A DNA stretch of 64,000 bases from Podarcis pityusensis (lineage: Eukaryota), in NCBI GenBank assembly GCA_964106645.2, contig OZ067046.1; one strand, 5' to 3'. A program made the position numbers and the translations under genes. Below are positions 1-64,000 of this stretch, piece by piece (position 1 is the stretch's first letter; each line of letters begins with the position of its first letter). The notes under the pieces are model-generated. The model made no database searches, was not told the origin of the DNA, and saw only the letters and a program-made list of their open reading frames with translations.

Positions 1-365
1 AGGAGGCTGCTATCCACAGCCATGGGAGCCCTGTGGGAACTCCCGCAGGGCTCTCCAGGCTGCGGATGTCTGCCCGAAGTGCTGGGCATTCTGCTTCAGC
101 GCGCCCACGCTCCGGGCAGCAGGCTGCGGATATCTTTCCGAAGCGCAGGGCGCTCTGCTTCAGCGCGCCCCGCGCTCCGGGAAGCAGGCTGCTATCCGCA
201 GCCTAGGGAGCCCTGCGGGAACTCCCGCGGGCTCCCCAGCCTTGCTGATAGCTTCCTGAAGCCTGGAGAGCAAGAGGGGTCGGTGCGCACCGACCCTTCT
301 CGCTCTCCAAGCTTCAGCGAAAGCCTGCATTCGCCCCATAGGACGCACACAGATTTCCCCTTCAC
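1..365. mobile_element. Fragment of a GC-rich non-autonomous DNA transposon (Tc1/mariner-pogo-like) with internal hairpin repeats
   Basis: Duplicated GC-rich units (about 4-64 and 186-241; about 74-130 and 138-195) and palindromes. Motif CATTCGCCCCATAGGACGCAC at 328-348 resembles the subterminal motif of pogo-like MITEs. Runs off the window edge and no terminal TIR is visible. Confidence 0.5.
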
Positions 366-1131
366 AGGTATCATGCGCACTAAAAGTCAGAAGGAGAGGA
401 GTCATTTCTGTATTGATAGTACAGGAATATGACATCAGCTTTTGCAGCAGGCAAGTGAGGAAAAATCAAGTCATTGAGACACTGAAGACGGGTTGGATTT
501 AGCTGAGATTAGTATCATCAAAGGAAGAGCCTATTGTGCACAGCAGAGAATATGTCAAATGCTACTGTTGGTACAGAGAATATCTTTCCTGACCTTTTGT
601 ATCAGCCTGGTTCACTCTGGAAAAATTAAATCCTACTGTAAATGCAGATCATTTGTTTCTTTTCTGTAGAAACGTGACTGATTTATTTGGCTGTGAGGCA
701 GAATGCTGGACTGCACAAATTGTTTGGGTGGGGGCTGGAGGAGAGTCAGGTCTGAACATCATGCGCTTGGAACATCTGTGACTGTGTCCCAGCTAAATTT
801 TCTAATTGGTTTAAATAGCAAGCAGGATGCCCATGCAGGAACCTTCTGCACCGCAGCATAATATTTTATGAACGGTTTTACATCCCTTGTGTGGAGCTTA
901 TTGTCTACCTCTTAGATGAACTTGGGATTGGCTGGGGAGAGCCACACATGAGTGAGTGTGCGAAGCACAGAATGTGCTATGTAAAACTGCTCATAAAACA
1001 TCATGTTCTAACCAGATGCTCGCTTAGGTTTACCTCTAAGAAATTGAGCTTAAATGCACAATGTATTGGCCATAGGGGAACAAATAACTTGACGTGTTCC
1101 ACTCCTTACTTTTTATTCACCTTTTATTCAC

Positions 1132-1271
1132 AATCATAGAATTGTAGGGTTGGAAAGGACCACAAGAGTCCTCTAATCCAGCCCCCCTGCAATGCAGGAA
1201 TCTTTTGCCCAACATGGGGCTTGAACCCACAACCCTGAGATTAAGAGTCTCATACTCTACCGACTCAGCTA
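1132..1271 (-). mobile_element. SINE with tRNA-Lys(CTT)-derived head and CR1-derived tail
   Basis: 1207-1271 is the reverse complement of a near-canonical vertebrate tRNA-Lys-CTT body, lacking the 5' acceptor strand. 1132-1200 is a CR1-type 3' end (AATCATAGAATTGTAG...TCCAGCCCCCCTGCAATGCAGG on +). Confidence 0.85.
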
Positions 1272-3659
1272 TTCAGATATTCGTAGAAATTAGATTTAGT
1301 CTTCTCCAGAAGCTAGATCAGAATGTCCTAGCAGTATATTATATGGTGGATAGTAAACACATCAAAATATATGAAACCGTCTGGTATTATCGATTAAGGC
1401 TATTGACCTAGCTGGGATTATAAAATCCACAAGGAGTCTCCAGGAGCACAAGGAAAGGAATTGGAGCTAGCATGTTTGTCGCCCCCCCCCCCAAGTGCTT
1501 GCTTAATTCAGAAGAAAAATGCCTGAAGAGGGATATAATGGTACTTCTAGGTCTATCCTCTCAAAATTCTCCCTCAGACTTCTTTCCCTGCCATTTGCCC
1601 ATGGGTGAAATTTGGCTTCAGTTCAAAAGAGTAGGAAATTTATCGTTGACATTGGCCAAGTCAGATTTTCTCCCTGGCAACAGAATAGCAGTATTGGAAA
1701 CTTGCAGCTTCCTGGCTATAGCCTTAATTTGTATCACAGCTGGGGCTGCCCTCAATAAGTACAGGAGTGAGAGCCTCATGCAACAGTGGAGAGAATCAGA
1801 TAATACACAATTCTTAATTATAAAATAATTTGCACTAGGGCAGACACTACTGAGCTGGTTCATCGAGGTTGCAGAAGTATAAAAGTTCTGTAAATGCAAT
1901 GAGAATACACACTGAGCCTGACTGGTTCTTATAAACAGAGTAGGATAAAACAGTATTAATGCAAAGAGGTCTGTTAAAGAAATAGTTATAGAAAACAAAC
2001 AGGAAACAGACTCTACAACTGCATTGACTCTGCTATTGAAAAGACAATACAAACATGAACATATCTATTTCATAGGATCAAAAGGAGGATTGTGTTAAAT
2101 TATATATCTTAAAAGGTTGGATGTTACTGGCCCATGACACTTCTCCCTTGTTTTTACCCATAATTCTATTCCATTCCATTTATTTAGTGATGCTGTGAAT
2201 TTAACGATAAAAATAATTGATGTGATAATGTTTACAAAAGTTCACTATGACTTGATTGCTCACCATCATGCAGTATGTTCTTGTTGATTTGGAATAAGTG
2301 CCTATTTTCCCCCAAAGGAAAAAACAAACAAACAAATCCTGGTGAAGTTCCAAGTCCCTGGAATCTCACCCTCTTTAGCAGAGATTGGGGTGGGCTACAA
2401 CAATATTGTGGGGCATGTCATTCCTGAGTCTTTCTTAGATCAGGAAATGTGGTTGGGCAAGCAGGCAGACAGGCAGCAGAGCGCTACCTTTTTAGAGAGG
2501 TGGAGATACACACCAACCATAGAGACCTCACATTGATGGGGAAAGCTCATAACCCTTTGCCTACCAAAATTCTAAACCAATTCTAAAGTGCCCTGATAAT
2601 GAGCTAGAAAAATGGAAAGCTTTTTCATGAGGAAAAGGAAACCTTTAAGAAATTGGAGGGCCAATTTCAGCACAGGATGGTAAGCCAGTCAAATATGGGA
2701 ATGTATGTGCTCATTCAGTACATTTTATCATGGGCCTTCTTGGTTAAAGCACCCTAGATGTGGAACTCTCACACACAGGACATGCTGTACTGTTGTTCCT
2801 GATATTAACTGTGTTTTTATGTCCATGTCAGATGTTTATTTTCCATCAGTTTTACTGAAGTTGCTCTGCTCTGGAAAAAAACCTTCCTATGTCAATAAGT
2901 ATCAGGCTGATTCATCTATGAATTTTGCTGAAAAAAGGTAGAACACACAATATTTACAATAGATATCAAATGCTTGCATTTGATAGTGAGTGGCCTGTAC
3001 TTCTCTACAAAAAGTACAATCAATACATCCTTACTATAGTCAGATGTTTGTATTGTACCTAAACAAGCAAATTCACAAACCAACTATAGTGCCATTCATC
3101 ACTACAACTAAGTAGGTCTTGACCTGTCAGGCATCTGAGTAGAGAGGCTTTGTGAGAATTTAATACATACTCTTCTGAGTTTCTGAGGAACAAAGAAATA
3201 CAGATGTAATAGTACTTAGTAGAACTAAACTACCATGTACTATAGTTTCAGTGGATGGAGATGATTCAGCAACTATCAATTGTTGGTCATAGATGAGCAG
3301 TGAGTAACACTCATCTTTTATATTGCACAAAAGATCTTTGTATTAATTCTTATGTATAAGAGGACTGTGCTGCACTCACTATGACCACTTTCTTTTAAAA
3401 AAAAATGGGGGGGGGATTAATAATGTTATGAATAGAGAATTTCACATGGAAATAGATAACTTATAAGGAAAGTAAACAAATAATGGATTATTTTTCTTAT
3501 CAAAAGAAAAAAGTTTGTAACTAGTAAATTTCACTAAGATCACTCAAGTATCATTATCTACACTTAAAGAAGAATAACCATTGTTTGCACCAGAAAGTAG
3601 CATTAACATTTAACAGATATTTAGTTAGAAGCGAACACTGGATGCAGTAGGTGTTAGAC

Positions 3660-3795
3660 CAGGCTTTCTCAACCTCAGCTCTCCAGATGTTTTGAGACTA
3701 CAATTTCCATCATCCCTGACCACTGGTCCTGCTAGCTAGGGATCATGGGAGTTGTAGGCCAAAAACATCTGGAGGGCCGAGGTTGAGGAAGCCTG
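3660..3795. mobile_element. Palindromic hAT-type MITE
   Basis: Long terminal inverted repeats (TIRs) CAGGCTTTCTCAACCTC... / ...GAGGTTGAGGAAGCCTG. 8-bp TSD TGTTAGAC (3652-3659) / TATTAGAC (3796-3803). Confidence 0.85.
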
Positions 3796-6206
3796 TATTA
3801 GACACATTTCCATTCCCCTTTTTGTTCTTTTGTTCATTTTGCCTCTGCGTTTTGATTCTTCTGAATTCCATTTTTTGTGTGGATGTGTTGCTTGCACAAA
3901 GGAACAACACAGCTGCACAAAGGACTGGGGGGGCAACATGTTTAGTCCTGCCCCCTCCCGAGGTTGTGTGGCTTCTCTGTGCCCCTCATAGGTTGAAAAT
4001 TAGCCTGAGCAAAGAGCCTTTCCTATCCATGTAGACTCCACATGAGATAGAGCTCTGATCTTCCAGAGTTCCAAATCATGTGGGGAGCCGGTAGGGAGGG
4101 GGAAATTGCATGACTTCACACATAGGGGTCTGCATGTGCTTAAGTTGCCAGAGTTTCTTTTTATTCTTGGTCAGGACATCAGTACATTTGCCTCCTATTT
4201 TTCTGTGTGGAAACTGTAGATAGCATGAAATGGTAAGATGTTTTTCAGATCAATACTAATGCAGCTTATGATGTATTGTTTTCTTCTGTGTTCCATTGTA
4301 TAATCAGTGCAGTCATACTATACACACAAAGCAAAACAGATGACTTCCAGCAACATTTTGTAGGCCTTTCAGTGAATCAGATTTCTTGATGATATCATAG
4401 CTTCTCTTTTTCAAAGATGAATATTTAAAAGGCAGATCTGTCAAAGGTATATAATCCAAAAACTATTGTTTACAGAAACAGATTGATTTCATGAATATCA
4501 TCACAATTTCAGTCCTGCGTATTGTCTCATTTCCGGGCTCCATATCTTAGCTCACTTTTTTTTCTTTTTCTTTTTTAAAAAGTGGCTGATCTGCATTTTA
4601 TACTTTGTGCACCAGCAGCCCTCTATCCAGTGTCAGTAGCACAATTTCCCATGCCTATGTGATACAGTGGATTGAGGATAGCCTTGCTACAGGGGACAAC
4701 CATTCTAACAGCGGACTTTGCAGTACTGTTTGTTGTTCCTTTATTGTCTTTCCAACATAGCTGAACCACAGTGGGTCTGAAAAAGCAAAATATTTCTGCA
4801 TCAAAATGTAGTGAATCGATTCATTGTTGTGCATTGCTGAAGTTGCACCTTGTGGACTTAAAAAAAATATGCTTGCTGTACAAGGAATGCAAAAATAAAC
4901 CTCCATGTAGTGAATGAAACTGTAAATATAATAAGCTGTTAACTATATTGATCTCTTCTGCATTCACAGAGATTGAGAAGAAGAAAGAGAATTAAAATGG
5001 AGATAGGAGATTGAAATTGTCAAGTCTGCTGGCCATTCCACCATTTTCATAATCCTATTCTTTATGGACTTAGCAAGGCTGTTTTATTGATGTTGATTAC
5101 ATTTCATGAATCTTTCAATAACTGCCTTTTGAAGAAGATAGTATGCATATTTTAATGAAATGCAATACACTGAACCGTGCATTATATTAGAGCAGTAAGT
5201 TAACACAGTAGTTCCTTTATCATTTTAATATGGGGAACAAAGAGAGGGGAAGACATTGTCTTGCATACATGAAAGGGGGGAATAATTATATAAGGGGAGA
5301 AAACATTGGTTCCCCCCCCCCTTTTGATGTGAAGGGATAATTCTGCAAAGAACCCCCATCCAGAACAGCAGTGTTATTTATGACAACGTTGGAGGGTCAT
5401 AATACCCACCCAGAAATATGGCAGATTTCAGTGATGTTTCAAAGATATTTGTGATACCTGATAAGAGAGAGCAGGGAAATCAAAGCAACAGCATTATCCA
5501 TTTCATAGTGAACCGGTGCCACATCCATTTGAGCCTATAAAAAGTAGGACTGTGCACCAGATTCAATCAAATCCCATATTCTGAACCAAATCAGGCCAAT
5601 TTGGAGGGAAGCTTGGACCAAATCATATCAAGACAACTCAACTCTGGATTGAATTGGGCCATGTAAGCCTGCCTGGAGTGATCTAGGACTGTCAGTGGCT
5701 GGGGTGAGTGGTGAGAAGGGTACAGGATATGTGCTTTGTCCTTGCATGTCCCACAGTGACTAGACAAAATAAGTAGTGCCTCTCATCTGCAGAATTCAAA
5801 GACACTTATTCTCCACCCCTTGCAGCTGAGAGCTGAGGGTTTGATTCTATGGATGCTGCTTCTGAAGTGCCTTCCCTGTAGAGTGTGGCTTTGGAGAACC
5901 TGGGGCAGAGGCTGGTGGTCCTGGATAATTGGAACAGTTGTGTTGTGACCCACTGCATCTTTCCACCCATCTATTTTCATAGTTATTAATATTTGGATCA
6001 GTGAAAAGAGATCAATGTGTCCGAATAAGTCATGGAGCCCAAAGGACACACCCTGAAGCTTTGCTTAAATATAGAAATTCAATTATTTGCCTAGTTTTTT
6101 CATAGCTTTTTACTTCTTTTCTTAACATGCAGTTATTCATCTCTGTTCTTTTAAACTTCAATAATGTAAGCCTTAGAACCATATACATTATTTCTGAAAT
6201 TGCATG

Positions 6207-6262
<56 letters not shown>

Positions 6263-6264
6263 TC
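6207..6264 (+). repeat. (TTTC)n microsatellite
   Basis: About 14 direct TTTC units. Confidence 0.95.
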
Positions 6265-7942
6265 ATTTTTTTAAAACTGCCTCCAGCTCTCTTTCCCCCT
6301 CCAACATGCTTTAAAAATGTATCCATGACATTTTGAAGGGAATGGCAGTACATGAACTTTTCACATAAGGGGATGACTCCTCCACCATGAAAGAAACGTA
6401 GTCATTGTGCTCAGAAACCGGATTGTCTCTCTCAGCCCATTTTTAAGACCTTCCATTAAATTAAAAGTGAAAAAGTCAAGTGTACTACTTGCACCTTATT
6501 CTGCGTGTGATTGAGAGCTGGTCATTCACATTTTGAAGGGCTGGGAAAGATTATAAAGATAGTACCATGAGAAGTGCCTATTTCATCTAAAGTGTATCTG
6601 TTCTTTTGTGTTATACATTATACATCAGAGTGATATTTGAAGGGAGATTTATTATAATCTCTGGCGGGATGCTTTGTACATTTATAATGCAAAGCTTTTA
6701 TCTCAAATTCAGAGCATTATTTTAGAATAAATGTGCACTGTTTCATCGAGACAAGCCTACTTCTACTCAACAAGTGTCTATGTGAACTGAAAGTCTAGGC
6801 TTACGTTGATGGGGAGTGAATAGGGATGATGAAGGAAGAAGATGCTGGGGTCTTTGCTTTATTTCAGAGCCATGGCATTAAATTTCATTGGGTGCACATA
6901 TCTGCAGCACTCTGTGAAGAAAACATCCAGTCAATGTATTGTGGCTTCTCTGGGTCTTTTAGAGTCCCATGGTCAAAATGGTGAACAGGAGGGACTTCCA
7001 GGGTGGCGCCATTGGTAATGGCGGACTCCCTCTGATCCAGAGGGACTGGCTCTACGGGAATCGGGTCTGTTCCGCTACGGCGAAGCGGGGACCCTTGAAA
7101 AAATCACAGGCGGGTGAAGCCTGTGACCGTGGGACTCGGCGGGCACCTTTTGCGCCCCCCCAATCTGCAAAGGAGCTCAATTACGGGCTCCGGAGTGAAG
7201 CGGGGAAGTGGCGCGGTGCTGAGAGTCAACTGCTTCTTCCGTGGAGCGAAGCTGCACAGCCGTTACCGGAGAGCGCTACCTTTTTCCTGTGACAATTTGG
7301 CTACAAAACAACTACCCGTGAGTAGGTTAATTTCAGGAAAAAAGGAGAACAAAGACATAATTTGATACCGAAGCGGGGAGGCATAAACAGGAAGTCTGCC
7401 TTCCGTTCTTTGTAAATAGAGTAAAGCAACGAACGTGTAAGCTAAAACTTTGAAAGACGCTTGAAAAGGACTACAATTCTAACATCAAAACAAGTGATCT
7501 CCCCCCTTGGCTGCAGGAGAGGAGGGGGGAAAGGTGTGAACTGTATTTCCCTGCAAAAAGAGAGGAAAGGAAGCTAAAATCCACCGCTTAAAACCTGGGA
7601 ACGGGATGCCAATGGACAATAAGAATGCCGTACTGTGAAATGCGCTGTTGGTGAATAGAGTACTTTTTGACAGCTAACTCTGCAAGGGAGATACAATGTT
7701 TCCGGCTAGCTTTTCCTGGTTTTAAAGTAACTGGAAAATAACTGAAATTGAAACTGTTGTCTATTTTGTGAATTGGGGGATTAAAAAAGGTTTTGTTTTT
7801 TTTAAGGCAACAACTTCTGACTGCTACTGTGTCCCCCTAGAGGAAGCTTGAAACTATTACAATAACAACTGGGCCAGGGGAATTTTCCACTTCAAAACAA
7901 ATTCTGGCCGTGGGACTGACCTTGGGCTTTAACTAGAGTGTT

Positions 7943-8245
7943 ATGGCAGATTTGCCGCACGAAAAAACAACGAGGTCTGGTAGATCTTTTCGCCCAGACG
8001 TTGGGCTGCAGCAAAGAGCATCAACATCTGGCCCCTCTGGCCCCTCTGCATCATCAGGGGCTGCATTTGTACAACCTAAAGGAATGGCATCCGAAGATGT
8101 TTTAGCTCAGGCATTAGGTAAAATTAATGAATCTCTGGAAAAACTAAGTAAACAAGTAGCTGAAGCATCAATCAAAATTGATCAAAATACTACAAGTATC
8201 AACAATTTGGGACAGAAGGTAAATACTAATACAGAAACTATTGAG
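7943..8245 (+). pseudogene. L1 ORF1 N-terminal (coiled-coil) portion
   Basis: First long ORF after a ~950-bp 5'UTR. Heptad-like stretch LGKINESLEKLSKQVAEASIKIDQNTTSINNLGQKV. Runs out of frame into ORF2 sequence at about 8246. Confidence 0.6.
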
Positions 8246-8246
8246 A

Positions 8247-8420
8247 TGGAAGACACAAGATCTACCCACTCTGGAAGAATGGCAGATGAAGGTGATGGAC
8301 TATATGGAACTGGCGGAAATGACTGGCAGAATCCGAGACCAGGGAGAAGAGTTGGTGGAAGAAGATTGGAAGAAATTTAAAGACTACTTACAGAAATACT
8401 GTAAAATTAATGAATGTTAG
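8247..8420 (+). pseudogene. L1 ORF2 C-terminal 57 codons
   Basis: WKTQDLPTLEEWQMKVMDYMELAEMTGRIRDQGEELVEEDWKKFKDYLQKYCKINEC*; 54 of 57 residues identical to the minus-strand copy at 19251-19424. Confidence 0.8.
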
Positions 8421-8783
8421 AACGATGTCAGAATGAAGATACATGGTTTTAGCAGCAATATTACAAAGGAGTATGTAAAAATGGATTGTTAACAGGTGAG
8501 AATCTAAAGTTACAATATATTAAATTAAAGGATTAGGATAAAAACAAAGAGGGAAAGGATTTGCTGAATTAGCTAACTGGATTGGAATACAAAAAAGGGA
8601 GGTGTGAGGAGGTTAGGGAAACAAGTAAATGAAAGACAAGACATGGAAAGACTGATTTGTTTTTAAATGCTTTTACTTTTCTGTATTTTGTATTTTTTTC
8701 TTTTTTTCTTCTCTTTTTCCTATTTTTGTAACCTTTTTTTGAAACTTCAATAAATATCATTTTCAAAAAAAAACCAAAATGGT

Positions 8784-8964
8784 GAACAGGAAACTTCCTT
8801 ATACTGAGGTCCATCCAGTTCAGTATTGTCTGGACTTACTGGCAGTAGTTCTCTGGGATTTGGGTCAAGGGACATTCCTGGTCTTTCACTGAGATGCTGA
8901 GGATTGAACTTAAGATCTTCTGCATGCAAAACCAGTGTTCTGCCACTGAGCTATGGCCCTTCCC
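8784..8964 (-). mobile_element. Squam3-like tRNA-derived SINE
   Basis: Reverse complement begins GGGGAAGGGCCATAGCTCAGTGGCAGAAC (A box), has a GTTCAATCC B box and ends ...CTCAGTATAAGGAAGTTTCCTGTTC. The L1 TSD overlaps its tail. Confidence 0.75.
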
Positions 8965-9533
8965 CATTAACAACAGTGTGAGATTCTGCCATAATAAGTA
9001 CATGGAAGGTTAGGGCCATGGGAGGCAATTACCTGTGCAATTCTAGGTTCATACAAAATGTTTTATGGATGATTGGAATGTACACACCCAAAGGCCAATC
9101 CTATGTCACACCATGTGTACAATATGTAGACATCAGGAGTATGTGACTCATCCCTCAAAATTAATACAATGTGTAAACTAAACAATGTTTAGAAGCTAAT
9201 GAAATTGTTTTTATGTATGTAGAACAGTGCTAAGTGTGGGGAGCAAAAGCTGGCCCTGAGGCGGGCAATATTGGGGAAAGGGGTATAATTAAGGATTCTG
9301 AGGCTTACAATGGCTGTAGGCTGGTGACCTTTCACCCTCATTTCAATAACAATGATGAGGATACCACTATTTTTCCAAATTATCACCAGCAATCAAAAGG
9401 ACATGGTATAATTATATATAGAATTGCTATCTTCTCCATCCATTGACCACATCCAATAACAGAGGTGGCATCCTATGAAAATTCATACTGCTATGAAAAC
9501 TCAAGCAACAATAAACCAGTTTAAACTCTAAGG

Positions 9534-9855
9534 CAGGGGTCAGCAAACTTTTTCAGTAGGGGCCCGGTCCACTGTCCCTCAGACCTTGTGGGGGGCTGGA
9601 CTATAATTTTTTTGGGGGGGATAAACAAATTCCTAGGCCCCACAAATAACCCAGAGATGCATTTGAAATAAAAGCACACATTCTACTCATGTAAAAACAC
9701 CAGGCAGGTCCCACAAATAACCCAGAGATGCATTTGAAATAAAAGGACCCATTCTACTCATGTAAAAACACGCTGATTCCCAGAACGTCTGCAGGCCAGA
9801 TTTAGAAGGCGATTGGGCCAGATCCAGGCCCCGGGCCTTAGTTTGCCTACCCATG
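9534..9855. mobile_element. hAT (Charlie-like) non-autonomous DNA transposon
   Basis: Perfect 8-bp TSD CTCTAAGG (9526-9533 / 9856-9863). TIRs CAGGGGTCAGCAAACT / AGTTTGCCTACCCATG. Internal ~62-bp tandem duplication (9639-9700 / 9710-9771). Confidence 0.9.
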
Positions 9856-10011
9856 CTCTAAGGTGTCAAAATCCTTTCTTTTTCTTTTTCTGCTCTTCCC
9901 AAAGATATACGTATGCAGTTACCTGCAATGCCGTCCTTTGCACCCGATCTAAAACTTCTAGAGTCTCAAGTAGAAAAATCTACAAATGGTTCTAATTCAC
10001 TGACAATTCAG

Positions 10012-10804
10012 ACTATGGAAAAGGGGCTGATTTGTCGAGAAGGGTCAAAAACACTGTCAAGTTGGAGTTTCCACGAGTGAAAGGAACAGGAGATAAAGTA
10101 AAGTACAGGTATAAATATGAAGAAGAGCTGCGGAAGGGACATGGAAGAGATTTAAGGGCCTCGGACATAAGATTACCAGGTTAATGAACTAGATTGATGG
10201 GATAGAAAGGACTGACAAAACCCGGGACCAGGAGGAAGAGATGCTGGATGAAGATTGGAAGAAATTTTTTATTATTATTATTAGGATTGTTTTATAAAAT
10301 TGATGAATGTTAGAAAAATGTTGGAACGAAATTATTTGGCTTTAGCAAAAAGGTTAAAAGAATTATGTAAGAATATGTTATGGTTATGAGAAATTGGTAT
10401 AAATAAGATCTAAGTTTTAAGTCCTAAGGTTTTTTATAGTAAGATAAGGTTAAAATAGATTAATGTAATGTGATGACAGAATATTATGAAAAATGGAAAG
10501 GATTTGCTGTGACTATTAATAACTAGGATACAAAAAAAGGGAGGAGTGAGGGGGTCAAAGAAAGAAGGTAATGACAGTCAAGGATATGAGAATATTGGAT
10601 TTGTTTTTAAATTTTTGTGGCTTATTTTTGTTTTTTGATTGTGTTCTGTTACGTGCTTTGTTCTTATTTTTTGATTTTGATTTTTATCAATTTGTACTGC
10701 TGGATTGTGGTTTGTTTGTTTGTTTTGTTTTGTTTTTTCTCTTTCTTTTTCTTCTCTGTTTTTTCTGTAACTTTAAAACTCTTAATAAATATCATTAAAA
10801 AAAA
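10012..10804 (+). mobile_element. L1-related 3' retroposed copy with decayed ORF2 tail
   Basis: Perfect 19-bp TSD TAATTCACTGACAATTCAG (9993-10011 / 10805-10823). AATAAA and A-tail. RDQEEEMLDEDWKKF at about 10223-10267 is homologous to the L1 ORF2 end. Confidence 0.75.
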
Positions 10805-11507
10805 TAATTCACTGACAATTCAGTGTCTATTTAACACCGAAAGAGATTGAAACATTGGTAATTAATGTCCTGGGAGATTTAAGAGGGCATATGCACATAT
10901 TTGTAGATGCATTAGTATTTGCTGGCAGTGTTCAAACATTTCCAATAAAGTGAAATGTGATTTGGGCCATATGTTTCCTGGTTTCTTAATTGGTAATCAG
11001 TCTCATTGAGGGCAAGATTTATATGCTGGAAAGTAGTAAGGAGATAGTAAGGTAAAACACTGATGAAGGGACACATTAGGGAGGGTGTCTGCTCCCTGGA
11101 GGGGGCTGCTCATAATGACACAGATACAATACACACACAGTCCTGCAGGCTGTCAGTCACAGGATTATCGGAGAGCAGATGGCTTGGTGTCTCAGCTCCT
11201 CACACACGTTTTCCCCATACAACCTGTCACAAGAATTATTGTAAGGACTCCCCTATGTCTGATAAAGGGCATATTGTGATTGAGTTCATAGCCATGAATA
11301 GGATAAGAGCTGCTGAGGCACTGCACCTTCAAATATCTACATCTTTTCAGCTGAGTGGATCTATTTGTGTGACAGACTTTGCAGCCGGCTGATCTGACAA
11401 TGGTGGTGGCCGGAGGTGATGACAAGGGGCTCTGTGATGAGGATGACTTTGTGAGTGGGTCTGGTGAGCTATTTGCTTGGAAGGAATCATTTCTCACTCA
11501 CAACAAG

Positions 11508-11688
11508 AAGAACATAGGAAGCTTTCTTATCGCAAGTCAGACAGTTGGTCCATCTAGCTTAGCATTGTCTACACTGACTGGCAGTGGTTTTGCAGGTTTA
11601 AGACAGCAGGATAAAATCCGCCCTACCTGAAGATGCCAGGGAGTGAACCTTATGAATGCCTGCAGATGCTGTATCACTGAGCTACAGT
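11508..11688 (-). mobile_element. Squam3-like SINE
   Basis: AAGAACATAGGAAGCTTTCTTAT...GGTCCATCTAGC...CACTGAGCTACA, same layout as the copy at 8784-8964. Confidence 0.7.
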
Positions 11689-11784
11689 GGGCTCAGGGTC
11701 TAACTATAAAACTGCTTCAGTAGCACTCAAAATATTTACTCTCATTGTTCCCATTCTAGTCAGTTTCCCTTTCCACAGACAACC

Positions 11785-11960
11785 ACTGAGCCTCTAGTGA
11801 CAAAGATGTATCCAGGAATACCCCCAAGCTACGCACTTGCTGCTTCAGAAGGAGTGCAACTCTATCCAGAACAGGTAAGTTTCCTATCCCTTGAACATGG
11901 GAACCACCTCTCCAAAGAGCCTCCATCTTCCCAAGATTCAAGCACTGCTTAGTGGCCTTC
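11785..11960 (-). mobile_element. Old L2 RT fragment
   Basis: Minus-strand translation LPVLDRVALLLKQQVRSLGVFLDTSLSLEAQ parallels VKSLGVIFDTSLSMEAQ in the adjacent young L2. Confidence 0.6.
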
Positions 11961-12033
11961 ACTCAGTCCACAGCTGCATTCAGACATGGATCCAGAGCTT
12001 TTACAGTTATGAGTGCATAGTTTTTTTCATAAT

Positions 12034-14024
12034 AATAATAATAATAATAAATTTTATTTATATCCCGCCCTCCCCAGCCGAAGCCGGGCTCAGGGCGGCT
12101 AACAACACTAAAATAGTGCAACATTATAAAAACATCAAAGAATTAATTAAAATCAAAATTGATGGCAACCATAAACTAAAGTATTGTAAAGATTGCCAAA
12201 GGAGGGAGTCAGGCTGCGCCCTGACCAAAGGCCTGGTGGAACAGCTCTGTCTTGCAGGCCCTGCGGAAAGATGTCAAGTCCTGGAGGGCCCTTGTCTCTT
12301 GTGACAGAGCGTTCCACCAGGATGGAGCCGCAGCCGAAAAAGCCCTGGCTCTAGTTGAGGCCAGCCTAACCTCTCTGAGGCCTGGGACCTTCAAGATTTT
12401 TTTATTTGAAGACCGTAAGTTCCTCTGTGGGGCATACCAGGAGAGGCGGTCCCGTAGATACGAGGGTCCTAGGCCGTATAGGGCTTTGAAGGTTAAAACC
12501 AGCACCTTAAACCTGATCCTGTACTCCACCGGGAGCCAGTGCAGCTGGTGTAGCACCGGATGAATGTGATCCCGCAGCGAAGACCCCGTAAGGAGTCTCG
12601 CTGCGGCATTCTGCACCCGCTGGAGTTTCTGGGTCAGTCTCAGGGGCAGCCCCACGTAGAGCGAGTTACAATAATCCAGTCTGGAGGTGACCGTCGCGTG
12701 GATCACAGTGGCTAGGTCAGGGCGAGAGAGGTAAGGAGCCAACTGCTTAGCTTGGCGGAGATGAAAAAATGCTGCCTTTGTTATAGCTGCAATCTGCGCC
12801 TCCATGGAGAGGGAGGTATCGAAGATTACACCCAAACTCTTAACGGACGGTGCTGGCACTAATTGCACCCCCGCAAGAGATGGGAGTTGCCCCCTCAATC
12901 CCATATCGTCCCGTCCCAGCCAGAGGACCTCTGTCTTCGAAGGATTTAACTTCAACCGGCTCCCACGTAACCATCCAGCCACAGCTTCCAAGCATCTGAT
13001 CAGTGTGTCTGGGGCCGAGTCAGGATGGCCATCCATCAACAGATAGAGTTGGGTGTCATCAGCATACTGATGGCAGCCCAGCCCAAAACTCCGGACAAGC
13101 TGGGCGAGGGGGCGCATAAAGATGTTAAAAAGCATCGGGGAGAGTATCGCACCCTGGGGCACTCCACACACCAAGGAGTGGCGGGATGACAGTTCCCCCC
13201 CAAGCGCCACCCTCTGTCCCCGACCAGAGAGAAACGAGCGCAGCCATTGAAGGACTGTGCCCTGGATCCCCACGTCGGCAAGGCGGTGGTCCAGGAGTTC
13301 GTGATCGACCATGTCGAAGGCTGCTGACAGGTCTAGAAGAATCAGCAGCCCCGACCCGCCTCGATCCAGCTGCCTGCGGAGATCATCTGTTAGGGCGACC
13401 AGAGCCGTCTCGGTCCCATGACCAGCGCGGAAGCCGGACTGGAATGGATCCAGAGCCGATGTTTCATCCAGAAACCTACCAAGCTGTTCAGCAACCGCTC
13501 TCTCAATCACCTTACCCAGGAATGGAAGATTCGAAACTGGGCGGTAATTGGATAGATCTAAGGGATCTAATGATGTTTTCTTTAAGAGCGGACGCACCAC
13601 TGCCTCCTTCAGTTCCCCTGGGAATGTCCCGGTGCCAAGGGACAGATTGATGATATCCCCCAGGGGGGCCCGCACCTCGTCTGGACACGCTCTAATCAGC
13701 CAAGACGGGCACGGGTCGAGAGGACAGATGGTGGGCTTTCCAGCTCGGAGGAGTCTGTCCACATCGGCTGGGGATATCCGGTCAAAGTGGTCCAATACTG
13801 GACCCGAGGACAGTCGAGGGGCCTCCAGTTCCTTTATTGTATCCAAATTGGCAGGGAGGTCATGGCGGAGCGACAGGACCTTCTCCGCAAAAAAGCTCGC
13901 AAATGCCTCACAGCTGTGTGTCAAATTATTATTTAAATTTGGCTGTCCTTCGAGGGACGTTAAAGACCGAATTACACTAAATAATTGTGCCGGGCGAGAG
14001 CTAGCGGATGCAATGTTTTCAGAC
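12034..14024 (-). mobile_element. Young L2-clade LINE, 5'-truncated
   Basis: Uninterrupted RT ORF and CpG-rich sequence. 3' stem-loop CCGCCCT...AGGGCGG at about 12065-12098. (TTA)n tail at 12030-12050. Candidate TSD TTCATAAT (12026-12033 / 14025-14032). Confidence 0.9.
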
Positions 14025-14074
14025 TTCATAATGAACTTGCGTACAATTGGGTAGTGTAGCGTTTGCCATGACAC
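12209..14074 (-). CDS. L2 ORF2 reverse transcriptase domain plus C-terminus (no endonuclease); first ~17 aa come from flanking DNA
   Basis: Motifs NYRPVSNLPFLGKVIE, QSGFR..HGTETAL, LLDLSAAFD, GVPQGAILSP, YADD (13055-13066), SRLDYCN, LHWLPV. No stop in 621 aa. Expression is not shown by the sequence. Confidence 0.85.
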   Translation of the reverse strand: MSWQTLHYPIVRKFIMKSENIASASSRPAQLFSVIRSLTSLEGQPNLNNNLTHSCEAFASFFAEKVLSLRHDLPANLDTIKELEAPRLSSGPVLDHFDRISPADVDRLLRAGKPTICPLDPCPSWLIRACPDEVRAPLGDIINLSLGTGTFPGELKEAVVRPLLKKTSLDPLDLSNYRPVSNLPFLGKVIERAVAEQLGRFLDETSALDPFQSGFRAGHGTETALVALTDDLRRQLDRGGSGLLILLDLSAAFDMVDHELLDHRLADVGIQGTVLQWLRSFLSGRGQRVALGGELSSRHSLVCGVPQGAILSPMLFNIFMRPLAQLVRSFGLGCHQYADDTQLYLLMDGHPDSAPDTLIRCLEAVAGWLRGSRLKLNPSKTEVLWLGRDDMGLRGQLPSLAGVQLVPAPSVKSLGVIFDTSLSMEAQIAAITKAAFFHLRQAKQLAPYLSRPDLATVIHATVTSRLDYCNSLYVGLPLRLTQKLQRVQNAAARLLTGSSLRDHIHPVLHQLHWLPVEYRIRFKVLVLTFKALYGLGPSYLRDRLSWYAPQRNLRSSNKKILKVPGLREVRLASTRARAFSAAAPSWWNALSQETRALQDLTSFRRACKTELFHQAFGQGAA

Positions 14075-15182
14075 CGCCCCACATGTGCATTTCTAGTAAG
14101 CATGAAGTACACGTGAAAAGACCTGTATACCGAGTCCTGGCTTGCATAACTAGTGACCTTCCAAGTTGACAGATGGGTTAGATTAGGTTAGTGTTGTTGA
14201 ACTTTTTTAGGAAGACCCTAAAAGCTTGTAAAAGCTTTTCTTTTACAAAAATGCCAAAACAACAACAATGTGATTTTTCTATTTACTTGCCTAAGATCCA
14301 GAACAAAGTGCCACATTTCGGAAACTCCTCCCAGACGTCAATTCCACCTTTGAAATTTTGGTAATGTCTGGGACAATCTGGACATATGGCAGCCCTAGGT
14401 TAGCTAGTAAAGTATGCACCTATATGAAATACCCATTCCCAAGCAGGTGGAAATTGGGAACATAAGGTTATGTCCAATGTTGGTCATACTCAGAGCAGGC
14501 ATATCAGTAGCTAGAGTTTCAACCTGCTACAGCTAGTTGAGGAATTGATAGTTATGCTAAGGTTCCACACTGGGCCAAGCTCCCCTCACTTTCCCCCTAT
14601 CTTTCTGTAAGCACTAGCATTCTACTATGCTGGAAAGTTGGGAGAGCAATGGTGCCCCACCCACACCATTGACATTACTGTTCTTATAAATTATTCACAT
14701 TGGATTTGACAGATTATGTAGCTTTTTAATGTAAGTGTCTCATACTGTGCTTCTAAAAATGAAGACGTTATTTCTGTGCTCCGAGCCCACATTCCTAGTT
14801 CACTGAATTACATTAAGCAGACACCAAACCTTCAACCCAATAATAGAAAAGTCAGCTGTTTCATTCCCAAGTTACTAATATGGTGCTTCTACTTTAGAAT
14901 GCCACCAATTACTGCTGACATGGGTCATATCACGGGCTTTCATTACAATGAGCATTAAGAAAAGCCACTTACAATAGCTTAGCTTTTACAGCTGCATGAA
15001 ATTTCCGCCTGCATCTTTTTATGAGCATTGCCCTCCCCCAGCCGCTGCATAAATGAAGGTAACAAGCACTTATTATAAGCTGTTTCCTTGTCTCTGGCTT
15101 TTTCATCTTAACGCAGCATGAATGTGGCATACAACACGAAATTTCACAGGTTCCTTATCAGCATGGACATATATGTCCAATT

Positions 15183-15495
15183 TAGAATAATAGAATCATC
15201 TAGTCCAGCCACCTGAAATGCAGGAACCTCAATGAAAGCATCTATGAAAGATTGTCATCCAACCTCTGCTTAAAAACCTCCATTGAAGGAGAGTCCACCA
15301 CCTTCAAAGGGAATCCATCCGATGTCAAACAGTTCTTACCATCAGAAAGTTCTTCCTGATGTTCAGTCAGAATCTCCTTTCTTGTAACTAGAAGCCATTG
15401 GTTTGGGTCTTATCCCCCAGAACAGAAGATAACAAGCTTGCTCTATCTTTCATGTGACAACCCATTAGATAATTGAAGATGTCTATCATACAGCT
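15183..15495 (-). mobile_element. CR1 LINE 3' part, left of the BovB insertion
   Basis: TAGAATCATCTAGTCCAGC tail and TCCAACCTCTGCTTAAAAACCTCC...AAGTTCTTCCTGATGTTC, typical CR1 3' region. Confidence 0.8.
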
Positions 15496-17403
15496 GTCCA
15501 ACGTTGGCTGTCCAACGAGGCCTTACAAATAGCGGGAGAAAGAAGGCAAGCAAAATGCGAGGGAGATAGTGAAAGATACAGGAAATTGAATGCAGATTTC
15601 CAAAAAATAGCAAGGAGAGACAAGAAGGCCTTCTTAAACAAGCAATGCAAAGAATTAGAGGAAAACAATAGAATGGGGAAAACCAGAGATCTGTTCAAGA
15701 AAATTGGAGATATGAAAGGAACATTTCGTACAAAGATTACCATAATAAAAGACAAAAGTGGAAAGGACCTAACAGAAGCAGAAGACATCAAGAAGAGGTG
15801 GCAATAATACACAGAGGAACTATACCAGAAAGAAATGGATGTATCGTATACCCCAGGTAGTGTGGTTGCTGACCTTGAGCAAGACATCCTGGAGAGTGAA
15901 GTCAAATGGGCCTTAGAAAGCACTGCTAATAACAAGGCCAGTGGAAGTGATGATATTCCAGCTGAACTATTTAAAATTTTAAAAGATGATGCTGTTAAGA
16001 TGCTACACTCAATATGCCAGCAAACTTGGAAAACTCAGCAGTGGCCAGAGGATTGGAGAAGATCAGTCTACATCCCAATCCCTAAGAAGGGCAGTACCAA
16101 AGAATGCTCCAACTACCGCACCATTGCACTCATTTCACACGCTAGCAAGGTTATGCTTAAAATTCTACAAGGCAGGCTTAAGCAGTATGTGGACCGAGAA
16201 CTCCCAGAAGTGCAAGCTGGATTTTGAAGGGGCAGAGGAACCAGAGACCAAATTGCAAACATGCGCTGGATTATGGAGAAAGCTAGAGAGTTCCACAAAG
16301 ACATCTACTTCTGCTTCATTGACTATGCAAAAGCCTTTGACTGTGTCGACCACAGCAAACTATGGCAAGTTCTTAAAGAAATGGGAGTGCCTGATCACCT
16401 CATCTGTCTCCTGAGAAATCTCTATGTGGGACAAGAAGCTACAGTTAGAACTGGTATGGAACAACTGATTGGTTCAAAATTGGGAAAGGAGTACGACAAG
16501 GCTGTATATTGTCTCCCTGCTTATTTAACTTATATGCAGAATTCATCATGCGAAAGGCTGGCCTGGATGAATCCCAAGCCGGAATTAAGATCGCCGGAAG
16601 AAATATCAACAACCTCAGATATGCAGATGACACAACCTTGATGGCAGAAAGTGAGGAGGCATTTTAAGGAACCTTTTAATGAGGGTGAAAGAGGAGAGCG
16701 CAAAATATGGTCTGAAGCTCAACATCAAAAAAATGAAGATCATGGCCACTGGTCCCATCACCTCCTGGCAAATAGAAGGGGAAGAAATGGAGGCAGTGAG
16801 AGATTTTACTTTCTTGGGCTCCATGATCACTGCAGATGGTGACAGCAATCACGAAATTAAAAGACGCCTGCTCCTTGGGAGAAAGGCGATGGCAAACCTA
16901 GACAGCATCTTAAAAAGCAGAGACATCACCTTGCCAACAAAGGTCCATATAGTTAAAGCCATGGTTTTCCCAGTAGTGATGTATGGAAGTGAGAGCTGGA
17001 CCATAAAGAAGGCTGATCGCCGAAGAATTGATGCTTTTGAATTATGGTGCTGGAGGAGACTCTTGAGAGTCCCATGGACTGCAAGAAGATCAAACGCATC
17101 CATTCTTAAGGAAATCAGCCCTGAGTGGTCACTGGAAGGACAGATAGTGAAGCTGAGGCTCCAATACTTTGGCCACCTCATGAGAAGAGAAGACTCCCTG
17201 GAAAAGACCCTGATGTTGGGAAAGATGGACGGCACAAGGAGAAGGGGACGACAGACGACGAGATGGTTGGACAGTGTTCTCGAAGCCACAAGCATGAGTC
17301 TGACCAAACTGCGGGAGGCAGTGGAAGACAGGAGTGCCTGGCGTGCTCTGGTCCATGGGGTCACGAAGAGTCGGACACAACTAAACGACTAAACAACAAC
17401 AAC
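15496..17403 (+). mobile_element. BovB (RTE-clade) LINE, 5'-truncated, with inactivating lesions
   Basis: Motifs NYRTIALISHASKVMLKILQ, CFIDYAKAFDCVDH, YADD (16620-16631), FELWCWRRLLRVPWTARRSN. (AAC)n tail. 11-bp TSD ATCATACAGCT (15485-15495 / 17404-17414). Stops at 15805 and 16225; frameshifts near 16452 and 16660. Confidence 0.95.
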
Positions 17404-17815
17404 ATCATACAGCTTCTCAATCGCCTCTTCCCCAGCATAAACTCCTTCAATCATTTTTCATAGGCTTGGTTTCCAGACTCTTGATTATCTTGGCTGCCCT
17501 CCTTTGCAAATGTTCCACCTTGTCAATATTCTTCTTAACTTGTTGTGCCCAGAACTGGACACAGTACTCCAGGTGTGGTCTGACCAAGCAAAATAGAACA
17601 GTACTATGACTTCTCTTGATCTGGACACTATACTTCTGTTGATGCAGTCTAGAGTGGCATTTGCTTTTTTGCTGCTGTATCACATTCACGTTAGGCTTGG
17701 GATCTACTAAGACCCCTTAGACCTTTTTCCACATTTACTGCTGGAAAACTGGGTGTCCCCCATCATATATTTTGCACCTGGTTCTTCCTGCCTATGTGTG
17801 GAATCTTACATTTAT
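17404..17815 (-). mobile_element. CR1 LINE, continuation to the right of BovB
   Basis: Minus-strand [35 protein letters not shown] is a CR1 ORF2 hallmark. Confidence 0.85.
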
Positions 17816-18586
17816 GACTCCATATTTCCCAGGGGCTATTTGCAGACCATCAATAACAGCTATGCCAATCCAGCAAGTGCCGATGAAAGGAAGGGAATAG
17901 AAGGTTTAAGAGTAGATATGTGAGAGGAAAAAATACTGAATTGCAATCCAAGCTAGATAAAAGTTTAGGGGTCAAAATGCTCACCTCAAAGTTAAAATGA
18001 GTACTGCACGGTCCCAGAAATACTCTTCTGTATCTGGAAGAAGAAACTTGGCAACATCTCTAATAACAACACATCATTCTCCATGTGATCATTAAAATGC
18101 ATCTTTAGAATTGATGTATAAATAAACGAATAGCTAAGTGTTTCTGAATATACTAGCATCTAGCTGTTGGTGTATGTGTGTGTGTTTTAAAAAATGAACC
18201 CAACATTTTCTGAATTTCAGAAAGGTGCCCTTGGCAGATGGTCATGAATAGACTCAACATATAATGACATAATTCACTATGTGTTCACAGCTTGTGCAGT
18301 AGAGGACTGGAAAATACGCATTCTGAAGATAGAACAAGTTTAGTCTTAACTCCTCCCTGATTGCTCAGCTGATAAATGAGGGTTGCTTTGGACATTACGT
18401 TTTCCTTAAGAAAGTCAGCCCTGAGCCTGCCACACAACTATTATAGACCTCCCAAATAAGTTCTACATGTGCCATGGGTCAGGCTGACACCTGATAGTTC
18501 AGATATTCTGAAAAAGTATGTGTGAAATAACTTTATCTCCATTTTCTAGCCACACAGTTAATTGGGGGGGGGGAAGTCCCAGATGC

Positions 18587-18610
18587 TGTGTGTGTGTGTG
18601 TGTGTGTGTG
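18587..18610 (+). repeat. (TG)n microsatellite
   Basis: About 12 TG units. Confidence 0.9.
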
Positions 18611-18691
18611 TTGGTTAGTGCATGGTGCTGATAATGCCATGGTTACAGGTTCAATCCCCATATGGGACAGCTGCATTGCAGGGCATTGGAC
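18610..18691 (+). mobile_element. SINE fragment with tRNA-Ile-derived head and CR1-like tail
   Basis: GTTGGTTAGTGCATGGTGCTGATAATGCCATGGTTACAGGTTCAATCCCC resembles vertebrate tRNA-Ile. It is followed by CTGCATTGCAGGGCATTGGAC, as in the CR1 tail. Confidence 0.7.
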
Positions 18692-18844
18692 ATTAGTGAT
18701 GGGTGAACTCCCCTATTCAGAATCAGCTCAGTGTTTACAAACATTTAACATTTGGAAAAAGCTAATCTGTCTTTTTGAGCATTCTCTCCCATCTTTCAGC
18801 ATTGGCACATGCATACTGATGGTTTCACATGCATGCACATTGTC

Positions 18845-19451
18845 TTTTCTTTTTTTTTAAATGATATTTATTAAAGTTTCACAAAAAAAGAATCACATCA
18901 ACAAAAAAGAAAAATTCAAGAATAAAAAGAAAAATACACAATACAAAATACAAAAAGAAAAAAGAAAAAACAGTTAAAAACAATTCCATCTTTTCATCAC
19001 TACTTTTACATTTACTTGTTTCCCGGACCTTCTCATACCTCCCTCTTTTGTATTCCAATTCAATTTGTTAGTCCAGCAATTCCTTTAATCCCAATCCTTA
19101 ATCTTAATATAATATAAATTAAATTTTTACCTATTAAAAACCAATTTTTCCATTCTTTTAACCTTTTTAATCCTAATCCTTAATCTTGATATATTTGTAA
19201 CTTTAAAGCCTGTACAGCTAGAAGCCACTTAATTTCAATCCAACATCACTCTAACATTCATTAATTTTGCAATATTTCTGTAAATAATCTTTGAATTTCT
19301 TCCAATCTTCTTCCACCGACTCTTCTCCCTGGTCACGGATTCTGCCAGTCATTTCCGCCAATTCCATGTAGTCCATCATTTTCATCTGCCATTCCTCCAG
19401 TGTGGGTAGCTCTTGTGTCTTCCAATACTTTGCGATGAGTATTCTTGCTGC
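18845..19451 (-). mobile_element. L1 3' fragment (ORF2 end, 3'UTR, polyA)
   Basis: AARILIAKYWKTQELPTLEEWQ...KINEC*. PolyT at 18845-18858. 9-bp TSD CACATTGTC (18836-18844 / 19452-19460). Confidence 0.85.
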
Positions 19452-19588
19452 CACATTGTCATATTAGTCCTTTGAAACTGTAGTTGGGTTGTATCTGCTC
19501 TGTATCTATCTCCAAATACCAACCATGGAGAGAGTTTTGGGAATTCAGCTTCCGCTCCCAGGTGTGTAAGACAAAAGGGAAGCAGGAA

Positions 19589-19859
19589 TAGAGTTGCCAG
19601 ACTTTCTAATCTGACCTGAAATCTCCCGGTTTGCCTGGATCCCTCCAGGTGGCAGCTGGAGGATTGAATCTCCAGGTGCCAACAAATGTCTTTAATAATA
19701 ATTTAAAAATATTGGCTTTGACATATAGCATAGATAACTTCCTCAGCCCCCCAATTAACCTCCAGTACTAGGGCCTACGCTTGAAACATCACTAGGGGCT
19801 GCTCCTAGGTATCAAGTTTAGGCACTGAAATCTGGAATGCTCCTCACCTGGCAACCATA
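19589..19859. mobile_element. hAT (Blackjack/Tip100-like) MITE
   Basis: TIRs TAGAGTTGCCAG / CTGGCAACCATA. Degenerate 8-bp TSD AGCAGGAA / GACAGGAA. Confidence 0.65.
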
Positions 19860-20047
19860 GACAGGAAGCACATCTGAGGAAAAAAGAGGCTGCTTTGGAT
19901 CTAGGTGGAGGATAAGAACTGCATTAATTTTTGGCATGGCAGAATCCAGAGAATTGAGTCAAATAGAGAAACTATTCATGTAATTATATGCTGCTGGTTA
20001 TTTGGTCATGTGATTCACAGCAAGTAATGAGAGCTTCATCAAGAATA

Positions 20048-20367
20048 CAGTATATATACCTGAAGAAGCTTCTCCATCCCCATCGTTCAGCTCGGACACT
20101 GAAATCCAGCCCTGAGGGCAGTTCCCACACTGTGAAAAGTGAAGCTCCAGGAACCAGGCAGAGGGTCTTCTTGGTAATGGCGCCCTCCCTGTGGAATGCC
20201 CTCCCATCAGATGTTAAGGAGATGAGTAATTATATAACATTTAGGAAACATCTGAAGGCAGCTCTGTATAGGTAAGCTTTTTAAGGTTTATTGTTTTATT
20301 ATGTTTTTATATATGCTGGAAGCCACCCAGAGTGGCTGGGGCAACCCAGTCAGATGGGTGGGGTAAA

Positions 20368-20398
<31 letters not shown>

Positions 20399-20421
20399 CT
20401 TCTTCTTCTTCTTCTTCTTCT
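20048..20421 (+). mobile_element. L2 3' end with (CTT)n tail
   Basis: APSLWNALPSDVKE...FRKHLKAALY. 3' hairpin GCCACCCAGAGTGGCTGGGGCAACCCAGTCAGATGGGTGG. (CTT)n at 20369-20421. Possible TSD ATCAAGAA. Confidence 0.85.
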
Positions 20422-22235
20422 CAATATCAAGAACTGATCATGATGTCAGAGAGGCTGCCTCTCTGTGCAGTCTCAAGAACCATGCAAGTATAAAATCTCT
20501 AGCCTGAATGGAATTCCAATCCAGAGAAGGAAGAGAAAGTGGAGATGGAAGAAGTGGGGGGAATAACGATTGCATATAATTATAGCAAGCAAGCCCTAAA
20601 AACCTAGCCTCTAAAGGCAAAAGGCTGGCCTCAATAGGAATGTATTTGATACTGCAGGAGACTTCCTATAAAGAAGTGGCTACATGCAGTTGCCAAGGTA
20701 GGGATTTCCAAAATCTGGGAAGATGTAGGCAAGAAAAGATAGCATCAATCCTTTCTGCAGCCACTTTATCCCAGGGATGGGGGGGGGGAGGAATCCTTCT
20801 GATGCTGAGCTGGACCATTTATGTATTTTTAAGCTAATATGTACATGTCTCCGGAAGGAGAGCCTCTGGCTTTGATTTCCCTAATATTTATCTGTCTATT
20901 GGAAAGCTGATTGTGGGAGGCAAGCCAGGTTATTTCAGACTTCTTGCGATGTGCTTAGTGGCACAGGCCCAATGAGCATGGCATGAAGCAAAGTACCTAT
21001 CCCACTGTCAGCCAAATCTTTTCCACTTGAGCCGTTCTCCCCCCCCTCCTTGGAGCTGAGCCAGCCCAGTTCAGCTCTTTTGTAGGGAATGAGGAACCAG
21101 TATTGATTTCCCATTTAAGCCAATCTTGTGTGAGCCCACCGCTGCCTCCCTCGCTACCAACGTGGGGAGGGGGGAGCTATGGAGGAAACCAGCTGCAGCA
21201 CTTCCAGCAGAGAATTGCTTCTTTGAGACAGACCTGCACGGAATTGCAAATCAGGCAAATAAAAGGAGAAAATGGAAGGGCAGATAGGCTTTCCTTTCAA
21301 TCTAGATATACAGACAGCACTCCCTTTCTGTAAGAGGGAAACAGGGAATTTGCTTGTTAGAGCAAGTGAAGGGGATTCTTATTATGGGCTTCAGTGTAGT
21401 TGTCAGCCATAATAATGAATTCTTATACTGTCGTAGCCTTGGAACGGGCAGGTACTGTGAAGATACATATTTGTAATATGAAATAGTCATTGCAGCTATT
21501 TCAAAAGCACATGGAGATTTGCTGCAGCAGGACATTTTCTATGGAGTTTTAACTCGAGACTTTAATGAGCTATGGAGATTAGCAAACTTTTTGCAATAAC
21601 TGTTAAGTTCCTGGAATCGATGTGTGTTCAGCAGACATCCATTTCCAATTGATTTCATATTATCTCTAGTGTGAATTTGAGCAGTCTGTACTCTCATGCT
21701 GTGAGTGATGTTTTCCCATAAACTTCAAAAATTGATTTAAATATTTTCACAGCCTGATCCTATCTGTGCCTGTAGCTGTTGCAGTGCAAACAGCTACCAC
21801 TGTGCAAGGCAGGCAGGACCATGCTGCATGCTTCTAAGAGATGGGGGAAACCTCAGGCCACCTTTCCTAGCAAAGGCCCCTAGCATTAGGAACTGGGCAC
21901 CTCCCCCATGGACAATGTAACTAACATGTGTTTCAAGCCATTGGTTCCACAACATGCCCAATTCCCTTCCCGTCTTGAAAAAGCTCCCTGTACTTGAAGA
22001 TGTCTTTCCTGCACTAATAGTAGCACAGATTGTTTCTGCTGTGGTCAAGGGATGAGCAGGGACAGTTCCTGATGCTAGAACAAGGTGACAGGGAACCTTC
22101 ATCACTGTCCTGCATATTAGAAATGACAGAATATAAATATTCCTGGTGCCCATTGAATTCATGGTTGTGCTTCTCACAGCGGCCATCCAGGTGCTTGCAG
22201 AAATCATAGAAGTAGGAATTTGAAGTTGCTAGCGT

Positions 22236-22547
22236 GAGGGTGGGGGATCTAAGGCCCAAATATAGCTCTATAGGGCTCTCTATTCAGTCATTAGACTGTC
22301 CTCTGTGTCACCTGACTTCCCAGCCACCTCCTCAAGTATTCTGGCCAGGCTGGAATGTGATCTTCAACTGGGATAATGCCTCTAGCTTGCCTGGAAAGTA
22401 GACAGAGAGAAGTTTCACAACTAGTTCAAAAGCAAAATTTGCCTTCGTTGTTCCACCTAATTTTGCACCACTGGGATGTGGCTCCTGTAAGGTGGTCCAG
22501 AAGGGAACACAGCTGTTTAGCTGGAATAGCCCTTTTCCACCATTGCT
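22236..22547. mobile_element. Degenerate hAT MITE, probably the same family as 50967-51376
   Basis: Shares GGCTGGAAT and GCTCTCTA/GCTCTCAG-like internal segments and an AGGGTGGGGGA-like start with 50967-51376. Boundaries approximate. Confidence 0.4.
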
Positions 22548-25500
22548 TTCTAGTGTTCGGTGGCACTTGTTTCTGAACTTGAAGGTTTGATTTAGCCATT
22601 TTGGCTGATCTCTGTAGGTAGACCTCATCTGTAACTAGCTATCTAATGTTCTTTGAAATCTGTCTAAACGAGGGGTCAACACTACATCCCATGGTCATGA
22701 GCCATCCCAGAGAGATAATGAATAATTTTCCGAAAGTACTGGCTGCTTGAATATACAAAATATAAAATGAAATGAATTGCACTCAGTAAATACATTTGAT
22801 AGCAGGGCTACTAGCAGCAGTATACTTTGTACACACATGACATAGCTCGTGTAAGTAGACAACTGGAAATACAAAGCAAAAATAAGCAGTCAATTTTAAT
22901 GTGTTAACAGGCTTCCAGACTTAAAGAGGATTGTAGAGACAGAATTGGACAAAAACAAATGGAAATTTGGTAATGCTGGTAGGATTTAGTATCATCATTT
23001 ATGTATTCTAAGAAAAAGAAAGACGATGAAACTGGTGATATGTCTTTGGCAAGGAAGCAATGTATTGAAAACCATGGCAAGCCTCAAGGCTTTATATGGT
23101 AGTCAGGGAGAGAGAAACAAGGAACAACAAATGTCAACAGGTGCAAACAGCTTCCTCTGTTTTAACATAAAGTCATAAAAATATCATACTCTGATATGGA
23201 ATGCTGGAAGAAAATGTATTTCAAATTCAAAATGTCACTCACAACCAATAGGAGGAGAAAATTTTCTGCCTAGGGCTATACTAATTCTTTAATGTGATGG
23301 CATTCCTGTTCAGAGAGGCCTGAAAGCTTCCCCAGGCTGCCACACATGGTTGGTGTCCATGTCTTTATGCAGCTTTCCCTGCAAGGATCTTGAGTACATT
23401 TTCATTTTAATGGGTTCCCAAGTCAAGCATATCTGGCAAAGTCACTCAGGAGGGCAGGGGGAGTGGGGGAGAGCTCATCCAAAGGACAGTGACTTCCATT
23501 TGCATCAGCAGCACTAAAAAAAAAGGCATTAAAAAAACCCCACAACACTTTGTGATTGAGGGGCAGGGAATCCAGGGGTTTTTAATTGCAGGTGGCAGAT
23601 AATACATTTAATATATTGTCCTTCTATAGTCTTTTCAGCACTGAAGAGAAAATTGCTCGATAAGTAATCTTGAATCGATGTGTCTCCCACTAAATTCAGC
23701 TTCTGTTGCTGGTATGCTTTAGTCCTGCCTGAGTGGACGTCTTCTCATCCAGTGCCACCCCCACCCACTTTTAACATTCTCAGCAAGCTGGATTTATGAC
23801 CCTATGAAAGCAAGGAACAGAAGCATCTTTTTCCAGAAACCATCTGCACTGGTGAGCATATTGAATGGTTGATGGAGTATTGAATGATAATCCTAAAAAG
23901 GCAGAAGGAGGTGGGGACAGGGGACACCTCTATCTTCTTCTTCTTCAGAGAGAGAGTGTGTGTGTGTGTGAGAGAGAGAGACTTTCGTTTATTTCATTTT
24001 TCATTCCAACCCCATTTCAGCCACTGCGAATGACAGTGTAAATGATCAAACAACTGTTTGCTAATGCATTATAGATAGCTATACACAATATGGCAGCTTT
24101 ATACTTGTGTATTTACCCACTATGAATACAGAATATACTAAGAGTGACAGGTAATGCAGCCCAAGCTTCTACTCCCTGTAAGCATCTGTGTACGATGAAT
24201 TATAAATGAGAGTCTTGTGTCCAAAGGTACCAAGTAATGCAGATAATGCCATCGGAGTAAATGAATAAAAAGGGAAACAGCTGCTTTTTGCATTCGGGGC
24301 ACACAGGTACATCCAGGAAGTCACCAGTACAGATTGTAGATGGCTGGCAAAGCAGCTGCGTTTGGCGTTGAGTGTCAGATGCAAGCCTACCTGGACTACC
24401 TTGAATAGGTAAGAAGTGCTTTTCTCGCCTTCATTTTTTGACAAATTTCCAGAAGAGGTGAAGGGCACCTGTCTGAAAGCACTTGATCTGACCGGTATCC
24501 CATCTGCTGCCCTAAATTGCTTTGCTGAAACTTTGAAAAGCAGAACAGCTGCTTAGACAGGGTTTCCTTGACGTCGGAGAGTGCACAAGAGGGAACAAAA
24601 CTGCCTTTCAATCATATGAGCCACAACCACCACCACCCATTTTTGGATCACTTTTCATGATTTGTTTTACTCCCCCCTCACCCTTTCAGGTAGCCCTTGT
24701 TTCCAAGTTATTAAAATGCAACCTTCTAGGATGAAGAAAGGAATTTAATGGTGTTTCACAATCACCTTCTTCCCCATCCAATGTATAATGCAAGCAGAAT
24801 ATCTGGATCCAGCTTTTACAGTTCAGGGGTTGGGGTTTTGGAATGTGAGATTTAGGAACAGATAATCAGACAGATTAGATGAATTACAATTGTGAAGAAT
24901 TGCTGGTGTGCAGTAGACATTGATCCTTCTTTTGCCATTGTAAAGTGAATTGGATAGTTTGAGAAATGCAGTTTTTATGGCTATTCTGCTGGACCTGTGA
25001 TTCGTAACCATTCAGTTTTATTGACTGTCCTATCCTTTTTCATTTATGTCTTCAGTGCTGCCCTTTTCTTTCAGTTCAGTTATTCTTTATAACCCATTTA
25101 AGCTTGTAATGAAAGTTTATTTTCCATGAAGTTTTAACACCTTATTTGTTTTAGAATAGGGTCACTATAACAGACCCTCTGAACTGATATGGTGGCACGG
25201 CTGTGCATAGGTCTGAAAGGTCCCATTGTCCTTGTGCCAATTCTTCACCGGCATAGCAGAGTGAGCAGCCACCTCAAATGGCAAATGCTGAGTGGCAGGG
25301 ATTGGTCATGAGTCCCACGTAGATGGAGGGAACAGTCAGTTCCAGAGCAGAAGCAGGAGGAGCTCAGAGAGCGGAGGTGGATCTATACACAGGAAAAAAA
25401 CACACACTATAAATAAGTCAGAAATTAGATTGTTATAACAACAACAACAACAACAACAACAAAAACCCTATGGAAAAACGTGTATAAAACTTTCCTGCTA

Positions 25501-25744
25501 TCTGGTGCCATCTGGTGTTGCATTTTTATAGTGAATTCAAATCGTTATTTCTTTACTAATGTAGCTGAGTCCCTAGTGTTGTAAGATCCTGGGGATGGAC
25601 ACAGTGCGTTTCAAATCATTCCAAGCCTCAAGAGATGTCTGACCCCAGAGAGGAACCCAGTGGCCTGGCGGAATGGAGATCCTGGTGAATGCTTGGATGG
25701 GTTAGAAGAAGTGTTCCATTCCTCTGCCTACAGATATGCCTTGT

Positions 25745-25894
25745 NNNNNNNNNNNNNNNNNNNNNNNNNNNNNNNNNNNNNNNNNNNNNNNNNNNNNNNN
25801 NNNNNNNNNNNNNNNNNNNNNNNNNNNNNNNNNNNNNNNNNNNNNNNNNNNNNNNNNNNNNNNNNNNNNNNNNNNNNNNNNNNNNNNNNNNNNN
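25745..25894. other. Assembly gap (150 N)
   Basis: Run of N; true length unknown. Confidence 0.99.
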
Positions 25895-27402
25895 GGCCTT
25901 GGTGCAATTGTTTCATATGTTCAACATTGTGATAGTGTGGTGTGTAAGGAAGAGGAACACAGTGTGACTTTAGTGCAGATTCCCTCAGAAGGTGAGAGTT
26001 CTAAATAACCTAGGTTTGAGGTGTGGAATTATTTTGAGACCACAGCCATGTGGTTTCTTTCCCATTTCAATGTTGGGTGAAGGCTGGTTCTGACACCCCA
26101 ACTTCTTTTCCCTTGGTTGACAACTTTTAGCAAATTGGCAGATATAGATAGAGAAGGTGGAAGCTGGTAGAAAAAAAGAATGTGTTCTAGTAAATAAAAT
26201 GAAATACAGACTCCTTACTAGCTGATATTGAAATTCAATTTACACACACTTCCCCACTTGTCTTTCCATTAATGACAGAAAAGAACTATTCTTCTTTCTG
26301 AAAACAGACATATTTAAAAACTAGTGGAAGTTCATGGTGGTGAATATAAGGGAAATGTTGTGGGGGGGGAGAGGAAGAGGCGAGGGAGAGGGAGAGGGAG
26401 GAGGGAGGGAGGGGGAGAGAGAGAGAGAGAGATGAGGCTGACAAGTAGGATTGAAGGTTGATATGTTTCTGCTATGACATGGCTGAAGATTGGGTGGTGT
26501 GGAAGGTTCCAGATTAGCAGGATGTTCCATAAGAATTTCTAACCAGAATTAACAGCACAATCCTACACAGGTTTTCTTAGAAGTCCCATTTGGTTGAATA
26601 GGACTTAGTCCAAGGTAAGTATGCATAAGATTGAAAGCTAAGAGAGCTCCAAAACATTATCGAATTAATTATTCATCCAAGAGATATCCTACTGACATTA
26701 CTTAAAATAGAATTCTATACCTTCATGCAGTTAATGTAAATGCAACTACAAAAAAAATCACCAACTTTTGCCCTCTATTATCATTGTTAATTGGATGCGG
26801 CATGCAATGTGGCATACCATTCAAGCAGCGTGATGTAATGTACCAGGAGATATGAGCCTGCCATGATTCATCCCAGCATGAAATGCAATGGAGATGTTAA
26901 TTCTCAAAATCTAACCGTTTATAAAAAGTGCATCCTGAAAATATGAAAAGGAGGAAGGGGTGAAATGGAATTTTAAACAATTTTGACCTTCATGAGGCTG
27001 GAGCTGACATCTTTCCTCTGCTACTCTCCCTCTACCTCTTCCTTTATACTCATTTGGATTGCAAATTGGGGGGGGGGGGAGTACAATATAAAGTTTTTTG
27101 GGAAATCAATTTGCAAAGTGCTCATTCCAGATAATGAAGGTAATGGTACCTTTGCCCAAGAGTTCCGGTGTGATAAAACAGATTTGGAATGATAGTTACT
27201 GAATAATCACATACCCTTCAGAAGCAGAACATTACTGTTAAAAAACCCAAAAAACCCATCCTGTTTTTCTCATTTATATCTGAGCCATGCTGCTGTGAAT
27301 TCAAACACAGGTTTATAAAATGGATATATATACTGAATTGCTAAAGTTAGAAAAGATAGGACTGCTAGGAAGCCATGATCTCTGATGTGGATTTACTTTC
27401 CT

Positions 27403-27560
27403 TGGGGAGGGGCCATAGTAGTACAGTACAGCACATGCCTTGGTAGGAGAACATCACTGGTTCACAGCTTAAAATGCCCCATGTAACCTGGGAAAGACAC
27501 TGGAGAAGGTACTGCAACTCAACATTGCCCAGTCGCCTGACGAAGCGTATGGAAGCTTCA
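27403..27560 (+). mobile_element. Degenerate Squam3-like SINE
   Basis: GGGGAGGGGCCATAG head and CTGGGAAAGAC...CTGGAGA body. Confidence 0.5.
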
Positions 27561-28089
27561 CACGCAACTATTATCCTATACATTTAATGATGTTAATCAG
27601 TTGTGATAGTAAGCGCTCTGAACATGCTCAAATCTACTCTTTTCTTTATTGCTTCTGTTGTTCATCAGTTGGTCCTGGCACTGAAAGAAAGTTCATTTCA
27701 AAAGCTTTCTATGGTGCATAGTCTTATAAGCAGAAACATGTTATTGGAACACATAGATAGATATATGTGCTTCTAGATTCTGCAGTGATCATTGTCCACC
27801 TTTTGAACTCACTTATCTTGGAATAAGCTCTAGGAATATTAGAAGACATTTATAGGACTATTTATTTATTTATTTATTTATTTAAAATTTGTTCCCTGCC
27901 TTTCCTCCCAAAGGACTCCAGGGCTGCAGATTGCACTCACACATCAAAATAGGTCAAAGAATGGGACAGCAAAGTATACAGTGGTCTACACAGCACTGGA
28001 GATATGGGACCTTTTTAAAACTCCTTCTCAGAAACATGTTTAAAGCAGTCTGACACTATGGTCCATGCCCCCTTCTTGTAGTCACAGTA

Positions 28090-29225
28090 AAGATCAGTGT
28101 GAGGCAGCTGTGGAAAAGGCACATTCCATGCTAGGGATCATTAGGAAAGGAACCGAAGATGAAGTAGGCAATATCATAATGCTGTTTTATAAATTTGTGG
28201 TACAACACACACACACACACACATATGGAATATTGTGCACAGTTCTGGGTGCCTGACATCAAAGGGGATATTATAGAAATGGAAAAGGTTCTGAAAAGAG
28301 CACCCAAACTATCAAGGGGATATAGCAACTCCCATATGGAGAAAAGTTACAAGGTGAGTAGTAGCAGATAAAAGGATGCATATAAAATTACGTATCTAAA
28401 ATTCTCCCTGCATGGCTTGGAAAAAGTCAAGCAATAAGAGCTTTTGTCTTCCCCTCATCAGTCTCATTCAATGAAGCTGAATGTTGAAAGATTTAAGAAG
28501 ACAAAAAAAAGATAACTTGTTTACACCGTGCATAGCTAAATTACGGAATGTGTTTCTACAAGTGGCAATGGTGACCATGAACTTGGATGGCTTTAAAAGA
28601 AGAATAAACAAATTAATGGAGGATAGGGCTATAATAGTAGTGATGTATGGAAGTGAGAGCTGGACCATAAAGAAGGCTGATCGCCGAAGAATTGATGCTT
28701 TTGAATTATGGTGCTGGAGGAGACACTTGAGAGTCCCATGGACTGCAAGAAGATCAAACACATCCATTCTTAAGGAAATCAGCCCTGAGTGCTCACTGGA
28801 AGGACAGATCATGAAGCTGAGGCTCCAATACTTTGGCCACCTCATGAGAAGAGAAGACTCCCTGGAAAAGACCCTGATGTTGGAAAAGATGGAGGGCACA
28901 AGGAGAAGAGGACGACAGAGGATGAGATGGTTGGATAGTGTTCTCAAGGCTACCAGCATGAGTTTGATCAAACTGTGGGAGGCAGTGGAAGACAGAAGTG
29001 CCTGGCGTGCTCTGGTCCATGGGGTCACGATGAGTCGGACACAACTAAACGACTAAACAACAACAACAAGGACTATAATTGGCTACTCGCCACAATGGCT
29101 ATGTTCTTTATTGTCAAAGGCCATACATCTCTTAATACCAGTTGCTGGGAATCACAAATGGGGAGAGTGATGCTGTGCTCAAGTCTTGATTGTGGGCTTT
29201 CATAGGCCTCTGGCTGGCCACCATG
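28090..29225 (+). mobile_element. CR1 LINE 3' part, interrupted by BovB
   Basis: QCEAAVEKAHSMLGIIRKG, GGAATATTGTGCACAGTTCTGG, NLDGFKRRINKLMEDRAI. The 3'UTR continues after 29069. Confidence 0.8.
28636..29068 (+). mobile_element. BovB 3' fragment
   Basis: Near-identical to 16972-17403. (AAC)n tail. TSD AGGGCTATAAT (28625-28635) / AGGACTATAAT (29069-29079). Confidence 0.95.
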
Positions 29226-30529
29226 AGTATAGAAAGATAGGCTGTTCCTATCAGCAGACACTTCCTATTTTTAATGTAGTCCTTTGAAGCTATTTTCTAC
29301 ATGTTAGAATTGGGTTTTCTTTTGTTGATATGTATCTCCCCCCCCCCATGCCAATTACAGTGAAATGGATGTTCAAACAGTCATATTATCCAGTCACCAA
29401 TAACATCTGGTCTGTATGGGTCCATGAATCTCTCATTGCTCCATAATGTCTATATACAGATATAACCTGTCCAAACTCTTAGGAGGAAGGAACATAAAAT
29501 CTCATTGATTTACAAAGAGAGCATCACACGGCTATCTAGCGTTCTCTGTATCTCTCTCACTTGCTCAGTCTCTCTCTAAAAAAAAGTGCCTTAGAAGAAG
29601 CACTTGGAAGCTGGCAAAATAATCTCTTAAATAAACCACCAGTGGGGAATAAACTCGTAATCACGAAGGAGAGCCTGCTGTTCAGTATATCAACAAAAAT
29701 GCATTGGGCCTGAGGCAAACCTGAGGGCAAACATTTCCCAGATGGATCCAAGAGGCCTAAATACCTTCAAAGATAAAAATTTAATTAGAGGGAATGTCAC
29801 TGTAGTGAATAAAAGGGTTCATTGGTGATTTTTAAAACCTATTGTTTTCTGTAGGCATGGTGCATTTTTGAAGCAACAGGGCACTCTAGATTCAACCATG
29901 CACTTAAAAAAGAAAAACCACACCAGAGATTAAAGGGACTCAGAAGGCCAGGAATAGTTACCTTCCCCCATTGAATGATCAGAAACCAGAAAATTGATCA
30001 AAAATACTATTCAGTGGCAATTTTCATTTCTTCAGCCTTAAAGAGAATAGCAAAGGGGGTATTCTTTGCTACATGCAGTGTCACTTTATGAGTACACAAC
30101 ATGGAATTTGAGTTTCTCAGATTGCTGTAAAACATATCTTGGTGAGATTGCATCCTTCAATGTGAATCAATTGCTCCCAGTAGTGACAAAACAGAGGCAA
30201 TGCAGTATAGTAGGTAAAGTGTCTGATCAGGACAACAAAGATCAAGGTTCAAACCGTCTTTGAGCAGTTTCAGCCTAGCAAAACATAAGCTCTACTTTAT
30301 AGCAGGTCAAACTATTTGTCCATGGCCAAGGTCTATTTGGCTGGCTAAGGTCTCAGACAGAAGTCTTTATCATTAGCTGCTATTTGACCTTTTTATTTAT
30401 TTGTTTTTAATTTTTGAATGAGCCATTTTGCATGCAAAACATATGAACAAAGTCTTCAAACATAGCTCAACATACTTCACAGAGTTGTTCTGAGGATAAA
30501 ATTGGTTGTTCTGGTCTTCGTTTGAATTT

Positions 30530-30940
30530 GCAGTCCTCTGAATTTTGCAGTGCCATTCTCCAGCCAAGTGTGTAAAAAAATGCATATACTAAAGTGTCCA
30601 TAAAATGCATATATTAATAAAAATCACATGTGAAAATATGTTATATTAGGGAAAACTGCATTGCAAAGAAGAGTATATTAGGCAAAAATGCATATAGAAA
30701 TGTATATATTCAGAGAAATTAACCCTATAATGAGGATGAATTTTCATGAGGACTATATTAAAAAATCAACCAGCCAACAGATGCGGGATTATTTATTCAT
30801 TTCACAAAACACCAGCTACTCAAACAAACAAAAATCTGTAAGCGGGCTACAAAATGTGCAGTACTGAATTGGAAAAAAATATGGTGGGTTGGGGAATGGG
30901 ATGAGAGAAATTGAAATGAATAGATTCACCCATCACTAGC
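30530..30940. mobile_element. AT-rich old DNA-transposon-like repeat; related pieces at about 40310-40441, 59716-59843 and 63740-64000
   Basis: Shared AATTTTGCAG...TTCTCCA...AATGCATATA segments. End CCCATCACTA versus start TAGGGATAGGG in the 59716 copy. Boundaries approximate. Confidence 0.45.
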
Positions 30941-32106
30941 CCATAGAATAGTGAAGGAAACATAAACAAGTCCAAGTTCCTGCTGCAGAATACGGTCAAT
31001 TACACATTAGGTATCTTCTATTGATTAACTCACATAAGTCACTGTGCTACAAGCAGAGAGCCAGAGTTGTATGCAGAGTTACATAGGAGTCAGGCTGCTG
31101 AGACAAGCCCGCACCACTAAGGAAGACAAACAAAAAACAAAAATTAGATGCTACAAGAGATGAATATAGCAGAGTGGGAAACAGAATGGGAAAATATTCC
31201 TTCTAGCATAATCTGGGAACTCCATGAAGCTGCCATAGACCAGGAGATTGAAAATCCATTTGAGAGAAGTTATTATAATAGAGTACATAGGTTTAGATTT
31301 TTCTGCATTGTAATCTTGTCAAACAACCTTGAGGAATTTTTTGAATCTCTGTAATTTGTTTCCTTTCAGACTGCTTTTCTTTACACTCTGCACCATCCAA
31401 GGACATTGAAACTATTGATTTCCTCAAAAAATTACATCTTTGTAATGACAGTGATAGTGCCAGAAAAAAAAAAATGCAATTTCAAAGGCCAGACCTGTAG
31501 TTCAGATGCAGGCCCAGTTCCCATTAATATCAATGGAAGTAGAGATTGGTGTTTTTCTTTCCTCTAGCATAAAGAAATGTGTTTCATTAGGATAATTTAT
31601 ACAAACAAATGATTAACGTAGAAATCTGCACAAAACAGATCTTCTTTGTGTAATAAAGCATATCCTTACTCTATGAGCAAACATTAGGTACATCAGACTC
31701 CTAATCCAGTGGTAGCCATTATGGTACCTTCCAGATGTTATTGGGCTGTATCTTTCACCATCCCAATTCTCTGGCCTTTTGACCCTCCTCCACCTGTGCC
31801 AGAACCTGAGCCCATCTGCACCCTGCCTTGGGGCTATGACTTGTCCTGGTTGATGCCTGTAAAAAGTGGTTGCTGCAACAAATTGAAGTTTATATATGGT
31901 GTTTTATTAATTTATAATGCAAATGTATAAATGTCTGTTCAGATGTAAGCTCCATTGAATTCAATGGGAGTTCTGAGTATTGTGGGGATGTGCATGATTG
32001 AAGTGTGTGTGTGTGTGTGTGTGTGTGTACTACACATTCACTTTTTTACTGGTTTAAGTGTGTTTTTAATCTACATTAGTGGATTTTAAATTTTAAATTG
32101 AAAGTG

Positions 32107-32144
<38 letters not shown>

Positions 32145-32591
32145 CCATGTAAGTAGGAAGGGTTTTATACGTTACAGAGAAGCGGCAGATCAAGAAAACT
32201 TTCCTATAAGAAAAAAAGTCATTACGCTTTCATTACCCTTGTGTGTGTGTAATATATAACTCCTCCCACAGAGTTAATTTACACATTATGTTAAGTTTAA
32301 AATGTTTTCTGTGTGCATCTAAAAATGTGGTGTGAAGTTGCTGAAGTTGTGTTTGGAAACATAGGTATATCATCTGGGCAAACATTATTGGGAACCCTTA
32401 TTGGCTGCCATTCTGGTTGAATTGTACATTCAGTCACAAATCTGTGCTTTCTTCCACTTAATATGCAGACTAGTCTTTTGAGAATTCCAGAGATCTATAT
32501 TGCAGTGCTTGTGCCTGTCCTGAAAGTGAAATAGGGTTTCTATAAGGATTTTTTCCATAGTCCCACACAGAAAATATTCTGGCTGGTTGGA

Positions 32592-32914
32592 GTGAATTAG
32601 GTAAGAATGTTATGGTTAGGAGAGGTTGGTAAAAATTAAGATTTAAGTTCTAAACTTTTTTATATATAAGATAAGATGAAAATAGATTAAGGTAATGTGA
32701 GAACAGAATATTATGAATTATGGAAAGGATTTGCTGTGATTATTATAAATCAGGATACAGGAAAAGGGAGGAGGAGGAGGTCAAGGAAAGAAGGTATTGA
32801 AAGTGGAGAATTGGAGAATGATGGTTTTACTTTTACTTTTTCTTTTTTTTTGTCTTGTTTCTTTTGTGTAATTTTAAAAAAAATTCTCAATAAATATCAT
32901 TTTAAAAAAAAAAA
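32592..32914 (+). mobile_element. L1-related 3'UTR fragment, same subfamily as 10012-10804
   Basis: Perfect 14-bp TSD TCTGGCTGGTTGGA (32578-32591 / 32915-32928). AATAAATATC plus A-tail. Aligns with about 10360-10800. Confidence 0.8.
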
Positions 32915-32928
32915 TCTGGCTGGTTGGA

Positions 32929-33635
32929 CTGGTTGACATCCATCTGCCTTGGGATACAATGGAAGAGTGAGCCTTTGGGGATGAAGCCAAACCATTGGAG
33001 AGTGGCTGCTGTGGCTGTAGAGACTACTAATGCAGGAGAGACACGTTTTGTTGCAGCTGGGGCAGATGAAAGAATCAGGTTGTGCTAATAGAGAAGCACC
33101 ATGGCATTTTTTCTTTCTGTGTTCCTCCCAGCAGTCATTATTCCTCTTATCACTGCTGTGGGTACACAACCTGGCTGTCTCCAGGTGCTGCGGTCGTCTG
33201 CATGGAGTTCCCACACAGCAGGGTTGAAGTTGCCAGCCTTCATGTCATGTTTGCAGACATCCCCACACCCCAGAGTTGGTCTGCCAATGGGCCTGGTGCC
33301 TGAAGACAGTTCCCTGTAGAGCACATCCTTGGGGAACCTGCCATCTTCTATTATGTGGACACTAGCAAGCCAATGTAGATGTTGTTTAGACAGGAGTGTG
33401 AACAAGCTGGGCTTGGGAGAGCATATCAGGTTCTTATCCAAGATATATTGTTTTCAGATGACAAGATCTTGACAGTGCACTCTGAGAAAGCTCTACAGAG
33501 TCACCAACCACTTTGCCCAAGCCTGCATGGAGTTCAGCCTTAACCATCGACCTGACAAAGACCAATATCAGGATGTCATCAGCACTCCATGCATTAACAT
33601 TGGTGACCACATGCTTGAGGTGGCAGATGATTTTG
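32929..33635 (-). mobile_element. Old RTE-clade (RTE-1/Expander-like) LINE with inverted 5' segment
   Basis: Minus strand: HLHWLASVHIIEDGRFPKDVLYRELSSGTRPIGRP, WELHADDRSTWRQ and a C-terminal FICPSCNKTC..SLYSH zinc motif. Plus strand about 33481-33635: FAQACMEFSL..TKTNI..QDVISTPCINIGDHMLEVADDF. Confidence 0.8.
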
Positions 33636-35122
33636 TTCTTAGATTTTCTTGTAAATATGATGACTTTTGCACTTTTCAATGAATAGCTGTAGATGACATT
33701 TGACAGAAAATGCCATTGGTTTCTGTTGAATTTGCATGTGGATGTTGTATATAATCCTGATATTCTGTCCAGCTGACTTATTGGCTCGCTCTATATTTTT
33801 ATCCATACTTTAATAATCTGGTACAAGTAACCTAGTTCTTTCTGAGCAGTTTACAGACTGTTACATTAGCCTTTCTCTCTCTCTATCTATCTTGGTTCAT
33901 TAGCACCCATGTATTAGCATAAGCAAGTGAGGGGGAAATGTCTGTTTCTAATAACGCTTCCAGGCTTGCCTGCAGGAATAATCTAAACATATTATTTCTT
34001 GAAACCTCTGACCTAGAGAAAGAGGCCAGCCACCTTATTAGGCATAACGCCATGCCAGCAGCTATTCACAACTCTTGGCATCCCTACAGAGAACTCAAAG
34101 TTCCTTCTCCACATTTATTAGAACTAGTTATCTGGTATGCCATCCGGACAAAATGAACATACCATATGCATAGCAGTCTTTCATTTCTTTTCTCTTTCCT
34201 TCTCTCTTTTAATGTTCCATTTCTCACACTTCTATGTTAGGATCTTGAAGTTCAACACTTAAAGATCACTAAGTATTATAAAGCATAAACGCTTCTTGGT
34301 TACAAAAGAATATGAGAAGCAATATCAAGATTTGCAGTACCGCTCTAAGAGGCTACCATCATTACAGGAGAACTGTGATGATTCAGAAAAGAAAATCTTT
34401 TTCTTAGAACTGTTGTAATGCAACCTTCAAATGCTTTTTTAAAAAAATGCCTCTATAGTTATGATTATCTATAGATATCTTGATATTCAAGGTGTGAAGA
34501 ACCAAAAGGCTTGGCGTAGGACAGGGGCATAAGAAGCAAGTCACTGATGAACTTATTACATATAATTATGGACCAGAATGATAAGGACATGCTTCAAACT
34601 TGACCATAAGGCATGCCTCAAATTTGGTTGATTCAAATCTGCTATTATTTTTGTGATTGGACAACATTTAGCTTGGTAAATCTACATTTGATTTAAAAGC
34701 ACATAAACTGCAAGTACTTGGAATTTTTTTAATGATTTCTGTGCAGTTTTGCTTAGCAAGCAAAATTAAAATATATTAATTTAACCAAATTATCATGTTA
34801 CAACTTTTTAGCACCCCTCATTTGGGGAATTTGAAATTTGAAAAATTCGGCATGCTCTACTCCCCAACCACTCTGCTATCAGCCGGCACCTGCCTATCTA
34901 TCATTTTGCTTACATGCAGTCCAGGGGTGGCATTCATAGCCAGCTTTCTCTCCCTCTGTCTCAGCCTTGCCCATGCAGAACTCAACAGGGAGGAGGATGG
35001 GGACCACACAAGAATGAGTTGCCTCTCCTCTACCTGTCATTGACTCTGTCTCCACCTACGGCTGGCTTCTCTGCCTTCTGCCCTACCAGTCTCAGTTGGC
35101 ATCAGCCACCACTGCCCTTGTA

Positions 35123-35352
35123 CAGTGGTACCTTGGTTTAAGAACAGCCCTGTTTACAAATGATTCGGTTTACAAACACCGCAAAACCAGAAGTAGTGTC
35201 CCGGTTTGCAAACTTTACCTCAGTAAAAGAATGGAATTCGAACAGTGGAAGGGCACTGATGGCAGAAGGCTCATTAGGGAAAGTGTGCCTCTGTTAAAGA
35301 ACGGTTTCAGTTTAAGAATGGACTTCCGGAACGGTAAACCGAGGTACCACTG
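35123..35352. mobile_element. Tigger/pogo-type MITE
   Basis: TIRs CAGTGGTACCTTGGTTTA / TAAACCGAGGTACCACTG with TA on both sides. Confidence 0.9.
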
Positions 35353-35455
35353 TATCTCCATATTCTTCTGCTTTGAAATCATACTGAGTTAGGCATTGCC
35401 TGGGTGGTACTCCAGGTGGCACACCATGACTTTTTGATGCACTTCACACATAGAC

Positions 35456-35796
35456 ATACCTGAAGTATACCTGAAGGAGTGTCTCCACTCCCATAGTTCA
35501 GCCCGGACACCGAGTTCCAGGTCCGAGGGCCTTCTGGCAGTTTCCTCACTGCGAGAAGTGATGTTACAGGAAACAGGGCAGAGGGCTTTCTCAGTAGTGG
35601 CACCCACTCTGTGGAACACGCTCCTAACAGATGCCAAGGAAATAAACAACTATCTGACTTTTAGACAACATCTGAAGGCAGCCCTGCTTAGGGAAGTTTT
35701 TAATGTTTGATGTTTTATTGTGTTTTTAATATTCTGTTGGGAGCCACCAAAGTGGCTGAAGAAGCCCAGCCAGATGGGCAGGGTATAAATAATAAA

Positions 35797-35832
<36 letters not shown>
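35456..35832 (+). mobile_element. L2 3' end with (TTA)n tail
   Basis: Homologous to 20048-20366. 3' hairpin followed by (TTA)n at 35797-35832. Confidence 0.88.
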
Positions 35833-38554
35833 GACATGTAGGGATTGTCCAAAAGGAAGTGGAGGCCAAGTTAACAGAAGCCACAGGGATTTCAAAGAAC
35901 CACATTGCAATGGAGAGCAAGGCAGGGAATAAGCTCCCCAATCTTTGCTATATGTGAGCAAATGTGAACCAGGAGACCAAAACCTAATCCATAAAATTAA
36001 AATTAAATGAAAAGCTAAGACTGTTGCCTCAGTTCCACTTGACTTGTTCTGCTTACATGAACCAGCTTTTTACATCTCATGATCTAATGTAAATGGCAAA
36101 AGTATCAGCCATCTGTTTTCACTTCATGGTTTCAGATTAGATAAATTTTATAAATCTCACACACCTCTAGGCCTATCAGGTATGCCCAATATTGCCGTAA
36201 AGTTCCATGTTGATATTTGTTAACCAGCAGTCACTGATAATCTGAGGTTGGAGAGAGCTATGAGATGGGAAACAAAAGATAACCCTTGGAGATTACATGA
36301 ATAATTTGAAGTACACCTAAGCTTTTGAAGGCACAAAGAGGCATTTTGTTCCTATATTTTGCTTATTAAGCGATGGTGAATAAATGAAAGCGCATAGTCT
36401 GTTTTATCTGGGACAGATGGGAAATTAGCATGTCATAAAATCCATGAAAAACTGCCTGTTGATGTTGTCTGTTTCAAACAAATAATTACATAATGATTAG
36501 CTCTCCCGAGAAAAGCTATGGACTAGGGAGTGACAGCCTGGTTCATAGCTCCAGTACATTCAGAACACTTTAGATTAGGGTACTAAAGATGGGAGATTTT
36601 AACTACATATCTTTCATTTTTCCCTTATGCAGTTGCCCTACACTAAGTCAAATTATTGGTCCAGAATTGTTTTCTAGGACAGCCTTACCATTAGGAAGAA
36701 TAATGTGACTTCCCCAGGCAGCAGATGCTGGAGGAGATCACCCCCCCACCTGTCCCTTCAGAGCTCCCCAACTATTTTCCTTTGCCGCCACATGGTCTCT
36801 CCTTGGCTCCCTAATCTGGCCTGCTGCCTCAGTGAAGGACACTCTCCTCTCACAAATGCTAGAGAAAGATTTATGCAACAGTCCAGTTGGCATCTCTACA
36901 TGTTTTGGGACACCAACTTGTCCTTCACATCAGACAAGGGATGTCTTGGGCCAGCTCCAATAATCAAAGATTCGAGTCAATGATCTAATTATCAAGGATT
37001 CAAGTAAATATCTTTCTCAGTGCTCCTGATCTCCTTTTGAATTAAGATGCCAGGGCTTGGATGGAGTCTTCTGCCTGCAAATCCTGAAGTGCTTGGCTTT
37101 GTATATGAATGGCCAAAGAAGGAATGCCGCAAGTATAGCTTGGCGGTACGTACTCAGGGGTGAACCAATCTGATTTTAGTGAATGGGATATTTTTATTCA
37201 TAATTTGATTCCATTCCATTTCTGCATACTACGTGATGTAAAACAAAAACCACCCTCTCAGTATATGCATTTATGGTTTAAAAGATGTTGTGGAAACAGA
37301 GCATTGTCTTTTTGGGGGGAGAGGTAATATATAAAGCCTTCCTCAGTAATATTCTTTTGCCAGTCTCTTCACTTTAGCATATTGCCTTTATTTCCTGGGA
37401 GCGTGTGTTTATGTAAAGAAATGGTTTGCTGCATTATTCCGGCATCAACATTCTAGGTTTGTCCCTGCTCATACTTATCCTCCTAAAGTTTCACCTTGCT
37501 ATGACCTTCCACCTCTGCTGAACCAGTGAGTTTTTGGTTTGTCAGTCCAGCTCAGAATCATCTCTTTGAAACACAACATTGGGCTGCACCGAGGCCTTCA
37601 TGGTGTGAAAAATTAAAATGTGTCTGCTATGTGAGGCGTTGCTTTCAAGTTCCATAGAGTTCGTTCTGAAGGGCAAAGAATATATAGCTGAGTTATTTGT
37701 TGATGGCCATTTCTTGTTCTTTAATACCAGCATGTGAGGGAAAAGTTAGACTGAAAGAAAATTTTAATTAAAAGGCCACAGTAGCTATCAAACCCCCAAA
37801 CCCAAAATTGCCTCTTTGTTTAGCCTGGTTGATAGCAGCCAGGAGTGCAGTGGTCATTTGAGAACTGCGTGGGAAATAGACTCATCTCTCATACTAGACT
37901 TGTTAATGGTGGTTGGTGAATTTTGTTGCCAATGGTGTACAATAATGTCCATAAACAGGAACCAAACAACACTCACACACAGAGCAAACAAAAAGAAACA
38001 AAAAGGCAACCACCAGCCAATCTAACTCAGCTATAGTTTTTCCCCTTGAGCAAAATCAACAATTCTGACTGACCTGTCAAAGACAGGCCTGTTAAAATGA
38101 AAACCCTCATGTGTTGAATGAATACGTAAGGAGGAAAGAGGACCACATCCACCACTGAAACCCTGTGATGTAACCACAGCCTCAAGCTATCCCCAGACTT
38201 AGTTGTATGTTCAACATTGATCAGTAAAGGGGTCTATTGATGCACAGATAAACACATGAAGTAGTCCTCTATGCATGTGGAAACCTCAGCTGGCAAAGGA
38301 AGTCCCTCACATAAAGGAGCCCAGAGTCATCCTATACATGCAGCAACCCTGTTTTGCTGGAGTTGTCACTCACATGAAGGAGCCCTGTGCACATACACCT
38401 CTGTATCCCCAGACACCCTTTCAAACCAATCCTGAACATCAAGAAGCATATATTTTTCTGTCCTACGATTTTACTTCAAATGGATGTATCCAGATTCTAG
38501 TATTAAGAGATGAGAAGAAAAACTATCAACCTTCTCAATACCATGCATTGTTTT

Positions 38555-38725
38555 AGCAATGTCTATCCAGTCCCTTCTTACTTGTCTTTTCTTCTAAACT
38601 AAGACTCCAAAGCATTATAAACTTTCCAGCCCCCTCAGCATTTTGACTTCCCCATTTTTGTTCCTTCTCCAGTTCTACAATATCCTTCTTGAGATTTGAT
38701 GACCAACCTTCTAAGTGGTCATGGT
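38555..38725 (-). mobile_element. Old CR1 fragment
   Basis: TTTTCTTCTAAACTAA...TTCTCCAGTTCTACAATATCCTTCTTGAGAT parallels the CR1 at 55260-55400. Confidence 0.55.
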
Positions 38726-41700
38726 TTTGTCACTCCCTAGGTTTATTTGCCTGATTCTTGACTGAGTCCTACAGTGTGAAGACCTACAGTTCTTCCCAAT
38801 TTCCTCCCTCAGAGTTAATGCTTCTGAAACAATTGAGCCTGATCAGTGGTGTGGGTTACGCAGGTTGTGCACCCTCTGACATCGGCAGAAATTGTAGCAA
38901 CTGCTATGAAATTCTAGCTTACCTTTCAGAGGTCTATGCTCATTCTTCAGGCTTGTTTGCATTATAACTTTTTAAACAGTATGGTACTCCTGATTAGTCA
39001 AGCTTTTGAATTACTGAAAGACTGTGTAACATTTAATTAGTCTTTATCTTTACAAGTAATAAAACGAGTACCTTTTGCTGAAAAGAATGCGGTCTCCAGA
39101 GTGCTGCTGAAAAACAGCACATTTTTGATTCCCTATTCAAACAGCTATCAAACAGATTGTAATTTTAGCTTCATTATTTGGCTAATTCACATTTCTTTAA
39201 AAGACACATGAAAAGAAGCTTATAAATATTGCAACAAAGCAACTCCGAGTCAACAACTAAAAGGGGTTTCTAAGCTGACAGAATGGGATAATACTTTCTT
39301 AAAAACAAACACAAACAAAAGCTCATAGCAGCTGAAACCAAGTTGGTGTTGTCTAATTTACATCTATATAAATATATTGAACCTTGGTTAACCTTAGGGT
39401 GGACAGAACAAAACAAAGGGGCTCTGTTGTGTTGATAGGGCATTTCAACAAGTGTCATTTAAAGGTACAGGTGCTCCTGTCCTCTCCTGACACACTAAAC
39501 CTCTTAAGTTTAATTTTGGCCATAATGAAATAACCATAACCTTATACTTAGCTAAAGGAAGATCTACACATTAGACATCCACTGGGTCATCTTCAAAGGT
39601 GTCTTTGAACCAATGTCTTTGATGGAAGCTTTGGGTAAGAAGCTCTGGTGGGAAGCAGTAGATGTTGGAGGAAGGAAGTGGAGAGGGAAATATGGGGACA
39701 ATAAAGTGATACGCAACCTATTTGTTCTTTCTATTTCTTTGCCAGCTGGCATACACTCCTGGTCACACTTTGCAAAGGAGTGGAAGCCATGCTTTGAAGA
39801 TATCCTGAGGAGCCATCAATTCTGTCCTAATAGTAACTATTACATTAAATGAAATTATGCATCATTCTTATAACCATGAGCTGTAACAATTAACCCCCTT
39901 AATTTTAACAGCATCTTTATCTAGAGCTGGTAACTGTTTCCTGCTCTTGTGCCTGTAACAGCATGTGCCAAATTTTGCCTATCACATTTTTAGAAAATCT
40001 CCACTTGTTACATTTGTGCATGACAAGCTGCTGTTAAAGGTCCTGTTTTTTAAAAGTTGGCAAGCTAAAATAAAAAGGTATTGAACAACAAAAGTATGAG
40101 GTAGTTCAGAGTTTATATCTCCATATTTTTGATGGAGGAAGGTTGAATGACATCTTGTGTGTGGGTTTAAATTAAGGACATTTTGAATTTACATCTTACT
40201 CTGTTATTCACAAACTTTCTTATATTTCTTATATACTTCAGTAATATATCTATTTTAATGGCCCCCCCATATAATATATGTATATTTATATCTATTATTC
40301 AGTTGGAAATTTGCATTGCAAAATTCAGAAAAGTGTGACTTTTGTAGGATGAGTGTACCTTCAACCTTATTGGGTCAAGAGGTGTAAATTAGGCAGTTTC
40401 CAATTAAAATGCAAACAAATTGTAATTTCTCACAATTCCTATAAAAATCCAAGTAAGATAATTTTTCTAATATTCCCCCCACTCTCCCTATAAGTGCCTC
40501 GCAAGCTTAGAAAATTCCCAATCTCGCAAATTCATCCCTTCCCTTTCCCTTAAGACTACCTGGCAGGGTGACATAAGAAGAAACGTAAGCACAGGGAGAG
40601 TGAAGGAGAGAGATTTTCTTATTCCCATAACCGGCATCCTAGCATGTGGGTTCACTGATAACTGGCGTAAATGCACCTGGGGTCAATGATCCATGGGAGA
40701 TATATTTTTCCCAGTGCCTATTATGCTTTTCCTTCATGACAATTGCCTTTCCAGCCTCTGAATTCTGCCCTCCTCGATGAAATGGAGCAATATTGTCCCA
40801 TTACATTCAATACAGGGAAATTTCAGAAGATGAGGTGGGTCGTTTTTCATTCTGGCTTGGAAAAACAATCCTAAGTGTTCTCAACAAAATAATGGAAGAA
40901 GATATTGCACTGTTTCAGAGTTAATCCAAGGTAAGCTTGGAAATGCAGAAGATTTCTATTGGCTTTAAAACTGAAGAAATCAGTATAAGAATAATGCTGT
41001 AGTTAAAATTATGCAGTGTACCTTTCTTTCTTTTCTTTTTTTTAAAAAAGGTGTATATTCAGTACTTTATAGCAACATAAATACATGTAGACCTTTTCAT
41101 TGAAAGTGTTTTATTTGAAAAAAATGCATCGGTTCTTGTTTAAAATCAAATGTATTTACTATATAGTATTTAACACACCTACCAACCACTAGATTCAGAG
41201 TAAGGGCAAAAAATGAGTTAAGGTTTTAAATGTCTGGCCTCTGGTGTTATTGCTTTAATTATATATTTATAACTTACTCTTTATAAGACTATAGGCCCTG
41301 ACAATGTCAATGATACCTTTATGGGCAAGTTCATTTCTGACATAGCTAATAAGCATCAATCAAAGTGAGGAAAGAAAAAAAATGAGAACTTCAGGGAAAT
41401 TGTTTCTTTCTTTTTCTTTCTTTCTAAGGAAATAAAGATTTAAGAATAAAAGGATGATAGCAGATAAAGTTCATCATCATTAGTCCATCAAATATATAGT
41501 TGTTGCAAAGACAAAATCTTCACATAGTCACATTTGTTGGTTCAAGACTATTAGCAATAAGTATGTTTGCTATTATTTATTGAATACATATCCCAACTTT
41601 TTCTCCAAGGAGCTCACAGCTAGTCAATTAATCAGACACATTAGCCAAAAGGCATAGCAACCACAATGCAAGATGCAATACAAAATTTTGAAGTTACCAG

Positions 41701-44562
41701 GAAAATATATCTCCAGTTTAATGTTTAGCAACTGTAGCTTATTCACCACCATAATAAAATCAGGGCCTCATCCAGACATGCACTTGCCTCATCTCTTTTC
41801 CTCAGGAAAACATAATATTTACCAACGAATCAGAGCAAACTTCAATTGGGTTTGCTCCAGATTGTACTTTGCTCCGATTTAGTGCTAATGAGGGGGTTTT
41901 CTGGGAGAAAGTAGTGGGATAAAGGCAAATTTGGTCAAATCCATATCTAAGAAGCATAGAACAAGCATCTAACTGCTCAGCCCTGTGTTTTCTAGGCATG
42001 AGACAAATGGAAGTATGGCTAAGCCCTTGGCTTAGATTTTGTGGCAGGTACATGTCTCAGTTGCCAAGCAGAAATACCTGCTGAAATCTGAAAGCAAGAA
42101 ATCAATCTTTCTATTTGAGCATTGGTTACTATAGCCTTTGCCAGTCTGGTACCCTCCAAATGTTATAGACCAATGGTATTCCCAACTATAACTAAGTACT
42201 TATAATGGCATTTGCCCATATAGTCCCTTTGCGTGTTAATCTTCTCTGCTTCTTTCTGGTGCTTTTCCCATTCTCTATTTTGGATGGCAAACTCCTTGAC
42301 AGGAAAAAAACCAATGAGAACGATGTAACATGCCTTGTGCATCAATAGAATACGGTGTAGCAGCTGTGATCTGAAGCAATCAGCAACATTTTCTCCCTGA
42401 GAAGCAAGAAACACAAAAGATCTTGCAAGAGCCTGAAGTGTCATTTAAGGAGATGTTGAAAGCTTCCAATCTAGAATGTAGCTGTGTATGCAATATGGGC
42501 AGTGTACATATTGTCAAAACCAAACCATTGTCCAGAGCCAACCTCTTTTACACTTGTGTACACTTAGAATAGCTGAAGAATTAAGTGGCAGATAAGTGGT
42601 AAAACAAAGTTACAGATCGATAATCTCCCAGGGAAACACCACACTCAGAATACATGCCAGTAAACTGAAAAGAAAGCAAATTCTCGTGTCAAAGAAAAGC
42701 AATAAAAACACTGATGCAAAGGGGCTATGTATCCCAACCTAGCCCTGAAGTATAGATTTTTATGTCCAGGGTTTGATCATGAACACATGGCAAAGTAGCA
42801 ACAAGGCAGTGGGCAGGCGGTGACATTTCCTTCATAGTTTTGCATATTGTGCCTTCACTCCTTATATTGCCAGATTGATAACTTACAGTCTCATATAATC
42901 AACCCCACACTTCTGCTCTTCAGGCCATTCAGCAATATATTTAACTATATTCTGATGTTGAGTCTGAATCTATGCAATCACATTACATCTGTCCTGTCAC
43001 AGCACAGTCTAGAATCTATTTCTGCTCTGTATTACTTCTGCATGCTTTAACCACAAGTCCACCCATTCTGTTTCCCACAGTAATCTGAATTTAAAAGACA
43101 AATAAATCTCAAACTATATATTGTAATATGTTTCTAAATATATGTTTTATGTGCAGTTTTTTAAAATAGTTTTTTAGCATATGTGTTAAATGAGTTAACA
43201 AGGAAAAAGATAATGGGCCAAATAAATACACAGAATCAAAACAATATTTAATTGTGAGTTTCCTCTCAATATACCCATTTAAATGTCTATTTTGATGCAT
43301 TTAAACGTCACTCTGATAACTGCATCACTACGTTCAAAGAATGAAAACTCCAGAGGATAGTTAAATTCCATTTTACACATTCATCTGAGAGGTGCAGATA
43401 TGTGAACTTAGTTTTATGCAGAGTAAACTCACTGAAATTAGTGAACATGACTGAGTTAGGTCCATTAGTTTCAATGGGTCCACAGTAAGTAAAACTTAGC
43501 TGAATGCCACCCATGCTCATTTCAAATCTGCTCACTTGCAAAAATTAGATTCCTCAGTCATCCACACGGAGTGATTTAAAATATGTTTGCAATCCCAATT
43601 CAAAATTCTGCCTTTGACCTTTAGAGAGTTAAATGGTTTGGGTCTTAATTATTTTATGATGTGCCTATAGCCAGAAGATCTTCCCAATAGTTTAAGATCA
43701 GTTGAGAAGGCCCTGTTTCAAATTACTTCACAGTAAACAGTAGTTTACAGATAAGAAGAATGGGGAGGGAAGGGGAAAACATCTGGGAGTTCAGCTGAGG
43801 CAGGGAGAAGAGGATTGGGAGAAATACCCATGTTTGCTACAAAGTCATAAGTACATGTTTAAGTACAGACTGAAATGGCAAATAAATAAATGAAAAAAAC
43901 CCACCTTATTTACAGGAACAAAAATAGAGAGTTTGTAAATGAGGTAATTAAATTTGCTCTTTAAAATTGCAGATTAATACAGCTTTAAATTAAATGACTT
44001 CTTAACACAAAAGCAAGTGATTATTGTTTAACGTCTGTGTGAAACAAGCACTAGTATATTATTATTATTATTACTAATACTATTATTTTTATTAACCATC
44101 TTCTAAACAAGCCCCTCAAGGTGATTAACACACACAAATATCCTTAATGACAAGCAGGAGCAGGCAAACAACCCAGTGACTGACAGTGGTGTTGCCAACC
44201 TTGTTTATTATTTGATATAATGAGTTTGCATAATAAATGATGCTACCTACATCTTTTCTGTAGTGCAGGGTGACTGATTACACTTAATGTGGCCGCCTCC
44301 ATATTGTTAACATTGTTTTAAAGGCTACAATCTTCTATACACATTTACCCCCCCCGGGGGGGGAGCACTGCTAAAATCAGGTAAACTATGTCAAAAACAT
44401 GCTGAGGATTGAGCTTCATATCTTTTAATAATGCCCCCCCCCCCGTGAAGATAAAACTTTCCTAGGTTTGCAAGCAATTGCACTACTAGAATGTAAAAGC
44501 TAGAAGATATACAGTACATTTGCCATATTTAGTTGATTCATATTGAAATACCAGATAAATGG

Positions 44563-45080
44563 CAAGAACATCAGGAACTGTCTGCTTGAGCTTAAGAGCC
44601 CTGCTGGTTTAGTGCAATCAGTCCAGCATCCTGTTCTCACAGTGGCCAAACAGATGCCTATCTGAAGTCTGAAAAAGGTAAAGGTAAAGTACCCCTGACA
44701 GTTAAGCCCAGTTGCAAACGACTCCGGGGTTGCAGCGCTCATCTGGCTTTACTGGTCGAGGGAGCTGACATTTGTCCGCAGACAGTTTTTCCGGATCATG
44801 AGGCCAGCATGACTAAGCCGCTTCTGGTGAAACCAGAGCAGCTCACGGAAACTCTGTTACTTCCCACCACAGCAGTACCTATTTATCTACTTGCACTTTG
44901 ACGTGCTTTTGAACTGCTAGGTTGGCAGGAGCTGGGTCTTAGCAACGGGAGCTCACCCCATCATGGGGATTCAAACCACCAACCTTCCGATTGGCACGCC
45001 CAAGAGGCTCAGTGGTTTAGACTACAGTGCCACCTGAAAGCAGGACCTAATTGCAACAACCCTCTTCTCTGACGGTTTGC
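44563..45080 (-). mobile_element. CR1-type 3' end hosting a Sauria SINE
   Basis: AAGAGCCCTGCTGG...AGTCCAGCATCCTGTTCTCACAGTGGCCAAACAGATGCCT; resumes at AAGCAGGAC after 45034. Confidence 0.6.
44674..45034 (-). mobile_element. Sauria SINE
   Basis: (ACCTTT)n tail read as AAAGGTAAAGGT on +. Body GTACCTATTTATCTACTTGCAC...GAACTGCTAGGTTGGCAGGAGC. tRNA-like head. Confidence 0.92.
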
Positions 45081-45781
45081 TCCTGCATGAGCTTGTCCAC
45101 CAGTAAAGATCTGCTCTTGGTCCTGCCTTGTCAGTAGAGAAGCTCTGACTGTGGAATGCTCTCCTTATGGAAGTTCACTTGCTTGAGCCCTTTTCATTTT
45201 AGTGTGGTTTTAGCATGCTTTTAGCTTATCATCCAGCTGTTCTTTTATATGGTTTGATTTTACTCCTGTTCTGTTTATTTTCTTTTGTTCGTTCTGTTGT
45301 TTTAACTGTAACTAAGTGCGTGCAGTGGTTTTTGGCAAATTCCAAGCAGAGGTGGGGTGCTCCAGGGAATTCTTGGCTTTCCTAGGCAAAGCAGGATCTT
45401 TACAAGGTGTTCTTAGTTGAAGTGGGAACTCCCTCTCCACAGCACCTTATGGTACCTAAGCACATCAAACACCCTCCAAAAGCTGCAGCCAAGTATCTGT
45501 GAAAAGCAGAACTAATGACTCCAAGCTTCCACAAACCCCGTGGTTTTTATTTATAAGGAAAATGCTGGAGGGGACAGCAAACACCAGGGTGTGGAGAGGG
45601 AGGAAAGCTCTATTGTGACTGACAGCGCAAGCTTGTAATCAGTTGGAATGATTTAGTCTCCCTCTCCATTCCCAAGACTTTGCAGGAGGCATGTTGACAC
45701 AAATAAAATAGCCTCTTGGCTTGATGTTTCTTGCTCTTTACAAGTTATTTCTCTGAGGCCAGTGTAACCTCCTGCTCAAAC

Positions 45782-45910
45782 TACTCAAACCACTGCAGTT
45801 GTTTAAAATCACCAATTTCCCCCTCAGTTTGGCTCCCTCTCTGCTTTACTCAAACCTATGCTGATGTTTAAAACCACCAATTTCCTCTCAGTGTCTCTTC
45901 TGCTTCACTC
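45782..45910 (+). repeat. Two diverged ~65-bp tandem units
   Basis: TACTCAAACC...TGTTTAAAA(T/C)CACCAATTTCC(C/T)CTCAGT...TCTGCTT occurs twice. Confidence 0.75.
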
Positions 45911-48584
45911 CCATGCCATTGGCACTGACGTTGTGCAAACTGTCTTCTCTTTTGACCCCCTGCACCCCCCTTGTTTCATGCAAATCAGATTTCAAATGTG
46001 GTATTAGCAGGGTTTGAGAAGGAGGGTTGCATGAATCTGCTACTGCATTTGTGCTCCTGTGCGAACTATGGGAGAACTATGGTACATCAATGGGCTTTAT
46101 GGTATAGTTACAGATAGTGTTCTCCTATTCTCTCTCTTTCCCTTAGTTTCTGGGACTAATTTAAGTAGCCTGTTGTTAATGGGAATTTGAATACAGTCCT
46201 GAATATGTACTCTTTGGGGCCTCCAGCAGGTAGAGGTGTGAATTTTCTCAAGGTCGTCCAAGGTCAAACAAAAAGACTACTGTTAATATGGCTTTCCCAC
46301 TCCTCACCCATAAAATTCAGTATGTGGCCAAAGGTGAAAGGAAAATGTGATGAAAAATGATGGGTAATAAAATGCATCCAAAACATGTATCAGTCTGTAC
46401 TTAATCAATATTTTCCCTCTCTGCAGCTCATTTAAGTAAAAGCTATAGGCAGGTTATCCCTACTTCTGCTAATATTGTTTTGAAGCTGTTTAAAGCTTTT
46501 ATAAATCAGGATTCCATTGCTGTTTCCACATTGCAAAAAGCAGATAAAGTAGCAGGGGGAAAATGTAATGAAATAGAAAAGCAGTTCTGGCAAGGCAATT
46601 TAAGGCAAACAAATACATCAGAATGTTGGCTTAAGATGTACTGAGCAAGAATGCACAAAGGGCTTTGGTAATCTACCTTGTGCAGTTATTACTCCTGAAA
46701 TTATAGCCTGGTGAAGAACATGAGGGGAAAGTTCTTAGGAACAGGAACACTGTAGTTAAATGTTCTCAACCAATTGCATCTTAAAGGAGGAAAGAACCCA
46801 TTGGTTTAGGCATGATCCCTACCAGCCCCTTAGTATCATTACTGTCTGTGCAGACAAATAATATAATTACATCTAGAAGAAGTATGTATTTTGCTATATT
46901 AAGAGGAAATTGGTGGATGGATAATTATACATACAAATCAGAACTTTCAAATACAAAACATCAGAATGGAACATCCATTTTGTTTTAGCTGGGTATGCTG
47001 AGTAGCTTAAAAGACATGCAAGATACATGAAGTCAAAGTGCTTGTTTGTTAGATGGGATATGGCCTAGCGTTAGCAGAACTAGAAAGCAGACTAACTAAA
47101 AATGTCCTCTATATTAAAAACCTAAGGTGAAATTCAACATAGCACTAAGGAGATCATTCCACAGCACAAGCATGTATGCTTGTCCAATGAAGTGAATGTG
47201 ACTTTCCTCCCTGTGTGTTGCTCTGGGGGTTCCCCTGCCTCTCCAGAGTATATTTGGGGAGGCACGGATGGCTCGTGGTCGTATGGTGGGGGAGGGAGAA
47301 AGTCCTGGAAATGGGTGGTTGAATCTATCTCATAATATGGAATATTTTTGTATTAAACTACCAAACTTTCAAAATGAAATGTGCATTTTGGAGTATCTCT
47401 GTAGGAAAATTTTCATTTTGGTTTTTATGCCACTAGAGACCAAATACTTGATCAAACAGCGGCTGCTGCCCCCTGCCCGCAGCATCTGCTTCATCTGGCA
47501 ATAGCCTCACTTTGCACAACAGTAGGGCCGGCTCTGGATGGCGAGGTCTTAGAGAATGAACAGCAGGTGCACTGATTTGACATCCACCAGCCACGAAAGA
47601 ACTGTACTTGTCTTAAAGGTGGAGCGGAAAATGGTTGGATCAGCATGAAAAGCAGAATCCAAAACAATTTTATACCTCCCCTCTTCTTTACTTACTGATT
47701 TCCTTCTAGTTCAGTACTATAATGACAGATCAGCCATGGGGAAAGCTTCCGTATTAGGGGAGCAATGTGAGGTTCTAAGAAACCAGTAAACCATTTACTA
47801 TAATACTTTGTTTTTCACCTCTATGCCTTCAGGATGTCTGTTAGAAACACAAACACAACATAATGGTGGCGACAATCATAGTCCATGAAGGTAAGAACTT
47901 GTGAGGGTCAGGGCATGTGGCTGGCAGAGAGATGTGAGCTCATGACACAAAGCAATGGCAATTTTAGGGTGGCTGTGCCTGCCATGTAAAACTGAATTCA
48001 TGGTTATTAGTATGTAATATGACAGCTATGTAAAAAAAAAAAAATAACCCTGTTGTGCTCCAGTCATCATCTCCAATACAATAATAAGAGAAGATCAAGT
48101 GCAACAGTTAGTGAGGAAAAGAGATGATAGGTCTTACCTAAAGCATCATGTATTGACTCAAAATTCTACTGTTTACATTCCTTGTCTAATGATAAGGGGA
48201 AACACAATATTTGTTCTGTACCAACCTGCCACTGCCTCCTCTGAGTCCCCTCTACAAGGCAGATATATGGGAGAATAGAGAGGTCTACCTTCTCATCCAG
48301 TTGGGCTTTTGCTGAAGACTTTATACCATGATGATATGGAACACCTACATCTTCATGGAATTATTATTGGCCATTTAATAGATATGATGGAGTAAGCAGC
48401 ACCTCTTTCCTTAGTGACTAGCCACCATGTCTGGAAATCTGACATCAGCCAAGAAATACAAACTGGCAATTACACCATCAGTTCCCCCATAACATACTTC
48501 CTGTAGAACTCTGCACGACAGGAATTCAGAGGTCAACTATGCCTTCTATTTCACCACTTCCTCCTTTTACTATTCTGCAGGTGA

Positions 48585-49110
48585 ATGGATGTAGTTCAGT
48601 AGTAGAGTGTGCATTATTTGCACATAGAAGTTCCAAAGTTTAATTCAGGGGTGGTCAATGTGGTGCCCTTCAAATATTGTTGGACTACAACTCAAATTTA
48701 CCCCAGCCAGCTGGTCAATGGTCAGGGAGGATGCTTGTTGTATCAACATCTTGAGAGCAGGACATTGGCTACCCCTGCTTTAATACCTAGTATGTCCAGG
48801 TACTGGCAAAGCAAATTGCAGGTAACCCCCAACCCAGATTGGGCCCACAGCAGGTAAAAACCCCTTACCACATGCTAGGACTCCAATGTGGATTATGAGT
48901 CCCACACTGGCTATTTGTCAAAGAGAAGCCCTGTATTTAAAATTGGCAGCTATGTGAGTAGCATTACTTGCAGCTTGGCTCAAAGCCCGCTGTCTAAATC
49001 CCAGGATCACTACTGCCAATCTGTATGGAGTAGAGAATACTGAGCAAGATAGTCCAATCTTCTGACTTTGTAAACAACAACAACAACTAACCAGATTCCT
49101 ATGTTCCTAT
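48585..49110 (+). mobile_element. Squam3-like SINE split by nested insertions
   Basis: Head GGATGTAGTTCAGTAGTAGAG at 48587 and tail AATACTGAGCAAGATAGTCCAATCTTCTGACT...TTCCTATGTTCCTAT at 49036-49110. Confidence 0.6.
48646..48777. mobile_element. Palindromic hAT MITE
   Basis: TIRs CAGGGGTGGTCAATGT / ACATTGGCTACCCCTG. TSD GTTTAATT / CTTTAATA. Confidence 0.75.
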
Positions 49111-50966
49111 TTTGGATAGTTCCTTTGACTGCATTATTTTGTTTTGTGGAGTGATCATCTTAGAAAGGCTTTGGTAATAGAGGATCTTTGCCTATTACAA
49201 GTCTTTGGATCAGTTGACCCCTTTCAACACCAACATGTTATCATTTCTCTCTCATTTCTGAAGAGGTAGCTGGCCTTTCTCCTTTATCTTGGTGTCCTTC
49301 TAATCTAGATTATGCTCATTATGGATAATGATCAGGCAATGTGACATCCATTGTAGATTGGTGTAGAAGTACAAAATTGAGAAGTAATGGTTGTGCCAGC
49401 AGGGGAAGTAGCTCAATTCATCTTGCTATGTTCATTCCTGGTTTGTATAATAATGTTGTCCTTTTCTCTAGCCTCCAACTCCCCCCCCCTTCCTTTCTCT
49501 CACACACCACCCCCTGTTTCTTCCCTTCTGCACTTACTGTTTGCCATTTGCCCTTTATAAATAATCGACTGCCCTCAGGGCTCTTCATGCTGCTAAAATT
49601 AAAATACAGACTCATTTCCAGCTCCTTGGGGGGCCCACAAGGCAACATGAGGAATTAGTGAATTGTTTGAGTTTCCAACCCTTTTTCCTCATGATAAAGT
49701 GGAGATACATTTTGGGGGCGGCTCCTAATTAGTTCTTAACACCAGTGACAGATTGGCCTTTTAAGCACCTGCTGAGCTCCTTGCCTTGCTGATGTCCCTA
49801 CAATACCTGTGGGTAGCCTTTAAAAAGGGAAAGGAAGTGCCTGAGTGCAATGCATCTGCTTCAGAGTACAGCAGCAATGGACTGATGCAACCCTGAGAGT
49901 CCCCAAGGAAACATTATTCATTATGTATTTACAGTTATTGGATTAAAACTTTGTAATGTGCTCTGTTCAATTAATAATAATACCAAGTAGGCCGAGCTAC
50001 AAAATGCATTGTGCCTTTTAAAAGCTCTAATATAGGAAAAGACAAGCAGTTTGTCCTAATGAATGCATCTAATTGGTGCACTTTATTATAAAACACTGGA
50101 ACAGCATTTTTCACCAGGCAGTTCTATTTGTAACAGGCTGTCTCCAGGATGTCAGGGTGTAATAAATGTGCTGCAGACTAGAATTGCTGATTAGCATTTC
50201 TGGAATCCCAGGAACTTTGTGGTAGCTGTTTGCTATCACAGGAAGATCTTAGAGCCCTTTGAGATGGATGCTGAGAACCATCGCCTGTCAGGGTCAGCCA
50301 TGAGGTCTTGCATTTTCAGACTCCCCAACTGCTAATTTGTGTGTGGACTATTACGTGATCACACATCCTGTGGTAGCAAAACTTAACTCTTTTTAACCTC
50401 AGACTTCAGATAACTAAGGTGTGATGTATGTTTGAAGTAAGAGTGAGAAAAAAAGCCACACACATGGAGAAGTCATTTGTGTTTCACTTTCTTTTCGAGT
50501 AACTGATAATGTAAATAACACGGCTGTGAACAATCACAGAGACAGAGGTGGGTATACCTCAGAATTCATAGCTATTACACATTGACCTGAGGGAGGAATT
50601 ATACAACTATTTTGACATAGTGTTTACATGCCCCCACATGACTTTTTGTTCTGTGAACAGGTTTCTAAATGATCTGAGATGTCTCTGATTTGTGTTGAGA
50701 TTGTTAATCACATATTTTGACTGGCCCCATATTCACAAAATCAGTCATCTTACTTTGAAGCAAGCTTGTGGTGGCTTTACTGTGAATCACACCAGAATGA
50801 AAACTGTGGGCATGAAAGTATGGCTAAGGTCTGGTTCAGACATGCCTGGGTATCAACTGATTACAGTGCACATGACGACTTACTGTGGATCAAGGGAGTT
50901 GCATTCCAAAAGATTTGGGGGTATAAAGCTGGGAAAGGCTGCTGCAAACAAGCCTTATGTATGCAT

Positions 50967-51189
50967 TAGGAGTGGAGAACCTCGAGTCTGGGGCCAAATA
51001 CTCTCCACCAGGGCTCCTTTTCTGCTCTCAGGGTCTCTCGAGGTCAGACCTGCTCCCCAACCACAACTTATTTCCTAAGACCATCCCTATTGCCACCCTT
51101 CTTCACATCCTCCTTGATTACTTTTGCCTGGCTGGAATAGGTCATTGGAACCAGATAAGGACTCTTGTTTACTTGGATGGAGGATAGAG

Positions 51190-51230
<41 letters not shown>

Positions 51231-51376
51231 AGCTAGCAAACTGTACAAATATAGGATTCATATTAATTGTTCTGCTCACTTTTTGCCTCTGGCCCCACCC
51301 ACCATTTGTTTGTCCCCAAAAAAACTTGTTCAGAAAGGAATGAGATCCTTGGGCTGAAAAATATTTCCCATCCCTG
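50967..51376. mobile_element. hAT MITE containing a (TG)n tract
   Basis: Ends TAGGAGTGGAGAA / TTCCCATCCCTG. Degenerate TSD GTATGCAT / GTATACAG. (TG)n at 51193-51227. Confidence 0.6.
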
Positions 51377-53980
51377 GTATACAGAGATATGAATGTAATG
51401 ATAGGGAGGTTAAATCATTGGTTCAAATGTTACCTCAGCTTGGTATGCAAGGCTCCATTCTTTCAGACTTATTCCCCAATTGCAACATGGGTATAATAAT
51501 AATGATCTACTGCTAATCATATTGACATAGTATATGTGATGCATTTTTAACATTCTCAAGTGTTAATAAATACATGTACTATATGCATATGATAAAATGA
51601 AACAATCTGAAGAAGAATAAATATAGATTTGCTGAATCCCTAAGAATCTTTTAATATCTTTCTTTACAAAAGAAATTTCTTTAAAGTTAGCATGGTCTGT
51701 TATGAAATGCAGAATCTTCAAAGTGGTAAGGTCTCATATGTGTAGGATTCCCCTCCCCTATGCATAATTGCTGGTTCCCACCTAATACTTTTCATATAAT
51801 ACATTTTCATTGTAGAAAGCCATATTCTTATAATAGGAAAATATTATGGTTCTCATGTATCCTGTAGCCTCACAGCAAATAATCATCTGTCAATAACATC
51901 CTCCTTTTGCTGGTAGGGCCACAAAGGAGATGAAATGGCAGCTTTCAAATATGATACACTTGATGCTCTAATAATCTCATATACAGAAGAAAAGAATGTG
52001 AACCTTGAACTGGGATTCTTTTATGTGTGCTTTCCGTAAGGTAGAGATAGTCTTCATGTTTCTCTTTTAACAGCATTGTGTCAGCAAGCATAATCATTCT
52101 CCCCTGCCTCTTTGAAACAAGTATACAAAAGATGAGGATGCCCCTTAGAGAAACTTTAATCTTTTCAGATGCTGGAGGAAAGCTCCAATCCCAAGAGAGG
52201 CACACTCAGATTTTAACGCTCTTCATTTCTTCACACATCTTACATTGAAAGTCAAAGCGGTTTCACATTCCTCACTAACATTTCAAGTGAACATGATTCC
52301 AGAATATTATGAAACCACAAAACTCTCAACTTGAACTTTGCAGATGATTTGTTTGTATTACTTACCATAGCATTATTTTGGTCACATCAGCTCCTTCTTT
52401 GTGTGTGTCAGAGAAGACCTACAGGACTCCAAGGTGGCATCTGCTAAGGTTATCTTACTATTTCATATGGTGGTGGATATAGGGCATGTCTCTATTGCCA
52501 CAGTTGTACCCTTGGATCTCTCACATATCAAGCATCTGCTGTGGAATTTCTCAACATGCAAATGGGAGTAGTAACCCCCCCTCCCACAACCACCATTTGA
52601 AAAGAGGGTATTGAGGGTCAATTCTTGCTATTTCATTTTTTCTTCCCAAGTGGAGCTCACCAGTCAGTTACTCCCCACATTTTTGCTTCAATTCTTTATC
52701 CTGCGACATCTTTGGTTTATCACTCCCTTGCTGACTTGTTCTGTTACTTGACTGACACCATATGCTGAGGAAAGGCTTTGTGAGCAGGGGAATAACTATA
52801 ATTGGTCCAGAGGCAGATAGAGCTAGGAGGCTTCCCTGCTCTTGCCTCTTTCTTCATGGCTTTGTATTGTCATAAAGCCACTGACCCTCTTTGAATTGCT
52901 TTATGCTGCTCTTATTCTGTGCACTGAGTTTTCCTTAAGGGAGTGCTGGTTGGACTGTAGCCCTTACAGACACCATGACAGTACAGTTCCCTGGGGTAAG
53001 ATATCATACAAAGCGTATGTATATATTAAAGCACAGTCCAGAGATTTGGGTGGACCTTCCGTTAAATGCTGCTCTAAATTTGAAATAATTTCCAAAAAAT
53101 CTGATCTGTCCATCAGGTAAAGGCAGTTGAAACCTACCTGTATGCTCCCTGGCAAACAAACAAAAGAAACCATCTATATTCTCAGTCAAAGTATCTCCTA
53201 GGATTACTTCTCCCCACCCCACCCCCACTGGAAAGGGCAAAAGGCAGCCATACCCAATGAGCACTTAACACATAATCCTTATTTTTCAAAGGCAATGAAA
53301 TGATAACTCGAATAATTTCCGTGCTATTAAAAGTACAATTCTGCTTTCCTTTCTTCAAAAGAAAACTGTGTCATCCAAAGACATATTTCCTCCCTCCCTC
53401 CATAGCTTACATTTTCAATTGATTAAACCTGAACCGGAATGTTCCTTTTTGGGTCACAGACTGCTATTGCCCTTTTAACTTGCTTTGCAGAGCTCCTAGG
53501 CCTGAAGTTTGTCAAGCATAAATGTCAATACAGTAGTCAAAGTATATTGCCATATACACTAAAACAGTATTATTATTACAAGCAAAACACATGAACTGAG
53601 TCCACCCAGTTCTGTTATAAGCATCGCACATTTGAAGCATCACACTTTATAGCACACAGACAGTATTTTGAAATAAGAATCCATCCATTGATGCCTTTCA
53701 GAGCCATTTTTTTCAGGTGCATATTCACTTTGGCTTTGATATTTAAAAAAGCTATCACTTAGAAAAAAACATATGAACAACCTGAACATAAAAGGACAAT
53801 GGAGGAGAATGCACAATACACAGTAGCTCCCACTAAAATATCACATTAAACGGAATTTTAAAAATTCTGCTAATAAACAAATTCATATATTAGACCTTTA
53901 ATCTTTCACCAGCTTAATGCTAATTTCCAGAGCTGAGTCTTGATTCCTGAATAGGTGGGAATTTAATATTAACTTAAGCA

Positions 53981-53982
53981 TT

Positions 53983-54025
<43 letters not shown>

Positions 54026-54061
54026 CTCTCTCTCTCTCTCTCTCCCCCCCCCCACACACAC
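53981..54061 (+). repeat. Compound microsatellite (TTTC)n(TC)n(C)n(CA)n
   Basis: Directly visible in the sequence. Confidence 0.92.
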
Positions 54062-54794
54062 TAATTCACTGTGTGGTATGTGTTTTGGAAAGCTGTTTGT
54101 TTGCTATGCATTTGGACACCTGCTAAGATCTTATAACCAAATTTTGCATGATGGTTCCAGGGATCAAGGAGTATGCTTGCATATAATTGAACGGCATTTT
54201 GAATCAAGATGGCAGTCTGAAATTTTCAAAACTGCACCATTTTCTTTTGTTCCTTTGAATTCCCAAGCAATGCCAGACACAAAGATGTTTGTAATTTAAT
54301 ATATTTATGAATAGATGCTGTAAAAAGTATATGCATGCACTCTGTTACTTATAAAATCATATATCAGTAAATATTTTCAAAGCTTGTATTATATACCCCA
54401 CTTAAAGAATGGTATGTTAATCCATTTTACACATTTACTGGAGAATTTCTAGTTGATCAATAGAGGTCAGTCCATTAGAGTGAATGGACCTCAGTTTGCC
54501 TATCAGCCTCCAGCTTCGTAATGTACAACTGGTACAGAGGGTGGCAGTGCTTGTCAACTTCCTCCTCTTTAGTTTCAGTGTTGTTGAATGCTGTAGGAAG
54601 CAGCGTGGTCACAAACCTGGAATTAGTTGACTCTGCTTTCTCTGGCTCCTCCTACTGTTGACCTCCCATCCTTCCACCCTACCAGTGGAACTACTAGCAA
54701 CTGTGGCAATTGTTATGGCTGCGGCTCCTTTGGTTTCACAATGGAATGATAAGATGGAATAGGCTGTTGACTTTATCATTCCTGAGCATCTGCT

Positions 54795-55820
54795 TTAGAC
54801 ATGATCCTGCTGGATCAAGCCAGTGGCCCCTCTAGCATTCTGTTCTCACAGCAGCCATAGGTCTATAGGAAGCATGCAAGTAAGGCCAACAGTACTCTCC
54901 CCTTCTGGAGTTTTCAACAAGTAATATCTAGAAGCATACTACTTCTGACAGTAGAGGTAGAGCATAGCCACTAGGCCTTGCAGCCGTTGATAGACTTATT
55001 CTCCATAAATTTGTCTAATCCCCTTTTGAAGCCACTCGATGGCCATTGCTGCCTCTTGTGGGAGCTAATTCCATAGTTTAACTATGCACAGTGTGAAGAA
55101 GTACATACTTTTTCTCTGTCCTGGCTCTTCCAACATTCAGCTTCGTTTGTTGGTCCCAAGTTCCAATATTGTAAGAGAGAGAGAGAGGGAGAGAGAGAAC
55201 ACCATTTTCCCTATCCACTTTCTGTATAATATGGACCTCAAACATATCACATTTCACTCACCTTTTCTCTAAACTAAAAAATCTCAAATGTTGTAACCTC
55301 AACTCATGGGGAGCTGCTCAATCCCCTTGATCATTTTGGCTGTCCTTTTCTGAACCTTCCCCAATTCTGTGATATGCTCTTTGAGGTGAGGTAACCAGAA
55401 CTATAAACAGAATTCCAAGTGTGATTGAACCATAGATTTGTATAATGACATTATTGGTAGTTTCATTTTCAGTCCCTTTCCTAATGATTTATAGCATGGA
55501 TTTTACTTTCTTCACAGCTGCTGCACACTAGGACAACATCTTCATCAAGCTATCCACTGTGACCCCAAGGTCTCGTTCCTGATCAGTCACTGACAGTTCA
55601 GAGCGTATATGTATAATTAAGATTTTTTTTTTGCTACACTTTAACAATTGTTTCCATTGAATTTAATTTGCCATTTTACGGGTCCACTCATTCAGTTTAG
55701 ATACATCTTTTTGGAGCTCTTTGCACACACACAACCCACATTTAACCACCCTGAACAATTGAGTATCACCAGCAAATTGGTTACCTCACTGCTCATCCGT
55801 AAGTCTAGATAATTGATGAA
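54795..55820 (-). mobile_element. Old CR1 LINE 3' part
   Basis: CCTGCTGGATCAAGCCAGTGG tail; TTGTCTAATCCCTTTTGAAGCCA; ACCAGAACTATAAACAGAATTCCAAGTG; GTATCACCAGCAAAT (reverse of an FADD-like motif). Confidence 0.8.
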
Positions 55821-56510
55821 GTTGTTGTTTAACTTTCTTACCCACCCTTCGCCATAAGCTCCCAGGGTGGATTATTGAAATATGAAATATAAAGTGCAAG
55901 ATTTAAATCCAGTTAAAATCAGGTGTTTTCATTTATATATAACTCAGCTGTCAAAGGCCAAGCTATTGATTCTCAAAAATGTTGGGGGAAATGGGGTGCA
56001 TCTTCATGTTTGATGGATTCCCAATTGTTTGTTAACAGCTAGGAAGCCAAGATCTTTAAAAAATGTTATGCCAAGTATTTATTTCAGATAAAGAAATACT
56101 TTTATCATTGTGGGCATGGGTGTGATATTGTGCTGCTGTTTATTACTCATAAACCATTCCACCACACTTGCATATTTCAAGTCTTAATGCAGATGATAAT
56201 TCATGGAGACCTGTAATAGGCTTATTAAAATGAGCCATTACAATCTTATTATTGTTCAATACTGATATTGAGGCTGATAGTAATAAAAAGGGATGTGGCA
56301 AGGTAGAGAATAAAAAGTCACAAAAACAAGATAATCAAAACATTATGCATTCTTTGGAATTTGAAAAAGTTGATGACTGAGAGAGCCATATAGTATGATG
56401 AAAGTTTCGTGTAATGCAAGGAAGAAAGATTTAGGATGCAATTTATCTGCCTCGTCCAATGTCTTGCTGGGTTCTCACCAGCAGGAAGGAATGAAAGAAC
56501 AGTTCTTTTC

Positions 56511-56545
<35 letters not shown>

Positions 56546-57224
56546 TTAAAACACATTTAAACTACATTTCCCCCCTCAAACAATTATGGGAACTATAATT
56601 TGTTCAGAGTTCCTGGGAATTGCTACTGTGTGAGAGGTAAGCTAAAGAATCCAACATTCTTTGAGGGAAATGATGTGCTTTGAATGATGTGCTTGAATAG
56701 GCTGTGTATATTGTATACACAGCAAAATTCTCATCTGCTTCTTTCCTGATTAATCTTTCCTTTAAATATTCCCTCCCCATTGCGAACAAATGAGAAGGAA
56801 ATAATGGATGCAAGTTTTCTATCTGGATTGCAGCTATGCTGAGTGATTGTGAGAGCACTGAATCCATTAGATCCAGCGCTTTTGCTGGTCTGGCCCCAGG
56901 ATGCCCTCTTAAAAATCCTACTGATGTTGGTAGGACAAGGGCTGTGGACAATTCTTTGGCAATGAGGATGAGATGTCTGACATCAGATTCCTCTTTCCCA
57001 GGTCTGCTTCTAGGGAAGGGAATCTAATGTTTCATACGACACTGATATGCCCTTTCAGGGATCATAAGGTTACAGGGTTAAGAACAGACTCATTTATTTT
57101 TGTTTTTAAGTACTTCAAACCACATGTTCTCCAAGCATACTGATCCCTTTATTTCATTTGTCGGTAGTGCAATTTTGGCTCCAATCCTGTTGGCTCTCAT
57201 CACCCACTGAGATAATTGTTAGAG

Positions 57225-57560
57225 GGAGTAATGCCAGCCTATGTCTGTATCCTTTAACATCTGGGTACCCCCTTTAAAAGGGCCTGGGTAGGAGTATTGC
57301 TATCCGGGAGCCCACATGGGGGCTGGTGGGCCATAGCACCCCTTCCGGTTGGGGGCACCAGCAGGAATATCACACTTGAAATACATGTCAAGGGGTGGCC
57401 ATCATGCCAGGGCCAACCCATCCCAGGTTCTACCAGTAGACGGGCTGTTGGAGAGCAGATACTTACCCAGTGCTTTCGTGAAACCAGATTACAATTGTAA
57501 TCAATAAAGTTGTGGCTTAATTTACCCCATTAATAGTCTCCTGCGTATGATTTACCACTG
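57225..57560 (+). mobile_element. Possible Ngaro/DIRS- or LTR-type terminal repeat remnant
   Basis: GC-rich island ending in CAATAAAGTTGTGGC, matching CAATAAAATTGTGGT on the minus strand at about 61858-61873 downstream of the SGNH relic. Confidence 0.35.
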
Positions 57561-59045
57561 GCAATCCCCATCAGTAAGCAGTGTGCCTTATGCACCTGGG
57601 ACATACAATAATGCCAATCCATATCTGACTACTACCTGCACATGGAAATTATTTAGCATGTTTATATATCACTGTTTGGTAAACCATGATGAATCTGCAG
57701 ATACAACAGGATTGGGTAACTACAGTAAATGATCATCTGTGTTTGTAACAATGGGTTATCAAGCTAGTCAAACAAGCTTTCAATAAATTTGCCAGAACCT
57801 TATCAAGAGCAAGTTATACCAGGACTCACTGATGAGGAAAAACTCCAAATCTACCTTTAAAAGAACAACATCTTGACTGACTGGGCATTCAATAATTTCC
57901 CTTCAGATATTACTTCCCCTGCCCCCTGCTTTACTGTTACTATTTCACTTTCATTGACTCAGTGTGGTTCTGCCTGTTCAGGTGCTTGCAGCATTTGGTC
58001 TGGAGTATGTTTACTTGCAGACATGCTCAGAACTCCATTCCCTTTCTTCTCCTGGCTTACTCCAGCAAAAGAAAAAAATGATCCACTATTTGTTTAGGGC
58101 ATTCATCCCCCCTCCCCAATTTAGTTTTCATTAGAAGGTGCAAACTTTTTGTTACAATTTGTTTTGGTCAAGCATTGTTCTGGAGGAATTGCAGCTTCTA
58201 TGAAAAAACACCCAGATCAGCTTATTTCCTTTTCCATACCTAATTGATTGGGAATCTTCTTTTTTCCTGAAGATTTCATAAGATAAGCATATTCTAATGA
58301 TGGAAGCCTATATATTTGCACCCCTTTGCCCATCTCATTCATTATGAGTCACAGTGGGAGAAACCAGGATGATACCAGCAGCTCTCTGTCATATTAAGGA
58401 TAAATATCTTCAGAAGATTTATGGATAAACAAAATCCTTTGCTCCTGAATTTTGAACAAAGCCTTTGAGTTTCTAGAGTTTAAGGGTTAGCATTGGAGGG
58501 GAAATATATTGTCTGGAATTGAGAACTTTTCTGAATCTTTCATCTATTAAAATATATATCATTATTATTACCATGCTATTTGAGGTGCAGTTGTCATCTT
58601 CATATATTTGCTCTTCTCTTATATCTTCTGTAAATCATACATGCTAGGGATATCAGAACAGTAAAATAAATAAAGGTACAAAGTGCTATGCTTGAAGTCT
58701 GGTTGATGTATTTGTCTTACTGTGCAACCAGTAAAGAAATATATAGGCCACTGATGATTACTGCTTTGAATACAATAACCCATTTCCTACCACACAAGAT
58801 ATAAGCAACTTAATGGGCCATTCAGATATCCCCCACATACCCATATAGAAAATACAGGAGGGACCACATGCACTGGCCATGCCCCCTAGGGATAAATGCC
58901 CTATGTGTGTAGAGTTCATCCTCATGATCAAAAGCCCTGGTTGGCATGTCAAAGGGATGTAACTAGTAGGTTCATCAACCCTTGGCAGGTAGTGGTGGTC
59001 AAGGATTGGCAAGAGCAGTCTCCATTGTCACATTTTGGTCATAAC

Positions 59046-59207
59046 CTCACCATACATTTAAAACTCATTTAAAGAACATGGCTTCACCTAAAGAATCTTG
59101 GGAACTGGTCTTTGCCCCTCGCAGATCTACTATTCCCAGCAAGCTATGGTTCCCAAGATTCTTTGGGGGAAGCTATGTGCTTAAATTGTATGGTGTGGAT
59201 GCAGCCT
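59046..59207. mobile_element. Palindromic MITE (PIF/Harbinger-like); related copy at about 56545-56695
   Basis: CACCATACATTTAA...AAAGAATCTTGGGAAC / GTTCCCAAGATTCTTT...TTAAATTGTATGGTG inverted arms, followed by TTAA. Confidence 0.6.
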
Positions 59208-59245
59208 TAATGGGTGCTTGAAGGGCTCTTATGAACACCCCCAAA

Positions 59246-59598
59246 CGTGGTGTTGTGGTCTAAACCACAGAGCCTAAGGCTTGCTGATCAGAAGGTCAGT
59301 GGTTCGAATCCCCATGACAGGGTGAGCTCCCGTTGTTCGGTCCCTGCTCCTGCCAACCTAGCAGTTCGAAAGCACGTCAAAGTGCAAGTAGATAAATAGG
59401 TACCGCTCTGGTGGGAAGGTAAATGGCGTTTCCGTGCACTGCTCTGGTTCACCAGAAGCAGCTTAGTCATGGTGGCCACATGACCCGAAAGCTGTCTGCA
59501 GACAAAACGCCTGCTCCCTCGGCCAATAAAGCAAGATGAGTGCCGCAACCCCAGAGTTGTCCGTGACTGGACTTACTGGTCAGGGGTCCCTTTACCTA
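59246..59598 (+). mobile_element. Sauria SINE
   Basis: Head GTGGTGTTGTGGTCTAAACC...GGTTCGAATCCCC. Reverse complement of the 44674-45034 copy. Ends CCCTTTACCT. Confidence 0.92.
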
Positions 59599-60242
59599 TA
59601 TGTGCTATAATTGTATGGTGTGGTTGCAGCCTTAATGGGTGCTTGAACACCCCCAAAGGCATGGGCAGTGTAATACATCTATGGGTAAAGTGCAGTAGAT
59701 TTCTAATACTCAGCTAGGGATAGGGGAGAGATTCAGTTTGATTTGCGTTTTAATGCCCACTTATTCAATCTGCACTTCCTGAAATGGTATGTAAACTGAA
59801 ACACAGCCATCCTTCAAAACCCACAATGCTCCAAATTTTGCAGACCCTACTTTTATTATGACATCTCTCCAAGGAGCTCAAAGCAGGAAATGTAGCCCTT
59901 CCTCTGCCTTTACAGGTAAGAACAAAGCACTAACAGTCCACTTAGGCTTGTGGACACAGTTTGTGGAACAGATTTGATTCACAAAAGTTTGCTCACCATG
60001 GCATCGGTAGGCAACTTGCTGCAAATTGGCTAACCGACTAGCTGCTCTTTGTAGTGACTGAATGAAGAAATGAAACACGGTGTTTGTTTTTCCTGCCTCA
60101 TTAATCTAAGGGCAGGAAGTCAGCAGGACAAAGGTAGTCCCTTCACTACAGGGAGACAGTGTCACTAGGTTGTTGTGCAAATGGTAATAAATGTAGATTT
60201 GGGAGCGGGGGGGGGGTTGGGGGGAGGGGGACAGGGTCTGGT

Positions 60243-60360
60243 CTCCATGTAGGTCTGGGAATGTCCCCTGTTTGACACCCTGGAGAGTTATTGCTAGTCA
60301 GTGTAAACAGTAATGAGATAGATGGGCCAATGGTCTGGCTCAGTAGAGGCAGTTTCCTAA
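60243..60360 (+). mobile_element. Squam3-like SINE 3' part
   Basis: CCCTGGAGAG...CAGTGTAAACAGTAATGAGATAGATGGGCCAATGGTCTGGCTCAGTAGAGGCAGTTTCCT. Confidence 0.7.
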
Positions 60361-61819
60361 TCTCCATCTACTACTAATTGGCAACCTACTACTTAATTTA
60401 CAAAACAACACAGAACAGCTCCCTCTGCTTCACTGATGCATGGCTCTTATGACACTTTATTCTAAAAAGAAAAACAAAGAAAAGCTGCTTATCTCTTTAA
60501 CCAGCAAACTGACCTGAACTGATATCCAAATAATTCTTCAAAATACACTGAAAATGCAAGTGTGACCGGACAAGTAGTGACTGTGTTGCATCATTTCTGA
60601 GTAACAGTTGGCAGACAGGTGTACAGTTGGTGCACTTTATTTGAGCCTTACGTTGGTGTTAAAAATATTATTTGTTAATGCTGACTTTTTGGGAAATTAT
60701 GGCTCGCACCTGCTCTTTTATTATATGCTTATTCAGGTGCATTTCAGCAGCACTTACCAAAGTATTAATAATTTATGGACTAATTGAATGCAGCCTATAA
60801 AATAAAGTGATCACAATTTATATCATCTTATTAATTAAAGCAAAATTTATCTTGGATAGAGGGCAAGCATAAGTCCTATGCAAAATGATGGCAGCCTTCT
60901 ACTGCCACCCCCCTGCCTCCCCTTTGCACAGGAGTGTCTTTAGCTCCTAAAACTCTGCCTTTAATATTTGATTAATTTCAACTCTATCATCTCCCATAAA
61001 TCTAATAAAGTAATAGGAAGCAAAAGTATATACGGGATGAAAATTGCTTCACCAATAAAAAAGGATAATTAATGGGAAGATTCTGTAACGTCTTGAGTAC
61101 TCATGATGCCCAACAAAATTGTGTCCTATACACACATAAAGAAAGCATGAAATGAAAAGTTCAGAATCGGTTAGCTATCCATCTTCAGGTTTTAATTAGG
61201 GATTCAGTCAGGAGTGCACTTTATGAGATGCTTCCATACCTGCACAACAAACCGTAGGATCAGTTGAAATTGCAAGAAAATATTAAAGCATGAACTCACT
61301 ATAAAGGCTGATGGGTTTATATAGTGTTCTCTCTCTCTCCATTCACATGCTATTCGTATTTAAGTTACATTAAAAACATAAATTGAATCAAACTAGCAGA
61401 AAATGGTTTTGGTTTCCTGCCTTCATTAACAGGCTTCCGCTTCATGGGAAATGGTTTGCATTCATACCCACTCATCTTGAAATACTTCTGTTGCTAGTGC
61501 TTCCTTCTCGTCTAAGAAGGTCATTGTCTCATCAGGATCAACAAACGATCATGAGTGAATCATGAATCACATTGGGAGCAATTCTTTCAAATGATATGGT
61601 GCTTTGTAATTTACCAAGTCAAATGACTCAGTTAAGAAATATGTTTTCCTATCAAGATCTGCCTGCCAGACTTCAGATTTCCATGCATCACTTCTATATT
61701 GTGCTAAACCTACAAAATAAGTTTTACTTTTTTCACTCTTATGTTTTGTTCTTTTAGTGCTTAACTTTAGGTCAGGAATTTTTGCCCTGCATGCAAAAGA
61801 AGTAAGCTGTCCACCCGAA

Positions 61820-62780
61820 ACAATGAACACCCTGAGGTAGGAAGTGGGCTAAAGATGACCACAATTTTATTGGTAACAGCATATTGGTTTGGAATAACAT
61901 ACGGTTAGGATCCTGTCATTGGCCAATATCTCTCCTCAACCTGATGAATGGGCACCAGAAAAATGTTTCAGGACTTACATACCCAACATAATGCAACCAC
62001 CTATAGAGGGTCCTACCTGAAACCTGGGGGTGTGACTGTCAGCCTGACCTCAGGCAGCCCATCTGCTGACCAATGCCTCTCCTCAGCCTAACTGCTGGGC
62101 ACCAGGAGGGTGCTGTGGGATCCATAGGCCCACCACAATGCAGTCCACTCTTTTCTGCAACCTGGGATATCCAGTCCCTCAGCTGGAGCTGAGGCCTTCA
62201 CATGCCACCACCCATGGAGGTAATCCTATTAGACGATAGATCCTATCCATTGCCCCACTGCCACAAAGGCAGAAGCACATGCTGAAAGTTTCACCACTAG
62301 CCCTGTACGCAGGCCTGCATATCTGCCAGCTAAAAATCTGCCCAATCTATGAATGGGGTAGTCAGATGAGCTCCTCTCATTGGTGTGAAATACACAGACT
62401 TTTCTCCTTGACCCATCCATCTTCACCAGATCATGTGTCCATCACCACACCCAATGTTCTAGCAAGTTGTACCACCAGACTGCAAGCCCCAGGAAGGACT
62501 TTGCAACTGGGTCAAAGTTCATTGTGATCACCAGGGCAATTAAGGGCATTCCTTTTTCCCAGATCATTCTTGCTAAACTGAATGAGCAAACTTCTGGAGA
62601 ACTGTGTGTGGCTACCATCTCTGCGATCATGAGTACTAGGCCATCCTATGCCATGTTGCACATGTCAAACTAAGAGACTTGAGTTCCGCTGTGAGGACCC
62701 AAGTATGGGCCCCACATGGTGGTGATGGTGTGTTGGTGTACCCAGTGAATTATGCTATGCCCTCAAATCCAAATCTGCCT
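61820..62780 (-). mobile_element. Decayed Ngaro/DIRS-like element: SGNH-hydrolase ORF relic plus downstream terminal region
   Basis: Minus-strand motifs in order: QIWI*GHSIIHW (62777-62742), LIQFSKNDLG (about 62586-62557), RGAHLT (about 62377-62360), LADMQACVQ. These match SGNH blocks I, III and V. Stops and frameshifts present. Confidence 0.65.
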
Positions 62781-64000
62781 TGAGCCTAGTAGGTGAAACA
62801 CTCCATTATGAGCCTGGACCACAAGGAAGAAGTTCTCACCCTGATCTGTGTGCAATCCCTGCCCCTCAACAACTGGCTGAAGCCCAGATTGGCTCTCACT
62901 ACATCACAACCTGGCCCAGACCACAGTGTAGCACACTCACTCTGAAGCTCAATTGGCTCCCTCCAAGCTTGGTGCATGAGAGACACAAAGATGTAGCAGA
63001 GATGGCAGCAAGCGTTGGCTTCCCCTCATCCTATTACTGAACATAAACAAAAATATATCTGTACAAGAAGAACATTGAAAAATGCAGCAAGAGCCATTCT
63101 GCTTGAAACTGATGGATGGTACCAATGGACTTCTTGATGTTATTTGCCTGTTATTAATTGCACCCTTTGGTTTGTTAAAATCTATTTCATGCAGAGCTGG
63201 ATTATCGGTGACTAACACTGATTTCCCTTTTACTAACGGAGTCAGGAGCAAAAGCAATTTTATATTCATTTGGGATGGTTTGATGTAATGTTTTTCAAAT
63301 TACATTCTAGGAACCTGAGATTCTTTAGAAGCTTATTGGTTGTTATTCAAAGAGAAGCCCAATATTGGCAGAGAAGCTTTCCTGAACTCACTATCCATCA
63401 GACACTAAAAGGTATAACCACCAGGAAAAGCTGAGTGTACACTCTCAGTCCCTGTAAAATGATAGTGAAGCCCAGCAGTCCTAGATAGCACTTGGCTTGT
63501 GTGGATATTATTTATAGAAAAACATTTATATACCACTATTCATAAGAATATCAGAGTGGTTTACAACAATTATACATAAACTATACAATAAAAATGTTAA
63601 ATACAGAAACCAGCTAAGCTTATGGAAAGATGTATTCACCTGCATAAGCCTAACAGAACAGATAACTTGAAAGCTGAAAGAGAAGTTTCCTTTTAAATCT
63701 CTATTAGCTGTATTCACAATAATGGGCTGCTGACACATTATTATTATTTTTTTAAATTCACAATTCTCTGCATTGTTCTGATGCAGTTCTCCAACTGCAA
63801 CAAAAGTGTACAAAAATATACTAAGAGAAGTCGCACACAAAATTGCACGTTAGGAAAAACAACATACAAAAATAAAGTGGATTATAGTTTTGCTGGCAAA
63901 ACTAGGCAAAAGTGCACAGAAAAATGTGTAATAGGAAGAATGTGAAGAAAAAATGCATTTTCATGCATTTTTTTTAAGGAAATGGATACAGAAATGGGGT

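What the first reader, a model, noticed from the sequence alone, without database searches (positions are those of the whole stretch)
6991..8774. Bipartite L1: intact ends and perfect TSD, but ORF1 N-terminus joined straight to the last 57 codons of ORF2
Seen: one 1.8-kb unit between perfect 17-bp TSDs carries a CpG-rich 5'UTR, about 100 codons of ORF1, a junction at 8243-8246 (...GAAACTATTG-AGA-TGGAAGAC...), the ORF2 tail out of frame, a 3'UTR and polyA. The sibling at 19.4 kb reads GCAAAGTATTGGAAGAC, so TATTG is a microhomology at the breakpoint. Between the two ORF2 tails I count 14 differences in 174 nt, 11 of them synonymous, so this tail came recently from a coding master element. Established: ordinary L1 copies lose the 5' end, while keeping both ends arises by splicing, template switching or later deletion. 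Inference: it retains promoter and polyA end, so it could belong to, or found, a non-autonomous L1-parasitic family. It could also express a coiled-coil-only ORF1p able to interfere with ORF1p trimers.
Basis: partly seen in the sequence, partly recalled or inferred. Interest (0 to 1): 0.7.

Follow-up and report, generated by a model that had tools for sequence, protein, structure and literature searches.

The report
Broken lizard L1 beside half-L1 family
This jumping-gene copy is a one-off that lost its middle and has no second copy in the genome, but the same lizard genome holds hundreds of copies of a separate short element with a shrunken packaging-protein gene and no copying enzyme, which likely borrows that enzyme from full-length LINE-1.

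Summary
The anatomy is real: a 1,784-bp L1 between perfect 17-bp TSDs, ORF1 codon 101 joined to the last 57 ORF2 codons. The junction occurs once in the 1.5-Gb genome. Both halves group with one young 6.1-kb subfamily. The join is blunt, with no microhomology and no GT-AG. Other large deletions, each with its own junction, occur in 4 of 33 sibling copies. This locus is a dead one-off, not a family.

66 of 83 loci carrying the same 5' motif are a separate ~2.2-kb family with distinct TSDs: L1 5'UTR, a 201-212-aa remodelled ORF1 under purifying selection, ORF2 tail, polyA (792 exact probe hits). Its first ~340 nt appear to have been captured from the window element's own L1 family. A truncated copy lies 1.2 kb downstream (10012-10804). 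It works like mammalian HAL1 but has a shortened ORF1; my searches found no lizard report. The scan noted a similar one-off elsewhere in this genome and HAL1-type families in other genomes, none matching by sequence. Novelty and score rest on this family.

The parts
6974..6990 (+). 5' target-site duplication (17 bp)
   Evidence: perfect repeat
6991..7942 (+). L1 5'UTR (family A); its first ~340 nt are the module shared with the short family
   Evidence: 97% to full-length copies; 24 CpG in 350 nt; identity profile
7943..8246 (+). [quoted passage not shown]
   Evidence: ORF1p identity
8246..8247 (+). blunt deletion junction; about 4.35 kb lost (reference positions 1243-5588)
   Evidence: unique in genome
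8247..8420 (+). last 57 codons of ORF2 plus stop, out of frame with ORF1 (the fused frame ends at 8380; 145 aa)
8421..8774 (+). 3'UTR, AATAAA at 8749, A9 tail
8775..8791 (+). 3' target-site duplication
10012..10804 (+). 5'-truncated copy of the separate 2.2-kb short-ORF1 family (S1); 19-bp TSD at 9993-10011 and 10805-10823; carries the last 56 codons of the short ORF
   Evidence: 96.8% to L088 over 800 nt
32592..32914 (+). second, shorter 3' fragment related to the short family; 14-bp TSD
   Evidence: 88-89% to L084, L040, L064
18846..19451 (-).
   Evidence: 74% overall to the reference copy, 88% in the ORF2 tail

Best explanation
The element at 6991-8774 is a single copy of a young 6.1-kb lizard L1 that lost 4.35 kb of its middle in a blunt join found nowhere else in the genome, likely while it was being written into the chromosome. 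Inferred route: reverse transcription primed on the polyA copied about 530 nt, a usual stopping length for this family. It then resumed on the 5' part of the same L1 RNA by a homology-free template jump or end-joining, and finished at the true 5' end, leaving a normal TSD. The copy has no EN or RT and left no detectable progeny. The genuine parasite in this genome is a separate 2.2-kb HAL1-type family (shown: multi-copy, distinct TSDs, no ORF2, selected short ORF), which is likely mobilised in trans by full-length L1. Confidence: one-off 0.9; made at insertion rather than later about 0.55.
For: Unique junction. Both halves fall in the {L016, L019, L025} subfamily with FastTree support 1.000 and 0.995, at 1.6-2.7% substitutions from L016 and L025, so there was one parent type. 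Junction 0-bp microhomology, no insert, deleted ends AA..AT. Of 33 other 5'-retaining family-A copies, 4 have a >1-kb deletion plus TSD, each with a different junction and homology 0, 0, 0, 1; four small deletions (57-426 bp) show 2-4 bp. Two of those large junctions were searched and both were unique. 18 of 60 3'-anchored copies start at reference 5500-5700, so a 528-nt 3' piece is a typical first-strand length. Twin-priming-type inversions in L026, L030, L117 and L140 show insertion-time rearrangement in this family. Internal deletions form during reverse transcription by R2 in vitro (PMC13000458, passages). 11 private substitutions in 1,767 nt, 4 of the 6 in the 5' part of CpG type, fit a methylated resting copy.
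Against: No direct test of timing: no orthologous allele was seen, and the junction was not checked in reads. The R2 in-vitro deletions carried microhomology, unlike this one. Blunt joins are equally typical of later end-joining. The grouping of 3' breakpoints at 5550-5621 was noticed after the fact, and no special RNA fold lies there (z -0.56).
Confidence: 0.55

Rival explanations
1. A full-length L1 inserted first; a later double-strand break repaired by classical end-joining removed 4.35 kb.
For: A blunt junction and intact TSD fit equally well. The insertion is old enough to be shared by organisms A and B: flank-to-element contigs in X1, X4 and X5 at both ends, and in X7 at the 5' end. One-off deletions also occur in short-family copies L032, L097 and L107.
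Against: The 3' piece length matches ordinary 5'-truncation lengths. Small deletions in sibling copies carry 2-4 bp homology while the large ones do not (4 against 5 cases).
Confidence: 0.33
2. An assembly error joined two ends of a full-length copy.
For: No read or contig bridging 8246|8247 was seen among the 32 pieces listed (14,942 more were not shown). One apparent deletion in a sibling (L027) was an N gap.
Against: No N in 6700-11000; the contig is 78 Mb; no homology at the join that would drive a collapse.
Confidence: 0.05
3. It is a member or founder of a non-autonomous family.
For: It keeps promoter and polyA end. The same design succeeded in this genome as the S1 and S2 families.
Against: One junction hit genome-wide with up to 2 mismatches. 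It is 97% identical to family A but only 75-79% to S1 over the 5' 580-670 nt, and S1's junction lies elsewhere.
Confidence: 0.04
4. Retrocopy of a spliced L1 RNA (SpIRE-like).
For: Spliced L1 retrocopies exist in humans (PMC5860796, abstract).
Against: The deleted segment begins AACTG or AATTG and ends GTAT, GTAC or GCAT in 15 of 15 siblings; no GT-AG on either strand; no repeated junction.
Confidence: 0.02

Closest known systems
Lizard clade-1 L1 (Boissinot & Sookdeo 2016, PMC5381506; passages)
   Same: GACTTCCGG-type 5' end, long 5'UTR, CC-RRM-CTD ORF1, overlapping EN/RT ORF2 in full-length siblings.
   Different: The window copy lacks about 4.35 kb. Clade placement rests on the 5' motif; I built no ORF2 tree with Anolis families.
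HAL1 / half-L1 of mammals, including rat RNHAL1 (seen only through passages of PMC5753468, PMC5786205, PMC8535693 and PMC2241872; the primary paper, Bao & Jurka 2010, was not held)
   Same: Short family S1/S2: L1-derived, ORF2 deleted, 5'UTR plus ORF1-derived frame plus 3' end, hundreds of copies with their own TSDs.
   Different: Rat HAL1's 5' 2.6 kb is 98% identical to active L1. The lizard short ORF is 201-212 aa, 25-28% identical to the helper ORF1, and lacks the N-terminal ~48 aa, ~40 aa of the RRM and the C-terminal tail. It ends in its own conserved motif, and only its first ~340 nt track the helper. The window element itself is single-copy and so not a HAL1.
SpIREs (Larson et al. 2018, PMC5860796; abstract and outline)
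   Same: Both ends kept, internal part missing, evolutionary dead ends.
   Different: SpIREs have splice-site junctions shared by many copies; this junction has neither property.
Truncated human ORF1p suppressors (PMC5605252; section 18 and passages)
   Same: The predicted window protein resembles the 98-aa construct (N-terminus plus 6 of 14 heptads).
   Different: It carries a 44-aa out-of-frame tail; expression is unknown; lizard ORF1p may not use the mammalian trimer code.

Membership tests
L1 clade (parent family A) | ORF1p with coiled coil, RRM and CTD | tested here: met
   Profile hits human ORF1p 2ldy at E 1.5e-7; model matches 2ykp at E 1.9e-10. No Pfam L1 ORF1 hit.
L1 clade (parent family A) | ORF2 with APE endonuclease and RT | tested here: met
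   1,249-aa frame in L018: RVT_1 E 3.8e-37, Exo_endo_phos E 3.6e-14
L1 clade (parent family A) | polyA tail and variable TSD | tested here: met
   TSDs of 10-20 bp called in 14 of 15 siblings
HAL1-type (window element) | many copies sharing one junction, with different TSDs | tested here: not met
   one hit genome-wide
HAL1-type (window element) | encodes ORF1p | tested here: not met
   only 101 of about 355 codons remain
HAL1-type (short family S1) | derived from L1 by loss of ORF2, both ends kept | tested here: met
   5'UTR and ORF2-tail/3'UTR homology; ORF1-to-ORF2-tail switch within the last ~9 codons of the short ORF in 10 of 11 S1 and S2 copies, wider range in L064
HAL1-type (short family S1) | many copies of one structure, with different TSDs and polyA | tested here: met
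   50 copies of 2,052-2,285 bp with distinct TSDs, 47 of 50 ending in the polyA signal; 792 exact probe hits
HAL1-type (short family S1) | ORF1-derived frame maintained by selection | tested here: met
   hhalign to ORF1 probability 94.6, E 7e-8, 200 columns; dN/dS 0.26-0.61 against 0.54-1.27 in shifted frames, with no contrast in 1 of 8 pairs; 2 of 2 shared indels are multiples of 3, against 5 of 40 in the UTRs
HAL1-type (short family S1) | full-length, helper-like ORF1p (as in rat HAL1) | tested here: not met
   201-212 aa, 25-28% identity, half the RRM missing
HAL1-type (short family S1) | mobilised in trans by L1 ORF2p | not testable with these tools
   inferred from TSD, polyA, absence of RT and the shared promoter module
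SpIRE | GT-AG at the deleted ends | tested here: not met
   AA..AT ends

The most novel reading that the evidence does not exclude
Lacertid lizards carry an old, recently active half-L1 lineage that has turned ORF1 into a new ~210-aa protein: the coiled-coil start is kept, the RRM is gutted, and a new invariant C-terminal motif ends it. The protein acts as an adaptor, docking the parasite's RNA on helper ORF1p/ORF2p particles and defeating cis-preference. The lineage renewed its promoter by capturing the first ~340 nt of the then-current helper, and now outnumbers that helper. The window element is a frozen example of the deletion step that founds such lineages.
Probability: 0.3. Interest if true: 0.7.

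Novelty: new variant of a known kind. Interest (0 to 1): 0.45.

Why it matters
For the locus: it is ordinary decay. Both-ends-kept L1 deletions are common and nearly always sterile here (4 of 33 siblings), so a single such copy should not be read as a family. For the short family: the HAL1 passages I read concern mammals, and rat HAL1 stays nearly identical to active L1. A reptile lineage that keeps a shrunken, diverged ORF1 under purifying selection isolates what ORF1p does for its own RNA apart from ORF2. It makes testable how a Pol II parasite beats L1 cis-preference, and it records promoter capture from helper to parasite.

Tried and rejected
TATTG microhomology: offset from the join and not above chance (17%). 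Splicing: no GT-AG. Chimera of two subfamilies: both halves have the same nearest copies. RNA hairpin as a stall site at the 3' break: z -0.56. L027 as a deletion: an N gap, dropped from the count. L015's 1,251-aa frame as L1 ORF2: the frame before it is gag-like, so it was dropped. 'Helper captured the parasite's promoter', suggested by the midpoint tree: rejected once sister family B was added, since A-B identity is flat across nt 340 while A-S1 identity drops. 'S1 shares the window's 3' breakpoint': the best switch lies 20-47 nt past the motif, beside homology that starts at reference ~5635, not 5589. AlphaFold model of the short ORF: pLDDT 33.5, uninformative. Pfam and Atlas: nothing usable for the short ORF. 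Expression: no RNA holder listed. The junction itself was not examined in reads, so that question stays open. Literature searches listed no paper on a lizard half-L1; Repbase, Dfam and the primary HAL1 paper could not be consulted, and no supplements were read.

Full report
OBSERVATION. The window is G000:C9:44702001-44766000 in a 1.5-Gb genome. The nearest named proteins come from Podarcis species, so a lacertid lizard is inferred. The element spans 6991-8774 between perfect 17-bp TSDs. ORF1 starts at 7943, the ORF2 tail stops at 8420, AATAAA is at 8749 and nine A's follow. The junction reading needs correcting. In 15 of 15 siblings the ORF1 side reads through AGA, so the join is 8246|8247, blunt, with no insert and no GT-AG (13 intact copies rechecked). 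TATTG ends 3 nt upstream of the break, and such offset 5-mers occur at 17% of random breakpoint pairs.

PARENT. Both halves are 97% identical to 6.1-kb copies and group with L016, L019 and L025 (support 1.000 and 0.995). Family A is a true L1: its ORF1 profile and model match human ORF1p, and ORF2 has EN and RT. The 5' end resembles the lizard clade-1 consensus (PMC5381506, passages). The deletion is 4,346 bp against L016.

NOT A FAMILY. Only this locus spans the junction among 40 scored of 745 candidates, and the 25-mer with up to 2 mismatches has one hit. I examined 33 other 5'-retaining family-A loci: 20 and 13. Four have a deletion over 1 kb plus a TSD (L013, L049, L056, L078), with homology 0, 0, 0, 1; L049's 3' side aligns poorly. 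Four deletions of 57-426 bp have 2-4 bp of homology. L027 was dropped as an N gap. The L056 and L013 junctions are also unique among 40 scored matches each. One-off deletions are thus routine here.

TIMING (inferred). I fetched 60 of 510 copies anchored on a 3' probe. None reached the 5' end in one piece, and 18 of 60 begin at reference 5500-5700, so the window's 528-nt 3' piece is a normal first-strand length. Twin-priming-type inversions occur in the family. R2 makes internal deletions during reverse transcription in vitro, though with microhomology (PMC13000458, passages). End-joining resolves human L1 insertions (PMC11702581, passages). I favour formation at insertion (0.55) over later end-joining (0.33). 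Contigs of X1 and X4 (organism A) and X5 (organism B) run from both flanks into the element, X7 from the 5' flank, and no empty-site joint was listed. The insertion therefore predates that split if the labels are species. The junction itself was not seen in reads.

PROTEIN. The fused frame gives 145 aa: 101 from ORF1 and 44 out of frame. The coiled coil is predicted at residues 51-148, so only its N-terminal half remains. In human ORF1p that half stays monomeric and unstructured (PMC5940361, passages), but a 98-aa construct still reduced retrotransposition when over-expressed (PMC5605252, section 18). With one copy, CpG decay (4 of 6 private 5' changes) and no expression data, a dominant-negative role is possible but unsupported.

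THE FAMILY NEXT DOOR. The 5' motif has 301 exact hits. Of the first 83 listed, I fetched 80; three were full-length-type copies already held. 66 are a different element, one is a 212-nt stub, and 16 are family-A type. The script called TSDs for 61 loci, several of them spurious. 50 copies measure 2,052-2,285 bp with distinct TSDs, 47 of 50 end in the polyA signal, and 28 of 50 keep an open 201-212-aa frame. Median nearest-neighbour identity is 97.5% and all-pair median 88%, meaning several recent subfamilies. A probe 1 kb from the 3' end has 792 exact hits (carried by 39 of 50 sampled copies). The family-A probe, only 300 nt from the end, has 510 (23 of 34 sampled). Two truncated copies lie in the window.

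The short ORF is ORF1-derived (probability 94.6, E 7e-8, 28% identity). It lacks the first ~48 aa, 7 aa of coiled coil, ~40 aa of RRM, 12 aa of CTD and the tail. Between subfamilies dN/dS is 0.23-0.59, and 1.09 within the youngest group. In 8 pairs it is 0.26-0.61 against 0.54-1.27 in the shifted frames, rising to 0.35-0.80 with transition weighting; one pair shows no contrast. Shared indels number 2 in the ORF, both multiples of 3, against 40 in the UTRs, 5 of them multiples of 3. Only copies with open frames were used. A second family, S2 (206 aa, 150 scored matches), has the same layout and junction zone. Unnamed Logan proteins at about 30% identity keep the C-terminal motif, so the lineage is old. 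The first ~340 nt of S1 are 90-98% identical between L060 and family-A copy L042, and 40-76% beyond. Family A against sister autonomous family B stays at 78-94% throughout. The simplest reading is that S1's ancestor captured A's promoter module, which makes A the likely helper (inferred; S1 monophyly in that segment is unresolved, support 30/0).

COMPARISON AND NOVELTY. The locus works like a SpIRE-type dead end but is not a SpIRE, and it fails HAL1 membership. S1/S2 work like HAL1 (PMC5753468, PMC5786205, PMC8535693, PMC2241872; passages) but fail the helper-like-ORF1 feature, hence 'new variant'. Searches listed no lizard half-L1 paper. The primary HAL1 paper was not held, and repeat libraries were not available, so prior unnamed entries are quite possible. 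Scan notes show a similar one-off in this genome and HAL1-type families elsewhere; none matched by sequence.

VERDICT. The locus alone is ordinary (about 0.15). With the short-ORF1 family it led to, interest is 0.45.

Noticed in passing
L202-L213: Second short family S2: 206-aa ORF, about 2.1-2.2 kb, 5' end only 73-77% to families A, B and S1; its helper was not found.
   Followed up: partly
L172-L201: Sister autonomous L1 family B, about 82% to family A, with over 100 ORF1 matches, many on contig C19.
   Followed up: partly
L032, L097, L107: One-off internal deletions in short-family copies; all three 5' breaks fall at nt 846-862, in a purine-rich stretch, without GT-AG.
   Followed up: partly
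L026, L030, L117, L140, L023: Twin-priming-type inversions, and one 3.4-kb internal tandem duplication (L023), in family-A copies.
   Followed up: no
L015:4383-9001: Gag-like frame with a zinc knuckle followed by a 1,251-aa frame; looks like a gypsy-type LTR element (recalled resemblance, not tested).
   Followed up: no
P0007, P0008: Podarcis muralis proteins annotated as TRIM39-like or uncharacterised, with RING and B-box domains plus a 73-79% match to L1 ORF1; a gene-model artefact or a fusion.
   Followed up: no
window 12209-14092 (-): 627-aa RT-like open frame resembling an L2/CR1-type LINE (recalled resemblance, not tested).
   Followed up: no
window 15469-17392 and 28481-29056 (+): Broken RTE/BovB-like frames (recalled resemblance); the two 3' parts are 97% identical over 300 nt.
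   Followed up: no
window 21700-22300 (-): Decayed frame with Cys/His-rich stretches, unidentified.
   Followed up: partly
L037:290-394: Only the first 105 nt of the L1 5'UTR (98%), followed by unrelated sequence.
   Followed up: no
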